DNA from: a bacterium | GTDB lineage: Bacteria; SZUA-182; DTGQ01 | DNA: 64,000 nt | Assembly: GCA_040752695.1 (NCBI GenBank) | Contig: JBFMGO010000003.1 | Span: 1-64,000 of the forward strand | Reading direction: 5' to 3' | The notes under the pieces: model-generated | Told to the model about the DNA's origin: nothing | What the model saw: the letters and a program-made list of their open reading frames with translations, nothing else | Databases searched by the model: none | Translations under genes and position numbers: made by a program | Part shown: one piece after another, positions 1-64,000 of the stretch | Layout: every line of letters begins with the position of its first letter | How positions within the stretch are numbered: the stretch's first letter is position 1

Positions 1-181
1 TGACTCCGTAATCGCGTGCCCAGGTGCACAGCATCTCCCCCGAACCGCTGCCGAGGTCGAGCACTCGGGTCCCCCTTTCCAGACGCAGCGCCGCGCCGAG
101 AGTGGCGAGCTTTTCGGGTGTGAACGGATTATGGATGCGGTGAGCACTTTCGGTGATGTTGAAGATCCGTGGAATGTCCAT
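1..181 (-). CDS. yjhP: class I SAM-dependent methyltransferase, YjhP-like (5' part only, runs off the window)
   Basis: Manual translation MDIPRIFNITESAHRIHNPFTPEKLATLGAALRLERGTRVLDLGSGSGEMLCTWARDYGV has the SAM motif I (LDLGSGSG) and a YjhP-like N-terminus; SD TAAGGAG upstream. Confidence 0.85.
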   Translation of the reverse strand, partial: MDIPRIFNITESAHRIHNPFTPEKLATLGAALRLERGTRVLDLGSGSGEMLCTWARDYGV

Positions 182-222
182 TTCGGGAAATCTCCTTATG
201 GGTGTGAATAGATTCGATCACT

Positions 223-255
223 GCCTAACAAGTTATTATAAAGTTTCTGTATAAC
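223..255 (-). other. possible integron attI-like recombination site
   Basis: Minus strand GTTATAC-agaaact-TTATAAT-aactt-GTTAGGC: a GTTRRRY core about 40 bp before the methyltransferase ATG. Confidence 0.35.
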
Positions 256-887
256 CTCAAGGAATACGCAGTATCAACTTAATTTTTCATTTGATAATAA
301 CCTAAAAAATAATGATTGACAAGGATTATCATCCGGTTATTGGCACCCCTCCCTAACCAGTTATTTATAACTTCGCGTTTTGATTTTGTGATACGAATAA
401 TTTGGGGTTTTAGGAATGAAGGAAGGCATAGAATCTGTTCATTGAGCCATTTTTAGGCTGGCGATTTCGTGAACCTTAAATTATGCGAAGGCGAGGTTCA
501 TGCATACTCTCCCTGTAAGTGCTCCACTTCGAAGAGAGTAACATCTTTGGATTTTTTCAAACTCCCTCCTCCGGGTTTTGTGGTAAGCTATGTACAGCCT
601 CCAGAGGTAATGATACGCAGGTTTAAGAACCACAGTGCTGATCAGGAAATGGGGAGAAGGATAAGATAGCGAGAATGGAAGATAAGCGTTAACCATGGAA
701 GGTACTCAAGCAGGTATCTGCCGATGACCCGGATACGATAACCACAGATCCTCGCCGTCAGGATGGCAGGGCCTGCCTCTCGCGGCTGGTCGCCGCCGCT
801 ATCCAAAATCCGGGCTCACACCCTTGCCCCTCTCTTCTCCTTGCGCGAGAAGAGGGGGATGAGAGCGATAACAAAGAGTGCTTTTTA

Positions 888-967
888 AGCAGTCAATTTG
901 TCTTGAGCTGGCTAACTTTTACTCATCTTGAGCAGTCAATTTGTCTTGAGCTGGCTGACTTTTACTC
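888..967. repeat. 43-bp-period tandem duplication
   Basis: agcagtcaatttgtcttgagctggct(a/g)acttttactc at 888 and 931. Confidence 0.9.
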
Positions 968-993
968 GTTGCCACCGACTGCGTATTATCTGT

Positions 994-2115
994 TTATCTG
1001 TCGTACTGCTTGGCGCCTCGTGAGGGGCCGGAACGTTGCCTGTCCGCTTTTTTGGTTCTGCGATTATCATGCGTAAATTGCCGGCGTTGATCCTGGTGGG
1101 GATACCGTTGCTGGTCATTATTATACGAAGACCGTTGATAATCGCTGTTCGAGGACCGCTGATAACCATTATTTGCGGGTCGTTGCTGGTAACCATTATT
1201 TGCAGATCGCTGCTGGTAACCATTATTTGCGGGTCGTTGCTGATAATCATTGTTTGAAGGTCGTTGATAATCACGGCGAGAGGGCCTTTGCTGATCATTT
1301 TGCGAAGACCGGGGATAATCATTGTATTGTGGACGCTGATAGTCACGGCGAGGAGGTCGCTGCTGATGTGGCTGATGCTGGTGCGGTTGATGCTGATCAC
1401 GGTAAGAAGGCCGCTGATAATCACGGGATCGCTGATGGTCATGACCCTGGGGCCGTTGCTGCCTCTTACCCGGGAATGCTGATGAAGGGAGATCAAACTT
1501 CAAGAGTTTTTCCAATCCGCGCCAGGCATTGACGTAGATATCGTATCTGGCGGCTTTGATTGAATCCAGAACTCCCTGTTTTGGAATGTATAATTCATTG
1601 GATATCGCGGCAACATCACCACTTTTGCGGTAAACTTCAACGATCTTGCGCTGTCGATCAGTCATAGCCTCATCCATTTCATGAATGAAGTAAAATAAGG
1701 CGTTGAGAGCCTCACTCATCTCGAACCCGTGAAAGAGCAGAAAACTACCTCCTTCTTTGGCCTTAGCCATGGCTTTTCTGGCTGAAAAAAAGCATCCGCC
1801 AGGCTCAGTTTCTTCCGGGGGCCCCAACACGCCCAAGCCGATCCCCAGATGGGTTCCAATATCTTTCCCAAACTCCTCATTGTAAAGGGATAAAAAATCC
1901 TGTAAGGGAAAACTCCGATCAAACGCTCCCTTGAATTCCGTATCGTTGATAATCGTAAAACCAACATGGATGTTATCCTCAAAGGTAGCATTGATTTTGT
2001 CCAGGAGTATTCGCAAACGGCCCAGACTGTGGCCCCGACTGGGGAGATCCTCTAAACCGACAAGGTCTCCGAAGATACCAATAGCTTTGTTGCCCATAGC
2101 TTTAGAATAATTCAT
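994..2115 (-). CDS. divergent SatD-family protein with Q/N/Y/R-rich low-complexity C-terminal tail
   Basis: N-terminal GDLVG..., GIGLG, MTDRQ and HTH-like segment follow the SatD layout; tail of QRPANNGYQ-type 9-aa repeats. Confidence 0.6.
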   Translation of the reverse strand: MNYSKAMGNKAIGIFGDLVGLEDLPSRGHSLGRLRILLDKINATFEDNIHVGFTIINDTEFKGAFDRSFPLQDFLSLYNEEFGKDIGTHLGIGLGVLGPPEETEPGGCFFSARKAMAKAKEGGSFLLFHGFEMSEALNALFYFIHEMDEAMTDRQRKIVEVYRKSGDVAAISNELYIPKQGVLDSIKAARYDIYVNAWRGLEKLLKFDLPSSAFPGKRQQRPQGHDHQRSRDYQRPSYRDQHQPHQHQPHQQRPPRRDYQRPQYNDYPRSSQNDQQRPSRRDYQRPSNNDYQQRPANNGYQQRSANNGYQQRPANNGYQRSSNSDYQRSSYNNDQQRYPHQDQRRQFTHDNRRTKKADRQRSGPSRGAKQYDR

Positions 2116-2473
2116 AATGTGTCCGACTTTAACTCCTCTTTTGTTTATCTCACACCTGGCTGTTTATCAGTCAATAATACCATCATATCACGTTATAGGA
2201 ATATAGCAAGTCATTTGGGAATTACAAACGTATAAATATTTAATCATATTTTGATGTGCCCAAAGATTTATAGTGCTATAATTATATACCTTGAGCTTTC
2301 TGAAACTCACTTTTGAATTCTCAGGGACAATTTTGTCCCTTGAAACCAGGGACGATGGCTTCCATCCCGAGCGCTCAAGAAGGGCCGCCGCCTCTATCCC
2401 GCGCGCTCAAAGAAAGGGGCGCAGGCATTGTGAAAGCAAGAGGGAGCATGCCTTTTGCCTGAGTGGTTAAATC

Positions 2474-3199
2474 ATGTATGAACCCAGATTGTACCGCCAG
2501 ACATGTGAATCACAGGATCTTATCCCCTTTTCGATTGTGGTCAAGGAAACTGACCTTTTTATCCTGGCTGATAAAAATCTTAAGGAGATAGCAAAACAGG
2601 CAACTCTGAATTGCCGGGCTGATCTGGAAAGGTATATCGCGCACAATCCTGAATTTCTCACCAGCCTGGAGCCTCTGCCCGATGATCACGAAGCGCCCGC
2701 AATTATCTCTTCCATGATCAATGCCAGCCGCAAGGCCGGTGTCGGGCCTATGGCTGCGGTAGCCGGAGCTGTATCGGAATTTGTCGGTTTGGAGCTCTTG
2801 AACCAGTGTCAGCAGGCCATTGTGGAAAATGGGGGAGACATTTTTATCAGCAGCTTAAAGACACGGTTCGTGAAAATCTTTGCCGGGAAATCTCCATTCA
2901 GCAACAGGATTGCCCTGGAAATTGAGCCGGAGTGGCTTCCCGCAGGAGGTGTGTGTACCTCTTCAGGAACAGTGGGACATTCCTTGAGCTTCGGCCTGGC
3001 TGATGCAGTGGTGATTATTTCGCCTTCGACTGCCCTGGCAGACGCTGCCGCAACAGCCATCGGAAACATAGTCAAGACCAAAGAGGACATTGACCGGGCG
3101 CTGGCCGTAGCGGAAACTATCGAAGGAGTGAAAGGCGCGGTTATCATTAAAGATGATCGGGCCGGGTTCTGGGGGAAAGTAAAAATAAAAAAATTATGA
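2474..3199 (+). CDS. UPF0280 / ApbE-like family protein
   Basis: GPMAAVAGA, IVENGGDI, CTSSGTVGHSLSFG and ADAAATAIGN motifs. Confidence 0.9.
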   Translation: MYEPRLYRQTCESQDLIPFSIVVKETDLFILADKNLKEIAKQATLNCRADLERYIAHNPEFLTSLEPLPDDHEAPAIISSMINASRKAGVGPMAAVAGAVSEFVGLELLNQCQQAIVENGGDIFISSLKTRFVKIFAGKSPFSNRIALEIEPEWLPAGGVCTSSGTVGHSLSFGLADAVVIISPSTALADAAATAIGNIVKTKEDIDRALAVAETIEGVKGAVIIKDDRAGFWGKVKIKKL

Positions 3200-3268
3200 C
3201 CTGTTTCCCTTGAAATGCCGGATATACAATTGAAATGCGGTATGAACAACGAAAAGGGAGGATAATAT

Positions 3269-4789
3269 TCAACTGAAATTTGAAACTCCGTGCTGTTTCA
3301 AAAGAGCGTAGAGCCGGGATCGAGACAGGCCGGACCTGACACAGGCCTCTTTGATATTGCCACCTGTGAGCAACATAAGATCATGGAGATAGCGGCTCTC
3401 AGCTTCAGCCATGGTGGTAGACCGGAAGTCTCCCAGTGTTGGGAATGACGTCGGGGAGTCGGGATTCACTACGCTTTTCTCTCCGGCGACGGGTTTCGTT
3501 TTCTCTCTGGACCCTTCCGTGGAATTAATCCTGATATCCTCTCTGGTATTTTCCTTGATACCCTCCCTGGCACTATCCCTGGTATCTTCCCTGGCGGCGG
3601 AAGAATCTTTTCTGAGTGAAGCTTTGGCTATATGAATTCGGATATAGGTCGGCAGGTGTCTGGGGAACAGGGTGCGGTCATGCCCCGCCGCGGCCAGTGT
3701 CCTCTCGATAGTATTTACCAGTTCCCGGACATTGCCGGGCCAGTTATACGACAGCATTGCATCGAAAAATTCCGGAGCAAAATTCTTTGGCTCTATTCCA
3801 TAGCGCGTGCAGAGTCTATTCATATGATATCTGGCCAGTTCTTTCATATCTTCGCTCCGCCCTCTTAAGGGGGGCAACTCGATGATAAAGGAGCGAAGAC
3901 GAAACAGAAGGTCTTTCCGGAATTGTCCTTTCTCTACCATATAATCGAGGTTTTGATTGGTTGCTGCCACAAGCCTGAAGTCGCTCTCTACCTCCTGTTT
4001 ACTGCCCAATGGCCGGAAATGGTGTTCCTGAAGGACCCGCAGGAAGGCTTTTTGGAGAGAGAGGGGAAGTTCGCCCACCTCATCGAGAAACAGCGTACCT
4101 CCATCAGCCTGGCTGATCAGACCACTCCTGGCTCTATCCGCGCCGGTAAAGGCACCCTTTTCATGCCCGAACAACACGCTTTCCACTAATGTCTCTGGAA
4201 GCGCGGCACAATCGACCACAACAAAGTTACTCTGGGCCCGGCTGCTGTTCTCATGAATTGCACGGGCAAAAAGCTCTTTACCGGTACCGGTTTCACCCGT
4301 GATAAGAACGCTTGCTTCACTGTTTGCCGCCTGAGCCAAAAGATCAAAACAGGCTTCCATGAGGGGACTGCTCCCAATGATGTTTTCCTTCCTCAGGGCC
4401 GCAGGCTGCTTCTCTGTCTTCTTTCCCTCGCGGTACTGAATGGCACGAACGAGGGGAAGTGTCATCGCCTGTATTGAAGAGGGCTTTTCAATATAATCCC
4501 ATGCGCCGCTTTTAATGGCCAGCTCAGCGCCGTCGGGATCTCCTGCACCGGTGATGATAATGACCTCAGGAGAGGATGATGTTGCCCGAAGCTTCGGTAA
4601 CATGTCCAACCCATTCCCATCGGGCATCTGGACATCGAGAAAGACCACATCGAACACTTCCGATAGTGCCTTTTTGTGGCCATCATCAAGGGTGTTGACG
4701 CAGGTAACATCATACCCTTTCCGTTTTACCATAAAGGAGAGCATGCTGCACATCTTTTGATCATCGTCAATAATCAGTACCTTAGCCAT
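3269..4789 (-). CDS. sigma-54-dependent response regulator (NtrC family: REC-AAA+-HTH)
   Basis: REC (IDDD, FLD), Walker A GETGTGKE, GAFTGA, Walker B FLDE, WPGNVREL, C-terminal Fis-type HTH. Confidence 0.95.
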   Translation of the reverse strand: MAKVLIIDDDQKMCSMLSFMVKRKGYDVTCVNTLDDGHKKALSEVFDVVFLDVQMPDGNGLDMLPKLRATSSSPEVIIITGAGDPDGAELAIKSGAWDYIEKPSSIQAMTLPLVRAIQYREGKKTEKQPAALRKENIIGSSPLMEACFDLLAQAANSEASVLITGETGTGKELFARAIHENSSRAQSNFVVVDCAALPETLVESVLFGHEKGAFTGADRARSGLISQADGGTLFLDEVGELPLSLQKAFLRVLQEHHFRPLGSKQEVESDFRLVAATNQNLDYMVEKGQFRKDLLFRLRSFIIELPPLRGRSEDMKELARYHMNRLCTRYGIEPKNFAPEFFDAMLSYNWPGNVRELVNTIERTLAAAGHDRTLFPRHLPTYIRIHIAKASLRKDSSAAREDTRDSAREGIKENTREDIRINSTEGSREKTKPVAGEKSVVNPDSPTSFPTLGDFRSTTMAEAESRYLHDLMLLTGGNIKEACVRSGLSRSRLYALLKQHGVSNFS

Positions 4790-6578
4790 GTTGACGTCTC
4801 ATCCCGCTTTCGATAAGTACATTCCTGACAACCTCGGCTACCTGATACATATCGAGCGGCTTCATGATCAGTTTCCGGATGCCAAGGGCCTTCACTCTTA
4901 TCGGTGTGGCTTCCTCATTGAATCCGGTGCACAGGATGATTGGAATATCGGGCCGGATAGCTATCAGTTCCCTGGCTAATTCCGTACCGCTCATGTTCGG
5001 CATAACCTGATCAAGGATGACCAGATCGAACTTTTTCGGCTCCTCCCGGAAGGTATCCAGTGCTTCAAGACTGCTCGTTCTCGGAAAAACTTCATATCCC
5101 AGATGGGCCAATATCTGCTGGCCTACGTAAACGATAGATTCCTCATCATCAACCAGAAGGATGCTCCCCTCCCCACGGGGAAAAGATTCGGATATTTTCG
5201 ATTCCGGCTGTACAAGTTCCTGCTGTACCGGTTTTTTCAGCTCCAGAGTTGACAGCCTCTGTTTTTGCTGCACCGGTCCTTGCCGCATCCTCTCTTTCCT
5301 TTCCTCGTCCAGGCTGTTACAGGTATGAATCTGCCTGAGCAGACTCTTGGCGTGGTGAATAGCCTTAAGCATCTCAAGAAGATAAGGCCGTGCAGGGTTT
5401 TCCTCGGAGGTTGAGTCCAGGGTCAACTCGGTGTAGCCCATGAGAATGGCGAGAATATTGTTAAAGTCGTGAACAGGTCCTCGACGCAAGCCGGCAGCGG
5501 CATTTCCCGTCCCCGTCGCCTGCTTTTGTTCATCGGTATTAAGAGCAACGCCATTCCAAAGGACGCTGCCATCCGATAACAAATGCGGGTAGGCAACAGC
5601 ATGGAGCCATATTACTTCTCCGGCCTTTGTGTTTATCCGAAATTCTGCCTTGCAGGTATCCAGGATCTGTGCTGACCTGGTAATTGTCTTTATTACGTGA
5701 TCAAGGTCCTCTGGAACTATCAGGTCAAGTAACCCGGACGGATTAAACTCTCCTGCCCTCAAGCCGCTTATTTGGTAAAAGGCTTCACTGGCAAAGGGCA
5801 GAGAAAGGGAGCCGTCTTTTTTCAACATAAGATGGAAAACAATGCCCGGAATACCGGCAGCGACTTCCCGGCACTTGATCTTACTTTCCCGAAGAGCAGT
5901 TTCAAGCATCCTGTATTCAACAATTTCACCAATCAGTCTGGCTGAAATAAGCAGGCGCTGCTTGGCAGTATTAACAGTAAGAGAGGACTGCCGATTGGAT
6001 GCGCAGCCCTGTTCGATAAGGCTGTCTGCGCTGATACCATATCTTTCGGCAATTTTTTTTACCTTTGCACGGGCTTTCGGCGGGTTGCCGCATCCGAAAT
6101 TAATGCTCCCTATGACTTCTCCCCGCGCGTGAATCGGAACAGCAAAAAGACACATGCCTCCCAGGCATTCAGCTTCAACCGGCCGATTCCTCTCTATGGA
6201 AAGCTTCGAAGCGTTCCAGCACGACTCGTGGCAGTGCCACAGGCCGCTTTTCAATGCCTCTGCATTATCATCTGTCTTACACAGGTTGCGGGAAGCATGA
6301 TCAAGCAAACGGCACCAGCCTGAAGAGTAGATTCCAAGAGCGTAATCTCCATTTTTTTCGTAAATCGCTACAGAAGTATTCAGAAATTCAATGAAGTAGC
6401 TCACTATAGTAAAAAGTAAATCCTCTCCCACCGAGTCTAATAACAAACGGCAGGTGTTGAGTGCTGCCAAATTACCGTAAGGCTGCTCGTATACCTCTTT
6501 TTGCATCTTCCGGAGAGATACGCCCAATTCTGTCTTTTCGCCTGTAGCTTTTTGATCTTCCTCTTTGTGCATTTTCAA
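4782..6578 (-). CDS. hybrid sensor-like protein: PocR-like, PAS, HisKA (HDFNN) and REC, with no HATPase domain
   Basis: Cys-rich PocR-type segment (SGWC..., CHESCW, EC.GG...FAVPI), PAS/PAC, H-box HDFNNIL, then directly ILLVDDE REC; overlaps the regulator start; N-terminus uncertain. Confidence 0.75.
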   Translation of the reverse strand: MKMHKEEDQKATGEKTELGVSLRKMQKEVYEQPYGNLAALNTCRLLLDSVGEDLLFTIVSYFIEFLNTSVAIYEKNGDYALGIYSSGWCRLLDHASRNLCKTDDNAEALKSGLWHCHESCWNASKLSIERNRPVEAECLGGMCLFAVPIHARGEVIGSINFGCGNPPKARAKVKKIAERYGISADSLIEQGCASNRQSSLTVNTAKQRLLISARLIGEIVEYRMLETALRESKIKCREVAAGIPGIVFHLMLKKDGSLSLPFASEAFYQISGLRAGEFNPSGLLDLIVPEDLDHVIKTITRSAQILDTCKAEFRINTKAGEVIWLHAVAYPHLLSDGSVLWNGVALNTDEQKQATGTGNAAAGLRRGPVHDFNNILAILMGYTELTLDSTSEENPARPYLLEMLKAIHHAKSLLRQIHTCNSLDEERKERMRQGPVQQKQRLSTLELKKPVQQELVQPESKISESFPRGEGSILLVDDEESIVYVGQQILAHLGYEVFPRTSSLEALDTFREEPKKFDLVILDQVMPNMSGTELARELIAIRPDIPIILCTGFNEEATPIRVKALGIRKLIMKPLDMYQVAEVVRNVLIESGMRRQHG

Positions 6579-7395
6579 GCTGCTTTCCTCCGGTGATTCC
6601 TATCCATCGACCAATAATTTCCTGTGGATTGCCATTGCTGTTTCTCACCAGCCATAGCGCGTTGTGCACCCATTGATAGGTACCATTTTTATGTCGAAAC
6701 CTGAAGTCGAGAGTGTGATACTCCTCTTTCGTCAGGCGAGATAAAACCGCGAGGACATGCGGGGCATCCCCGCGGTGAATATGGTTGATCCAAAACCCGG
6801 GATCTGCCGTGAATTCCGCCGATTCGTACCCGAAAAGCGCTTTGACTTCCTGGCTCATAAAGGTACATGCATAATCGCCTGTTGGCTTGCAACTATAAAT
6901 GACTGTCGAGCCTATGGTAATGAACTGTTCCCATTGCCTGCGGCTTCCCAAAATTTCCCTCTTTATCCTCCTGCATCCAGTGATGTCAGTGATAAATGCG
7001 TAGTAATATTGGATATTTCCTTCAAAATCACAAACCGGATGAACAAACATTTCTACCGGAACTCTTGTTCCGTCATGACGAATGTACTCCTTCTCGTAAA
7101 GCAGCGGCTGGCCGGTAAGGAGCAGATACTCCAATGCCCTTGCTTCCGTTTCCCGCCACTCCAAAGGCGTTAGATCAACAGCCCAATCCATGGTACGTAA
7201 TTGCACTTCAGGATAGCCCAAGAGTTCACAGCATCTCCGATTAAAGGCGATTATGCGGCCATCAAGGTGTCCTACCCAAAAGGGCTGTGAAGTGCGCCGA
7301 CAGATATCGGCCAGAAATCGCAAGCGTTCCCAACTGTCTTCCTCTTGCTCGGTGGGCCAGGCTTTTATTTCATTCTCGTCTTTTTCAGGTAACAT
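6472..7395 (-). CDS. tandem PAS/PAC protein; possibly the frameshifted 5' part of the downstream sensor
   Basis: YEKEYIRHDGTRVPV...DIT and FRHKNGTYQWV PAC motifs; 107-bp out-of-frame overlap with 4782..6578. Confidence 0.75.
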   Translation of the reverse strand: MLPEKDENEIKAWPTEQEEDSWERLRFLADICRRTSQPFWVGHLDGRIIAFNRRCCELLGYPEVQLRTMDWAVDLTPLEWRETEARALEYLLLTGQPLLYEKEYIRHDGTRVPVEMFVHPVCDFEGNIQYYYAFITDITGCRRIKREILGSRRQWEQFITIGSTVIYSCKPTGDYACTFMSQEVKALFGYESAEFTADPGFWINHIHRGDAPHVLAVLSRLTKEEYHTLDFRFRHKNGTYQWVHNALWLVRNSNGNPQEIIGRWIGITGGKQLENAQRGRSKSYRRKDRIGRISPEDAKRGIRAALR

Positions 7396-7811
7396 GATTG
7401 CCTATTCCCTCAATTCAAGGGTTTTCAACTGCCGTAACTACTTTTAGGTTGTTAAGGCTTGCAGGCTGTAGGGCTTGCAGGCCATAAGACTTGCAGGCTG
7501 TTGGTTATATATAGGTGCAGGTTGTAAAGCTGTAGGTTGTATTAGGTGCATACAGGTGCAGGCTCTCGTTTAAAAGCCTTTCATGCAGAAAGGGACACGT
7601 TGCTTCCGCCTCCAGTCTATCTACACCCAGTCTAAATGCCTCCAGATCTATCTACCTAAATAGTTACCGACTGCCTTGGTTGCGCTTCTTTACCTTTATT
7701 TTCAGAGCGCTAAGAAAACAGCATAACGAAGATAACGAAAAAATACTATAACGAGGAATACTATATAATGAGCAGCTCACTATTATTATCGGCAGGGTAT
7801 GTTTTAGAATT

Positions 7812-7945
7812 CAGGGAGCAGGAGTCAGGAGCCATAAGCCAGAGATCAACAACCAGAAGCCAGTATCCAGCGATCAATATCCAGCAGCCAACAACCAGAG
7901 GACAGAATCCAGCGGCCAAGCAGCCAATGGTCAGTAGCCAGTACT
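7812..7945. repeat. degenerate 7-bp-period purine-rich repeat tract
   Basis: Recurrent (c/t)cag units, e.g. gccagag, accagaa, gccagta, tccagcg. Confidence 0.5.
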
Positions 7946-8344
7946 GGCCGGCGGAAGTCCGGTTTCTTCCCCTTGGGATGAGGCAGGCTGCCTATCCATC
8001 TGCCTTAAGGGAGCGGTGTACGAGCACCGGAAGTCAAGGCTCTTTGCAATCTCATACAACTATCGCCGTGATATTGATAAATTTTTCATAGTATGAATAT
8101 TAATTCACAGCTATCCTTCGATATGCATTGTTATTCACTAACTCTCTTAACCTGTTCTCGTTAAACAGAAAAAACTACCTCTATACAAAAAAATAATCGA
8201 ACTTCTCTTTTTCAGTTGCCGATCAGGGATCGTCAAAAATTCTCTTGAGGGCTTATCCCGTTCATGGTTTCCTTGCCACTCTACATGTGATAATTAATTG
8301 TATAATTGGATGTTTCCCCTATGCAGCATAGGTCTTCATTCGCA

Positions 8345-8360
8345 TGGTACGGGGTTTGCA
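8345..8360 (+). promoter_or_regulatory. putative sigma-54 (-24/-12) promoter
   Basis: TGGTACG-GGGT-TTGCA has the GG-N10-GC spacing; about 300 bp upstream of 8656 and divergent from the sensor/NtrC locus. Confidence 0.6.
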
Positions 8361-8655
8361 GACAATATAAAGCAAGCTTCATTTTGTCAAAGGATTTAGG
8401 AATGGCCTTCGAATAGAGTCACTTTCTGTAACTCTATTCCTTAAAGGGGGGTGATTGATTTATATGCCATACCAGAGTAATCCTTACCGAGCACTAACAG
8501 GCTCAAAGAGTATTTCCTTTTTCTTTCTCGATCTTGACATGTCAGGTTGGTTGGTTTGTCACTGGTTTCCAAACATGATGAGATCACGATGAGATAGTGG
8601 CGCAGATTGTTGTATTGCTCCTGTTTTTCCTTACTCTCTACGGAAGGTTAAGAAT

Positions 8656-9771
8656 ATGAAGAAAAATTGGTTTTGGAAGTTTACCAGAGCGGCTGGCTTG
8701 ATGCCGTTAGTTTTTCTGTTGATGGCATGGGCAGATGGAATACCGGTTCTGGCTCAGACATACCCTTACACATCAACATATCCTTATTCATCAACATACC
8801 CATATTCATCAACATATCCATATACATCATCATACTCGACTTACACGGGAACTAACCCCTATTCAGGATATTCCACTTATGGGACAGGTTATGGTACAGG
8901 ATATTACGGCACCGGCTACTACGGTACTGGGTACGGAACGGGCTACTATGGCACAGGATACGGTACCGGTTACGGCACGGGTTACGGCACGGGATACTAC
9001 GGTACTGGATACGGTACCGGTTACGGCACAGGATACTATGGCACAGGATACGGTACCGGTTACGGCACGGGTTACGGCACGGGTTACGGCACGGGATACT
9101 ACGGTACTGGATACGGTACCGGTTACGGCACGGGATACTACGGTACAGGCTACGGAACAGGATATGGGAATTATGGTTATTCCTCCACCTACAATCCATA
9201 CAGTCTTTATAGCAGTCTCGGTGCCTACGGAAGGACTTCGCCCTATGCCGGACTTTACAGTGGACTTTATGGCGGACTTTACAGTGGACTTTATAGTGGA
9301 CTTTATGGCGGATACGGGAGCTATGGGGGAGCCCTCAGCACAGCATACGGCCTTGGCGGCTATGGGCTGCCGAGTAGCGTCTATAGCCTGGCCGCACTTT
9401 ACGGAGGTTTGGGGGGACTGGGAGGCATAAGCAGCGCGACTGGTCTTGGGAGCTTGAGCAGCTTAACCGGCCTGAGTAGTTTGTACGGCGGGGGAACAAG
9501 CTTGCTTACGAGCCCGTATTATGGTCCGGGAGGAACGACGGCTTCCGTCAATCCCTTCGGGCTTCAAAATCTTTATTATACCATTACTACACCCGGCGGT
9601 ATCCAATTCCAGGTACCGTTTCTCCAAATAGCATCAACACTGGGGGTTGGATCGTTATACAGTCAACTCTTTCCCTCCCTCTTCAACCCCTCAGGCAGCA
9701 GCAATAATACGAATACCGGTACCACTGGTACTACCAGTAGCACGACGGCAGGAGGAAGTATCATCTACTAA
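8656..9771 (+). CDS. secreted Gly/Tyr/Thr-rich repeat protein
   Basis: Sec-type signal peptide (MKKNWFWKF...PVLA-Q), TYPY(S/T)S x4, about 20 GTGY(Y) units, GLY(S/G) repeats; synonymous variation between repeats supports coding. Confidence 0.85.
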   Translation: MKKNWFWKFTRAAGLMPLVFLLMAWADGIPVLAQTYPYTSTYPYSSTYPYSSTYPYTSSYSTYTGTNPYSGYSTYGTGYGTGYYGTGYYGTGYGTGYYGTGYGTGYGTGYGTGYYGTGYGTGYGTGYYGTGYGTGYGTGYGTGYGTGYYGTGYGTGYGTGYYGTGYGTGYGNYGYSSTYNPYSLYSSLGAYGRTSPYAGLYSGLYGGLYSGLYSGLYGGYGSYGGALSTAYGLGGYGLPSSVYSLAALYGGLGGLGGISSATGLGSLSSLTGLSSLYGGGTSLLTSPYYGPGGTTASVNPFGLQNLYYTITTPGGIQFQVPFLQIASTLGVGSLYSQLFPSLFNPSGSSNNTNTGTTGTTSSTTAGGSIIY

Positions 9772-9840
9772 GTGTAACCACATAATTTAACCGTACGGGG
9801 ATGTCCATATATTTATATGGCTTCAAAAGGCGGTATGAAC

Positions 9841-9884
9841 CCCCCCTCACCCTAACCCTCTCCCCCTTTAAGGGGGAGAGGGAA
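9841..9884. repeat. REP-like palindromic element
   Basis: cccccctcaccctaaccctctccccc-ttta-agggggagaggg; related hairpins near 821-860, 18981-19017, 30512-30567, 44606-44648 and 51154-51187. Confidence 0.6.
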
Positions 9885-10119
9885 CTGTTGAGGGCACTTC
9901 CAGGAGTTTTTCGATCCATCCGAGCTTCCGAGGGGTTCTCGATCTATCCGAGGGAGTTTCTCGATCCGAATGACTGAGTACACCACGTATGAAATAGGCG
10001 TCCGGTTATCGTCTTCACCTTTTGCGATAGTTCGTCCTCCCTTTTTATGATATTTCATACTCCCCTTTTGTGATAAGGCTCTTTATCAACCTTTGGTAAA
10101 GGAGGAATCTGCCAGGTAA

Positions 10120-11190
10120 TTATTGCTGTCCGTGCCCGGATTCTGCGAGGCGGGTGTGAGTGCGATAGCGAGAGTAGCCCAGTTGTCCGCACGCGGCATT
10201 GATATCCCGCCCTCTGCTTCTTCTGACCGTGACGGTCATGTGGTGCTGGACAAGGATCTGCTGAAACCGGTCGAGGCTCGACTCCGAACATTCCCTGAAG
10301 GGGAGGTATGGATTGGGATTATAAGGGATCAGATTGATCTTACAGGGGATTCCCTGGAGATTTCGGCAAAGTTGCCGGGCTGCCTCAGGGGAGTCATTCA
10401 CTCCATCCATGAGGATATACTCAATCGTAAACCTTCTTCGGCTGGCGATAGGGAAATCCCGCAACGCCTGAAGAAGGGTTTCCAGATTATAGCGCCGGTT
10501 GATCGGCATCAGGCCATTGCGAACATCATCAAAGGGCGCATTGATTGAAATGGCCAGGTTGATGCCCAGACCTTCCTTTTGTAACTGATATAGCCGATCG
10601 ACCAGTCCAGCCGTAGATAAGGTAATATGGCGGGGAGAGATGTTCAGCCCAAGGGGAGAGGTCATGAGACGAATGGCCTGGACTGTGTTCTGATAATTGT
10701 CCAGTGGCTCTCCCATACCCATGAGAACGATATTCATGGTTCTTTTATCCGCAGGGAGGCGCTTTTTTACCTGAAGTACCTGATCGGCTATCTCGTGCTT
10801 CGAAAGGTTTCGGATAAATCCCATCCGGGCGGTCAGGCAGAAGCGGCATCCCTGCCGGCAGCCGAGTTGAGTCGAAATGCACAGGGTCAGGCGATCCTGA
10901 TCAGGAATGAGGACGCTTTCAATATCGAGTCCTTCCGGCAGCCGGAATACAAACTTGGTGCAGCCATCCTCAGCGGTTTTGGCTTCGACCAGGGGAAGCT
11001 CGGAAACAAAGTACCCCTCCTCAAGCTTGTGGCGGCAGGACTTGGAAAGATCCGTCATCTCCTCGAAGTTCACGACACCGCGATGATAAATCCATACGGC
11101 CAGTTGCCGGGCGCGATAAGGTTTTTCTCCCATTTCCTTCAGAAGGTTTTCAACCTCCGGAAAAGAAAGGATTTTGATATCCTTTTTCAT
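10120..11190 (-). CDS. rlmN: 23S rRNA (adenine2503-C2)-methyltransferase, radical SAM
   Basis: CxxxCxxC (CRQGCRFC), MGMGEP, INLIPYN, AACGQL. Confidence 0.97.
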   Translation of the reverse strand: MKKDIKILSFPEVENLLKEMGEKPYRARQLAVWIYHRGVVNFEEMTDLSKSCRHKLEEGYFVSELPLVEAKTAEDGCTKFVFRLPEGLDIESVLIPDQDRLTLCISTQLGCRQGCRFCLTARMGFIRNLSKHEIADQVLQVKKRLPADKRTMNIVLMGMGEPLDNYQNTVQAIRLMTSPLGLNISPRHITLSTAGLVDRLYQLQKEGLGINLAISINAPFDDVRNGLMPINRRYNLETLLQALRDFPIASRRRFTIEYILMDGVNDSPEAARQLCRNLQGIPCKINLIPYNPNPYLPFRECSESSLDRFQQILVQHHMTVTVRRSRGRDINAACGQLGYSRYRTHTRLAESGHGQQ

Positions 11191-11252
11191 GCTCTTATGA
11201 TAGCATTTTTACCCGGCAACAGGCAATGGAAAGACGCACCTTTATAAAAGAC

Positions 11253-13364
11253 TTACCACAGAATCCTTTGTGGAAAGAGCCAGAGATCCTGGAGAATGCT
11301 CTGGCTTGGCACAATGGGCCAAAAGCCTGCATTGAACGACTGCGAGTTCAGGAGCTGGAAGGTGAGGAGTTGCGTGTCGAGCGGCTGAAGGTTCTGTGAA
11401 ATAAGAGAGCCTGGCTGCCAGGCCAGGGAAGGGAAAATGCCCTGGATACTCTGTATACCTTGTATGCCGCCTTGTATGCCCTGGATGCTCTGCTGTGTTC
11501 CCAGCGGCCAATTCGCCGAAGAAGAACTCTGTTGGCGAAAGATTGCCGGCTGACTGCTGATTGAGTTCATCAGTTGACCCGTGGTTGAGTTCAGAGTGAA
11601 TAATCCACTGCCGCCCATGGTATAGCTGCCGACGAGGCTATTGACTGATCCCTGGCCAAGCAGGGTGAGCGGGAGAAGCCAATCTGCCAGACCCATGATT
11701 TGAGCCGTTGCCGCAGAGGGCGAACCTTCGGTCTGGCCAATCAGGGAAGGGATCGGGTAGGGGATGCCGCTCAGCACCCCTTGCTGGCTGATAGCCTTGG
11801 GCCATCCGGTTTGAGCCTGAAGAAGCCACTGAGAGCTGGTCAGACTGCCGGCCAGGCCACTCAGGACTCCCAGGCCGCCCAGGCCCCCCAGCCCCGCCAG
11901 TCCCCACCATGGAGTGACGGCCAGAGATTGTGTCACGGCTGCGGGCACAGTGCTGGGCACAAAAGGGACACGATAACCAAGTACCTGTGCCGTAGCCGCA
12001 GAACTGACAGCGGCGCTGACTGCGGCGTAGGCATTTACCATTCCCCAGCCATAGTACTCGTCCCATCCGGCAGTCCCCAGGTCACGGGCCGTAGTCTCCA
12101 GAATTGACCTTACATCAGCCGGAGTCATGGTGCCAACGCTGGCTGAAAGAACCATGGCAGCCACAGAACTGACATTGGCCGCGGCCCAGGAAGTCCCCCG
12201 GCCCATGTAATAGCCGAAGGATTTGAAATTGGTGCCGTCGTGGGTCTGCTGCAAGATACCATCAGGTGCACCGTCATAGTTCTGATCCACGTTCAGATCT
12301 CCCCCTGGAGCACAAAGGTCGATATCCACGCCATAGTTGGAATAACTGCCCAGCGTAAGATCGAACCGAACCCCGCTGACCGAGATACATGCCGGATAAG
12401 ACGCCGGATAATTAGGAGTGTTGACTCCATTATTTCCGGCAGAGCAAACCAGAAGGCAGCCGTTGTTATAGGCGTAATTCACTGCATCTTCCAGAGCCGC
12501 TGTAGGATTATCCCCGAACCCAAGGCTCATGTTGATGATCTTGGCACCGTTATTGGCCGCGTAGTAGATCCCGTCTACAATATCGGTCAAGGCTCCGCTT
12601 CCGGTGCTGTCCATTACCTTTACCGGCATGATCGTGACCCCGAAAGCCGCCCCTGCACATCCCACCCCGTTGCCGGTAGTCTGGGCTATGGTGCCGGTGA
12701 TATGGGTTCCATGCCCCTCGTCGTCGTCCGGGTTGGGATCATTATTGACGAAATCATAACCTGCCACAAAGCTGGTTCCGGCCAGATCCGGAGCCTGGCC
12801 GTAAACGTCGAAATTTTCATAAGCTACTCCCGTATCCAACACGGCCACGACTACACCTGAGCCGATGCTGATGTCCCAGGCCGCAGTCGCATTCATCATG
12901 GGCAGATGCCACTGATAGATAAAGAAAGGGTCATTGGGTATAAAATGAGCATACCCGAACCAGTTGGGTTCTACATACAGGACTGCGGGCTCTGCCCGCA
13001 AAAGAGTAATAATCTGGGCGACCGGAACCTGAGCGGGAAGGAAACATCTTCGAATGCCCGAATAGGGACTGAAAGAAACCTCCCTGATCTGATAGCGTGT
13101 GTAGACAGCTAAAATCTGATTGTTCATTACTCCTGGCTTAAACTTCAGCAGAATTTCCTGAGGTGCCGAGACCGGCCTGACCGTGTTAACCACATACCGG
13201 GGCTGTAATATTCGAATACCAAGGGGATAGACAACTGCCGCACGCCCCTGACCGGCTGAGAGTAAGACAGCCAGGAACGCCATGAAAAGAAGGACGGGGA
13301 AAGCGGGGGGAATGATAGCCGGGATAGGATTATGTATGCTAAGAGCGAGATTCTCTTCTCTCAT
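11253..13364 (-). CDS. S8 (subtilisin-like) serine peptidase with prodomain and low-complexity C-terminal extension
   Basis: Signal peptide, VLDTG, HGTH, oxyanion SAGN, catalytic GTSWA, GWD..YGWG end of domain. Confidence 0.9.
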   Translation of the reverse strand: MREENLALSIHNPIPAIIPPAFPVLLFMAFLAVLLSAGQGRAAVVYPLGIRILQPRYVVNTVRPVSAPQEILLKFKPGVMNNQILAVYTRYQIREVSFSPYSGIRRCFLPAQVPVAQIITLLRAEPAVLYVEPNWFGYAHFIPNDPFFIYQWHLPMMNATAAWDISIGSGVVVAVLDTGVAYENFDVYGQAPDLAGTSFVAGYDFVNNDPNPDDDEGHGTHITGTIAQTTGNGVGCAGAAFGVTIMPVKVMDSTGSGALTDIVDGIYYAANNGAKIINMSLGFGDNPTAALEDAVNYAYNNGCLLVCSAGNNGVNTPNYPASYPACISVSGVRFDLTLGSYSNYGVDIDLCAPGGDLNVDQNYDGAPDGILQQTHDGTNFKSFGYYMGRGTSWAAANVSSVAAMVLSASVGTMTPADVRSILETTARDLGTAGWDEYYGWGMVNAYAAVSAAVSSAATAQVLGYRVPFVPSTVPAAVTQSLAVTPWWGLAGLGGLGGLGVLSGLAGSLTSSQWLLQAQTGWPKAISQQGVLSGIPYPIPSLIGQTEGSPSAATAQIMGLADWLLPLTLLGQGSVNSLVGSYTMGGSGLFTLNSTTGQLMNSISSQPAIFRQQSSSSANWPLGTQQSIQGIQGGIQGIQSIQGIFPSLAWQPGSLISQNLQPLDTQLLTFQLLNSQSFNAGFWPIVPSQSILQDLWLFPQRILW

Positions 13365-13494
13365 TATAACTTCTTCTCCTCAAAACGGTGAGAATACCAT
13401 GCGCATGTTGAGCATCCCAAAAAGCACAAAATCTCTCCGGAGTGCCCCCTGAATGCTTTAGAAGTCATGCATTAAAATGGGCCGGGAAATGCAT

Positions 13495-13580
13495 CAATAA
13501 TGCACCAGCAATGTAACGGCAATGCGCCAGCAATGGAACAGCAAAGCACCAGCAATGCACCGGCAATGGAACAACACTAT
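13495..13580. repeat. 11-bp-period degenerate tandem repeat
   Basis: gcaccagcaat / gtaacggcaat / gcgccagcaat / ggaacagcaaa / gcaccagcaat / gcaccggcaat. Confidence 0.8.
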
Positions 13581-14147
13581 GCCAGGGAATATACCTTTAG
13601 CTTATGGCCATGATCATACAAGTAATGTACCAGGAGGGCACAGTAAGAGGCTGTCAATGGCTATCATACTGGTTATATGGATGTTTATATCGTGCCTGAC
13701 TTTTATCGGGGAGGAAATCATAAGGGCCCTGTTGTTCAAATTATGACCATGGCAGGCCCATACATGAAACACCACCGAAGAGGTCCATCCGTGGACCGTC
13801 TCTGACGAAAAGGTGCCCTTTTGCCGCGATACAAGAGACATTACCACCGGCTATGCTTTTACGATTCCTTAATGACAGCTTCTCATTGATTTCCCCTTAA
13901 CAAAATGCTATATTGATTATTTCGCTGGTAATATAATCAAAGAATCTTTGTTTTCACTTTTCCCTGGCCATGGCTTTTATAATAGAGGAGATAACAGTAA
14001 AAAACGTAAGAACTCTTAAAAATATGAGTCTATCATGTAATATCTGAGACAGTTAATATCCAAATTGGTTAATATTTTAACATCTATTAACATTAAATAT
14101 TAGTTTGGTATGTTTTTTGTACTTTTTCAGTTTAGCTATGGAGGTGT

Positions 14148-14378
14148 GTGTTCATGAGTTTGCCAAAGGAAAAAGAGGCATCCAAAACGCCTACGGAAAC
14201 GGTAATTGGCTGGTTGTTTATCTTTTTTAGCTTTTTGGTGATGGCCTTGGGTTATAACAACAGTGAGATCAATACCGCGTTCTGGGTGGGAGTAGGTATG
14301 ATCCCCGTGGGGATTATCTGCATAGTGCTTGGAAAGCAAAAGCAAAAAAACGCAAAGGCCTGCTCAACCAGCAGGTAA
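14148..14378 (+). CDS. small two-TM membrane protein (hypothetical)
   Basis: SD GGAGGT, two hydrophobic segments, basic tail; ATG at 14154 is a likely alternative start. Confidence 0.65.
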   Translation: MFMSLPKEKEASKTPTETVIGWLFIFFSFLVMALGYNNSEINTAFWVGVGMIPVGIICIVLGKQKQKNAKACSTSR

Positions 14379-14391
14379 ACGGCAAAAGACC

Positions 14392-14427
14392 CCGGCAGGC
14401 AGGGGCTTATATGACCCTGCCTGCCGG
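14392..14427. terminator. strong hairpin between convergent genes
   Basis: ccggcaggcaggg / ccctgcctgccgg 13-bp stem. Confidence 0.55.
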
Positions 14428-14471
14428 AAGATGAGAACGGTTTTTCAGCCGGTTAAGCTACCTCATGAACT

Positions 14472-15251
14472 TTAAAAGGTAGAGTAATTGAGAAATACGG
14501 CTTTGTTGTCTTTATCCTCATAGTGAGAATTATGTTGCCCATTTCCTGTGGAATGTTGCAGATAAATGTCCCTGCCCTGATCGGCCAGATTGCCGTTGAA
14601 AGAATTGGTGTTGATCTCTCCTGTTGATTCCATGAGGGAAATCCCTCCGCCTTCGCCCTGTTCTGCCAGATTTCCGGCAAATTCGTTGTTACCTATATGC
14701 ACCGTGGATCGCAAGGCGAACACTCCCGATCCTTCACCCTGCCCTGCCCGGTTATTAAGGAATTTATTTCTCTCAATGACTGCACAAGACTGATAGCAGA
14801 AGATTCCTCCTCCAAGTCCCCGATCAGCCACGTTATTTCTGAAGATATTATTGACTATCCGGGGACTGGACTGATAGCAGGCTATTCCCCCCCCTTCGTC
14901 TGCGTTGCCGCGGGCATTTCCATTCTGGATAATCAGCCCTTCGATCCTGCCATTACTGCCATTTTTCAGGATAAGGCAAGGCCCCTTATTTCCTCCGTCA
15001 AGGATGACGGCCCCTTCGGATCCTTTCCTTTCGATGTTCACGGATTTGCCATCGATAACCAGGTTCTCCTGATACTTTCCGGGAGAGATTGAAATGGTAT
15101 CCCCATCCTGTGCCTTATTGATTGCATCTTGCAGGGTGCTCCAATTTTTTGAGGGAACGTTGAGAGTGGCAGCTTCCACAGCGAGTGAAAGTCCAATCAA
15201 TACTATAAGCAGCCCCCGGGTTACGATATTTTTTATGATACGTTGTCTCAT
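14472..15251 (-). CDS. secreted right-handed parallel beta-helix (pectin-lyase-like fold) protein
   Basis: Signal peptide, TLQDAIN.AQDGDTI.ISPG.Y.EN cap, repeated GGGI.C/N..F.NN.A coils; SD AAGGAG before ATG 15251. Confidence 0.85.
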   Translation of the reverse strand: MRQRIIKNIVTRGLLIVLIGLSLAVEAATLNVPSKNWSTLQDAINKAQDGDTISISPGKYQENLVIDGKSVNIERKGSEGAVILDGGNKGPCLILKNGSNGRIEGLIIQNGNARGNADEGGGIACYQSSPRIVNNIFRNNVADRGLGGGIFCYQSCAVIERNKFLNNRAGQGEGSGVFALRSTVHIGNNEFAGNLAEQGEGGGISLMESTGEINTNSFNGNLADQGRDIYLQHSTGNGQHNSHYEDKDNKAVFLNYSTF

Positions 15252-15369
15252 CGGTTGATTCTCCTTCATGAGCCTGGCACTATGAAATTTCTCACTCATA
15301 CCATAAGCCTTTATAATCTTGCATTCTTTATAATCTTGCATAACGATCTAAAAATTTCCTCCGTTTTGC

Positions 15370-17658
15370 CTAATTTTCCGTGAAGTCTATCTCTTTGAGG
15401 GTATCCTTGGTCAGGGGTCCCATGCCTGTCTGAATCTTCAGATACCTCCCCTGCTTCGGAGTAACGGGAGTGCTCACCCACTCAGGAGGAGTGCCCTGCA
15501 CTGCCGCTGGCCAGTTAGCCTTTACCGCGGTCCCGAAGTCTGCCGGATCATCGCTCACGAAGATTGTCCACTGCCGCACGGCGGAGGTGGCGAGTAAAAA
15601 GCGGATCTGGCTTACCAGACAGCTTTGCCCTAAATCGTAAACGACCCAGTGATCAGGGAAGGGAGACTCAAAATTTCCCGTCTCCGGATGATCGTCAATC
15701 AACAGTTCCGAAGCATAGAATAAATTATCGGAATGAACTCCCTGTGGAGTTCTCCAGATTACGGAAGAAGAAACGCTCGCCTCGAAAGTCCATGAAGGAG
15801 AGGTCAGGCTATGGCCTGCCGCATCCTGGACCGATACGGTCACGGTGATTGTCTCCTGACAGCCAAAATCGGTCTCAGGATTCAGCACAACCTGATAACA
15901 CTGAGCTCTGCCGGCTACAGGATCAGCCTCAAGCTGGCTGTCAATTCCATAGTGATAGACACTGGAAAATCCAAGTGAACCCTGCAAGGAAACAGTGAGG
16001 GTATTAAGATCGATGTCATCTGTCCCGTTGGAAAGGAGGAGGAAGCTGAGGTTATCATCTATGGCAACTTCACTGCTGCCTGGATCGGGGGACAACAGCC
16101 GCATCGAAGGGGGAAGGGGAGGAGTGGACCAGGAACCTTCAGGCACAGCCGGAGTCTGATAAGTGCGGTCATATTTTATGGGTGCAGGGCCGCCGTGACA
16201 ACCGACACAGACCTCGCTGTCTTCCAGAGTTCCGCCGCCTATGCCGCCAAGCACCGGCATATCACCGAAGTCGCTTTCATCGCCAAAGATGGTGGGAGTA
16301 TAACCGTCCGCTTTGTACCAGCGAAAACTCAGGGCCGGCGACTTATCCCCGGTGCCGGGAGTACTGATGAGTTCGCCGTGCCGGATCATGGCCGGATTGG
16401 GAGATCCGTGTACATTGTGACAGGCTGGACAGCTTATCCGGGAATCAATGATGGAATCGCCGAACTTAACGGCATCGGCCACCACAATTCCATTGGCCTG
16501 ATCGGAGAGAGAAACATATCCTGATGTCCCCTGAACAAAGGAAAAATAACCGAGCAGATTCCACATATTCCCATTGACCTGTTGGTTGACCGCTGTTGCA
16601 AAGCTTCCACCATTATACACAACGGTGAACTGTGCATCGCTGGCCAGGCTTGTGGAGGCAGGCCAACGGGCATATACCTTATACACTCCGCTTTGAGGAA
16701 TCAGAGGGGTCCAGGCAGCCGTATCGGTTCCGATACCTGGAGAATGCCATTGATAATCGGTACCATAATATCCTGCCAGGGTAGTGTCGAGAGGCCACTC
16801 ACCGATAACCACAGCACTTATATTGTCGATAATGATTTCATCCGGCACCTGCAAATAATCCCAGTCAGAATCCCAGGCCGTGCGTCCGGCACTCAAGTGG
16901 GATTGATGGCGGTTGATCCCGTCATCCTGGAAGTTGGTCTGATAAGGCTGGCTCGTTCCCAGGACCTCGGCGTAATTATGGCAGGTAAAGCAGAGGGCAA
17001 ACCGGTCCTGGGCATATCCGCCCTGAGGACCATTGCCCAAGGGGATGATCATCCGCTCTTTGAGCCGGTATCCGTTCTGGTAGTTGTGCAGATCATTGGG
17101 GTCCCAGGGGTTCGAGTCATGGGTGTAGGTTCTGGCCTCACCATCGATGTGCTTTGCCGTTACATCGTGACAGGCAGTGCAGGTTATCCTGTGGCCGGTA
17201 ATCAGGTAGCCGTAGGTGGCATTGTCCCCCATCACATTCGGAGCCGATACATCGCTCCAATCGCAGATTGAGCTGCCATCGTCATGACAACCCGCACACC
17301 AGTTTTCCAGGCCGGGCTTTAACTCGCTGCGACCCAGGCTTTCATCATATACTCCATTGGCCCAGTTGGCCTTGGCTCCCGCCACCGGATCATTCGAGCC
17401 GTCAAAGGCGCCGCCCTGGCTGTGACAACGATCGCAAATGGTGGTTTCCTCCAGTGACTGGCAATCCGCTAACATCCCCGTACAACCGGTGCCGCCGTGC
17501 ATCCTATGGCAGTCAAGACATCCCAGGCTCGTCCCCCTGAGATCTCTGCCGGTATGAGCGCTATGACTGTCATAAGCCACAGCGGGAACAGAGGTGCTCA
17601 GAATCGCTAATAACGCTATCAGTCTACAGATTGCATGTATCGTTTCTTTTTTTCCCAT
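15370..17658 (-). CDS. secreted multihaem c-type cytochrome (7 CxxCH) with inserted Golvesin/Xly CBD-like module, Ig-like and discoidin-like C-terminal domains
   Basis: CLDCH, CDRCH, CAGCH, CTACH, CFTCH, CPACH, CVGCH; IIDN...YKVYARWP...VNQQVNG.WNLLG...VVADAVKF module; WVVYDLG...GRYLKI tail. Confidence 0.85.
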   Translation of the reverse strand: MGKKETIHAICRLIALLAILSTSVPAVAYDSHSAHTGRDLRGTSLGCLDCHRMHGGTGCTGMLADCQSLEETTICDRCHSQGGAFDGSNDPVAGAKANWANGVYDESLGRSELKPGLENWCAGCHDDGSSICDWSDVSAPNVMGDNATYGYLITGHRITCTACHDVTAKHIDGEARTYTHDSNPWDPNDLHNYQNGYRLKERMIIPLGNGPQGGYAQDRFALCFTCHNYAEVLGTSQPYQTNFQDDGINRHQSHLSAGRTAWDSDWDYLQVPDEIIIDNISAVVIGEWPLDTTLAGYYGTDYQWHSPGIGTDTAAWTPLIPQSGVYKVYARWPASTSLASDAQFTVVYNGGSFATAVNQQVNGNMWNLLGYFSFVQGTSGYVSLSDQANGIVVADAVKFGDSIIDSRISCPACHNVHGSPNPAMIRHGELISTPGTGDKSPALSFRWYKADGYTPTIFGDESDFGDMPVLGGIGGGTLEDSEVCVGCHGGPAPIKYDRTYQTPAVPEGSWSTPPLPPSMRLLSPDPGSSEVAIDDNLSFLLLSNGTDDIDLNTLTVSLQGSLGFSSVYHYGIDSQLEADPVAGRAQCYQVVLNPETDFGCQETITVTVSVQDAAGHSLTSPSWTFEASVSSSVIWRTPQGVHSDNLFYASELLIDDHPETGNFESPFPDHWVVYDLGQSCLVSQIRFLLATSAVRQWTIFVSDDPADFGTAVKANWPAAVQGTPPEWVSTPVTPKQGRYLKIQTGMGPLTKDTLKEIDFTEN

Positions 17659-18167
17659 GATCTTTACTTCCCTGCCTCTCTGACCAGTAGTCTTTTTTAA
17701 TCCGGTGAAGTTCAAACATTGTTGTTACACGCACTGAATAAAAAATACACATACTCATACCTGACACTTTTTCATGGCTGATCTCCTTATGAATTGTAGA
17801 ATTGAAGTAGAATAATTCACCAGAAAACCCATAGAATAGAAATGGTAAATCAATACATATAATAAACATATATAATTAACAAAAATAATGAGCAAGATCG
17901 CTGATTATAGTATACTAATTTGAGTGCAATTGCGTCAAATATGGCATGAAAATATGGATAATGTTCAGCCCGTGGAAATTCCCCGGCCAATTGATCCTGC
18001 CCTCAATGGGCTCATATCTTCCCTCCTGTAATTCAAACGGTGGGCGTGGCTTTCAGGCACTTGAGCGCCGGAATGGTGCCTGTATTTTTTTATTTTTTTT
18101 TATTACCTATTATTTTAAATAAGAGCTATAATTAAGGTAGATCTAAGATAAAGGAGGTGTATGAATC

Positions 18168-18464
18168 ATGTACTTTATCATGAGATTTGACGTGCTCCCC
18201 GGGAAAATGAGCGAGGTGGACAAATTTCTCGATCAAGAGCTTCTGCCCTATTGGCTCTCCCACAATGAAGTGCATTCCGTTCAAGTTTTCGAAGACAAGT
18301 TCATCGGCTGGCCTGAAAGAACCGTGATGATAGAAATTGACGATATGTGCGCTTTACAAAGTATTCTGTCTTCGAGTGAAACACGACAAATGAAAGAGCA
18401 TTTTACTTCCTATGCCGGAGATATCCAGACCCAGATAATGGATAAAGTGTCTCAAAAACCATAA
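18168..18464 (+). CDS. small hypothetical protein (possible dimeric alpha-beta barrel), paralogue 1
   Basis: SD AAGGAGGT; highly similar to 18620..18928. Confidence 0.85.
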   Translation: MYFIMRFDVLPGKMSEVDKFLDQELLPYWLSHNEVHSVQVFEDKFIGWPERTVMIEIDDMCALQSILSSSETRQMKEHFTSYAGDIQTQIMDKVSQKP

Positions 18465-18487
18465 ACCGGCTGTAATTTTCTTGAGGG

Positions 18488-18532
18488 AAAAAGAGCGCCC
18501 CTTCTCAGAAATGAGAAGGGGCGCTCTTTTTT
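18488..18532 (+). terminator. intrinsic terminator (possibly bidirectional)
   Basis: aaaaagagcgccccttctca-gaaa-tgagaaggggcgctctttttt. Confidence 0.9.
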
Positions 18533-18619
18533 ATGGAGAATACCTAGTAATTTTTCTTGCCCCTTTTCTGAAATAAGAGCTATAATTGAAATAGAGCAAG
18601 TCATAAAAAAAGGGGGTGC

Positions 18620-18928
18620 ATGATAATGCATTTCATCATAAGATTTGACGTACTCCCTGGGAAATTGGGAGAAGTGGACAAGTACCTCGAAAAGGAGATG
18701 GTGCCTTACTGGACCTCTCATAAAGAAGTACGTTCCGTTCAGATATTCGAGGATTCTCTCATAGGATGGCCGGAGAGAATGCTGATGGTAGAAGTTGACG
18801 ATCTGGCCTGCCTGCAGCAAATCCTGGCTTCGCCTGAAACCCGGCATATGAAGGAGCTATTTACCTCCTATGCCACTGACATTCAGACTCAGATCGTGGA
18901 AAGAGTTTTCCGAGGGCCGGCAACATAG
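18620..18928 (+). CDS. small hypothetical protein, paralogue 2
   Basis: Shares RFDVLPGK..EVDK.L..E..PYW.SH.EV.SVQ.FED..IGWPER with paralogue 1. Confidence 0.85.
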   Translation: MIMHFIIRFDVLPGKLGEVDKYLEKEMVPYWTSHKEVRSVQIFEDSLIGWPERMLMVEVDDLACLQQILASPETRHMKELFTSYATDIQTQIVERVFRGPAT

Positions 18929-19289
18929 CGGATTTAACTCTTATAAGGTACGGATCTTTTGGATCTGCAACAGGTAAGATCCCCCTCATCCTCTTATAAA
19001 AGGGGGAGTAAGGGATGCCTTCGGATGAGAGTGATGGGTGCCTTCAAATGGAAGGAGCGGATTCTCGATCCTTAACCAGGTGGAATAAAGTCCTGGAGAT
19101 CCAGAGAAGACAAAGGGCATTTCTTGTATAGAGAAATGCCCTTTGCCTGTCCTAAGCCCCGCAGGTAATCATAAGAATAACAAAAAAGTTGCAAGAACTC
19201 CTGTAATTATGGTACATTCTTTTTACTGGCTAACTAGTGATAGACAAAAAGTTTTCAGATTCCTCGAAAATAAGGGAGGTAAAAAAGTC

Positions 19290-20294
19290 ATTTCAGGCAG
19301 GCGGGAGAATTGGATCGTCATATGTATAATCATGCTTACCCTCTCCTCTCTCTCCCTTTTTGTGCATATATCGCAAGCTGAAGGAGAAGTCTGCAACCGG
19401 ATTATCGCCATCGTTAATCAGGATATTTTGACACAAAAAGAGCTTCAAAGAGAATCCCTCTGGGCTGAAATGCCCTTATCCGCTCGCTCCGATTCCAACT
19501 CCGATCCCAATTCCGATCACGACACCATGGGAAAAAGGTTAATTTGGGCCATGATCGACGAGAGACTGCAATTGCAGGAGGCCCGGAGGATGGGAATTTC
19601 TGTCTATCCTGAAGAAATCGACCAGCATCTTCGGGAGATCCGCTTAAAAAACGGCCTGAGTACGGATCAGGAACTGATAAGAGTCCTGGAGAGCCAGCAT
19701 TTGACCCTTGAGTCTCTGCGTGAAAATATCAAAAAAGGGATTCTCCTGATGAAGCTGCGGGAGCGGTCTGTGCACTCAAAGGTTCAGGTCACTGACACCG
19801 AAATTGCCGATTATTTCGCTGCCCAAAAGAGTAAAGGAAAGACGGAGATTATTCGCCTGAGCCATATCCTGTTTTCACTCCCCGAGGATGCCGACGAGGA
19901 GACCGTGGCCAGAGTGCGGGCCGAAGCTGAGCGAGTCCGGGAAGGGGTGCAAAGGGATAAGGATATGGATTTTGCCGAAGCCGCCAGGCACTACTCCCAG
20001 GATTCTGATACCGCAAAAAGGGGAGGAGATATGGGGTATCTTGAGGTAGAGCAGATGAGCTTGCCCTTTCAGGAAGAAATGGCCAGGTTACAAACCGGCC
20101 AGATCAGCAATCCGGTTCGAACTTCGTTCGGCTTTCACCTGCTCCAGATTACTGACCGTCAGGCTAACGAGCTCCTCAAAGGGTCAGAGCGGTGGAAAGA
20201 GATCAAGACGACTCTCCTCAGCCAAAAGGTTCAAAGGCAGTATGACCAGTGGCTGGAGGAGCTTCGAAAGCAGGCTTATATTGAAATTAAGTAA
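19290..20294 (+). CDS. SurA/PrsA-type parvulin peptidyl-prolyl isomerase (start uncertain)
   Basis: NRIIAIVN SurA N-domain, LSHIL, FAEAARHYSQD, GGDMG, S.PVRTSFGFHL, WLEELRKQAYIEI. Confidence 0.88.
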   Translation: MSGRRENWIVICIIMLTLSSLSLFVHISQAEGEVCNRIIAIVNQDILTQKELQRESLWAEMPLSARSDSNSDPNSDHDTMGKRLIWAMIDERLQLQEARRMGISVYPEEIDQHLREIRLKNGLSTDQELIRVLESQHLTLESLRENIKKGILLMKLRERSVHSKVQVTDTEIADYFAAQKSKGKTEIIRLSHILFSLPEDADEETVARVRAEAERVREGVQRDKDMDFAEAARHYSQDSDTAKRGGDMGYLEVEQMSLPFQEEMARLQTGQISNPVRTSFGFHLLQITDRQANELLKGSERWKEIKTTLLSQKVQRQYDQWLEELRKQAYIEIK

Positions 20295-20482
20295 AAGTAA
20301 GGAGTCAAGAGTCTCTCAGGGAGTCAAGATCACAGGGAATCAAGAATCTCACAAGGCAGGAAAGAGAGTGACCGCTTTTCTTTATCCTCGATTCTGCTGA
20401 ATTTTGGTCTGAATTCCCGTTTGGTCTGAATTCCCGTTTTTGCATTTTGACTCGTGATTCCTGAATTCAAAATGACCATTAC

Positions 20483-20770
20483 ATGCGATTAGACCTTTTC
20501 TTAAAGCTGAGTCGGTTGATTAAACGCAGAAGTATAGCCAAGGAATATTGCGATCACAATCTGGTCGAGGTGAACCATCAGTCTGCCAAGGCATCCAGAG
20601 AAATCCGGATAGGCGATGAGATCACCCTTACCTTTTGGAACCGGACAGTGACGGTGGAGGTCCTGGGAATCCCTTCCAAGGGGATGAAGGCAAAAGATGC
20701 AGCCAGCCTCTATCGAATTCTTTCAGAGCGTCGAAAGGAAAAGGAGGGAAAGCCCGATGAGATCCTCTAA
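20483..20770 (+). CDS. S4-domain RNA-binding protein (YabO/Hsp15-like)
   Basis: MRLDLFLKLSRLIKRRSIAKE...VN...KAS.EI..GD. Confidence 0.92.
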   Translation: MRLDLFLKLSRLIKRRSIAKEYCDHNLVEVNHQSAKASREIRIGDEITLTFWNRTVTVEVLGIPSKGMKAKDAASLYRILSERRKEKEGKPDEIL

Positions 20771-20837
20771 GCTTTTTCAGGCACTTCAAAACCGATAAGC
20801 TTTTTTCAAGGTGAACCGATAAGCAGTTTAAGAAACC

Positions 20838-22343
20838 ATGCCAAGAGCCCCAAAAACACAGCACAGAAGAATTCAAAACCAGGCACACCAAAGTTGGGAG
20901 CATCAGAGCCGGGAGCACGAAAACCGGGAGCATCAGAGCCGGACGGTACACAAAGACCATCTGTACGCCAGGCCCCGCAGCAGCACCCGGCGCATGAGCC
21001 CGGGGCTTGCTTCAGCCAGGGATTTGGCGGTCACGGTTCTGGTCCGGGTAGATGAAGCATCCGCCTACAGCGACATTCTTCTTTCTGAGGCGCTGAAAAG
21101 TTCTTCCCTTTCTGCCCAGGACAGACGCCTTACCACCACCATTGTTTTTGGTGTCCTGCGCTCCCGGAATCAACTGGACTGGTGGATCGAGCAGGTGGCC
21201 AGGAGGCCCGTAGCTGAAATGCCTTCCTGGCTCAAAGCTATCCTGCGCTCCGGTACTTACCAGCTCCTTTTTCTGGACAGAGTGCCAGCCCGCGCCGCCA
21301 TTTTTGAAAGCGTCAACCAGGCTCACACTTACAGCCATCGCGGAACGGCAGGTTTTGTAAACGCGGTCCTGCGGCAGATTCACAGACAAAGGACGGCGAT
21401 CCGGTTGCCCGATGAGGGCAAAGACCCCGTGGCCTCTTTGTCGCTGACCTTTTCCCATCCTGAATGGATGGTTCGGCGGTGGATCGAACAATTTGGCATC
21501 GAGGAATGCAAGGCGCTCTTAAAGGCCAATAATCAGCAACCCGGCTTGACGATTCGTCTCAATACCGTAAAGATGTCTCTTGACCGGGTACAGGATTCTC
21601 TCAACCGGGAGCTTGAGGGATTGAGCCCTTCTGGAACAGTACCCGAAGGTTTTTTTGTGGAGGGGCCGCGGCCCCTGATAGCTGCATCCGCGTACTCCGA
21701 AGGCCTTTTTGAAATTCAGGGTCTCAGCTCGATGCTGGCAGGCAGGGTATTGGCCCCCCGACCAGGGGAGCGGATTCTGGATGCCTGCGCCGGAAGAGGA
21801 GGTAAAACGACCCATTTAGCCCAGCTCATGGAAAATCAGGGCATTTTGCTGGGCCTCGATCTTTCCTTTCGAAAGCTGCAGCTCCTTGAAGAGAACGCCC
21901 GGAGACTGGATGTCAGGATCATTCGAAAGGTTTGCGGCAGTGCCCTGACGAGCCCTTTTCGAAGCAGGTTCGATCGTGTCCTCATCGATGTGCCCTGCTC
22001 ATCGCTGGGCATTATCCGAAGACACCCTGAGATCAGGTGGACAAGGCTTGAATCTGATCTGACCGGGCTTTCTTCCCTGCAACAGGGGATCTTAGAGCAT
22101 TGTTCATCTCTGGTAATGAAAAATGGCATACTTGTTTACAGCGCGTGCTCCTTCGAGCCTGAAGAGACAGGCATGATAGTGGACCGGTTTTTAGACCACA
22201 ACCCGGATTTTGTCCGGGACGATATATGCTTGCCCGCGTCATTGCGTCCCAGTGTAGGGGAGGACGGGTATGTGCGGATTTATCCGCACCGGCATGACAT
22301 GGACGGCTTTTTTATCGCCAGACTCAAAAGGCGGCAGGTATAG
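20838..22343 (+). CDS. rsmB: 16S rRNA (cytosine967-C5)-methyltransferase (start uncertain, N-terminal repeats)
   Basis: NusB-like N-domain (FVNAVLR), SHPEWM, DACAGRGGKT, DVPCS, YSACS, DGFFIA. Confidence 0.93.
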   Translation: MPRAPKTQHRRIQNQAHQSWEHQSREHENREHQSRTVHKDHLYARPRSSTRRMSPGLASARDLAVTVLVRVDEASAYSDILLSEALKSSSLSAQDRRLTTTIVFGVLRSRNQLDWWIEQVARRPVAEMPSWLKAILRSGTYQLLFLDRVPARAAIFESVNQAHTYSHRGTAGFVNAVLRQIHRQRTAIRLPDEGKDPVASLSLTFSHPEWMVRRWIEQFGIEECKALLKANNQQPGLTIRLNTVKMSLDRVQDSLNRELEGLSPSGTVPEGFFVEGPRPLIAASAYSEGLFEIQGLSSMLAGRVLAPRPGERILDACAGRGGKTTHLAQLMENQGILLGLDLSFRKLQLLEENARRLDVRIIRKVCGSALTSPFRSRFDRVLIDVPCSSLGIIRRHPEIRWTRLESDLTGLSSLQQGILEHCSSLVMKNGILVYSACSFEPEETGMIVDRFLDHNPDFVRDDICLPASLRPSVGEDGYVRIYPHRHDMDGFFIARLKRRQV

Positions 22344-22439
22344 AGACTATCCGAAAGGTGGGGTTAGCTCCAATAACTATGCGGCTTTCCATGACTTTTC
22401 GGATAAGTTCTTAGTACCAGAGGAGGAAAGTAGTGGTTT

Positions 22440-23399
22440 ATGTCAATTAAAGGATTTTTCCTGGACTCTTTCAAGCTGCTGGTGTTTATTATCGGCCTCT
22501 TTGTCCTCGGGTTTCTCAGCGCTCTGATCACCATCAATCTGGTAATGCAGAAAGAGCAGGCGAAAGTTCCCCCCCTGGTTGGAAAGGATGTCGTGGATGC
22601 GCTGGAGATACTCCACTCCCTGGGACTCAATCTTGTCGTGGAAAGCCGTGAGTTTCACCAGACCATGCCAACCAATGCGGTCATTTCTCAGAGCCCCGCA
22701 GCAGGGAAACTGTTAAAAAGCGGCAGGGATATCAAAGTGGCCCTGAGCAAGGGAACGGAAATGGTGGATATGCCCGCTGTTGTCGGTGAGCCTCTTTTGC
22801 GGGCTCAGGCAGTTTTGCAGGAGTATGACCTCAAGACCGGCCCCGTTGCTAAAATCTATCGCCGGAGCATGGAAGAAAATATTATCATCGGCCAGGATCC
22901 TCCCGCTGGCAGTAAGGTCAGGCGGGCCGGAAGGGTCAATCTTCTGGTAAGCCGGGGACAGGAACCTGTCTATTACTGCATGCCGGAACTGAGCGGTAAA
23001 AGTGTGGCGGAGGCAGAGCAAACTCTTCAAAGCTTTCATCTCACGATCGGCAGTATTGACTACGAAATCAACGAGAAACTGGAGCCTGATACGGTCATTG
23101 CCCAATCTCCGGAATCCGGCTACCGGGTTTTGCAGGGAGAAAAGGTTAACCTTCAAGTCAGCAAGGAGAGATCCATCGAGGACGAGATCGGTACGTATAG
23201 AGTTTTGCAGTATACGGTCCCCTATGGATCGGGCAGACGGAAGGTAAGAATCATCCTTCGCGATAACCGGGAAGAAAAAGAAATCTTCCATGAGGAGCGG
23301 GACGCCGGAGCCAAGATCGAACTGTTGGTCAAGGTGAAACCCCACACCCTGGCCTTGATCTATTTGGATGGAAATTTGATACAGGAGGAACAATTCTGA
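22440..23399 (+). CDS. membrane-anchored protein with three PASTA domains, no kinase domain
   Basis: N-terminal TM; VPPLVG, MPAVVG and MPELSG repeats with VISQSP/IIGQDP/VIAQSP. Confidence 0.9.
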   Translation: MSIKGFFLDSFKLLVFIIGLFVLGFLSALITINLVMQKEQAKVPPLVGKDVVDALEILHSLGLNLVVESREFHQTMPTNAVISQSPAAGKLLKSGRDIKVALSKGTEMVDMPAVVGEPLLRAQAVLQEYDLKTGPVAKIYRRSMEENIIIGQDPPAGSKVRRAGRVNLLVSRGQEPVYYCMPELSGKSVAEAEQTLQSFHLTIGSIDYEINEKLEPDTVIAQSPESGYRVLQGEKVNLQVSKERSIEDEIGTYRVLQYTVPYGSGRRKVRIILRDNREEKEIFHEERDAGAKIELLVKVKPHTLALIYLDGNLIQEEQF

Positions 23400-24100
23400 T
23401 GAGTAAAATTCAATCAACCCAGATTCGGCCAATCCAGATTGCGCCTTCTCTCTTGTCAGCCAATTTTGCAACTCTGGCTGAAGAAATTCATAAGGTTGAA
23501 GAAGGCGGAGCGGATTTACTCCATGTAGATGTCATGGATGGGCATTTTGTACCCAATATCACGGTCGGCTCTCCGGTAGTGCAATCATTGAAGAAGGTTA
23601 CCCGGATACCCCTGGATGTACACCTCATGATTGAACACCCGGAAGATTTTATCGATGATTTTTGGCAGGCGGGAGCCGATATTTTAACGATTCATCAGGA
23701 AGCATGTCATCATCTCCACAGAAGTATTCAGGCTATTAAGGAAAAAGGAATGAAGGCAGGGATCGCCCTGAACCCCTCGACACCCGTTCATGTCCTGGAT
23801 TGCATTCTGCCCGAAGTTGACCAGGTGGTGATCATGTCCGTTAATCCCGGATTTGGCGGCCAGCAGTTTATTCCTTTTGCTCTCTTGAAAATCAAGACCC
23901 TGCGTGATATGATCGATAAGGAGCAGCTCGAAGATAAGGTCAGCATTCTTGTAGATGGTGGAATCAAGCTGGATAATTGCCTGAGTGTAACGCAGGCAGG
24001 TGCCGATATCATTGTTTTAGGCTCAGGAATTTTCCATACCCAGGATCCCTCGGCTACCGTAAGAAAGGTCCGGGGACTGGTAGAAGCGGGACTGCCATGA
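23399..24100 (+). CDS. rpe: ribulose-phosphate 3-epimerase
   Basis: APSLLSA, HVDVMDGHFVPN, DVHLM, MSVNPGFGGQ, VDGG. Confidence 0.97.
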   Translation: MSKIQSTQIRPIQIAPSLLSANFATLAEEIHKVEEGGADLLHVDVMDGHFVPNITVGSPVVQSLKKVTRIPLDVHLMIEHPEDFIDDFWQAGADILTIHQEACHHLHRSIQAIKEKGMKAGIALNPSTPVHVLDCILPEVDQVVIMSVNPGFGGQQFIPFALLKIKTLRDMIDKEQLEDKVSILVDGGIKLDNCLSVTQAGADIIVLGSGIFHTQDPSATVRKVRGLVEAGLP

Positions 24101-25698
24101 GAAGCTCTTTCCTGACAGGCTCTTTTACCCCACCACCTTCGCTCTTGACATTACTCTGCCTGGCTCTTATTATGGCCGGGATGATTTTTCCCCTGCCGGG
24201 GATAGTATCTGCCTGGGCAGCATCGGTCCGGCAGGCGAAAGCAGATGGATATCTGAGCAGGGAAGCACTGGCTGCAAAACAGGACGGTGATCACTATTCG
24301 GAAAAAGGAGAAATACAAAAGGCAATCGCAGCCTATGAAGAGGCTATCCGTCTTTACCCGGACTATGCCGAGGCATATTACCTGCTTGGCCTGGTTTACG
24401 ACCTGCAGCAGGGTAATCTTGAAAAGGCAATAGCCTGCTATCAGAGGTTTTTGGAATTAGCCTCAGATTCGCCCGATGCCAGGGACGTCCGCCTTTTAAT
24501 CGAGAGTGCCCAAAAGGCACTGTCCCTTTCATCTTCGGCTTCTTCGTCCAGTTCAACACCTTCAACCGGCTCATCTGACTCAACTGATCCATCTGATTCA
24601 GCCGGTTTGGCCGATTCAACTCCTTCAGTCATTTCATCTGATTCAGCCGGTTCATCTGATTCAGCCAAGGCACCTGATTCATCTTCAATTGCTTCGTCCT
24701 CGCCTGCACAGCCCTCCTCCCATTCCACACCCCTTTCTCCGGCTCCAGCGCAGGCCGCTCTGCATGCTGGTGCATCGGAGAAAACCGGTGCTCATGATTC
24801 GAACAAAAATACGTATGGTTCGGGCAGATATGTTCATAATCCGGACAAACCGGACAAGAGTAGTCCTGTTTCTGAACAGGATACCAGCAATAAAAAAATA
24901 GCAATGGCTCCTGACGACCGTAAGGAAATGAAGCTTGTTCATGTCCCTCCTAGTGATGAGGAAAAAATATCAGCCTCATTACATGTATCGCAAACGAATA
25001 CGTCCGCCTCAAGCGCCTTTCCTGCTGAAGAATTCATTTCCCGGTCGATTGATGAGCAAGTCTTGAAGTATACCCTAAAGCTGGGAGTCTGGCAGCGGGA
25101 GGGATACATTCAAAAGTTCAACGAACTGGCCATGGCCAGGGGGTCTTCTTTGACGAACAACATTTCCGAAGCCCGTGCCCGGTTGCGTGAAGAGAGGCAG
25201 AAGGCTACCGAATTTATAGACTATGCCAAGGAAGCGGAACAATTTTTGCTACAACAAATGATTAAAGACCTTCTCAAGGAATGGGGTATGGATCTTCCGC
25301 AGTTACCCCTTAAGTTCGACCTTCAGAAGGCCGTGTCTTCCTGCCAGATTTTGAATGTCCAGGAAGACAACAAGTATATTCATGTTTCACTGGAGGCAAA
25401 GATAAACGTCAAGAATGTCAGGGAGCAGCTTTTGAAATTGGGCTACCAGCTTACGCCTGCTCGAATTCAGTTGCAGTGTGTCAATCTGTATGGAGAGTTT
25501 AAGGACCGGTTTCTCGATGCTATTCAGAGAAAATCAGAATATATTAAAAGCCAGTCCGAGGGGCTGTACGAGATTTACGTTCCTGCTGAACTTTTTGCCG
25601 CCGAATTGAGTAAAATGGTGATAGGTTCCTATGGTATCCACCTGGGCAGTGTGGATAAGGATAAAATTATCTTCAGCGCTGAACCTGTGGAGAAATAA
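24097..25698 (+). CDS. exported TPR protein with Ser/Asp-rich linker
   Basis: ATG overlaps the rpe stop (ATGA); signal/TM segment; TPR AYYLLG.VY...AI.CYQRFLEL. Confidence 0.8.
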   Translation: MRSSFLTGSFTPPPSLLTLLCLALIMAGMIFPLPGIVSAWAASVRQAKADGYLSREALAAKQDGDHYSEKGEIQKAIAAYEEAIRLYPDYAEAYYLLGLVYDLQQGNLEKAIACYQRFLELASDSPDARDVRLLIESAQKALSLSSSASSSSSTPSTGSSDSTDPSDSAGLADSTPSVISSDSAGSSDSAKAPDSSSIASSSPAQPSSHSTPLSPAPAQAALHAGASEKTGAHDSNKNTYGSGRYVHNPDKPDKSSPVSEQDTSNKKIAMAPDDRKEMKLVHVPPSDEEKISASLHVSQTNTSASSAFPAEEFISRSIDEQVLKYTLKLGVWQREGYIQKFNELAMARGSSLTNNISEARARLREERQKATEFIDYAKEAEQFLLQQMIKDLLKEWGMDLPQLPLKFDLQKAVSSCQILNVQEDNKYIHVSLEAKINVKNVREQLLKLGYQLTPARIQLQCVNLYGEFKDRFLDAIQRKSEYIKSQSEGLYEIYVPAELFAAELSKMVIGSYGIHLGSVDKDKIIFSAEPVEK

Positions 25699-25732
25699 TC
25701 AGGGGAAATTGTTCAGGGGTTAAAGTTAATGC

Positions 25733-25761
25733 TTGACAATAATCCATTTTTGACGTATAAT
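25733..25761 (+). promoter_or_regulatory. consensus sigma-70 promoter of the cold-shock gene (about 220-nt 5' leader)
   Basis: TTGACA-17 bp-TATAAT; long leaders are typical of csp genes. Confidence 0.85.
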
Positions 25762-25986
25762 AGGAAATCAAGTTTTAAATTAAAAATGAATTTGAGGATA
25801 AAAACAGAATGAGGAGTTAAAATCCTCTGGTAAAAAGAATTACCCCTGAGAGGAATGTACAGCCTCTCTCGGGAGAGCATTAAGTTGTGGATAGGTTATC
25901 TGAGACTTTGGAGGCCTATAGCTTTTCCTGAGCTTTACAGAGATATCCCAACTTAAGAAACATGTAAGAAAGGAGGGATATTTAGT

Positions 25987-26190
25987 ATGGCTCAAGGACG
26001 AGTGAAATGGTTCAATGATCAAAAAGGCTTTGGTTTCATCAAGATTGCAGGTGAAGATAAGGATGTATTCGTACATTATACTGCAATCTCGGGAACGGGA
26101 TTCAAAAGCCTTCAGGAAAACCAACTGGTAGAGTTCGACATTCAGCAAGGCCCGAAAGGACCTCAGGCAGTGAATGTAAGACCACAGTAA
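25987..26190 (+). CDS. cold-shock protein (CspA family)
   Basis: KWFN..KGFGFI (RNP1), DVFVH (RNP2), KGPQA.NV; SD AAGGAGG. Confidence 0.97.
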
Positions 26191-26216
26191 CTAATTGTGT
26201 AATTTGGATGTGTAAG

Positions 26217-26250
26217 AAAGCGATAACCGTCAGGTTATCGCTTTTTTTTT
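26217..26250 (+). terminator. intrinsic terminator
   Basis: aaagcgataacc-gtca-ggttatcgc followed by T9. Confidence 0.9.
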
Positions 26251-26534
26251 CATTTCAAGGTTTATGACATCCATAGTAACGCAACAAACCTCGCAGGGAA
26301 ATGAGCCGATAACAAAGTGAGGGGGACCAACGCAATTTTACCGACAGTCATTTTTTACTCCCCGTTCTTTATACATAGACACCAAGGTATTCCTTATTCC
26401 AGTTCCTCAAGATGTTGTATGATCAAGATGCTGTATGACAATGAAATACTATATACTCTAGAATTTGTTAGCTGATAAGATGGACGGTATAGCCTCAAAC
26501 GGAAAAGATACATGAATAGCTGAAAGGTCTCGAG

Positions 26535-27461
26535 GTGAAATTGAGCGCCGAACTGCCATCTCCAGAGGTCGGATCTTCGGACATCTTGCAGGCCAGCCTG
26601 GAACCCGTTATTCCCGACGAAGTCAAGTACTTTGAGGAAGTTGCCCGGCAAGAAAAACGGTTGCGGAATTTCGAAAAAGCCGGCAATATGTTCATGAATC
26701 TGGCCAATTGGTACGAGAGCCAAAATGAGTGCACCCTTCGGAAAAAATGGGAGCGAGCCGGGCATTACCATTTTATGGCCGGAGAATGCCTTGTCCGGTG
26801 TGCACAAAACGAATCTGTTACCAAAAACAAAAACTGGCATGAACTGGCCAGCATGGAATATGCCCGCTCGGTCGAGTGCTATCTGAAAAATCCGGAAGAT
26901 GTTTATTTCCATCGGGAAGCCTTTAACCTGGCTATCAGGGAATTTAAAATGATTCCCCGCGGACAGGGTCTGCTCTACAGTCAAATAGAAGAAGCAGAAA
27001 AGATCAGCAAGCACCTGATTGATATGAACTACAAAAAATTCATTGCCACGCTGGACGAAATGACCTTCTCCAAGGAAAGTGACCAACTGACTGTAGAGTA
27101 TTGCCACTGGAAAGCGATCCAGAGCAAGAATAAAGGAATAAAGGTGTGGTACTGGTTCTGGGGGCTGACAAGCAAGTACGGAACCAGCGTGACCAGATGG
27201 ATCTTGTGGATGCTCTTTGTCATCAGCCTCTTTGGCGGGTTCTTCTACTTTACCGATATGGCTATCAATGTTCCCCTGACCGGCTTCGATAAGGTGGTCC
27301 AGTGTCTTTATTTCAGCGTTGTCACCGTGACCACCCTGGGATATGGGGACATCTATCCCAAAACCGCCTTTGGTATGTCCTTGGTCATTGTCGAGGTATT
27401 CTTCGGGCAGTTGATGTTTTGGGTGATGATGACCATTCTGGCCAAGAAAATATTCCGCTAA
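26535..27461 (+). CDS. 2-TM potassium channel family protein with large N-terminal soluble domain
   Basis: LYFSVVTVTTLGYGDIYP pore and filter flanked by TM helices; start uncertain. Confidence 0.85.
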   Translation: MKLSAELPSPEVGSSDILQASLEPVIPDEVKYFEEVARQEKRLRNFEKAGNMFMNLANWYESQNECTLRKKWERAGHYHFMAGECLVRCAQNESVTKNKNWHELASMEYARSVECYLKNPEDVYFHREAFNLAIREFKMIPRGQGLLYSQIEEAEKISKHLIDMNYKKFIATLDEMTFSKESDQLTVEYCHWKAIQSKNKGIKVWYWFWGLTSKYGTSVTRWILWMLFVISLFGGFFYFTDMAINVPLTGFDKVVQCLYFSVVTVTTLGYGDIYPKTAFGMSLVIVEVFFGQLMFWVMMTILAKKIFR

Positions 27462-27656
27462 AAGCCTTTACAGAATATCTTGTACAGCCCGCTGACAACC
27501 TTATTTACCTTATAGCACGTACACCTGGCGCATCCCATCCATCCCCCATCCATTCACCAGCACATTTATAGAGCCTTGGGCTTGCCCCTCTTGAAGCTCG
27601 TAATGAAGCTCATGAAGCCCGGCTTTGAATCACGAAGCGATCGTGCTCGTGAAGCC

Positions 27657-28469
27657 TTAATAATGCGTAAGGCTTCCGTCCCGCTTGGCCTTGTTCACGG
27701 CAAAGCGAAAGCTGAAGATACCAAGGGGCAGCATGACCAGCGTGAATATTCCAAGCCCCGCGATATGCGGGCCGAGCGCGTTCAGGGAATAACCTTTCAG
27801 AAGAGCAAACCGCATCCCCTCAAGTGAATAGGTAAGAGGGATAAGGTAAGAGAATCTTCTCAGCCACGGCGGCAGGACCGTAATCGGGTAATACACTCCA
27901 CCCAGAAACCATGACAGGCCAGAAAACAGCCCGGCCAGGGGATCCCCCTTTTTAAACACCATGATGAAGCTGGCCGAGGCAATACCGATACTGCTGAAGG
28001 TGGTGATGGTCAGGAACAAAATGAGGGCAGCACCTGTAAAATTCGCCTGGCTGATATTGACGTCAAACAGCAGCGTCCCGATCAGAAGATAGACAATCAC
28101 CCTGAAAGATGTCCAGATGAAGCTGTAGAGCGAGGAGGATATAATAATAGTAGGGATCTCGGTCTGGGTAACCAGAATGGCCTCCAGGGTGCCTGTCATC
28201 TGGGCATTTCTGATGCTTGAGGAGAAACTGCGCAAAGAAACCTCGAGATAATTGGTGAAGGCCACTCCAATCAGAACGAATGAGAAATAGTCCCCTCCAT
28301 AGGGTTTCAGGTAAGGAACGGCCGCCGCTCCGAAGAGCTTGGACAAAAAATAAAAAATAAGGACCGAGATAAAGATGCCGAAAAATTGGAGAAAAAAGGC
28401 AAACTTATAACTTGTCTCCTCAATAAAATCTCTCTGAATAAAGGCAAAAGCCTTTCTCAGAAACGTCAT
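27657..28469 (-). CDS. ABC-2 type transporter permease
   Basis: About 6 TM, GTLEAILVT, GVYYP...LPPWL...PLTY. Confidence 0.9.
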   Translation of the reverse strand: MTFLRKAFAFIQRDFIEETSYKFAFFLQFFGIFISVLIFYFLSKLFGAAAVPYLKPYGGDYFSFVLIGVAFTNYLEVSLRSFSSSIRNAQMTGTLEAILVTQTEIPTIIISSSLYSFIWTSFRVIVYLLIGTLLFDVNISQANFTGAALILFLTITTFSSIGIASASFIMVFKKGDPLAGLFSGLSWFLGGVYYPITVLPPWLRRFSYLIPLTYSLEGMRFALLKGYSLNALGPHIAGLGIFTLVMLPLGIFSFRFAVNKAKRDGSLTHY

Positions 28470-28472
28470 TTT

Positions 28473-28580
28473 AAGTCTCCGGTCATTGTTAAGACTCCAG
28501 TCATTGTTGATTCTCCGGCCATTTTAAAACTCCAGTCGTTTTGAGTCTCCAGTCGCCTTGAGTCTCCAGTCACTTTAAAA
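28473..28580. repeat. 18-bp-period intergenic tandem repeat (about 6 copies)
   Basis: aagtctccggtcattgtt / aagactccagtcattgtt / gattctccggccatttta / ...gagtctccagtc... Confidence 0.8.
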
Positions 28581-29609
28581 CTCATTTTCTTTTTGCTCAC
28601 TCTTTGTATAGGTTGAGTAGATTTCATAAAGGGGGATCTCTTTTTTAACGCAGCTTTGTATCTTTCCTCCCCTATTCACCATACAGGCAATAACGTCCGA
28701 AATCTCCGGTTTCTTTTTCCCATCCACCGAAGTAAGGCCGATTTCCACCTCAACGTCCTGCCCTGTTTCGGCGATAATTTGAATGCTTATCTGTCCGTCC
28801 ATCTGCTGGCCTATTTTTTCGATAAAGCCGCTGGGGAGTGTTTTCAGGCAAATCAGATACCGGTCCAGTCTCTCAAAAACGGGCTGCATCTGCGCTGGAG
28901 CTCCACTGGCTTTGATTTTTCCGCTGTGGATAATCGCAATTCTATGGCCGATCTCTTCCACCTCACGCAGGTTATGAGTAGCTAAAAATACGGTTTTGCC
29001 TTGCTGATCAACAACCTTCTCTCTGATAAAGTGTCTCAGGGAATCGGCGCTGGCAGGATCAAGGGAGCGGGTTGGCTCATCCATGAACAGGATGTCGGGA
29101 TCAGTCAAGAGTGCGCGGGCAATAGCCATTCTTTGCTTCATACCCAGGGAAAAATCCTTGAACGGCGTATGGGTCTTCTTCTCAAGATCAACCAGGTTCA
29201 GCACGTTTTTGATCCGCTGTTCCAATTCCGGAGCAGGAATATTATTCAAGATTCCGAAAAATTTAAGATTCTGGCAGGCAGTAAGCCGCCAGTAAAAACT
29301 TCTCTCGTCACTGATGGCATAGCCGATGGCCCGCCTTACTTCACCTGGGCTCGTGACGACATCGAGCCCGTTGACCACAGCTTTCCCTTCGGTCGGCAGC
29401 ATCAGGGTGCAGAGAATCTTGATGAGGGTTGTTTTTCCCGCCCCATTTGGCCCCAAAAGGCAGAATACCTCCCCTTTGTGAACCTTGAGGGAAACATCCT
29501 GAAGGGCAGTAATTTCTTTGCGTAATAACGGAAAAGAGAGTAAATCCCGAAATTGTTTAATCCGAGTAAATTTTTTTGTTATCCGGGAGGTTTCTATGGC
29601 GATGGACAT
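28575..29609 (-). CDS. ABC transporter ATP-binding protein
   Basis: GPNGAGKT, FSLGMKQR, LFMDEPT, ATH switch. Confidence 0.95.
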   Translation of the reverse strand: MSIAIETSRITKKFTRIKQFRDLLSFPLLRKEITALQDVSLKVHKGEVFCLLGPNGAGKTTLIKILCTLMLPTEGKAVVNGLDVVTSPGEVRRAIGYAISDERSFYWRLTACQNLKFFGILNNIPAPELEQRIKNVLNLVDLEKKTHTPFKDFSLGMKQRMAIARALLTDPDILFMDEPTRSLDPASADSLRHFIREKVVDQQGKTVFLATHNLREVEEIGHRIAIIHSGKIKASGAPAQMQPVFERLDRYLICLKTLPSGFIEKIGQQMDGQISIQIIAETGQDVEVEIGLTSVDGKKKPEISDVIACMVNRGGKIQSCVKKEIPLYEIYSTYTKSEQKENEF

Positions 29610-29620
29610 GGTCTTTTTTC

Positions 29621-30442
29621 CTAAAAGGCAGACAGAATAGACATAAAGCAAACCAGGCCGAATCCGCTGATAAAACCCCACAGGATCTGCGGATGGGAAT
29701 TGGTGGCATACGCTTCGGGGATGAGTTCGTCAATGATTACAAAGACTATGGCTCCAGCGGCCAGGGCCAGCGCGAGCGCATAATGAACCTCACCGAAGTA
29801 TCGGCAGCCATAAAAACCGGCGACCGATCCGGCCAGAACTGCCAGTCCGGGAATACTGACCCTGGCTAAAAGGCTTTGCATATTCAGTTTCTTCTCCTGG
29901 TCAAACTTCAGGGAAAGGGTAATTCCCTCGATGATATTGCTGAGAAACATGGATATCCCGACCAATAAACCAAAAGAAGGATTTATCGCATATCCTGCAC
30001 CAATGCACACACCTTCCGGAAAATCGTGGATTAAAAAGCCGAAAAGCAGGATCCATCCGCTTTGGCCGGCCTCTTCGTGCTGATGGGAAATCCTGCCCTG
30101 ATGATGATGCCAGTGAGGGAGGAGATGGTCCACCACCGAAACAAGGATCACGCCTGTCATAAAGGCCGCAGGTATCACCCAGCCTGCTCCCCCCCTGGAG
30201 GGTAATTCGTGCAGCTTTTCAAGAGCCTCTTTGAGTAATTCGAAAAATGCGACTCCAAGCATTAAAGAAGATGCCATACTGAGCATAAACCCGGCATATT
30301 CCCGGCTGAATTTTTCCCTGAGAGCGACAACGGCTCCCCCCAGAGCCATGGCCAGGGTTTGAAACGCCCCTAAAGTGACGACTAAAAGTCTTGCGGACAT
30401 ATTTCTATCCAGGGGGCTTGCCGGAGGGAAGATCCGTCTCAT
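29621..30442 (-). CDS. ZIP (ZupT/GufA-like) divalent metal transporter
   Basis: His-rich loop PHWHHHQ..HQH, HDFPEG, NIIEG, ELIPEA. Confidence 0.9.
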   Translation of the reverse strand: MRRIFPPASPLDRNMSARLLVVTLGAFQTLAMALGGAVVALREKFSREYAGFMLSMASSLMLGVAFFELLKEALEKLHELPSRGGAGWVIPAAFMTGVILVSVVDHLLPHWHHHQGRISHQHEEAGQSGWILLFGFLIHDFPEGVCIGAGYAINPSFGLLVGISMFLSNIIEGITLSLKFDQEKKLNMQSLLARVSIPGLAVLAGSVAGFYGCRYFGEVHYALALALAAGAIVFVIIDELIPEAYATNSHPQILWGFISGFGLVCFMSILSAF

Positions 30443-30687
30443 AAAATTCCCTCCCGACTATCGAGCCTCCCTAATTCCTTTCCCTTCTCTTTAGTGTTTG
30501 CACGGCATCTCCCTCCTCACACACCTCTCACTCTCCCCGAGAGGGAGAGAGTGAGAGGATGAGGAGGAATTTTCAATCTGCCTGGGAAAACCGCATACCT
30601 GCCGCAAGCCGCCTACCTGCCGCATAGGTAAATGGAAATTCTCTCTGATGCAGCAGCGAAGTTCTTCGCGGTTTTACGTATGTCGCC

Positions 30688-32631
30688 TTATATTCCCAGC
30701 GCCTTTCGTTTAGCCTCAATATGCTCGCTGATAAGTCTGGCCCCAGCTACGGGGTCCGGTTCCACGGCAAAGCGTGCGCCTACCACCCCGTCGGCCTGCT
30801 GGGCAAGAAGCTGAGTTACGCCCTGGCTCCCAAGAATCGGCGGTGTCACCCCAAGGAGCACAAAGATACCCGAAGCCACAACATAAGCCCCGATGCTGAT
30901 GGCTTTTTCGGACATGTATTCAGGTGCGGCTCCAGCCAGCGGCAGATCGCTGATATCCACGCCAAGGGTATTGGCCGCCTCAGCGGCCACACTCAATATA
31001 CGGCTGATGTCCACGCACGACCCCATATGGAGCACGGGCGGGATGCCAAGCTGCCGGCAGAGGGCCGAAAGCCCCGGCCCTGCCTCCTGGGCTGCCTCAG
31101 GTCGCAGGAGCCCTGCTTTGGCGCAGGCGATGGCAGCACATCCTGTTTCCACTACCAAGATGTCCTTTTTGATGAGCTCTCTGGCCAGGGTCGTGTGGGC
31201 GAAGTCCTGCCTGACCTTGGGGTTATTGCACCCGACAATGGCTGCAATCCCCCTGATGGTGCCGGATTTGATCACATCGAGGAGCGGCCCCAGACTTCCG
31301 CCCAGTGCCTCGGCAATGGCTTCTTTACTGAATCCTGCCATAAACTCCATGCTGTTTTCCGGAATGCACACCTTTTGCTGATAGCGATTGGGGTAGTTTT
31401 CCACAGCCAGCCTGACGATCTGCCGTGCTGCCTGGATCGCCTCTTCCCCTTCCTCATGGAAAGCGACATGTACAGCACCGGGGAACTTGGCTTTGGCTGA
31501 AGTAGAGACGACTTTGGTGTGATAGCATCCGGCTATGGTTGCCAAAGAAGGCATAATGCACTGAACATCCACCACCATGGCTTCGACTGCTCCGGTGATA
31601 ATGGCCAATTCCTGCTGGAGGAAATTTCCTGCTACCGGCAGACCCTTGCGCATCAGGATCTCGTTGCCTGTGCAGCACATGCCGACGCAGTTGATTCCTT
31701 TTGCTCCCTTTTCCGCCGCAAGGGCAATGAGTTCCGGCTCTTCTGCCACCTGGCTTACCATTTCCGAGAGTAGGGGCTCATGGCCGTGCAAAACAATATT
31801 GACCATATCCGCCTTGAGCACCCCAAGGTTACTCTGGCAGGTCTTGATTTTCGGCGTGCCAAACAGGACATCGGAGAGCTCGGTGGCTGCCATGGAGCCT
31901 CCCCATCCGTCAGAGAGCGATGCCCGCAATCCCTGCAGAATGAGGTTGACAGCGTCATTATCCACACCGATGTGCGTCCGGTGCATGATCTCGACAATCT
32001 CACGATCAATCCCACGGGGGGTTATCGCAAGCTTGTTCCACAAGTCACGGCGCTTTTGCGGAACACGATTGACGAACTGTAAACTCCCTTTCCGGGTACC
32101 GAACTCATCCAGGATCGCCTCGGCTATCTGCCTGGCTATCTCTTCTTTACTCTTATCCTGTGCTTCAATGCCAAATTCCGCTGCCAGTGCCAGGAGCTTT
32201 TTCTCATCCTTGACCCCATAGCCGGCAATTTTCCCCTGGCTGGCCAGATGGAGCACTTCGGTCACATCCCTGCCATGGTCTGAATGGGCTGCGGCTCCGG
32301 ATGCTATCATCCGAAGCAGGTTGCGGGCTACAATGATATCCGCAGTAGCTCCGCAGACCCCTTTTTGGGGGCCGTTTTCCAGTGGGTCGATTCTGCACGG
32401 ACCCATCAGACAATTGCGGCAGCAGACGCCTAATTCACCGAAGCCGCACTGGGTCTGCTGGGCTTCGTAGCGGTCCCAGGCCGTCTCTATTCCCTCTTGG
32501 GCAGCCTTGCTCAGGAGGAGCTGCGAGGCAGGATCTGAGGACCGGTCGGCAATCGACTTTTTCTCAATCTCTTTTTGCATACAGGCATCCCATAAGAGAT
32601 GTTTTGGATCTTTGAGGTTACTATTGTCCAT
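30688..32631 (-). CDS. cooS: anaerobic Ni,Fe carbon monoxide dehydrogenase catalytic subunit
   Basis: D/B-cluster CGFGELGVCCRNCLMGPC...GVCGA; AAHSDH; C-cluster HGHEP, CCTGNE, DVQC, GCNN, TGC, GSCVD; SEKA lysine. Confidence 0.97.
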   Translation of the reverse strand: MDNSNLKDPKHLLWDACMQKEIEKKSIADRSSDPASQLLLSKAAQEGIETAWDRYEAQQTQCGFGELGVCCRNCLMGPCRIDPLENGPQKGVCGATADIIVARNLLRMIASGAAAHSDHGRDVTEVLHLASQGKIAGYGVKDEKKLLALAAEFGIEAQDKSKEEIARQIAEAILDEFGTRKGSLQFVNRVPQKRRDLWNKLAITPRGIDREIVEIMHRTHIGVDNDAVNLILQGLRASLSDGWGGSMAATELSDVLFGTPKIKTCQSNLGVLKADMVNIVLHGHEPLLSEMVSQVAEEPELIALAAEKGAKGINCVGMCCTGNEILMRKGLPVAGNFLQQELAIITGAVEAMVVDVQCIMPSLATIAGCYHTKVVSTSAKAKFPGAVHVAFHEEGEEAIQAARQIVRLAVENYPNRYQQKVCIPENSMEFMAGFSKEAIAEALGGSLGPLLDVIKSGTIRGIAAIVGCNNPKVRQDFAHTTLARELIKKDILVVETGCAAIACAKAGLLRPEAAQEAGPGLSALCRQLGIPPVLHMGSCVDISRILSVAAEAANTLGVDISDLPLAGAAPEYMSEKAISIGAYVVASGIFVLLGVTPPILGSQGVTQLLAQQADGVVGARFAVEPDPVAGARLISEHIEAKRKALGI

Positions 32632-32707
32632 ATTCAGCGGATCTCCTTTTTAGGCAATATACCCTTATGTCATACCATGTTACTATTCAAAACATGACCG
32701 AGCCTGA

Positions 32708-33277
32708 TTACCTTTGTATATTCAGTGCCCTGGCCAGATCCTGGACGCTTTGCTTCCTATGTGCCTGCCTCCACCTTTCGGGGATAACCATAACCAGGGA
32801 GCGGGTAGGACATGCCTGAATGCAGGCTGGCTGTTTGCCAATGATCAGACGGTCGATGCACAGATCACACTTATCCACCACCAGAGCATCAGGGGACACC
32901 TTCTCTTTTATCTGACTGGAAGCCAGACGGTGAACCAGTTCAATTGCGCCGAAGGGACAGACCATCATGCAGGTTTTACACCCGATGCACATCGCCTTGT
33001 GCAACTCTATTCTCCCCTCTGCACTCTGGATGGCACCAAGGGGGCATACGCGGGCACAGGGCGCGTCTTCGCAATGCCGACACTGGACGGGCATGGTGAT
33101 CTCGTCAACAGAAACCAGATAGTTTCTGGCCATAAGAGGAATTTTCCGGACCACGGCGCTTTTCAGGTCAGTCTTTGCGCCTTCGGCAGCACAGGCCAAC
33201 TCGCAATTATGACAGTGCTGGCACTTTTGGGGATCAGCGAAAATAAAAGGATTGCCAAGGTATTTTTGCTCTCTCAT
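32708..33277 (-). CDS. cooF: 4x[4Fe-4S] electron-transfer protein (CooF/HydN family)
   Basis: CQHCHNCELAC, CRHCEDAPCARVCP, CIGCKTCMMVCP, KCDLC...PACIQACP; directly upstream of cooS. Confidence 0.9.
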   Translation of the reverse strand: MREQKYLGNPFIFADPQKCQHCHNCELACAAEGAKTDLKSAVVRKIPLMARNYLVSVDEITMPVQCRHCEDAPCARVCPLGAIQSAEGRIELHKAMCIGCKTCMMVCPFGAIELVHRLASSQIKEKVSPDALVVDKCDLCIDRLIIGKQPACIQACPTRSLVMVIPERWRQAHRKQSVQDLARALNIQR

Positions 33278-33506
33278 CGATTCACCCTCCTTGGGTAGTA
33301 ATTATTTCTCCTCGCTCCATTCTGCATTGACAGCAATTTCATCTCCTCGCTGCATGTATCATTTTAAGGAAAGCTTCGGTTCTTGCGCCTGACTATAGAA
33401 TTCTTGCGCCTGACTGCTCTTTCTCCTGACTATAGAGCCCTTTCGCCAGGCTGCCGCTCCAGGCCAAGGCAGGCTGCCGCTCCACATCAAGCCAGACCTT
33501 CGCAAG

Positions 33507-34589
33507 CTATCGTTCTAAGCAGGCGTAGCAAGGATCAATGCTGGCCACGATTAAAGGAACATCTTCAACGTAGGAATCGGTAAGTACGATTTTCAAGGCA
33601 TCCAGGTTACGGTCCGTAGGAGTCGTGATGTGAATTTGCTCCAGGTGAAGGTGATCCGAAAGAACGATCCGGTAAAAATTTTCTCCCCGTGGCGCTTCCA
33701 CGGATGCAGCGACAGAACCGGCAGGAAGGGGAAATGACGGGTCTATCGACACGGGGCTTTCCGGCAGGGAATGCAAAGAGGTGAGAAGCTGCCGGATCAT
33801 CCTGATGCTCTCGCCTATTTCAAGGACCCGGACCTCACATCTGGCCAGGACATCACCGGTATTCTTTACGGGTATCTGAAAATCCAGATGAGGATAAAAC
33901 GCATACCCGTCATTTTTCCGTATATCCTGGCTGATCCCGCTGGCTCTGGCCACAGGACCCGTAGCCAGGGTGCTTTGGGCATCCTGAGTCGAAAGAATGC
34001 CGATTCCTCTCAGGCGAGAATGGGTGATCAAGCACCGGTCCATTTCCTCACGCGACTGATCGACGGCATCCAGCCTTGACAGCAGGGTCTTTATAAGGTG
34101 CGAATCTTTCAGGTTGATTCTCACTCCTCCAACCTGATTGAAATCATAGTTGACCCGTTTTCCGGTCACCAGGTTCAGCATGGCGGCGGCATTTTCCCTG
34201 GCTTCGAAAAGCGATGACAGGCAAGAGGATAAATCCAGATGATCAGCTATAAATATCAAGGGGAAAAGATGTGATTGGATGCGCTCGATCTCGGCCACCA
34301 GGGTTCTGATGGAGGCAGCCCGTTGCGGAATGCTTATCCTGCCCAGTTTCTCCAGCGCCTGACAAAAACAGGTCGTATGGCTGGCAGTGCATATCCCGCA
34401 GATTCTCTGCAAGAGGACAAGATTTTGCCAAAGGTTCTGCTCCCCGGCCAGTTTCTCGATACCCCTGTGGGAATATCCCAAAGATACCTGAACGCGGCTG
34501 ACACGGCCGCTCTGAATCTCATATTCAATCTTGAGAGGGTTCCCCACTGCCGGGAGATAGATATTAAGGGGCAAGGATGATGCAGACAT
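33507..34589 (-). CDS. group-4-type [NiFe] hydrogenase large subunit (no cleavable C-terminal extension)
   Basis: GYSHRGIEK, L1 RICGIC, EIERIQSH, GPVARASG..D.R, EAPRGE, TPT, L2 DPCYACLER-stop. Confidence 0.9.
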   Translation of the reverse strand: MSASSLPLNIYLPAVGNPLKIEYEIQSGRVSRVQVSLGYSHRGIEKLAGEQNLWQNLVLLQRICGICTASHTTCFCQALEKLGRISIPQRAASIRTLVAEIERIQSHLFPLIFIADHLDLSSCLSSLFEARENAAAMLNLVTGKRVNYDFNQVGGVRINLKDSHLIKTLLSRLDAVDQSREEMDRCLITHSRLRGIGILSTQDAQSTLATGPVARASGISQDIRKNDGYAFYPHLDFQIPVKNTGDVLARCEVRVLEIGESIRMIRQLLTSLHSLPESPVSIDPSFPLPAGSVAASVEAPRGENFYRIVLSDHLHLEQIHITTPTDRNLDALKIVLTDSYVEDVPLIVASIDPCYACLER

Positions 34590-35705
34590 CTAAACCCCTC
34601 CTTTTTTTACTTGCCTTACCTGACCGTCGCGGACGCTGTGGAGGTAATGCATGGTTTCAGCCGATATCTTAAGATGCCGGGCAAAGGCAAACCGTCTGCA
34701 GGTCGGGCACATTTCAGTCCATGCTGCCCGGTCACTCTGACTGATGTGATCAGGGAGCGAGCCGTAAAGCTGTCTGACGAAAGCCTCAGGCATGGCAACC
34801 ATCCATTTCCGGCAGCCCAGACAGCGGATGAGGGGAAGCGATCCTCTGACCATAAACTCATCACGTTGCGACTGCACGAGAGGAGAACGAATACCAGGGA
34901 GGCGAATACAGCCTGTCGGACAAAGCTGCTCGCACAGGGAGCAAAACAGGCATGCCCCCTGATTGAACTCCATCAGGCAGGAGGGACCATGGGATAATCC
35001 TGCCGGAGCCTCAGACGCCACCGGAGCCTCAGACGCCGCTGAAGCATCAGACCCCGCCGGCATCTCAACACCTTTGTTTTTCCCTTTCCCGGAGCCGCTA
35101 TTTTCCTCCTCCGGCCCAATCAACCTGATAGCCTTACCGGGGCAGATCTTCTGGCACAGACCGCAGCCCAGACACAGTTCAGGGCGAAATTCCACTCTGG
35201 CGATGCTCTCTTCCGGCTTCGCGCCGCTGACCAGATACTGTATCCCCTGCCAGATATCTTCCGGGCCCGGCGGGCATCCAGCCACATAAAGATCAGGCGC
35301 ATACTCCTGGATCAGGCTCTGCCCAAAAGGATCGTAAGCAGGAAAGATGTGAGTACAGGGATTGTGCATGCTGGAATCGTGCATGCCGGAATTGTATTGA
35401 TACACTCCGCCGCTTATGGCGCAGGCACCAACTGCAAGCCGCCGCACGGCAGTGCCGAAACGGGGAAGAAATTCCTTCAGTATCCGGCCGGATTCCCGAT
35501 TCAAGGAGCCGAAAAGCAGAATAAGGTTGGCGGATTCAGGCTGACTGACAAATTCACATCTGAGTCCGTCGGATTGATTGGAATGCGTAAAAAGGGACAG
35601 GATTTCAAGTTCACAGCCGCCACAGCTTCCCGCATTGAAAACAAAGACAGAATACGGGCCCAAAGCCTTTGCATTGAACAGAGGCTCTTTCTCTTCAGTA
35701 TTCAT
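34590..35705 (-). CDS. hydrogenase small subunit (NuoB/EchC-like) fused to a 2x[4Fe-4S] ferredoxin with extra CxxC...CxxC
   Basis: SCGGCELE, VGACAISGG, GCPP; CLGCGLCQKICP, CLFCSLCEQLCP; CLGC...CPTC. Confidence 0.9.
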   Translation of the reverse strand: MNTEEKEPLFNAKALGPYSVFVFNAGSCGGCELEILSLFTHSNQSDGLRCEFVSQPESANLILLFGSLNRESGRILKEFLPRFGTAVRRLAVGACAISGGVYQYNSGMHDSSMHNPCTHIFPAYDPFGQSLIQEYAPDLYVAGCPPGPEDIWQGIQYLVSGAKPEESIARVEFRPELCLGCGLCQKICPGKAIRLIGPEEENSGSGKGKNKGVEMPAGSDASAASEAPVASEAPAGLSHGPSCLMEFNQGACLFCSLCEQLCPTGCIRLPGIRSPLVQSQRDEFMVRGSLPLIRCLGCRKWMVAMPEAFVRQLYGSLPDHISQSDRAAWTEMCPTCRRFAFARHLKISAETMHYLHSVRDGQVRQVKKGGV

Positions 35706-35840
35706 TTAAAAGACCCTCGACGTTAGTGAGTATGGGTATTTGGATTATGCGGGTTGACTATTCTCTACCTGCGAGGAAAGAGACATCCCAGCTTGCAGAA
35801 ACTTAACTTTTCAGCAATATCTATTGAATATTTTTAGATA

Positions 35841-35869
35841 AAGATACCAGGAGGACCGGAGCTTGTCAA
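35841..35869 (-). promoter_or_regulatory. putative sigma-70 promoter for the hydrogenase-CODH cluster
   Basis: Minus strand TTGACA-17 bp-TATCTT with TG extended -10. Confidence 0.6.
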
Positions 35870-36044
35870 ACTTATTTTGCACTTTATAATCCCATCTCCT
35901 TTCATTTAATCTCCCGATGCTCTCTTTGATGACACCCTACCCCCCCGGTTTCTTTTCCTGTTCTTTTTCCTCTTTCGGCTTTTCCTCGTTACTGTACTTG
36001 TGCATTTTTTAGCAAGTAACGGCCCGACAGAGTGGTCTATTTAT

Positions 36045-39000
36045 TCATTCATCCCTTGGGTCCTTAAGTCGCCCGAGGAAGAGAATGGCACCTGATTTGG
36101 TATCCCTGATAACGAATATGAAGGGCCGGCTGAGAGCGACCTCTTTGGGTTGTTCCGAGTGATTTTCAAAAAAGGTACCAGGGGAGTATGAAGGTGGAGA
36201 GTGAGTGATTAATATACTAATGACACCGGTTCCAAACTCCGGAATGGGGATCTCTTCTTTCCCCTCCAGAGTAACGGCTGTCGCTCCTGCGCATCTTACT
36301 CCGGCTTCCTTTACTGAAATATGTGCCATAAAGGTACTGCCGTTAAGGTAGAGATCATCGAGCTCATTGATAGCGGAAAAATCCGCCATGCCTTCTGCTC
36401 TTGCATCGTGTATGCCTAAAGAGGAAAGCAGGCTTTCAATGCCTTGACCGCAGGTGAAGGAAAAAAGCGGCAGATGTAATGCAATTCTCCGGTAATCAAG
36501 CTGGTCTATAATGCGGTTAATCTTTTCGGAGTTCAGGGAGGCTTCAAATTCCTGATAATGATTTGATTCAGGAATCAAAAGCAGCATTGCCAGGTTACTG
36601 TCTTTAAAGGCCAGTTCAATCGCCTGATACTGCTCATCCTCAGTAAAGGGAAAGGATGCTTCTTGCGTCATCATCGGTACGGTGATCATTGTATGAGAAT
36701 ATGAGTCAAGCTCGAAGGTGCCGTCGGAGGTTGCGTTCGGGTCAAAGGGTTGTGCCCATGTACCGGTTAAATCAGCAGCAGCGGCGCAGGCCCATCTGAC
36801 CCGGTCTGTAACGGGATTGACGTGCAGGCTGAAGAGCCCGCCGGTATGATCCATTATCCACTTTTCAATATTATCCGCTGAATCCATCATGGCGGACTTG
36901 AAGTCCAGGGACCGGATCGCCTGGCAGTAGTTTTCCGCCAGAAGATTATAAAAGTCAATATGCATGAAATATCCCGTCTGTCCCCAGGCGGCTGTTTCCG
37001 TTTGCAGCACAGATAATTCCCGGTTTTTAAGGTTAAGATCAAGGACATTGAAGACCGTGTGGAGATTCTCCGTTTGATCCTCAAAATGCAGGGCCACCTG
37101 AATCTGACGGGCGGTTTCGCCGGCTGCACCGGCACAGGTCATGGCCATTGCCCTTGAGAAGGTATAGGGGGAGAAGACAAGATTGCCTCTTCCACTCTCA
37201 AACTCCTTGTAAAACCTGAAGGCAAAGGTATTATTACTGGCCGTGAGAGCAGCCGTTTCATCCTTCCCCACATCGGGGAAAGTCCTGTCAGTGACCATAA
37301 AGGGATGTGAGGTTTTATCCTCATTGAGAAGTAGCCAGGTAGGAGAATGAATAAAGGTGAGTTCATAAAGACTGGTTAAAGAACCAGTTAAAGGGTCAAC
37401 AGCACCCAAAGCTATGGGTCCTGTATCGCGGCCGTATATTTCAAAAGCCGTGATTGAACAGCCGCCGGTATCCGTCCCTGCAGGCAGGGTAATTCCCAAT
37501 GCAGCATCATTTCCCTGAAAATCCAGTTCAGTAAATGGTGTACCCTCATCGAGATGCCAGACAATGACCGCCTTTTCATAATTCCCCTGAAGGACGTAAA
37601 CATTCTGGATATCGATCAAGAGCTTATTTCCGGTTTCCTCACGGTAGGCCGCGCCCCCGTTATTCACCCGATCATCCGAGCCCTGATCAATGATCATGCC
37701 GTCATAGAGCGTACCCAGGGTCCACCCTGAAGCAGGACAGGTGTGGGCGCTGTCTTTTGCCGGATACTCACCACTAACGTCATCAAAACCTGAAATATCA
37801 TCAAAACCTGAAACGTCATCAAAACCTGAAAAGGTAACTTCTTCTTCATTATGACACACGATCATACTCTCGGTATTCCAAAAGCCGGCTACAATAACCC
37901 CTGATACTTCACCGGACACACCAGGTACATCAGACAGACCAGGCACTGCTGCCTCTCCTGTAATAGCGCTCGTGTACGTGGTGCTTCCGCCATAAGTCCT
38001 CTGGAAGGTTTTCACTCCGTACTTCTCCGGGTCGGACGGAAAGTAATCTGGAAAGGAAATCAGTTCTGACTGATGTATCCAGGTAGAATAATGCAAAGGA
38101 TTATCCTCATCAGATCTCCCATCATGATCCGATTGCTCATTATGATCCGCTTGATCATCAAGGATCCACTTCCACTCAATGGTCAATCTGTTACGGTCAA
38201 TGAGATAAAAACCGGCCACATTATCGCCCGGATCTTCATTCCCCTGGTCTTCCCCTGACCCGAGCACTCCTTCACCACAGACCATTGTCAACCGGTGCGG
38301 CATCACATCTTTGTCAGTAGTATACCTGCCGGTGAGGTTAACGAGGGACCCCTCTTTTTCACTCCTGAAATGAAAAGCGCCAGCAGGCTCCAGGGTCAGG
38401 AAGGCTTTACTCACCTGGCGGGAATCTTCCAGAATCCCTACCCATGTCCCGGTTATGGCTGAATCAATGGACTCCTGAGCAATTTTATCGAGTGTTTTCC
38501 GTAAATGGTTTTGGGCACGGTCACGGGAAACAAGCGTAAGGTCGCTGATACTGCTAATGGTAGCCATGTGCCCTATCACATTTTCAAAAGTCTGCTCCAG
38601 AACATCGAATTGAAGAGGAATTCCACCGATGTCTGCTGCTCTTTCTTCCGGAATCTCGATTCCGTTATTCGGGTCAGCATCGGCGTCCAGGGTAAGAAGA
38701 AAACGGCAGATGTTGATTATTCCGGGGTGAGATACCGAGCCATTGGGAACTAAGTCTATGGGAGTAATAATGGGTTTTCCTGTGGCTTCACCGAAAATGA
38801 TCTTGCCGAGAGAAAACTTTACTGTCTTTCCTTCTTCGTATTGAAAGGTTCCGTTGCGATCGGTTATACCGGTATGATCTCCTGAAGAGTAGTGCAGTCC
38901 CAAGACAGCGCTATCTAAAAATCGCCCTTCCCGTACGACGGCAGGTTCCGATGCTCCCTTTCCCTCTGTTCCCTTTTCCTCACGGGAACAGGCCATAATA

Positions 39001-39056
39001 ATGGAAAGAAGGATAACGATGAGTACTATATATGCAAAAGTATATTTTTTCTTCAT
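36045..39056 (-). CDS. multidomain lipoprotein with C-terminal serpin domain
   Basis: Lipobox-like IMA-C; N-domain FLDSAV.GL.Y...G.T...G.F.Y; serpin NNTFAFRFY, NLVFSPY, W..PFDP..T, VPMM, LPLF, ADFS, RPFIFVIRD..SG.ILFLGR. Confidence 0.88.
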   Translation of the reverse strand: MKKKYTFAYIVLIVILLSIIMACSREEKGTEGKGASEPAVVREGRFLDSAVLGLHYSSGDHTGITDRNGTFQYEEGKTVKFSLGKIIFGEATGKPIITPIDLVPNGSVSHPGIINICRFLLTLDADADPNNGIEIPEERAADIGGIPLQFDVLEQTFENVIGHMATISSISDLTLVSRDRAQNHLRKTLDKIAQESIDSAITGTWVGILEDSRQVSKAFLTLEPAGAFHFRSEKEGSLVNLTGRYTTDKDVMPHRLTMVCGEGVLGSGEDQGNEDPGDNVAGFYLIDRNRLTIEWKWILDDQADHNEQSDHDGRSDEDNPLHYSTWIHQSELISFPDYFPSDPEKYGVKTFQRTYGGSTTYTSAITGEAAVPGLSDVPGVSGEVSGVIVAGFWNTESMIVCHNEEEVTFSGFDDVSGFDDISGFDDVSGEYPAKDSAHTCPASGWTLGTLYDGMIIDQGSDDRVNNGGAAYREETGNKLLIDIQNVYVLQGNYEKAVIVWHLDEGTPFTELDFQGNDAALGITLPAGTDTGGCSITAFEIYGRDTGPIALGAVDPLTGSLTSLYELTFIHSPTWLLLNEDKTSHPFMVTDRTFPDVGKDETAALTASNNTFAFRFYKEFESGRGNLVFSPYTFSRAMAMTCAGAAGETARQIQVALHFEDQTENLHTVFNVLDLNLKNRELSVLQTETAAWGQTGYFMHIDFYNLLAENYCQAIRSLDFKSAMMDSADNIEKWIMDHTGGLFSLHVNPVTDRVRWACAAAADLTGTWAQPFDPNATSDGTFELDSYSHTMITVPMMTQEASFPFTEDEQYQAIELAFKDSNLAMLLLIPESNHYQEFEASLNSEKINRIIDQLDYRRIALHLPLFSFTCGQGIESLLSSLGIHDARAEGMADFSAINELDDLYLNGSTFMAHISVKEAGVRCAGATAVTLEGKEEIPIPEFGTGVISILITHSPPSYSPGTFFENHSEQPKEVALSRPFIFVIRDTKSGAILFLGRLKDPRDE

Positions 39057-39542
39057 GTCCTGCAACACCTCAATGCTCCTCATTTGTTAAAGCATTCATG
39101 ATAAGGCAGAAATAGAAAAGGAAAACTCTTTGATTGATGGAATCATATAAGCCGCTTTCATGCATGTGAGATAACAGACTTTTTATCATTCCATCTTTAT
39201 TGAAAAATGCAAAATTATATTATTTATATTATATATGTTATAATATTATATCGTGTTAAGATGAATTTGGCAAATATTTTTTATGACATCACTGCCTGTA
39301 TCAGGCTATCGAACCAGATCCAGCGGTTGCTCTCTGATTGCCGAGGTATTCCCGAATCGAGGAAATGCTTAAATGGAGGCGCGGCGGATGAGGGCGCCGC
39401 GCCAGAGCGGCAAGGCCGAAGGCCGGGCTCATCGGGGGGGGAATCTCCTCTTTTCCCCTTGTTACAAAAGATGGGGATAAAAACCTGTGCCCCCCGCGAG
39501 TTCCCCTTCTCCCGGCCTTTGATACCGAAAAAGCACTGCTGT

Positions 39543-41000
39543 CTAAGGATTATATGCGTACGGCAAAGGGAAGAGACTTTGATCTAGAGAAAAAAGCGGT
39601 AAAGGAGGCCATAACGGGTTTTGATACCATTCAATCCATGAGAGCAGATGATCAGTTGCAATGGATGTATTACCAGTAATTGCGGCTGTAATTGCCTTAT
39701 TACCAGTAACTTCCACCAGGTCAGGACAGCGGTGGAACGTGCTGATGCCCGTATTATCGATGTCCTCCAGCTTGTAAGAGTAAACAAGCCCTGGCATGGC
39801 CGTGGTATCGGTAAAGACATACCCGGCAGGTATGGCTGGCCCACCTTTGGCTTCTATGATGCAGGCATTGATCCTGGTGTATGGGCCATTTACCGCTTGC
39901 GGTTCACTTTCCCCCTCGCTGCGCCAGAGGTTGAAGCCTGCGGTATCTATCTCACTCAAGGTGTGCCAGGTGATGGTAATGCAGTCACTTCCGAGACCTG
40001 CGTTGTCTTGGCAAAATACCCTGCTGCATCGAGAGCCTGAGCTCCTTTGAGAGGCCGCGCTGAATCGGTCTAATTCGATTAAGGTCGGCCCCTCCTTAAC
40101 GGTGAAAGCATTCGCGAGCTTTACGTACCCTCCGTCAGGGTTGGTCACATGCAGGTCATAGGTGCCGGGACGATAGCCAGCAGGGACTGTGGCCATAATG
40201 GTGCTCGAATCAATAAAGCTGATATCCTCAAGGGGCCTTAATAATTCCATCACCTGAAGGCCTGAATACCCGTCAGTCACATAGGCAAGGCCGCTGGAAA
40301 TGACTACTCTATAGGCCTCACCTGGAGTATCGCATGAGCCAATAACGTGAGGGGATGCAGGATCGCTGATATCTATCACCACAAGGCCTGAATCCCTACA
40401 AGCTACATAGGCATGATCGCCGGAAATTGCTATGCCATAGACAAAGCCTGGAGTATCGCATGAGCCAATGATGTGAGGAGATGCAGGATCGCTGATATCT
40501 ATCACTGCAAGGCCTGAATCCCCACAAGCTATAAAGGTAAGGTTGCTGGAAACAGCTACATTCAAAGCAGAGCCTGAAGTATCGCATGAGCCAATGAGGT
40601 GAGGAGATGCAGGATCGCTGATATCTATCACCACAAGGCCTGAATCTCCACAAGCCACATAGGCATGATCGCCGGAAATAGCTACGCCAAAGGCATCGCC
40701 TGGAATACTGCATGAACCAATGAGCTGAGGGGAAGCGGGACTGCTGATATCTATCACCCTGAGACCTGAAGGATAACTAACAGCCACACAGGCAATATTG
40801 CCAGAGATAGCTACGCCATATGCATCGCCTGAAGTACCGCATGAACCAATGAGCTGAGGGGAAGCGGGATTGCTGATATCTATCACCTTCAAGGTGTACT
40901 CAACAGTCACACAGGCATAGTTGCCGGAAATAGCCATGTTGAGGACATAGTTTTGAATATCGCATGAGCCAATAATACTGGAAGAAAGTGTCCGGTAGAG
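39543..41000 (-). pseudogene. LVIVD-repeat (beta-propeller) surface protein, apparently 5'-truncated
   Basis: Six 42-aa repeats GL.VIDISDPASP..IGSCDT.G, IPT-like segment, ITW.T.SEID.AGFNLWR domain; no signal peptide; homology begins next to a MITE-like end. Confidence 0.65.
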
Positions 41001-41024
41001 AGATTCTGGCAGTGATATGTTGTA

Positions 41025-41055
41025 GATGTAGTACATGAAACTGAAAACCGCTATA
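41025..41055. mobile_element. single terminal end of the TA-flanked MITE family also found at 58923-59017
   Basis: tgaaaaccgctata identical to the MITE right end; reverse complement tatagcggttttcagtttcatgtactaca aligns with the MITE left end tatagtgatttgcagtcgtatgtactaca. Confidence 0.7.
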
Positions 41056-41100
41056 GAGTGAAAGGATGAGAGGTAAATACACCATCTTATGGTGTTTTTC

Positions 41101-41532
41101 TCAAGGAAGACATGACGAAATAAATACTTCAACGCCAGCTTTTTGAGCTGCACTCAAAAGCTGTCTGTTTAGGCTTATCAGTCTTGCTTCTTTTCTCATT
41201 GCAAGTTCTAAATAGGTTGTATCATAAGCGGTCAATTGGTAAGTAGATGCCAATTCGTAGATACGAGAAGAAAACTTGACTCCATGGGAATGATCGGTGT
41301 TCAGGTTAAACTGGCCAAACAACAGAATGATCTTGGGAATCTCCAGACGGTTTAACCGACCCTGCCTTTCGGCTACGAGCAGCACATTGGTCATCTCATG
41401 CCACCATAAGGCAGGAACCCAGAGCGAATAGTTCCCGGGGAGGCTCCCCAAAAATGACTTCACCTTCACAGAGGATTCATCAGGGAGGAATAAAGCAGAT
41501 GCGGCGTAACAGTCCATCACCCAGTCCATCAA
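41101..41532 (-). CDS. vapC: type II toxin, PIN domain (VapC family)
   Basis: VMDC, VPALWWHEMTN, LTAYD..YLELA; overlaps the antitoxin stop. Confidence 0.9.
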   Translation of the reverse strand: MMDWVMDCYAASALFLPDESSVKVKSFLGSLPGNYSLWVPALWWHEMTNVLLVAERQGRLNRLEIPKIILLFGQFNLNTDHSHGVKFSSRIYELASTYQLTAYDTTYLELAMRKEARLISLNRQLLSAAQKAGVEVFISSCLP

Positions 41533-41783
41533 TGCTCCCTGCCTTCCTGGATGTATGAGCTGATATCGACTTCCCCCTTGATCTTTTCTCTAATAGAATC
41601 AAATTCCCTGAGGAGTTCATCTTTACTCATCTTTTCCTCGTTGTATGGCAATGGCACGAGACAGGCAATGGGTTTTCCTCTCTGGGTAATAGTAAAGGAT
41701 TGCCCCTCCTGAACCTCCTGCAGTAAACGAAACAGGTGGGTCTTGGCATCAAAGGCACTGACTGTGGCAGGTAAATCTTTCAT
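41529..41783 (-). CDS. type II antitoxin, Phd/YefM family
   Basis: VSAFDAKTHL..LL..V..G.SFTIT.RGKPIA.LVP; start could be 41783, 41792 or 41798. Confidence 0.9.
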   Translation of the reverse strand: MKDLPATVSAFDAKTHLFRLLQEVQEGQSFTITQRGKPIACLVPLPYNEEKMSKDELLREFDSIREKIKGEVDISSYIQEGREH

Positions 41784-42079
41784 TGGCTTCATATTCATTA
41801 GTTTAATAAACTGATCAGTAAAAATCAAGAAATACTTGAGTTCTTATAGCACAAGCCTTTTTTCGGGCATGGGTAAGCGGTTATTCTCACTATTCAGCAC
41901 TTGTTTTCGTAATTATAATTAACTGTATATCGTCTATTTGATAAATTTAAAATAAATTTATTGTGCAATTAAAAAGCAACAGATGTGATCGAACATCGCA
42001 TTTCATCAAATTGCACCGTATTCTTTCAGCTCTTTTCAGCAAATTTTCAGCAAATTTTCGGGGGGGAGAGGAGGTGAAA

Positions 42080-42219
42080 GCATGTATTGAGTACAAGTTG
42101 CGGGAATTACCCGGCCAGTTGGCTTAAACAGACCTCTCACACTATCCTTGTCTGCCGCAGTGGGAGATGAGGGAAGAGCATAACTGGCCGGGGGTCTGGT
42201 GCGCAGTGTACTTATATGC
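42080..42219 (+). ncRNA. putative structured leader RNA (about 140-nt imperfect hairpin)
   Basis: Nested complements gcat/atgc, gagtaca/tgtactt, tgcg/cgca, cccggccagtt/aactggccggg, cctc/gagg, tctcacact/agtgggaga. Confidence 0.5.
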
Positions 42220-42312
42220 CCTCAGTAATGAGTCAAGCGAAGGGCTGATTATCAAGAGCAACCATCAATCAGGAATCGGTTAATTGGTACTCATGAAAAA
42301 AGGAGAACAGCT

Positions 42313-44445
42313 ATGAGACTCATGGGCAAAAAAACAGTAGGCAAAAAAACGATAGACAAAAAGGCAATAGGTATGATTTGTACGATACTCATTCTCATTA
42401 TCAGTATCAGTGCAATACAATGGCGAACTCATTCGAGCCGTCAATTGAGCTGTCAATTGAGCCGTCAATATACAGCGCGCAGCGGTAATCCTGATGCGCT
42501 CGGTATTGGCAATGTAAAAAAACTTATGGCAACTTATAACCGTTGGAAGGTATTATGGTCCCAGGCTGTAGGTGAGCAAAATCTGATCCTGTCACTTACT
42601 TATGTTAAGGGCCAATCGGCCAAATTTACCCGGGCAAGAGGCCAGGCAGTCATCAATCTGGTCGATGGTTCGGTACAGGTCGAAGTGTCGGGGCTGCCCG
42701 GAAAAGGGACATATGATGTCTGGATGCTTGGCCGTCACTCTGGCACAGGACACCCCGGCACAGGACACCGGCAGGAGGGGTCATGCCCTGATCATGACGC
42801 AGTGAATCTGGGCACCTTGAAGGGCGAAAACGGCACGGTCCGGCTTAAGGCTCAAGCCGGCTGTGAAGTTCCGGCAAGTCTTGAAATCGATTATGTAGTC
42901 GTAGCCTGTACCGGTCAAGATCCTGCGAAAACCGGTTTACTTTTCGGCTCGCCCAGCCTGTTTCAAAAGCTCTATTACAACGAACGTTCCGGACGACTGG
43001 CTATGGTCGGCGAAGCAGAAGAGGTGTCTGATTCTGCCTCGACAGGCGGCACTCTTTCCAGCGCCGCCTGCCGGTTTTTGGTTCCATCCCCGGCCTATGC
43101 GGACAACAGGGCGGACAACCAGAAGGAAAAAGTACTGTGTTCTCTTCAGAAACTTATCGACCAGGGGGAGTATCTGTTCTTTCATGAGACATTCAAGGGG
43201 AATGGCCGGACCTGCGGAACATGCCACCCAGCCACGAATAATTTTACGCTGGATCCCGCTTATATTAAAACGTTGGAGCCGTGCGATCCTCTTTTTGTTG
43301 CAGAGAACAATCCGGCCCTTGCTGAACTCGAGAAACCGGAATTGATGCGAAAGTTTGCCCTGATTCTGGAAAACGTGGATGGATTCGACGATCCGACCAC
43401 TATTTTTGTTATGCGCAGCGTTCCCCACCTGCTCGGCCTGTCAAATACCATCCTCTCGGACCCCAGTAAACCAGGTGAATATCCGGTGCAGAGGACCGGA
43501 TGGTCAGGCGACGGTGCCCCAGGCACGGGTTCTTTGAGGGAGTTTGCGATCGGTGCGGTAAAGCAGCATTTCACGAAAAGCCTTGCGAGGGTTGAGGGAG
43601 CGGATTTCAGGCTGCCAAGTGATGATGAATTGGATGCACTGGAAGCCTTTCAGCTTTCCCTGGGTCGACAGGAGGAGCTCGATCTGGAATCTATGCATTT
43701 TACCTCAGAGTCAGCGGAACTCGGAAAAACAACTTTTCTGGATAAAAACCCTGATGATCCACGGGCTGGCAAGTGTCAGCGCTGTCATGCAAATGCCGGA
43801 TCAAACAGCTCATCGACGCTCTTTAACGATAACCGCAATACCGGTGTTGAGGTTATGGAAGCCCAGCCAGCCAGACTTGTTGATTCCTCCATTCCCATCG
43901 ACGGCGGCTTCGGGCTGGAACCGAATCCTGACGGCAGTTACGGGGATGGCACTTTCAACATTACCTCAGTGATTGAGGCAGCCGACACTCCTCCCTATTT
44001 CCATAACAACGCGATCAACACCCTTGAGGCAGCGGTTAGTTTCTACAATGATGATGCCTTTAATAACTCGCCCAGTGGAATCACTCATCAGGGGCTGGTT
44101 AAGCTCGAAGCTACCCAGGTAGAGGCAGTTGCTGCATTTCTTCGCATAATCAACGCCATGGATAATATCAACTCCTCAAACAGATACGATGAGCTGGCTA
44201 AGGGCGCATCTTGCCTGAAGGGGAGGAAACTTCTTGAAATCGCGATTTCTGAGACCGAGGATGCCATCGAGGTTCTGAGCCGCGGAGTCTTTTTACACCC
44301 GGATGCTGTGTCGCTTCTGGAGAAAGCCCGCCTGTTTGAGATTACGGCTTGTGCATCAACAATTACCATGATCAGAAACAGCCTGATCGATAAAGCCATA
44401 GCCTCGAAGAACGCTGCATATGAACTCATGATTGCGAGCTCATAA
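42313..44445 (+). CDS. exported di-haem c-type cytochrome, cytochrome c peroxidase/MauG-like superfamily
   Basis: N-terminal TM; G..LFF.ETF.GNGRTCGTCH, second CQRCH, ADTPPYFHNN...TLE.AV.FY. Confidence 0.75.
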   Translation: MRLMGKKTVGKKTIDKKAIGMICTILILIISISAIQWRTHSSRQLSCQLSRQYTARSGNPDALGIGNVKKLMATYNRWKVLWSQAVGEQNLILSLTYVKGQSAKFTRARGQAVINLVDGSVQVEVSGLPGKGTYDVWMLGRHSGTGHPGTGHRQEGSCPDHDAVNLGTLKGENGTVRLKAQAGCEVPASLEIDYVVVACTGQDPAKTGLLFGSPSLFQKLYYNERSGRLAMVGEAEEVSDSASTGGTLSSAACRFLVPSPAYADNRADNQKEKVLCSLQKLIDQGEYLFFHETFKGNGRTCGTCHPATNNFTLDPAYIKTLEPCDPLFVAENNPALAELEKPELMRKFALILENVDGFDDPTTIFVMRSVPHLLGLSNTILSDPSKPGEYPVQRTGWSGDGAPGTGSLREFAIGAVKQHFTKSLARVEGADFRLPSDDELDALEAFQLSLGRQEELDLESMHFTSESAELGKTTFLDKNPDDPRAGKCQRCHANAGSNSSSTLFNDNRNTGVEVMEAQPARLVDSSIPIDGGFGLEPNPDGSYGDGTFNITSVIEAADTPPYFHNNAINTLEAAVSFYNDDAFNNSPSGITHQGLVKLEATQVEAVAAFLRIINAMDNINSSNRYDELAKGASCLKGRKLLEIAISETEDAIEVLSRGVFLHPDAVSLLEKARLFEITACASTITMIRNSLIDKAIASKNAAYELMIASS

Positions 44446-44545
44446 TTACGAGCTTTTGATATTGATTGCAAGCTCATGATATTGATTATAAGCGTTGTTA
44501 TTGATCATGAGCTCATGATATTGATTACGAGATCATGATATTGTC
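44424..44545. repeat. 21-bp-period degenerate tandem repeat derived from the gene end
   Basis: Repeated gctcatgatattgatt units starting within the last codons of 42313..44445. Confidence 0.75.
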
Positions 44546-44781
44546 GAGGCGAAAAAGGAACGTGAAAACGGGAAATACTCCCCTCATAGAGTAAGTTGTT
44601 CCCATCATCCCGCCCTCTTTCCTCAAAAAGGGAGAGGACGGGATGAGGAAGCACTGTTTTTCAGCCCTCAAGGGGGTACACTTACCTTACTCACATGGGG
44701 TTTCATCCAATAAGGATTCATCCAAGGGGTTTCATCCAATAAGGATTCATCCAATAGGGGTTCATTCTATAGGAGTTTCAT

Positions 44782-46299
44782 TCAACCGGCATCGCCGGTT
44801 TTAGGGCTGGATACCGGAGCGGTCCTGCCTCTCACTTTGCCGCGCAGGGATTCTCTGCCTACTTTAAAGCCGTAGAATTTCTTCCCGATCTGCTGGCACC
44901 GGCTGAGTTCTCTTTTCAGCCCATTAAGCCAGATTTTCATTTTCGGGGATCTTGAAGAAGATGCCAGACCATCCAAAAAAGCGTAGACAGCGTCCTGATC
45001 CTGTAAAACCGCCTGCTGGCGGTTGACCGCCTTTTGTATTTCCGGCAGGTTTTTTTCAATAAGCCGCTGGGCCTGCACGATAAATTGAGGGTTTGAACTT
45101 AAGATCTGGAGCAATTCCTTCGACTGAGAGTAAAGGCACTTGATCTGATACTTCCCATTCGGATTTCGGATCAGAACCTGATCCCGGTATTCCCTGAGGA
45201 GGGCAAGATTTTCAGCGGATTTTCCTATGGTCAACTGATAAGTCGAATTCCATGTCGGCTCTCCTGCTGTATTGCATCTGCCGTATATGGCCATGATACC
45301 TGCTCTATCATCTTCTGCCAGGGACCTTCTGACACCTGAATAATAAGGATACATGATGGCATCCAGATTTTTACTGTGATCCAGGGAAAGGTAATGCCCG
45401 AATTCGTGAAGCATGCAGGTCTGGATATCGTAATCGGCTCCATCTCCTGATACGCTCCAGGATATTCGGTCGTTGAACGCGCAGTCAGCCTCCAGCATGC
45501 AGCCTGACGAGGTATTGTACCAATAGGTAGTCTGGGCAAGGGTTTGTTCATCTAAATTGTTGTCATAGTAAATGATGTTGGTTCCATCATAGGCGGTGCC
45601 AGAGGTTTGAGAAATACCGCCATACATGAATTGAAAGCAGGCGCCACTTAAATTCCAGGTATCTGCTGCACCAAGGCAGGCCGATCTTTGACTCTCGGTG
45701 GTTTCGGCATTGATGTAAAATTCCTCTCCCATCGGATTTTCCTGACACCAGTGATAGGGGGAAACGGAATAGCCGTACGTGTAAGAATCAATCCCCGCTT
45801 CCTCAACAGGGCGAGGAGAAAAATCACCTCTTTGAGTACCGGATTGGACGCCCCTGATTTCAGCCAGGAATCGAGCTATCGGCAAACCTCTCTCGATAAC
45901 GAAGCTGTCATTCACATGGAATTTACCCTGAAACCCTCCCACCAGCCGTAATCCGGCATCTACAAAAACAACGACTCTTTCATTCTGCCAAAAACACGGG
46001 CTGTTCGAAGTTCTTTGGACTACCTCGCCCACGCATCCTCCCGGTACCGTGAAGCTCAAAGAAACAGGTGCCGTTTCCTTCAGGTTTTCGAGGACCGAAA
46101 GTTTCACGGTCGTGGAGATAGAGGTCCTGTTTGCATCCCATTCACTGCTAAAATCAACGATCTGCCCGTAGCAGATATGCCTGGCTTTATGAATGAGGGA
46201 AGACAGAGTGGTTCTTCGCATGAGGGCGTGGGAATGTGTGGGAAAAAAAAGGGGGCATAGTCCGATGAGGCAGCAAAGAAGCAGCAGACCTTTTTTCAT
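44782..46299 (-). CDS. secreted matrixin-like (M10) zinc metalloprotease
   Basis: Signal peptide MKKGLLLL...SHA; HEFGHYLSLDH; Met-turn AIMYPYY; SD AGGAGG. Confidence 0.9.
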   Translation of the reverse strand: MKKGLLLLCCLIGLCPLFFPTHSHALMRRTTLSSLIHKARHICYGQIVDFSSEWDANRTSISTTVKLSVLENLKETAPVSLSFTVPGGCVGEVVQRTSNSPCFWQNERVVVFVDAGLRLVGGFQGKFHVNDSFVIERGLPIARFLAEIRGVQSGTQRGDFSPRPVEEAGIDSYTYGYSVSPYHWCQENPMGEEFYINAETTESQRSACLGAADTWNLSGACFQFMYGGISQTSGTAYDGTNIIYYDNNLDEQTLAQTTYWYNTSSGCMLEADCAFNDRISWSVSGDGADYDIQTCMLHEFGHYLSLDHSKNLDAIMYPYYSGVRRSLAEDDRAGIMAIYGRCNTAGEPTWNSTYQLTIGKSAENLALLREYRDQVLIRNPNGKYQIKCLYSQSKELLQILSSNPQFIVQAQRLIEKNLPEIQKAVNRQQAVLQDQDAVYAFLDGLASSSRSPKMKIWLNGLKRELSRCQQIGKKFYGFKVGRESLRGKVRGRTAPVSSPKTGDAG

Positions 46300-46760
46300 T
46301 TCTCCTCCTGTTCGGGTTTCCTGAAATCGACCATAAATGTCCATCCCATAACGAAGTCCATAGCCGTACACTCTGAGCCGCGCTGTGGGAGAGACAGAGG
46401 GCGAATCCACCTCCCCCTTGAAAAAAGAGTCTCTCTCCCCCCCTTTGCGGCCGTTTTTCGCACCTCCAGGATCGTTGGAATAGACGTTTTTCAGTTTACT
46501 GCCTTTTATTTCTGGAAATAAAAATGATCTTTCGGCTTCTTACTTCTTTGATATCCACCGGTAAATATAAGGCCCGCTCTTTTCGGGGAGTGTTCTGGAA
46601 GCGACCAAAGGCCGGTTTCCGGCCATCCCCCCACACATGAATTTTCCGGCCCCCCATATGAGGCGAGTGCATATTCCATGAAGGGTGCACTTTTTTTCCA
46701 TTTTGGGATTGTTGAAAATATCCGATGAGACGATAAAAATTATATGAAAGGAAGAAATGT

Positions 46761-47528
46761 ATGGCCGTTGATACCGCGATCATTCTAGCAGCGGGTCAGG
46801 GAAACCGTTTGCTTCCCCTGACCCGGACCACACCCAAAAGCCTGATACCCATAGCCGAGACAACCCCTATCGATCATCTCTTACAGACTCTTGCCAGTCA
46901 GGGGATCGAATACGTGGTTATCGTAATCGGCTATCTGGGAGGCGCCATCCGCCGGAGAATCGGTATTCATTATCGGGGTCTGCAGGTCACCTGCGTTGAA
47001 AACCCCCTTTATGAATATACCGATAATATCGCCTCTTTGTGGTATGCCCAGGGATTTTTCTATTCGGACATTCTCCTTCTGGAGGCTGATGTTTTCATGG
47101 AGGAAGAGATCGTGCATGACCTGATCGTCTGCCCGCACCGCAACGCCATGGTCATTGACAGGTTTAATCCCGAGTTCATGAGTGGTACCATAGTCTTCGT
47201 AAACAGCGACGGCATGGTGGACCGGATGATCCTGGATTGGGAGCGGGATCAGGTCCTCAGTAATGCATATAAAACCGTAAATGCCTATAAACTGTCTTTC
47301 GATTTTTTGAACAGGCAGCTCATACCCCGTCTTAATTTATATTTTAACTATGGCCCGACAGAGAACAGCTACGAAATACTGATCAGGGACCTTTTGGCCG
47401 AGGGAGCCGTGAAATTTGCTCCGGTTCTGACCGGTCACCACCAGTGGGTTGACATCGACACCCCAAAAGATCTGCACCGGGCCTTGCAGATGTTTTCTGC
47501 CGGATCAAAGCTGATTGAAATAAAGTAA
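46761..47528 (+). CDS. nucleotidyltransferase (LicC/phosphocholine cytidylyltransferase-like)
   Basis: ILAAGQGNRL.PLT...PKSL, ENP.Y..TDN..SL, LEAD, WVDIDT..DL. Confidence 0.85.
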   Translation: MAVDTAIILAAGQGNRLLPLTRTTPKSLIPIAETTPIDHLLQTLASQGIEYVVIVIGYLGGAIRRRIGIHYRGLQVTCVENPLYEYTDNIASLWYAQGFFYSDILLLEADVFMEEEIVHDLIVCPHRNAMVIDRFNPEFMSGTIVFVNSDGMVDRMILDWERDQVLSNAYKTVNAYKLSFDFLNRQLIPRLNLYFNYGPTENSYEILIRDLLAEGAVKFAPVLTGHHQWVDIDTPKDLHRALQMFSAGSKLIEIK

Positions 47529-47758
47529 CCGTATCAAAGCTGATTGAAATATGCTCACTCATATTCGATAGCCACTACGTTAATCCTTTTAAAAGGTGTG
47601 TTGTTCGATGTATACAAGCAAATAAAGTAAGATGCCGTGGAAGGTTTTGATCACTATCGAGGACCGTCTTCTGGTTCCTGACTTCCGACCTCCAACCGCC
47701 GGCTTCGACTTATAGATACTTATATAATATTATATAAGAGAATAGGTAGATACCCTTT

Positions 47759-49714
47759 ATGTGTGGTATTTGCGGACAGATAAACTTTGACCTGAAAAAG
47801 CAGATAGATCCTGATCTTTTGCGCCGCATGACCCGTATCCTGCAGCACCGCGGGCCGGATGACGAGGGTGTATGGGTGCGGCAGAATGTCGGCCTGGGGC
47901 ACCGGAGGCTCAGCATCGCAGGTCCCGGCCCCATCGGGCATCAGCCCATGGCTAACGAGGATCAATCCTGCTGGATCGTTTTCGATGGAGAGATTTACAA
48001 TTACCAGGAACTTCGAGAAGACATGGAGTTGTTGGACCACCGCTTCCGGACGGCCACGGATACGGAGGTAATCCTGCACCTCTACGAGGAATTCGGCGTT
48101 AATTGTGTCTGCCGCCTGCGGGGGATGTTCGCCTTTGCCCTTTGGGACAGCCGCGAGCAGCGTCTTTTACTGGCCAGGGACAGGATAGGCAGGAAACCTC
48201 TGTTTTTTTCCCTGACCAATGATCGGATTCTCTTTGCTTCTGAAATAAAATCGATCCTCCAGGATAAACATTTCCCGAAAGAAGTGGATCTTGAATCCGT
48301 CCATCACTTTTTGACCTACGGCTACATTCCGACTCCCCGGTCAATCTTCCGGCGTATCGTCAAACTGCCTGCCGGTCACATTCTGGTCTGGCAAAGGGAA
48401 GAGGCACGGGTCCGCCGCTACTGGGATCTGGACTATCGGACCAAATTGATTTTACCGAATCATCAGGCTTATGAAGAGCACTTCCTGAAGGTTTTTGAGG
48501 AAACCGTACGGATCAGGCTTCGAGGCGATGTACCCGCAGGAGCCCTGCTGAGCGGCAGCCTTGAATCCAGTGCTACGGCGGCCATGATGTGCCGTCTACT
48601 CAGTCAGCCGGTTCGAACCTTTTCCATCAGCTTTCAAGAAAGCGGATGGAATGGACTGCTCAAGGCACGAGCTGTTGCGCACTTCTTCCATACGGAACAC
48701 CATGAACTTGTCGTTCGACCGAAAGCGGCCGAGGTTCTGCCCAAACTGGTCTGGCACTTCAATGAGCCTTTTGCCGATTACTCGGCCATAGCCATTTTCC
48801 ATCTGGCCCAATTCGCCAGCCAGGAGATTTCGGTTGTGCTGAGCGGGGATGGAGGGGATGAGTCCTTTGCCGGAAATGAACGCTACCTGGCAGAGCGCCT
48901 GATCGCTTCAACGGCTTTTTTCCCAAAGTACATCTCTCGTAATGTCTGGCCGCGAACTGACCGCTCTGTGCCAGACAGGATCGAGCACAAGAGCTTTGTC
49001 CACAGGCTGAAGCGCTTTATGGCTGCCGCTGGTGATACTCCGGAGCGAAGGTATGTACGATGGATCTGTCTTTTCGATAATGAGAGCAAAGAGTCACTGT
49101 ACTCGGAAGACTGGAGGCAAAAATTCCAAAGCCTGGACTCCGGCGACCTCTTGACAACAGCGTACCACAGGGCCAAAGGGGATAACCATCTGGACCGGAC
49201 GCTCTATCTTGATATGCATTCCTGCCTGCCTGATGATTTGATGGTCAAGATGGATACAGGTACGATGTCCAATTCCCTGGAAGTCAGGTCTCCCTTTCTC
49301 GATCATAAGCTGATTGAATTTGCCGCCTCCCTGCCCGTCAATCTGAAGTTGAGGGTGCTCAAGACCAAGTTCCTGCTGAGGAAAGCCTTACGGGGCCTCC
49401 TCCCGAAGGAGATTCTCTATCACCCCGCTATGGAATTCGGTGTGCCGATTGCCCGGTGGCTGCGGAAGGATCTGCGGGAGATGGCCTATGACCTTCTTTT
49501 GGATTCACGATGCATTCAGCGAGGCTACTTCAACCGGACGGCAGTAAATCGCCTCCTGGACAGCCATATGTTCGGCAGGAATGATCACAGCCACCGCATC
49601 TGGGCTCTTCTGATTCTGGAGCTGTGGCACAGGATGTTCATTGATGAAAGTATATCTGAGGAAATCAAGGCACCAGCCTATGCTCCGTCTGACACACTGA
49701 TGGCCAGCGGGTAG
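47759..49714 (+). CDS. asnB: asparagine synthase (glutamine-hydrolysing)-like amidotransferase with altered catalytic motifs
   Basis: MCGI, HRGPDD, TDTEV, GMFAFALWD, EPFAD, SGDGGDE, LEVRSPFLD; but FDGEIYN and SGSLESS instead of FNGEIYN and SGG(L/I)DSS. Confidence 0.85.
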   Translation: MCGICGQINFDLKKQIDPDLLRRMTRILQHRGPDDEGVWVRQNVGLGHRRLSIAGPGPIGHQPMANEDQSCWIVFDGEIYNYQELREDMELLDHRFRTATDTEVILHLYEEFGVNCVCRLRGMFAFALWDSREQRLLLARDRIGRKPLFFSLTNDRILFASEIKSILQDKHFPKEVDLESVHHFLTYGYIPTPRSIFRRIVKLPAGHILVWQREEARVRRYWDLDYRTKLILPNHQAYEEHFLKVFEETVRIRLRGDVPAGALLSGSLESSATAAMMCRLLSQPVRTFSISFQESGWNGLLKARAVAHFFHTEHHELVVRPKAAEVLPKLVWHFNEPFADYSAIAIFHLAQFASQEISVVLSGDGGDESFAGNERYLAERLIASTAFFPKYISRNVWPRTDRSVPDRIEHKSFVHRLKRFMAAAGDTPERRYVRWICLFDNESKESLYSEDWRQKFQSLDSGDLLTTAYHRAKGDNHLDRTLYLDMHSCLPDDLMVKMDTGTMSNSLEVRSPFLDHKLIEFAASLPVNLKLRVLKTKFLLRKALRGLLPKEILYHPAMEFGVPIARWLRKDLREMAYDLLLDSRCIQRGYFNRTAVNRLLDSHMFGRNDHSHRIWALLILELWHRMFIDESISEEIKAPAYAPSDTLMASG

Positions 49715-49828
49715 AGGCATTAGAGTGCAGGAGATTGATATTATTATATATAATAAAGATAATATATATAATAAATAAAGATAACGATTGATACTACGGA
49801 CGAGGTATGAGATTAACCGGAGGTGACT

Positions 49829-51133
49829 ATGTCTACTGAAGTAGTGATCCTTGGGGCGGGTCTGACCGGACTGAGTGCCGCCTACCATCTGAAGCAATCG
49901 TATGAAATATTCGAGAAAGAAAAGCAGGTCGGCGGGCTGTGCCGCTCCCTCTTCCATGACGGATTTACCTTTGACTTCGCTGGCCATCTGCTTCACTTCA
50001 ACGATTGCCGGATCAAGGATCTGATCGAGGCTGTCTGCCGTGTCCCCTGGGTTTCACATCGACGAAGAGCCAGTATCTATGCCCAAAAAACGTATCTCCC
50101 CTACCCGTTCCAGGCCCATCTCCATGGCCTGCCGCAGAAAATTGCCTGTGAATGCCTGCTGGGGCTTTTGCGCGCTCATCAGCAATATCCTATTACCCGG
50201 CCTGCGGAAAACTTCGAAGACTGGGTGATCCAAAATTTCGGCCCGGGGCTGGCAAAACATTTCCTTTTGCCTTACAACCGCAAGATATGGCGCGTAGCTC
50301 CATCGGAGATGACCTCTGAATGGGCTGCTTCCCTGATCCCTCTCCCCAATCTCGAAGGCGTAGTGCGGGGCTGCTTTAACCAGAACCATCAGGAATACGG
50401 CCAGTCATTCTACTATCCTGTCGAGGGAGGGATCGAAGTTTTCGGGCGGGCTTTTTTGCCTCTGATCGGCAAGGTCAGTACAGGCATGGAAGCGGTTAAA
50501 ATCGACACCCATAAGAAAAGGGTCTGGTTTCAGGATGGCCAATCGGTCTCTTACCGGCAATTGATTTCCTCCATCCCCCTGCCGGAGGTAGTCAAAATAA
50601 TAGCCGATGCACCGCCGGAAATACAATCCATAGCCGGAAACCTGCGCTATGCTTCGGTCTTTTGCCTTAACCTGGGAGTGGACCGGCAGAAGATCTCGGA
50701 CCAGCACTGGATCTATTTCCCGGAAAATCGGTACCCCTTCTACAGAGTGGGCTTTCCCTCGAATTTTGCCTCAGGTGCCGCCCCTGAGGGAACAAGTTCG
50801 CTATACGTGGAGATTTCCCACCTGCCCACAGAAAGGATCAATTCCGACAAGATGCTGCGGCTGGTCCAGTCCAGATTGACTGAGTGCGGTCTGCTCAGGA
50901 AGAACGACCGGATTATCTCACACTCTTCTTTCGATATCCCTTATGCCTATGTTACCTTTGATCTTCACCGCCAGAAGGCCCTGCCCGTTATTCAGCACTA
51001 TCTGAGGGATCAGGATATTTTCTCGGTCGGCAGGTACGGCGCCTGGAAGTATTCCCTCATGGGACATGCCCTTATGGACGGAATAGAAGCGGCAGGAAAA
51101 GTGAATGCTCTGCCGGCTACACCCTTTCCCTGA
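49829..51133 (+). CDS. FAD-dependent oxidoreductase (UDP-galactopyranose mutase / protoporphyrinogen oxidase-like family)
   Basis: GAGLTGLSAA, GGLCRS, FD..GH, PYN.KIW, FYYP..GG, GRYG.W.Y; SD GGAGGT. Confidence 0.85.
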   Translation: MSTEVVILGAGLTGLSAAYHLKQSYEIFEKEKQVGGLCRSLFHDGFTFDFAGHLLHFNDCRIKDLIEAVCRVPWVSHRRRASIYAQKTYLPYPFQAHLHGLPQKIACECLLGLLRAHQQYPITRPAENFEDWVIQNFGPGLAKHFLLPYNRKIWRVAPSEMTSEWAASLIPLPNLEGVVRGCFNQNHQEYGQSFYYPVEGGIEVFGRAFLPLIGKVSTGMEAVKIDTHKKRVWFQDGQSVSYRQLISSIPLPEVVKIIADAPPEIQSIAGNLRYASVFCLNLGVDRQKISDQHWIYFPENRYPFYRVGFPSNFASGAAPEGTSSLYVEISHLPTERINSDKMLRLVQSRLTECGLLRKNDRIISHSSFDIPYAYVTFDLHRQKALPVIQHYLRDQDIFSVGRYGAWKYSLMGHALMDGIEAAGKVNALPATPFP

Positions 51134-51260
51134 TCTTTATAACGGTTTTCCGGACTCCCCCTTTCGTAAAGGGGGAGCGGGGATTTTCTATCTCAAAGAA
51201 AAGACATTGAGAGAATCCGCCCTCCGAGCATGACGTGCCTTTTTACCTTACCTTGGGTTT

Positions 51261-54041
51261 TCAGGCTCTTATCGGCGCAAGACTTCCCCTCCCTCCCGCC
51301 ATAACCTCATTCAACACCCTGCTGAGTTCTTCAACCTCATAGGGCTTGACAACCATCCCACTGAAGCCATAGGTCTTATATTCGGACATAATCGGATCAT
51401 AGGAATATCCGCTGGATACGATCGCTTTTACCTCCGGGTCGATCTCCAGCATCTTTTGAACAGCCTCTCTTCCTCCCGTCCCGCCAGGTACGGTTAAATC
51501 CAATATAACAACATCAAAGTTCCGGCCTGATTCCCTTTCTTTTCTATAGAGTTCAACGGCTTCATCACCTTCTCTGGCAAGCACAACCTCATATCCGAGA
51601 TAAACGAGCATTTCCCCAACCATGTCTCTGAGGCTCTCCTGATCATCCATGAATAAAATTTTTCCACTGCCTCCGGTAAGGCTCTTTTCCTCAACGATAT
51701 CTTCCACTCCAAAAATTTCCTTCTCGCAGGCAGGAAGGTAGAGATAAAAAGTTGTTCCATCTCCAGACTCTGACTCTGCTGTTATATATCCTTCATGTTT
51801 TTTTACGATTGAGTAACTGATAGCCAGCCCCAGGCCGCTTCCTGTTTTCTTGGTAGTGAAATACGGATCGAATATCCTCGACAGATACTCCTTGGGTATG
51901 CCCATCCCCTGGTCCTTTATGGATACCTTGACGTATTTTCCTTCTTTCAGCGGCAAAATATCCTGGGTCCCCAGAGTGATATTTTCAGCACCCAATCTGA
52001 TCGTCCCTCCCCTGGGCATGGCCTGGCAGGCGTTGATAATCAGGTTATTGATAACCTGACTTATCTGACCCTCATCAATCTCAACCGGCCAGAGGGCATC
52101 TGCCAGAGCAAAATCACACCTTATGTTCGAACCTCTGAGAGAGAAGTTCACTGCCTCCTGCATCAATTCCGCGATGGACGCGATTTTCTTTATCGGAGTT
52201 CCGCCCCTGGAAAAGGTAAGTAATTGATGGGTTAATCCTTTTGTCCGGTAGCACGCTTTTTGGGCATTCCCTAAGGCATGAAAAATAGAGGTTCCCGATT
52301 TTGCATACTTCTCTACAAGGGACAGGTTCCCGATGATTCCAGCCAAGAGATTATTAAAGTCATGAGCGATGCCGCCCGCCAGGACGCTGAGGGATTCGAG
52401 CTTTTGAGCCTTTTGTAATTCTTCTTCAACCCTCCTGCGCTCGGTCGTTTCCTGCTGAAGTCGTTCATTCGCGGATTGTAATTCTGAAGTACGCTCCCTC
52501 ACCAGTTCTTCGAGATGAGAACGGTATTTCCTTAACTCCTCCTCCGAACGCTTGCAGCCGGTGATATCCCTTCCGTATAAATTGGCATAATCAGTACCGG
52601 ATACTGGCGCAATCACGAATGAAAAGACCTTCTTGTCCGAAAAGGTAAATTCCTCGATTATGTTTCGATTGGAATCCATGGCCTCCATAATCATCCGGTA
52701 ACAGGTATCCGGCATCAACTCTCCAATTCCGCTGTTCCATTCAGCGAGCAGCGGCAAGCTGACGCCATTGGCATACAAAACCCTGCCATCCCTGGCAACA
52801 CGCAGTACTGGGAACGGATTTTCCGAAGGGAACCTGGCCAGGTTCTTGATTTTTTCCTCCGCTCTTTTCTGTTCAGTGAATTCTCCCAACCGGCCGGCAA
52901 TAATTTTAATCAGGTGCTGCTCTTCTGTCAGGAATGGCCCCTCATCGCTTTGCGGTCTTTCTTCCCGGTAAAAGACCTCCAGGGTGCCGATTTTGTCACC
53001 ATAGGCCATAATATCAGAGTCTTGCTTCCAGACAGTCTCCTGGAAATCGTCCGATGTAAAGATCCGGTCTTCCAGAATCACCCGACTACAGGCGATTTCC
53101 GGGTACTGCCAGGCAGAAGGAATAATCATGACAATACTCTGGAATATTCCCTCCAGCGAAGCATCCTGCCTGTCCATGAGCCGAGAAATGGCATAAAGAC
53201 AATCAAGCTTCTTGACCCGGTCATCAAGGTCGTACGTCCGTTTTTGCAGCGCCTCCGTCACCCGCTTTTGCTCGAAGGCCATGGTTACATACCAGTGAAC
53301 CACTAACCATAGTGATAGTGTGTAAGCTCCCAGACGAAGCAGATGCCAGGCCCACCATTCTCCATTCCAGAGCATAGAAGGGAAAAACGATAGACTGGCC
53401 AGACCAAAAAACACGCTCAGACAGGCAAATAAGTAAGATTCCATACTACATGAACGGTAAAAATCACGAATAAAATACAATCCTGCAGAGAGAAAAAACA
53501 CGAATGCTGAAAGATTAACCAGGATAGCGGTTGTAGTAAACATGCCCCTATTAAGCATATTAGGCAGATGTTCGGGAAATATGGATGCAAAAATTCCCAA
53601 CAACAGGGATAAGGTAACCGTCAGCCAGATACATTTCTTTTTTTGGGGAATATACCGGTCGTATACAGAGCCGGGCAGCCAGATGAGAGAGGAGAAAAGA
53701 CCACCGCTCAAACCTGCCATACTGCGAAAAAATACAAACATGTTTCCCGGCTGGGAAATCGCGTGGAAAGTGTCGAGAATACCCATACTGATAAATCCCA
53801 GAACAATAAAGACAAATCTTCCCCTGCTCCCGTGCTGTTCTCGCTGAAGCAGCACCAGTGCCATTAAGATGGCCGATAGTGCTCCAAAAATTTCCAGAGC
53901 AGCGTGTAATGCTTCATGTTCCCAGTGCCAATTTTTCAAGAAGGTAATATGCGAGTAATTCAATGTGATACTGATCAACATCAGAACGAGAAACAGAATA
54001 ATGAGTCGCTTTTTTCTCTTATCCTTAGATTCACTTTCCAT
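51261..54041 (-). CDS. hybrid sensor histidine kinase (multi-TM input, PAS, HisKA, HATPase, REC)
   Basis: About 8 TM, AHDFNN, NL..NA, DQG.G, FDPYFTTK..GSGLGL, ILFMDD...LD. Confidence 0.95.
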   Translation of the reverse strand: MESESKDKRKKRLIILFLVLMLISITLNYSHITFLKNWHWEHEALHAALEIFGALSAILMALVLLQREQHGSRGRFVFIVLGFISMGILDTFHAISQPGNMFVFFRSMAGLSGGLFSSLIWLPGSVYDRYIPQKKKCIWLTVTLSLLLGIFASIFPEHLPNMLNRGMFTTTAILVNLSAFVFFLSAGLYFIRDFYRSCSMESYLFACLSVFFGLASLSFFPSMLWNGEWWAWHLLRLGAYTLSLWLVVHWYVTMAFEQKRVTEALQKRTYDLDDRVKKLDCLYAISRLMDRQDASLEGIFQSIVMIIPSAWQYPEIACSRVILEDRIFTSDDFQETVWKQDSDIMAYGDKIGTLEVFYREERPQSDEGPFLTEEQHLIKIIAGRLGEFTEQKRAEEKIKNLARFPSENPFPVLRVARDGRVLYANGVSLPLLAEWNSGIGELMPDTCYRMIMEAMDSNRNIIEEFTFSDKKVFSFVIAPVSGTDYANLYGRDITGCKRSEEELRKYRSHLEELVRERTSELQSANERLQQETTERRRVEEELQKAQKLESLSVLAGGIAHDFNNLLAGIIGNLSLVEKYAKSGTSIFHALGNAQKACYRTKGLTHQLLTFSRGGTPIKKIASIAELMQEAVNFSLRGSNIRCDFALADALWPVEIDEGQISQVINNLIINACQAMPRGGTIRLGAENITLGTQDILPLKEGKYVKVSIKDQGMGIPKEYLSRIFDPYFTTKKTGSGLGLAISYSIVKKHEGYITAESESGDGTTFYLYLPACEKEIFGVEDIVEEKSLTGGSGKILFMDDQESLRDMVGEMLVYLGYEVVLAREGDEAVELYRKERESGRNFDVVILDLTVPGGTGGREAVQKMLEIDPEVKAIVSSGYSYDPIMSEYKTYGFSGMVVKPYEVEELSRVLNEVMAGGRGSLAPIRA

Positions 54042-54390
54042 ATTTTTAAGCCTCAAGAAATGTTCCTTGCATATATAACTTTAATAAATTACATTTTTTA
54101 TTAAAGTTAAATTTATAGATTTTAACTCTAGCTAATTATAGCAATAACTAACTATGCCATCAACAACAAAAAAGATGCTTTGATCCTCAAAAAGGAATAT
54201 GAGAAATTATCAGAAAGGGAAGTTGATATAATAATATGGTATCATTGCTTATGGGCAGTAGCTGTAGTAAAATTAAAAAATGGATTATTTTACCGTTTTG
54301 CACTTCCATGTGAGGGAAAGACTCTCAGTAAGAAGGTGAAAACCAAAACGCACCAGTTGCCTGCGCCACGGTGTACAAGGAGGGCGGATC

Positions 54391-54687
54391 ATGTCATCGG
54401 AAAAAATGGAACAAGCCTTTCATGATTTCCATGTATCAGTGCAGAACAATGAAATTCTGGAACCCAAAACAACACGCCTGCTTTTTCTTGCCACAGCGAT
54501 GGCACTCGGCTGTTCCCACTGAATCGAACACCTTCTTGGCGTGGCCAGGAAAGAGGGAATAACCGATGATGAAATAAGCGCAGTGCAATCTATCGTGATG
54601 GCAGTCTCTGCCGGCAGGGTTGGTGCGCAGGTCCGGGATGCCCGCATCAAAAACAAAAAGGCGGATAAAGAAGCAAAGGGGTCCTGA
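54391..54687 (+). CDS. AhpD/carboxymuconolactone-decarboxylase-family selenoprotein, 98 aa, C-S-H-U motif
   Basis: SD AAGGAGG; manual translation MSSEKMEQAFHDFHVSVQNNEILEPKTTRLLFLATAMALGCSH(TGA)IEHLLGVARKEGITDDEISAVQSIVMAVSAGRV...; family pattern continues in frame past TGA 54520-54522. Confidence 0.85.
54523..54557 (+). promoter_or_regulatory. putative bacterial SECIS element
   Basis: ttcttggc-gtg-gccaggaa stem-loop; G-initiated apical loop starts after 18 nt downstream of the UGA. Confidence 0.7.
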
Positions 54688-54774
54688 TCCCCTTTTTGCA
54701 GCTACGGCAATAATCGTATGAGCCATGGTCATCATCTTATCAGCCATGGTAAAAAGTATGGAGGCAGAGGTCAT

Positions 54775-55281
54775 ATGTATGTAAAAAGCTATTCCGATTT
54801 GTCATTAAAAATTCCAGAGTGCCATACCGGCAGCCAGCAGTGGGTTGCGAAATTCCGGCTGGATACAGATGTCTCCGAATTATTTCCTTACATCAATGCA
54901 GTCATACGTCAAAGATCGGATTCCCATCCCTTTAAGAACGTTCGATATTTCGATAAGCCGCACTACATTATATTTTTACTGGATGGATACCATTGTGCCC
55001 TCTATCCGGATCGTGCCATAACAGCCCCTTTTCATGACCGTGATGAGGCAGTAGGTTTCATTCAGAAACTGATGGACTTCCTCAATGACCTCTTTGTGAA
55101 AAAGGATTCGATTGAGCCTGATTATACGAAATATCAGCCTCCACCCGTCCTGGAAATTTACAAGCAGCTTCCCAGGACGAATTGCAGGGAATGTGGTTTT
55201 GCGTCCTGCATGGCCTTTGCCGCTGCCTTGAGCAGCGGCCAGACTGATTATAACGCCTGCCCGGCCATGGCGGAGCGGTAA
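54775..55281 (+). CDS. Fe-S cluster-binding protein (C-terminal FeS domain of the AcsC/RnfB N-terminal type)
   Basis: IYKQLPRTNCRECGFASCMAFA...CP; D.SEL.PYINA N-domain; alternative start 54718. Confidence 0.85.
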   Translation: MYVKSYSDLSLKIPECHTGSQQWVAKFRLDTDVSELFPYINAVIRQRSDSHPFKNVRYFDKPHYIIFLLDGYHCALYPDRAITAPFHDRDEAVGFIQKLMDFLNDLFVKKDSIEPDYTKYQPPPVLEIYKQLPRTNCRECGFASCMAFAAALSSGQTDYNACPAMAER

Positions 55282-55373
55282 GATTGAACAATAACTTATC
55301 TGTGATAATTAGCAACCGACCTCCTTTTTGCACTTCGATTAGTGAGCATGCAACCGGCCAGGCCGGATGCGGC

Positions 55374-56114
55374 TTATCGCACCAGGATGGCAGTGATATT
55401 CAAGATATATTTTTCGGGGCTGAGGGATGGGGGGCGATCGATTTTTAACCTCTTTTCGCAATAACCGGCTAAATCCGAAAAGAGCTGAAGGCGTACAGGG
55501 ATGGACAACTCCTCCCTCCGCAGGCAGATCGTAATCAGTGTTTCCCGCTCCTCCAGGTTTATTTGACTTCGAATCTTCCCGGCAAGATAAGGATCATCCA
55601 GAAAGCTGTTGTACCTTTGGGATTCGGGCAAAATGACTTCCGGCCTTGGCCTTTTTTCCTCTTTGATGACCAGGGTGCCTGCGGCCAGGTCTCCCAGGCG
55701 CTGAAGCTGGGGAGAAAGAAACGAACTGACAAAAGCGACCAGATAGAAAACAGGCATGCTGTCGATAATGCGCAAAAGGTTTCTGATCATGCTTTGAAAC
55801 AGGGTAATCTTCGACCCATTGTTCTGGATAACCCGAAGATGGAAGAGCTTTTTCCCTGGTGACTGTCCGCCGGTTTTCCATTCCCAAAAAACAAAGTATC
55901 CCCAATTTATGAGAAAGAAGGCAGCCAGGGCCAAAGCGGAAGAGACTCCCTGACCGATGGGAATCAGCACATTCGCCAGGTAGCTGACAGCCAGGATAAG
56001 GGTGGCGATGAATAACAGGTCGATGATCCAGGAAAGTAGCCTGCTGCCATAGCCGGCAATGAGAAAGGAGAAGTCGACATTTTCCGGTGTCGTGATGGTA
56101 TACAGGTTATTCAC
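55374..56114 (-). CDS. RDD family protein
   Basis: TPENV, AG.GSR..S.IID, GQSPGK....LRV, RN..R.ID, QRLGDLAAGT. Confidence 0.92.
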   Translation of the reverse strand: MNNLYTITTPENVDFSFLIAGYGSRLLSWIIDLLFIATLILAVSYLANVLIPIGQGVSSALALAAFFLINWGYFVFWEWKTGGQSPGKKLFHLRVIQNNGSKITLFQSMIRNLLRIIDSMPVFYLVAFVSSFLSPQLQRLGDLAAGTLVIKEEKRPRPEVILPESQRYNSFLDDPYLAGKIRSQINLEERETLITICLRREELSIPVRLQLFSDLAGYCEKRLKIDRPPSLSPEKYILNITAILVR

Positions 56115-56163
56115 GGGGATATGTCCTTTCTGCTGTTCACGCTATTCACGGGCTTCTTCCCCT

Positions 56164-57135
56164 TTAGAACCGGTAAAAACACAAATAATAAAAGAGGATC
56201 AGGCCAATAGCCAGAGCAAAGAGCAGTTTCATTGAATAGGGGATGTATGGTTCGTGAATCTGGCTGACGGTTCCTTCGATCATTCCGGCTGTGATAAAGA
56301 GGGGAATTAAACCGAGAATCAACTTGACCGCGCACCCTGCCTCCCTCCACAGGGCCAGCCTCCACGAAGATCTGCCTGGTGCCAGAAGTCCTCTGGCCAG
56401 AATAAGTCCGGCTCCACCGGCAATAGCCATGCAGGTAATTTCTATTACTCCATGAGGCAGTATCCAGGCCCAGAAAAAGAGAGAGACGCCGTCGATGGAA
56501 TAGGCAGCGGCCAGGGAGCCGATCATCAGGCCATTGAGAAACAGGATGACCAAAGTGCCCAGACCGCAGGTGATTCCCAGAGCGAAAGCCATGAACGACA
56601 CCTCCAGGTTGTGGGTGAAAAGGAAGCTGGAGAAAGCGGCACTCTGATCAGCCTCAGGGATTTGTTTTCTCTCTTCGATATCTCTCACCCGCTGGCCGGG
56701 GACGATCTCCTGATGCTGTCTGGGAATGAGGTATACGCTGGCGGACGGGTCCAGAAGCAGGGCACTGAATCCGAATAAAAATCCGATCAACAGGGTAAGA
56801 AGAGCCAGGCAAACCATTGACCAGTTTTTTCTGACCAGATTGGGGAAAGTCTCCAGATAGAAAAGAACGATATCCCGGAAACGAAAAGTGCTGCCCTCAT
56901 GGATATGTCCGTAAGATCTGGCTACCAGACTATTGAGGTAGTGGAGGATCTCGTAATTGGCCGTAATATGGCGCGCCTGAATCAGATCCGAGGAAGTAGA
57001 CCGGTACAGGCGGCCAAAATGCCGGGCTTCATCGAGAGTTAAAGAGGAGATCCCGGCCCGCTCGATCTTGAGAAGCATTCTCTCCAGTTCCTCCCACCTG
57101 GTCTTACGCTCCTGAATGAAACGGTTCAGGTCCAT
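56164..57135 (-). CDS. SpoIIM-like (DUF95) membrane protein
   Basis: FTHN..V.F.AFALG, NG..IG, ILPHG..E, AG.IEG. Confidence 0.9.
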   Translation of the reverse strand: MDLNRFIQERKTRWEELERMLLKIERAGISSLTLDEARHFGRLYRSTSSDLIQARHITANYEILHYLNSLVARSYGHIHEGSTFRFRDIVLFYLETFPNLVRKNWSMVCLALLTLLIGFLFGFSALLLDPSASVYLIPRQHQEIVPGQRVRDIEERKQIPEADQSAAFSSFLFTHNLEVSFMAFALGITCGLGTLVILFLNGLMIGSLAAAYSIDGVSLFFWAWILPHGVIEITCMAIAGGAGLILARGLLAPGRSSWRLALWREAGCAVKLILGLIPLFITAGMIEGTVSQIHEPYIPYSMKLLFALAIGLILFYYLCFYRF

Positions 57136-57355
57136 TGTTTTCTCCCTAACTGGTTCAATCCTATTGACTTCAAGCACCCCATTGACTTCTCCTTAGAGTG
57201 GTTTCAGTGCCGTTGTTTTTTTCCTCGAACTCCCGAGCAGCATCTTCCTATAACATTCCTTTTTTCTTGAAGCATTTTCCTACTCTGCCGACAATTTATG
57301 TAGTTCCTGAGCAGTTTCATTTACTATAGCATTCCTTTTTTCTTGAAGCATTTTC

Positions 57356-58669
57356 CTACAGCATTCCTTTTCTCTTGATTTCCAGGTACCGGCTCACCGT
57401 GGCTGCGGACAGATCCTCAGGCAGGGCTTCCAGCACCTGAATTCCTTCCCTCTGCAGGTATTGGAGGAGGACTTTGCGTTCATTCAGTGCTTCGCTGGCA
57501 GCCAGGATGCAGTACAGATCGGAAACATCCCTGGGGTATTTTTCCTGAAGTGCCACCACCTCACAGTCGCGAATGGTCACGATCAGAGGCAGGTGTCTGG
57601 TACGCAGGATTCTGATCCCATCGAGCAGCCCCTGGCAGTTTTCATGATCCAGAAAGTCGGTAAATATGACCATGAGAGAGCGCCTTTCCTTTTTGAGTAA
57701 AAACTGGCGGAAGAACTCGCGGTAATCGACAAACGTGGAACTGGGATTAACCCCGTTCAGTCGCCTCAGGCAATAGCCAAACTGGGCCTTTCCTTTTTTG
57801 GCGGGCAGGAAAATATCCAGACCGCTGCTGAATGCGGCCATACCCACCCGGTCGTCCTGCCGAATGGCCAGGTGAGCCAGAATAAGGGCGGCCTTCAGTG
57901 CGCAATCGAACTTCGACCCATCAAAGATGCGGGTAGCCATCATCCTGCCGGCATCAAGGCACAGATAAATGGTCTGGCTGCGCTCGGTTTCGTGGACCCT
58001 GGTAATGGGCTTTTGCTTTCTGGCCGTAGCCTTCCAGTCTATATCCCGGAAAGGATCATCCGGCAGGTATTCTCTCAGCTTCTGGAACTCGCGGCCTTCC
58101 CCTTCCCTGCGCAAAAGATGAAGTCCTTCATTGGCGAAAGAGTGGGGGTAGCGGGCGAGCAATCGAAACCTTCTTAAGTCCTGGAGCACGGGGTAGGCGG
58201 TGATTTTGGTCCTGCTCTCTTTTTTCCCCTGATAGAAGGAAAGTCCCAAGGGGCCGATCAGCCGGAAATGGATATCTCCGAATTCGTAATTCCCTCTCTG
58301 GCCGGGATAGACCCGGTAGCGGATACGCTCATGCCGGAAAGGAGGGAGGGAGATCTGCAGGTCCTGAAAATCGGTTCCGCATGCGGGGGGAAAATCGTCA
58401 CGCACCTGAAGCCGAAGTGTGCGCTGGCTGCGGTTTTCAATATGCAGGGCCACCACATTCGGCTGGCCGAGGGTAAGTGTATGAGGAAGATCGCGCGAGA
58501 GGTTGTACCCTTTGCGGGATCTGGCCATCAGATAGTCAATCAGGCCGAGAAAGATAATCAGAAAATCGTAAAGAGCGATGGCCGGGACCAGACTGGGACG
58601 AAACCCTGCAAAAAGAAGCGGAATGAGGCCAATACTCAGGAAAAGCAAGGTCCTTGGAGTAGGCAGCAT
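57356..58669 (-). CDS. DUF58 (vWA-like) domain protein
   Basis: GREF..LREY...D..R.IDWKATAR, LD.GR.M, D.VG...F, FTD. Confidence 0.92.
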   Translation of the reverse strand: MLPTPRTLLFLSIGLIPLLFAGFRPSLVPAIALYDFLIIFLGLIDYLMARSRKGYNLSRDLPHTLTLGQPNVVALHIENRSQRTLRLQVRDDFPPACGTDFQDLQISLPPFRHERIRYRVYPGQRGNYEFGDIHFRLIGPLGLSFYQGKKESRTKITAYPVLQDLRRFRLLARYPHSFANEGLHLLRREGEGREFQKLREYLPDDPFRDIDWKATARKQKPITRVHETERSQTIYLCLDAGRMMATRIFDGSKFDCALKAALILAHLAIRQDDRVGMAAFSSGLDIFLPAKKGKAQFGYCLRRLNGVNPSSTFVDYREFFRQFLLKKERRSLMVIFTDFLDHENCQGLLDGIRILRTRHLPLIVTIRDCEVVALQEKYPRDVSDLYCILAASEALNERKVLLQYLQREGIQVLEALPEDLSAATVSRYLEIKRKGML

Positions 58670-58787
58670 ACTTAACTGTACACCTCTTATCTGTAAACCC
58701 GCTTAATAAGCGGGTTCATAAGTCCCTGGTAAAATTTATCAGGGACTTTATCAGGGACTTGAATTGATTTTGAAAAAATTCTCCCTT

Positions 58788-59729
58788 TCATATCTCGCAT
58801 TCCTTCTCTTCTTTTTCTACTATCATCAAATTACTCTCTTCCTCAAATATCTCCATAGCGGCCCGCTCGGCCTCCCCAATGCTGTGCAGATAAATCTCCG
58901 TCGTCCTTGGGCTCTCATGGCCTATAGTGATTTGCAGTCGTATGTACTACACGTAATCTGCTGTCGTTGCTGGTTCAGTGGCAGTGATTGTAGTCCGCTT
59001 AAGTGAAAACCGCTATAAGATCCGCTGAATGGCTCCTATACTTACCTTGCTGCTGTTGCCCATGATTGAGGCCCTCAAGTGCCGGAGAGCATGAAACCCA
59101 AATTCTTTTACTTCTGCCTCCCGGCAAAGAACTTTCATAATTCTCCACCTGCGATTGTATGGACCGCGTTTCTTCTCCCCTGTTCGATCCCAGTACTCGT
59201 GCCAGAATATCCAGGGCATGGTTTTGTCTCGTTCCTTCCATTTACGAAGAAGGATCTCATACAGCCTTTTTGTAAAAGGAGGCTTTTGTTTTTCCCCCAA
59301 TTGTAAAGTGCTCTCAGGTGGGTAATTTCCCTATTGCCAGCATGGATGCTTACCGCTTTTGCTCGTTCCTGGACATATTGGCTTATCTCAACCTGGGTAA
59401 CTTTATCAGCAGGCAGATCATGCCATCGTGCTACCCATCTGCGGGCCATATATCGAATTTGCTGGAAGTGTTTTTCGGCGCACCAGACCTGCAAAATAGG
59501 CAAGCCGCCTGTTCACAAGCTCAAAGAAGGTTAAAGAGGTCTTTTCGGTAATCTGGGGGGTCGTCAGTTCCGCCCGTTTTTTGTCCTCTGCTTCTTTGGC
59601 TTCGGTCTTGGTTTTGAAGTCTGGACTTTGGTACCTTTTCCCTTTTAGCTGGAAGTCGTACCTCCAGACCTTTACCTTTTTTACCTGCCCCTTTATTTTC
59701 TTTTTGATCTGAATGGGAAATACGGTCAT
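58788..59729 (-). pseudogene. tyrosine recombinase (phage integrase) pseudogene
   Basis: Spread over several frames: WRYDFQLKGKRY...FKTK.EA arm domain, NREI..LRALYNW, FHALRH, IQRIL/GHE..TTEIYLH. Confidence 0.88.
58923..59017. mobile_element. MITE-like insertion with TA target duplication inside the integrase
   Basis: Ends tatagtgatttgca / tgaaaaccgctata (imperfect IR, 11 of 14 match); removing 93 bp restores ATC TTA GGC CAT = I-L-G-H. Confidence 0.85.
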
Positions 59730-59821
59730 ACAGCTCTTTCTTGTAAGGATTTTAGGTGTTATCTGAATTTTTTGAGCTATATTATCCATATCTATCTAAT
59801 TTGTCAAATCAACTGACGCGC

Positions 59822-60033
59822 CTTCTGGCCGTGCTTCCTACAGGCTGCGGGAAAAGACCATTATCTTTTCCGAATTAGCCCGTAGATCGAGGCGTAAGAC
59901 CTTGATCCTGGCGCACAGGGACGAACTGATTCGCCAGGCTGCGGATAAGGTCCGGATGGTTTGGCCGGACGCGGTCGTGGGCATGGTGAGGGGACGAGAG
60001 AATGATTTTCACCTAAAGAAGGTGGTCTGCGCT
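59822..60033 (+). pseudogene. DEAD/DEAH-box (SF2) helicase N-terminal fragment
   Basis: LLAVLPTGCGK (frameshift) TIIFSELA...LILAHRDELIRQA.DK motifs I and Ia. Confidence 0.75.
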
Positions 60034-60346
60034 GTGGAGCCGGTCATTGGCATCATCAAGGAAGTGTTAGGCTTCCGGCAGTTTTCCCTGCGAGGCCTGG
60101 TGGCAGTCTCAGGTGAGTGGTGCCTGGTATGTTTAGCCTATAACCTCAAGCGGTTGCATGTGCTGATCTATAAAACTACGGCTTGTTGCTATGCACTTCT
60201 AAGCGGGAAAAGGGTGGTTTATTTTGCTCCAAAATCGCCTTTGCTTATAAAAGTTGCATCACTGATACCAGTATCACTATGGGCAAAAATCACGTATTGG
60301 GTCTGCGCAGAGATGAATATCATTCCCTCTCCGACAGCCTCCTAGG
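60034..60346 (+). mobile_element. IS1182-family transposase 3' fragment and probable right end
   Basis: VEPVIGIIKEVLGFRQFSLRGL..V.GEW.LVCLAYNLKRL; ends ccgacagcctcctag. Confidence 0.75.
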
Positions 60347-60370
60347 AGAAGATAATGGTAAATAGCATAC

Positions 60371-61333
60371 TTAACGGGGCACCTCTATGCTCTGGATGAT
60401 TCGCGTAAGAATGTCCTCAACGGATACGCCTTCCATCTCCACCTCAGGCCCGAGCACCAGCCTGTGGCGGAGAACCGGATACAGCATGGACTGAATGTCA
60501 TCCGGAGTGACAAAGGTGCGATCCGACAGGAGGGCCTTTCCCTTGGCTGCCAAAAGCAGGGCGATTGAAGCCCGGGGCCCTGCGCCGAAAAGGAATTCTG
60601 CATGATTTCGCGTGGCCCTCACCAGGTCCCTGATATAATGGATCAGGGAATATTCAATCGTGATCCGGTTCAGGGCATCTTTCGCCAGCTCGAAGTCTTC
60701 CAGCCTGAGCCTTGGTCTGATCAGGTTCTCCACCTGCTCGGGGCGAAAGCCCTGGTGATATTTCACGAGTATGGCAGATTCGGATTCCGGATCGGGATAA
60801 TCGATTTTGACTTTGAAAAAAAACCGGTCCAATTGTGCTTCAGGAAGCGGGTAGGTACCCTCGAATTCAATCGGGTTCTGGGTGGCGAAAACCGTAAAGA
60901 AAGGCGAGAGCGGATAGGTGGTTCCATCGATAGAAACCTTTTTTTCTTCCATAGCTTCCAAAAGCGCGGCCTGGGTTTTGGCAGGAGCCCGGTTGATTTC
61001 ATCGGCCAGGAGAAAGTCGGTAAAAATCGGCCCCCGTGAAAAATAAAACTGATTGGATCTCAGGTCAAAAATATTATTACCAGTAATATCCGAAGGCATA
61101 AGATCAGGAGTAAACTGAATGCGTTTGAAACTGCCCTGAATGATTCTGGCCAGGATTCTGACCATCAGGGTCTTGGCTGTACCGGGTACCCCTTCAAGCA
61201 GCATGTTCCCCCGGCAAAGAAGGCAGATGAGTATCTGATCCAGTATTTCTCTTTGCCCGATGATAACCTTGGACATCTCCCCCTCAATGGCCTGTTTAAG
61301 ACTGGCCATGTGACTGACGATGTGCTCTTCCAT
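60371..61333 (-). CDS. MoxR-family AAA+ ATPase
   Basis: EGVPGTAKT, RIQFTPDLMPSD, LADEINR, ATQNPIE.EGTYPLPEAQLDRF. Confidence 0.96.
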   Translation of the reverse strand: MEEHIVSHMASLKQAIEGEMSKVIIGQREILDQILICLLCRGNMLLEGVPGTAKTLMVRILARIIQGSFKRIQFTPDLMPSDITGNNIFDLRSNQFYFSRGPIFTDFLLADEINRAPAKTQAALLEAMEEKKVSIDGTTYPLSPFFTVFATQNPIEFEGTYPLPEAQLDRFFFKVKIDYPDPESESAILVKYHQGFRPEQVENLIRPRLRLEDFELAKDALNRITIEYSLIHYIRDLVRATRNHAEFLFGAGPRASIALLLAAKGKALLSDRTFVTPDDIQSMLYPVLRHRLVLGPEVEMEGVSVEDILTRIIQSIEVPR

Positions 61334-62549
61334 AGACTTCCTTTCTGTAGGTGACTAATTTTTGGGTAAATCGGACCGCCTCGGCAGCCTGAATTTTTCT
61401 CCCCCTTCCCTCTTTTTCTTCTTTGCAGGTGGTCAATTTCGTTTTTTCTCTCTCCAGTTCAAGATCCCTGAAAGCTTCCGGTTCGCCCTGTCTGCCGGCT
61501 CTGGCGGAAGAATCAGGCATCAGGTTGTCATAGAGCCATTGGATGGTTTCCGGAACCAGCCCTACCCTCTGGTAAACTCTGGCCATGGCCTTAATCGAAT
61601 CGGAAGAAGGCCGCAGGCGGGGAGCCGTAATCGTGTTTATCTCTCCCCAGGACTTACGATGGAGATAGATCCAGCTTAAGACGATGAGGAGAAGCTGGCA
61701 GAGAAAAAACTGAAACGACCTTTTCCACAGATATCCGGGAATGGACAGATCGTGAGAAAATCCATGGTGATACTCGTCAAAGTAAAGATTTTCCGAGCCA
61801 TACCTGTTCAGAAGCCGGGAGAGAAAGATCAGGTTGTCACCCTTTGTCAGATTCTGATTCCCAAAGAACTGCGGATCTCCAAGAACGATCAGATTGCCCT
61901 GGCCGTAGCGGACCATGACCATAAGCGGCCCTTTGCGGTCTTCGAACAGCGAGAGAAAATTTCTTCCCTTTTTAGTGGGTGTACTATTCCCTGTACCTCT
62001 TTTTTGCCGAAAGTGCATACTGGCTGGCCCAAAATCGAGGGACAGTCCGCCTGTAAGCTGGTTGAGCCTGCCAGGTACCTGGTAAGCACCTCCTCCCGGC
62101 CTTGAGAAGGGCTCCAATTCAGGATAAAGCAAGGGGTCAGGGTACGAATTGGGATCATCACGGGACCTGTTCCTTACGAAAGAGAGGGAAAAGACGTTCA
62201 TGAGGGGGTGCTCGGAATCTGTGGCCAAAACATAGGTACCGCCCTGATGAATCCAGGCCAGGGTGTTCAGCTTCTCTTTTTGCGAAAATCCATGCGGATT
62301 GAGGGAAAAGCAAAGACCCGGATTCAGGGTCTGATCGACCGGCTGGGTAATTCTTTCGGGCGCATATCCGGTTTCCTGGCTGAAGAGGAAAAGCGCTTTA
62401 CTCCCCTTTGGATCGCTGCGAAACGTAGAACAGGGAGAGGAAAACTGGCTCCTTGAGACAAGGTCAGGAAAGAAAAGAATGACCAGAATCGCAGGCATAA
62501 GGAGAAGAAAAAAAAACCCCCAGAATAATCCATACCTTGGCTCAGACAT
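61296..62549 (-). CDS. DUF4350-like membrane protein
   Basis: N-terminal TM, ST....P.G..AL, YG.G..I.LGDP..F.N..L...DN, FDEYHHG, second TM; MoxR operon context. Confidence 0.8.
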   Translation of the reverse strand: MSEPRYGLFWGFFFLLLMPAILVILFFPDLVSRSQFSSPCSTFRSDPKGSKALFLFSQETGYAPERITQPVDQTLNPGLCFSLNPHGFSQKEKLNTLAWIHQGGTYVLATDSEHPLMNVFSLSFVRNRSRDDPNSYPDPLLYPELEPFSRPGGGAYQVPGRLNQLTGGLSLDFGPASMHFRQKRGTGNSTPTKKGRNFLSLFEDRKGPLMVMVRYGQGNLIVLGDPQFFGNQNLTKGDNLIFLSRLLNRYGSENLYFDEYHHGFSHDLSIPGYLWKRSFQFFLCQLLLIVLSWIYLHRKSWGEINTITAPRLRPSSDSIKAMARVYQRVGLVPETIQWLYDNLMPDSSARAGRQGEPEAFRDLELEREKTKLTTCKEEKEGRGRKIQAAEAVRFTQKLVTYRKEVYGRAHRQSHGQS

Positions 62550-63582
62550 TCAAGACTCCTCTGACCGCTTGCCGGTACCTTTGATAGTCAGCCTGAGGCA
62601 GAGGATGACGGCCATACCAGACCAGATCGAAACTGTGAGTCAACTCCCGAAAGAGGACTTTGGCCTTTTGCTCTCCCCGAAACTGAATCAAATAGTTCCA
62701 GTTGGTCCGACAGCGATGAAAATCGATATAGTTAAGGCGATGGAAACCCACCAGGAGGGCCAGATAGAGACTGCGGAATGCCTCTCGGGTTTTTCCCTGC
62801 GACATGAAAAGGTCCGCCTGCCCGGCCCAGTATCCGGGCGATTCTCTCAGGGAGTCGGGCAGATTGAGAGCCGCATGCTGAGGAGGCAGTACCTCGCCTT
62901 CTTCCTGGTTGCAGATGAGGGACTGGCCGAACTTGGCCAGAATAATCAGCATGGCAATGGCCAGAGCAGCCATCAGTGCATAGACACTCCACGGGTTGGA
63001 AACCCAGGACAACAGCCCTGGACGGACCGTCGATGTTCTGAACCAGTTCCCCATGGTGTTAAAGATCTTCGCTGTAAACCTGACCATCTTTTTGAACAAC
63101 CAGAAAACCCAGTTCAGGAATCGGACTGGCCACTGCACCGGGTCTTTCTTGATCTGATTATACTGAAATTCCGGCCTGGACAAAATGGTCTGCAAAACCT
63201 GACGTTCCTTTTTTCCTTCTTCGGCATAGAGGGAAGGAGCGGAGTCTCTTTCAAGAATCAACGGGATTTTTGGCTGAATCCGAAGGCGGTCGGATCTTTT
63301 GAGCTGATCCTCCCGGCTGAGAGAGCAAAGATTTTGCCACTCCAGTGTCGGGGAGTGAAACCAAAAAGATATAAAGGCACAGCGGGAATTATGCTGCATG
63401 GTCAAGGGATTTTTCTGCATCTTGGTACCCGTTTGGAATGATGAAATGAGAAATAGTAATGAAACCATACAGATACAGATACACAGAGGGAATGAAACCC
63501 TCGTTCTCTCCGTGCCTTGCGTGCTTCTCTTTAAGGTCTTTTTCTTCTCCCTCAGGCTGCTCGTCCGGCTCAATGGATTCAT
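62542..63582 (-). CDS. DUF4129-like membrane protein
   Basis: IL.RPEF, TM, G..REA.R.LY.A.L, RTN..Y, F..LT..FD.VWYG. Confidence 0.8.
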   Translation of the reverse strand: MNPLSRTSSLREKKKTLKRSTQGTERTRVSFPLCICICMVSLLFLISSFQTGTKMQKNPLTMQHNSRCAFISFWFHSPTLEWQNLCSLSREDQLKRSDRLRIQPKIPLILERDSAPSLYAEEGKKERQVLQTILSRPEFQYNQIKKDPVQWPVRFLNWVFWLFKKMVRFTAKIFNTMGNWFRTSTVRPGLLSWVSNPWSVYALMAALAIAMLIILAKFGQSLICNQEEGEVLPPQHAALNLPDSLRESPGYWAGQADLFMSQGKTREAFRSLYLALLVGFHRLNYIDFHRCRTNWNYLIQFRGEQKAKVLFRELTHSFDLVWYGRHPLPQADYQRYRQAVRGVLNV

Positions 63583-64000
63583 TGGTCACACCTTTTTTTT
63601 ATCAGGCGGTCTGCCATCTGCCGAAGGTCATAGCCCTCTTTGCGTACTTTACAGTCGTGGTACAACAGCCAGCCGGAAGCAGCCCGCAAAGGCTCGGTGA
63701 GCAGAAAACTGACGCCCAGGACAAGATAAAGATAGGTCTGGTTGGAAAAGCTGAAAAAATTCTGCCAATAACTGATATTCACATCAAACACCGAATGGAG
63801 CATACTGAGTATAAAGTACAGGCCAATCAGAATATTAGCGGCTATCATTCCCCAGAGCACGAAGATGATAAGATGAATGCCGAGGCAGCGCCGGAAAAAC
63901 CCCGGCATGCGGCTTCGAACGGCCTTCAGTGCATGCAGGGGAGGCAGCCCCTCCAGAGTAACCAGGGAAAGAGCAGGAGAAAATCCTCCTCCCAGCACAA
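63579..64000 (-). CDS. multi-TM membrane protein of the MoxR operon (3' part only)
   Basis: Hydrophobic segments and the LLY.D..VRKEGYDL C-terminal motif typical of this operon. Confidence 0.75.
   Translation of the reverse strand, partial: VLGGGFSPALSLVTLEGLPPLHALKAVRSRMPGFFRRCLGIHLIIFVLWGMIAANILIGLYFILSMLHSVFDVNISYWQNFFSFSNQTYLYLVLGVSFLLTEPLRAASGWLLYHDCKVRKEGYDLRQMADRLIKKRCDQ

Follow-up and report, generated by a model that had tools for sequence, protein, structure and literature searches.

In the cited passages, group-4 [NiFe] hydrogenases figure as relatives of complex I that are bound to the membrane and translocate ions (PMC9474812, PMC8165549, 10.1101/2025.11.06.687094), Ech is a six-subunit proton-translocating membrane enzyme (PMC9356269) and Drh is termed 'putative membrane-associated' (PMC6046458). 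The four-gene block described here is like CooMKLXUH with CooFS of Rhodospirillum rubrum (group 4c), and like CODH-I/ECH of Carboxydothermus, in coupling CooS and CooF to a group-4 large subunit of ~360 aa without a C-terminal extension. It also shares with Coo a one-cluster small subunit, a 2x[4Fe-4S] subunit, and hydrogenase genes upstream of cooF-cooS. The Coo genes run in the order cooL-cooX-cooU-cooH. In the R. rubrum account, the hydrogenase genes precede cooF-cooS across a gap of >400 bp (PMC13056359, in part). Unlike Coo, the block lacks CooM (antiporter-like), CooK (NuoH-like) and CooU (NuoC-like), its small subunit and ferredoxin are fused, and the beta1-beta2 loop signature of its large subunit is lost together with the loop Glu. 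With E. coli formate hydrogenlyase-1 (Hyc, group 4a, PDB 7Z0S) the block shares the path from an input enzyme through a HycB-type ferredoxin to HycF, HycG and HycE, and the CxxC-x34-CPxC site, but CODH replaces FdhF, HycC/HycD are missing, the large subunit (28% identity) has no NuoC-like N-terminal domain, and a link to the small subunit replaces the N-terminal amphipathic helix of HycF. The nearest named sequences belong to Ech (EchABCDEF, group 4e; 39% identity, e.g. Thermoanaerobacter kivui Ech2), whereas the family studied here is without EchA, EchB and EchD. The HDCR of acetogens is a soluble complex in which polyferredoxins link a C1 oxidoreductase with a hydrogenase. The analogy with HDCR drawn in the original prediction holds for function (soluble coupling) but not for descent, as HDCR pairs an [FeFe] hydrogenase with a formate dehydrogenase, and the catalytic subunits are not homologous.

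The window, the whole stretch of 64,000 nt analysed here, covers positions 1-64,000 of contig JBFMGO010000003.1 (C3) in GCA_040752695.1, a 96.57% complete draft assembly (G000) of an uncultured bacterium. The block was compared with its counterparts at locus L009 of a same-genus draft genome (G003, identical to G001; both genomes are ~96% complete) and at locus L026, and with a third genome of the genus, G004. The original prediction had read four genes on the minus strand, and their positions were borne out, as were, by Pfam and NCBIfam, their identities. The features are as follows.

35841..35869, minus strand: weak sigma-70-like promoter match, TTGACA-17 nt-TATCTT with TG before the second hexamer (10/12 positions), 136 nt upstream of the first gene
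34590..35705, minus strand: small subunit-ferredoxin fusion, 371 aa in a single frame (PF01058 and two 4Fe-4S motifs)
33507..34589, minus strand: group-4 [NiFe] large subunit, 360 aa (PF00346, 168 bits; PF00374, 48 bits)
33278..33506, minus strand: 229-nt gap between the large subunit and cooF
32708..33277, minus strand: CooF/HycB/HydN-like ferredoxin, 189 aa (16 Cys, four [4Fe-4S] motifs)
30688..32631, minus strand: Ni-CODH catalytic subunit CooS, 647 aa (PF03063, 613 bits; TIGR01702, 712.8 bits)
30509..30570, minus strand: long GC-rich hairpin 3' of cooS, a possible transcript end or stabiliser
29621..30442, minus strand: ZIP/ZupT-like metal transporter, separating cooS from the ABC pair and missing at the same place in L009
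28575..29681, minus strand: DrrA/DrrB-like ABC ATPase, adjoining the block in L009 and L026 too
27657..28469, minus strand: ABC-2 permease, adjoining the block in L009 and L026 too

The promoter proposed for this run does match the TTGACA-17-TATCTT consensus, but the region holds no more such sites than its shuffles do (10 observed vs 7.9 +/- 2.9 expected), so we treat it as a consensus match only. The 229-nt gap contained no ORF >48 aa and no terminator-like site on the same strand, and its ribosome-binding site is the only part that recurs in L009 and L026. No hidden or spare ORFs were found in the gaps of the block, and no regulator-like Pfam domains among the 15 ORFs scanned around it. The hairpin gave just chance-level scores against microRNA-precursor hairpin models. 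Because G004 has the ABC pair without the block, the pair is probably not a component of the module.

CooS is full-length and exceeds the TIGR01702 cut-off of 478 bits. In the alignment to PDB 6t7j_B (796 bits) its D-, B- and C-cluster cysteines and His are identical and no cluster Cys is lost, confirming the claim of an intact ligand set by the numbering of the reference enzymes. Against the 6b6v group the protein scored 730 bits and against 1jqk 565 bits, so that 1jqk is more distant from it than are 6t7j and that group. CooF, with its cysteines in four cluster motifs, matches PF13247 at 58.6 bits; its best NCBIfam model is HydN, whose score of 119 bits lies under the equivalog cut-off of 260, so that the assignment is at family level only.

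Both soluble subunits expected of a group-4 enzyme, a one-cluster NuoB-like small subunit and a NuoI/HycF-like 2x[4Fe-4S] protein, are present, but fused. The N-terminal part of the fusion (residues ~20-157) is a NuoB/HycG/MbhJ-like small subunit with proximal-cluster Cys 28, 31, 95 and 144; a variable linker leads to the HycF/NuoI-like domain (Cys 178/181/184/188 and 252/255/258/262), and a C-terminal quartet (Cys 295/298/333/336) retains the exact HycF spacing CxxC-x34-CPxC. All 16 of these Fe-S/metal cysteines are invariant in six family members. The fusion aligns with MbhJ (6cfw_J, 27-144) and HycF (7z0s_F, 32-56 and 67-160), the HycF-like part beginning at HycF residue 32, so the N-terminal membrane helix of HycF has no counterpart. 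In the passages of the formate hydrogenlyase (FHL) study cited here, the HycF metal site touches HycB, a CooF homologue, and the N-terminal amphipathic helix sits at the membrane (PMC9474812). The interface loop of the small subunit reads QPESA(N/D) where relatives have SPRHAD, and of the 159 rows with residues there, 118 have Arg57 and 122 have His58.

The large subunit carries CGIC near its N-terminus and DPCYAC at its extreme C-terminus. Both nickel motifs claimed in the original prediction were thus confirmed, Cys 64, 67, 354 and 357 being invariant, and the canopy and proton-path residues Arg301, Asp352, Ser106, His107, Glu257 and Arg215 are also retained. Its AF2 model (pLDDT 90.5) superposes on HycE with a TM of 0.93 and an rmsd of 2.2 A. 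The beta1-beta2 loop differs: other large subunits have Gly9 (115/117), Pro10 (117/117), His12 (113/117) and Glu17 (116/117), whereas four family rows have N/D, I/L/P, L and N/S at these positions (Glu17 to Asn/Asn/Asn/Ser). According to the same passages, the beta1-beta2 and small-subunit loops form the soluble/membrane interface and the loop Glu donates a proton (PMC9474812). What is new here is that the interface-loop signatures are lost in both hydrogenase subunits, with the nickel ligands and the canopy kept. Because the loop Glu is described as retained even in soluble [NiFe] hydrogenases (PMC9474812, in part), an enzyme without it may work slowly or differently, a real caveat to the simple reading of the locus. 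The original prediction had missed the loss of this proton-donating residue, which weakens that simple reading.

We confirmed with profile searches of contig C3 that no antiporter-like, NuoH-like or NuoC-like gene lies in or beside the cluster; PF00361, PF00146 and PF00329 had no matches on the contig, and the fusion, the large subunit and CooF contained no hydrophobic 19-residue segments of >=1.6. The suggestion that the membrane arm might be encoded elsewhere in the genome gained no support, as a search of the whole G000 assembly found no orphan cognate subunits. Its one NuoH-like and one NuoC-like gene both belong to the nuoABCDHIJKMN operon of contig C83, which has its own NuoB, C, D and I, with a cysteine-less NuoD and nuoEFG missing; all 10 PF00361 matches fall on C83 (nuo), C31 (pairs beside ATP synthase genes) and C24, where MbhD-, MnhB- and MnhC-like genes accompany antiporter-like genes in an Mrp-type cluster. 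The G003/G001 genome likewise has one NuoH-like and one NuoC-like gene, both within its nuo operon. The PF00146 search picks up hydrogenase-type anchors (controls and four comparator loci). PF00329 is poorly sensitive to divergent NuoC-like domains, matching two of six extended large subunits, so a divergent NuoC-like protein may be encoded elsewhere. It is quite improbable, in our estimate, that the module docks on an unrecognised or shared membrane partner, such as the nuo arm, the Mrp cluster or the neighbouring ABC-2 permease. The Mrp cluster, the lack of nuoEFG and the adjacency of the ABC pair in two species could be read that way. All structurally known members of the superfamily, however, attach via a NuoH-like subunit (PMC9474812, in the part cited), and the sole NuoH-like gene here sits in the complete nuo operon described above; moreover, both soluble-side interface loops lack their signatures, the HycF membrane helix has no counterpart, and the ABC pair stands without the block in G004. 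The same source reports that the soluble FHL subcomplex without HycC/HycD elutes on SEC (PMC9474812, in part).

The complex predicted for CooF with the fusion and the large subunit scored 0.53 (runs 0.50, 0.68 and 0.53), the best of three controls scoring 0.01. Of 80 solved complexes, 58 pass the mark used, as do 2 of 110 mismatched pairs; among those that pass, just 7 of the 80 complexes, along with both mismatches, score <=0.60. Contact agreement between runs was at least 62%, and partner pLDDT at least 74. The model gives weak support for contact between CooF and the hydrogenase pair, and it may show likeness only, because a like complex (FHL) has already been solved. A view of the hydrogenase genes and cooF-cooS as mere neighbours with separate functions could draw on the gaps between the two pairs (229 nt in the window, 105 nt in L009) and on their differing rates of change. 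We regard it as very improbable: the hydrogenase pair lacks any other partner for electron input, the fusion retains the HycF site that binds a HycB/CooF-type ferredoxin, G004 lacks all four genes at once, and the predicted association, weak as it is, points the same way. Furthermore, the synteny check showed that the order fusion, large subunit, cooF, cooS is identical in L009 and L026, the block being conserved as a unit across species whose upstream flanks differ.

The family is very rare, with 2 representatives at E<=1e-30 among 1.84 billion. Across 20 genomes of the phylum, related large subunits occur only in the block, in two genomes, other matches being NuoD-level (<=147 bits), and none of the 20 is a relative with a full Coo/Ech operon, the case that would have spoken for a recent deletion. 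In the large-subunit tree, built from unnamed and source-named sequences, a group of 18 rows of short Ech-type large subunits (support 89/97) takes in the family, whose stem is 1.42 changes per site long. The nearest annotated large subunit (37% identity) is on an Azospirillum plasmid, at a locus of nuoL-like/antiporter/nuoB/nuoH-like/Fd/nuoC/LSU genes. For the small subunit, the nearest relatives outside the family belong to membrane operons, with antiporter-like genes at 7/7 loci and NuoH-like genes at 4/7 (the seven being drawn from 15 long loci among 80). Between species, the hydrogenase genes are 64% and 50% identical vs 85% for CooS and 88.6% for NuoH. The dN/dS values for L009 vs L026 were 0.145 (large subunit), 0.59 (fusion) and 0.07 (cooF and cooS), and those against the window 0.21, 0.26, 0.11 (cooF) and 0.06 (cooS). 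By these sequence comparisons, all four genes are under purifying selection, and constraint on the hydrogenase genes is relaxed, since they change faster than cooS and the fusion reaches its highest value in the close pair.

These rates bear on whether the hydrogenase pair still handles H2 usefully or is a decaying remnant, a sensor or an enzyme reducing another substrate in its opened pocket, with CooS-CooF using other acceptors. We consider the latter, a pair without useful H2 turnover, rather unlikely. The loss of the proton-donating Glu, His12, Gly9 and Pro10, evolution faster than that of cooS, and a very narrow distribution with loss in one of three genus members would fit it; on the other hand, invariance extends from the four Ni-Fe cysteines to the canopy Arg/Asp, the other residues of the proton path and the fusion cysteines, the reading frames are intact in three lineages, and both large-subunit dN/dS values are well under 1.

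Judging from the gene content and the conserved residues, we lean, with somewhat better than even confidence, towards a CO:proton oxidoreductase that is soluble, pumps no ions and descends from an Ech/Coo-like ancestor. The minimal cytoplasmic CO-to-H2 module originally proposed thus gains support from the lack of orphan membrane subunits and of relatives with the full operon. In such an enzyme, CooS would oxidise CO, and electrons would pass through the four clusters of CooF, the two of the HycF-like domain and the proximal cluster of the small subunit to the Ni-Fe site, where H2 would be made; formate hydrogenlyase (FdhF-HycB-HycF-HycG-HycE) and Coo are wired likewise in their soluble arms. 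With the NuoC-like and antiporter-like subunits gone along with the NuoH-like anchor, no ion would be translocated. The pocket normally covered by the anchor would be open to the cytoplasm, and the proton-relay Glu of the loop may be dispensable for that reason. Most likely, loss and fusion turned an Ech/Coo-like membrane enzyme into this lineage, which came to the genus by transfer. The likely use would be CO removal or H2 output; G000 encodes HypD as well as five further [NiFe] large subunits, one of them accompanied by a small subunit with a Tat motif, and the H2 might be re-oxidised, in hydrogen cycling, by a periplasmic uptake hydrogenase from this genome.

The same soluble complex might instead run in reverse, H2 driving the reduction of CO2 to CO for the acetyl-CoA synthase of contig C62, which we think unlikely. 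The genome does have a CODH/ACS operon there with corrinoid protein and methyltransferase genes, and Ni-CODH and group-4 hydrogenases are reversible. However, the operon already has its own CooS paralogue (54% identical), and the direction is uphill, CO2/CO (~-520 mV) being more negative than H+/H2 (~-414 mV). The reaction would call for much H2 and very little CO, because without a membrane arm there is no gradient for the uphill step. FHL, too, is described as reversible (PMC9474812, in part).

Returning to the CO-oxidising, non-pumping enzyme, we would give not quite an even chance to the stronger statement that it is the first natural group-4 [NiFe] hydrogenase to work as a free cytoplasmic enzyme, a two-protein form that has shed the NuoC, NuoH and antiporter subunits, remodelled its loops and proton delivery, and joined CooF-CooS in a minimal non-pumping water-gas-shift machine. 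A natural membrane-free version, altered in just those loops that are presumed to couple chemistry to ion movement, is a ready-made evolutionary 'uncoupling experiment' that separates the features of coupling from those of catalysis, and the module tests the need for the loop Glu once the pocket is open to water. If the reading is true, it would show that evolution is able to uncouple the catalytic head of the complex I superfamily, and the four genes would form a small, soluble, CO-driven H2 catalyst, a CO-to-H2 module that may have practical uses. Should the enzyme be inactive, the locus is a rare snapshot of such a complex decaying. An active module would broaden the known microbial handling of CO to include detoxification or hydrogen cycling without a pump.

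Four successive minus-strand open reading frames span positions 30688-35705 of the window, and naming them by Pfam and NCBIfam corroborated the four-gene block of the original prediction. The features of the block, with a promoter-like site, are listed below.

34590-35705, minus strand: small subunit-ferredoxin fusion, 371 aa, in which two 4Fe-4S motifs come after a NuoB-type small-subunit domain (PF01058) (Pfam, NCBIfam)
33507-34589, minus strand: [NiFe] large subunit, NuoD-like, 360 aa (PF00346, 168 bits; PF00374, 48 bits)
32708-33277, minus strand: CooF polyferredoxin, 189 aa, with 16 cysteines in four motifs
30688-32631, minus strand: CooS (TIGR01702, 712.8 bits against a cut-off of 478)
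35869-35841, minus strand: promoter-like site, matching 10 of 12 consensus positions

The fusion and large-subunit genes abut, cooF follows after a gap of 229 nt and cooS after a further gap of 76 nt. The translated large subunit carries CGIC...H near its N-terminus and DPCYAC at its C-terminal end, the small-subunit part of the fusion has four proximal-cluster cysteines, and CooS keeps all of its cluster cysteines, aligned identically to PDB 6t7j_B (796 bits). As for the non-coding signals, the consensus match of the claimed promoter is present, but in a promoter/terminator scan of the block region no match counts, including those of promoter-type sites, exceeded those in shuffled sequence. 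The 229-nt gap shares no motif beyond the ribosome-binding site with L009 and L026, the loci of the block in a same-genus genome and in a metagenome. Direct repeats spotted by eye in this gap (33395-33480, minus strand; a 14-nt unit twice and a 20-nt unit twice with changes) are absent from both loci. A long, near-perfect hairpin with CT-rich and GA-rich arms directly follows cooS (30509-30570, minus strand), and an Rfam search at E ≤ 1 returned only chance-level hairpin matches.

The whole assembly holding the window (6.05 Mb, 239 contigs, 96.57% complete) was searched for a membrane arm. PF00146 (NuoH/CooK/EchB/HycD) and PF00329 (NuoC) each gave a single match, both within an operon nuoA-B-C-D-H-I-J-K-M-N on contig C83, whose NuoD has no nickel cysteines. 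This operon (L022:4982-13033, minus strand) is without nuoE, nuoF and nuoG and contains no nuoL. The ten antiporter-like matches lie in the same nuo operon, in an Mrp-type cluster on contig C24 and in pairs beside ATP synthase genes on contig C31. PF00146 detects hydrogenase-type anchors in control genomes having only such homologues, and gave scores of 85-123 bits at four hydrogenase loci used for comparison; PF00329 is less sensitive, matching two of six extended large subunits, so that a very divergent NuoC-like protein elsewhere could escape it. The genome of L009 likewise contains a single NuoH and a single NuoC, both within its nuo operon. Neither genome thus showed a spare NuoH-like or NuoC-like gene that could serve the block. 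Within the block, the gaps contain no open reading frame longer than 48 aa, and no hydrophobic 19-residue stretch (≥1.6) occurs in the fusion, the large subunit or CooF.

The main new finding is the alteration of the coupling loops. We aligned four family large subunits (three lineages; two rows, P0006 and L009, are near-identical) with 117 others. The beta1-beta2 loop, which lies between model strands 4-9 and 19-26, holds positions 9, 10, 12 and 17, which in the others are Gly (115/117), Pro (117/117), His (113/117) and Glu (116/117); the family rows have N/D, I/L/P/P, L and N/N/N/S, respectively. Residues 9-15 are the only stretch of the large-subunit model with pLDDT below 50. According to passages of PMC9474812, the Glu that donates the proton sits in this loop; it is Glu193 in HycE and matches Glu34 of a soluble [NiFe] hydrogenase. 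The same passages count this loop, together with the NDUFS7 loop (HycG 69-80), among four that lie where the soluble and membrane arms meet and that are proposed to link turnover with ion translocation. By alignment offset, the NDUFS7 loop corresponds to residues 49-60 of the fusion; here (R/W)C.FVSQPESA(N/D) replaces the usual FG..FVASPRHAD. Among the 159 comparison small subunits with residues there, 118 have Arg57 and 122 have His58; the family has Glu and Ser, and Glu57 also occurs in 14 other comparison rows. The four nickel cysteines, His71 and Glu45 are kept in all rows, as are the equivalents of the canopy and proton-path residues Arg301, Asp352, Ser106, His107, Glu257 and Arg215 (the PMC9474812 set, with equivalences taken from the HycE alignment). 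On its soluble side the coupling interface is thus altered and on its membrane side it is missing altogether, with the catalytic core intact. We infer that the relay Glu may no longer be needed if the pocket is open.

The fusion aligns to MbhJ over residues 20-156 (6cfw_J 27-144) and to HycF of formate hydrogenlyase (FHL) over residues 170-194 and 244-338 (7z0s_F 32-56 and 67-160). Its 16 cysteines are all retained in six family members, amid variable low-complexity inserts, and the last four (295, 298, 333 and 336) form CxxC-x34-CPxC, with spacing identical to that of the HycF quartet, which binds a metal ion and contacts HycB (passages of PMC9474812). Since HycB is a CooF-type ferredoxin, the docking site for CooF seems to be kept. 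The same source describes the start of HycF as a loop and amphipathic helix at the membrane surface in all solved superfamily members, whereas the HycF-like part of the fusion begins at HycF residue 32 and is joined to the small subunit. An AF2 model of the fusion from a six-row alignment was unusable (mean pLDDT 40.2). Modelling of the proposed complex lent weak support: CooF against the fusion plus large subunit scored 0.53 (runs 0.50, 0.68 and 0.53), against 0.01 for the best control, with run contacts agreeing at ≥62% and partner pLDDT ≥74. Of 80 solved complexes 58 reached the mark used, as did 2 of 110 mismatched pairs; only seven of those solved complexes and both mismatches reached it at ≤0.60. 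Because FHL has already been solved, the score may mirror likeness to it only. Homology with FHL and Coo, together with this weak prediction, suggests that the four gene products may form a physical complex.

The named sequences nearest to the large subunit are Ech-type (T. kivui Ech2E, 39%) and entries labelled membrane-bound hydrogenase alpha, and its PDB matches are about equally distant (HycE 160 bits, MbsL 153, MbhL 142). Its AF2 model from a 48-row alignment had a pLDDT of 90.5 and a TM-score of 0.93 on HycE. A quick tree of 84 rows placed the family (support 100, stem 1.52) near-basally beside a second long branch, P0119, a join flagged by the tree program as possible long-branch attraction. 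An ancient, pre-fusion soluble hydrogenase was considered on this placement, but in a careful tree of 39 rows omitting P0119, the family (100/100, stem 1.42) moved into a group (89/97) made up of 18 short Ech-type large subunits, T. kivui Ech2E and an Azospirillum plasmid gene among them. This shift favours, but does not prove, secondary loss as the origin of the missing membrane arm. The Azospirillum large subunit (37%) lies in a locus with nuoL-like, antiporter-like, nuoB, nuoH-like, ferredoxin and nuoC genes. The closest small-subunit relatives beyond the family (about 30%) were examined through 47 ORFs from 7 of 15 long-flank loci (80 loci in all), and their operons held antiporter-like genes in 7/7 loci and NuoH-like genes in 4/7. 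In these operons the ferredoxin motif precedes the small subunit, the window's fusion having the reverse order. We read this as probable descent of the family from a membrane-bound Ech/Coo-like enzyme by loss, with a moderately supported placement in trees without a CooH reference. Two further architectures were seen: metagenome contigs L045, L054 and L057 carry Hyf-like membrane hydrogenase operons with a ferredoxin motif fused to the small-subunit N-terminus and NuoC fused to the large subunit, and proteins P0253-P0275 (223-309 aa) match fusion residues 20-197 at 60-84 bits (small subunit and first Fe-S motif), another small-subunit-then-ferredoxin arrangement.

The family is rare. Among 5.8 billion clustered proteins the large subunit had only two close representatives (71% and 64%), the next of 1882 matches being at 40%, and the fusion had four (47-57%), after which E falls from 3e-98 to 6e-12. 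When 1.84 billion representatives were searched exhaustively with HMMER, two reached E ≤ 1e-30 and the next scored 84 bits. Scans for the block found one locus in species genomes, L009, and at least one further locus in metagenomes, L026, conspecific with L009 (97-98% DNA identity). Cluster look-up added a third lineage, whose large subunit (393/397 aa) and fusion (435-442 aa) occur together on contigs of 15,125 and 19,061 bp. The synteny search recovered the order fusion, large subunit, cooF, cooS in L009, followed as in the window by an ABC ATPase and an ABC-2 permease; the upstream genes are unrelated. In a set of 20 genomes of the phylum, two contain the fusion, and the others have no large subunit above NuoD level (≤147 bits). 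Missing from a third same-genus genome, G004 (97% complete), are the large subunit, the fusion and also the CooS of the block, the best CooS match there standing at 56%. Given these relatives, a recent deletion from a full operon in the window's genome is not supported. The two ABC genes are retained in G004 (83% and 68%), in a different context and without the block, so the pair was rejected as an obligate component and is probably a neighbour. The G+C content of the block (54.2% versus 48.1% for the genome; 2.3% of 5-kb windows reach the block value) fits acquisition by transfer.

Protein identity between the window and L009 is 85% for CooS, 73% for CooF, 64% for the large subunit and 50% for the fusion (NuoH, 88.6%). 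In the same gene order, dN/dS was 0.069, 0.071, 0.145 and 0.589 for L009 versus L026, a close pair with few substitutions, and 0.062, 0.105, 0.207 and 0.258 for L009 versus the window, a distant pair with dS above 1.2. Selection maintains the hydrogenase genes, constraining them less than it does cooS. The hydrogenase may be slow, altered or on its way out, as its relaxed constraint, the absence of the loop Glu from the family and the block's loss from one of the three genus members would allow.

A clade-B-type CODH context, raised by the ABC genes, was rejected: these are DrrAB-like ABC-2 exporters and CooS is nearest to 6t7j/6b6v-type enzymes, and passages of PMC6344411 link clade B to NitT/TauT importers with a binding protein. 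Full-text searches of the open-access PMC and bioRxiv literature yielded no CODH-linked group-4 hydrogenase that is soluble or without membrane subunits, and none without membrane subunits appeared in the text portions consulted of two CODH context surveys (PMC6344411, PMC13056359); in part of a 2025 preprint, Ni-CODH/ECH is still defined by transmembrane subunits. The genome also encodes a third CooS homologue on contig C47 (L021:9668-11926, minus strand; 752 aa, Prismane 489 bits); its N-terminus is extended by about 105 aa and its C-terminus bears a dockerin type I domain. G004 has a similar 770-aa frame (44% to the window's CooS). A Ni-CODH carrying a cell-surface docking domain would be odd. 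A 1324-aa multihaem cytochrome adjoining the nuo operon (L022:13749-17723, plus strand; paired CXXCH, MtrC-like domain) likewise ends in a dockerin domain. Elsewhere in the window, a 1012-aa minus-strand protein (36045-39083) has a C-terminal serpin domain (residues 616-1009, 239 bits) preceded by 600 residues without a Pfam match, and a minus-strand PIN-domain and Phd/YefM-like gene pair (41101-41828) is likely a toxin-antitoxin module.

On balance we lean slightly towards the block working as a non-pumping route from CO to H2. CooS would oxidise CO, electrons would reach the Ni-Fe site by way of CooF, the HycF-like clusters and the proximal cluster, and H2 would leave with nothing pumped. 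The reverse direction, H2-driven CO2 reduction, is possible but would be uphill without a gradient. Of the maturation genes, HypD is present in the genome and a CooC-like ATPase lies in the CODH/ACS operon on contig C62. Contig C44 encodes a group-1-like hydrogenase (PF00374, 722 bits) with a twin-arginine motif in its small subunit, and its presence suggests a hydrogen-cycling role for the block.
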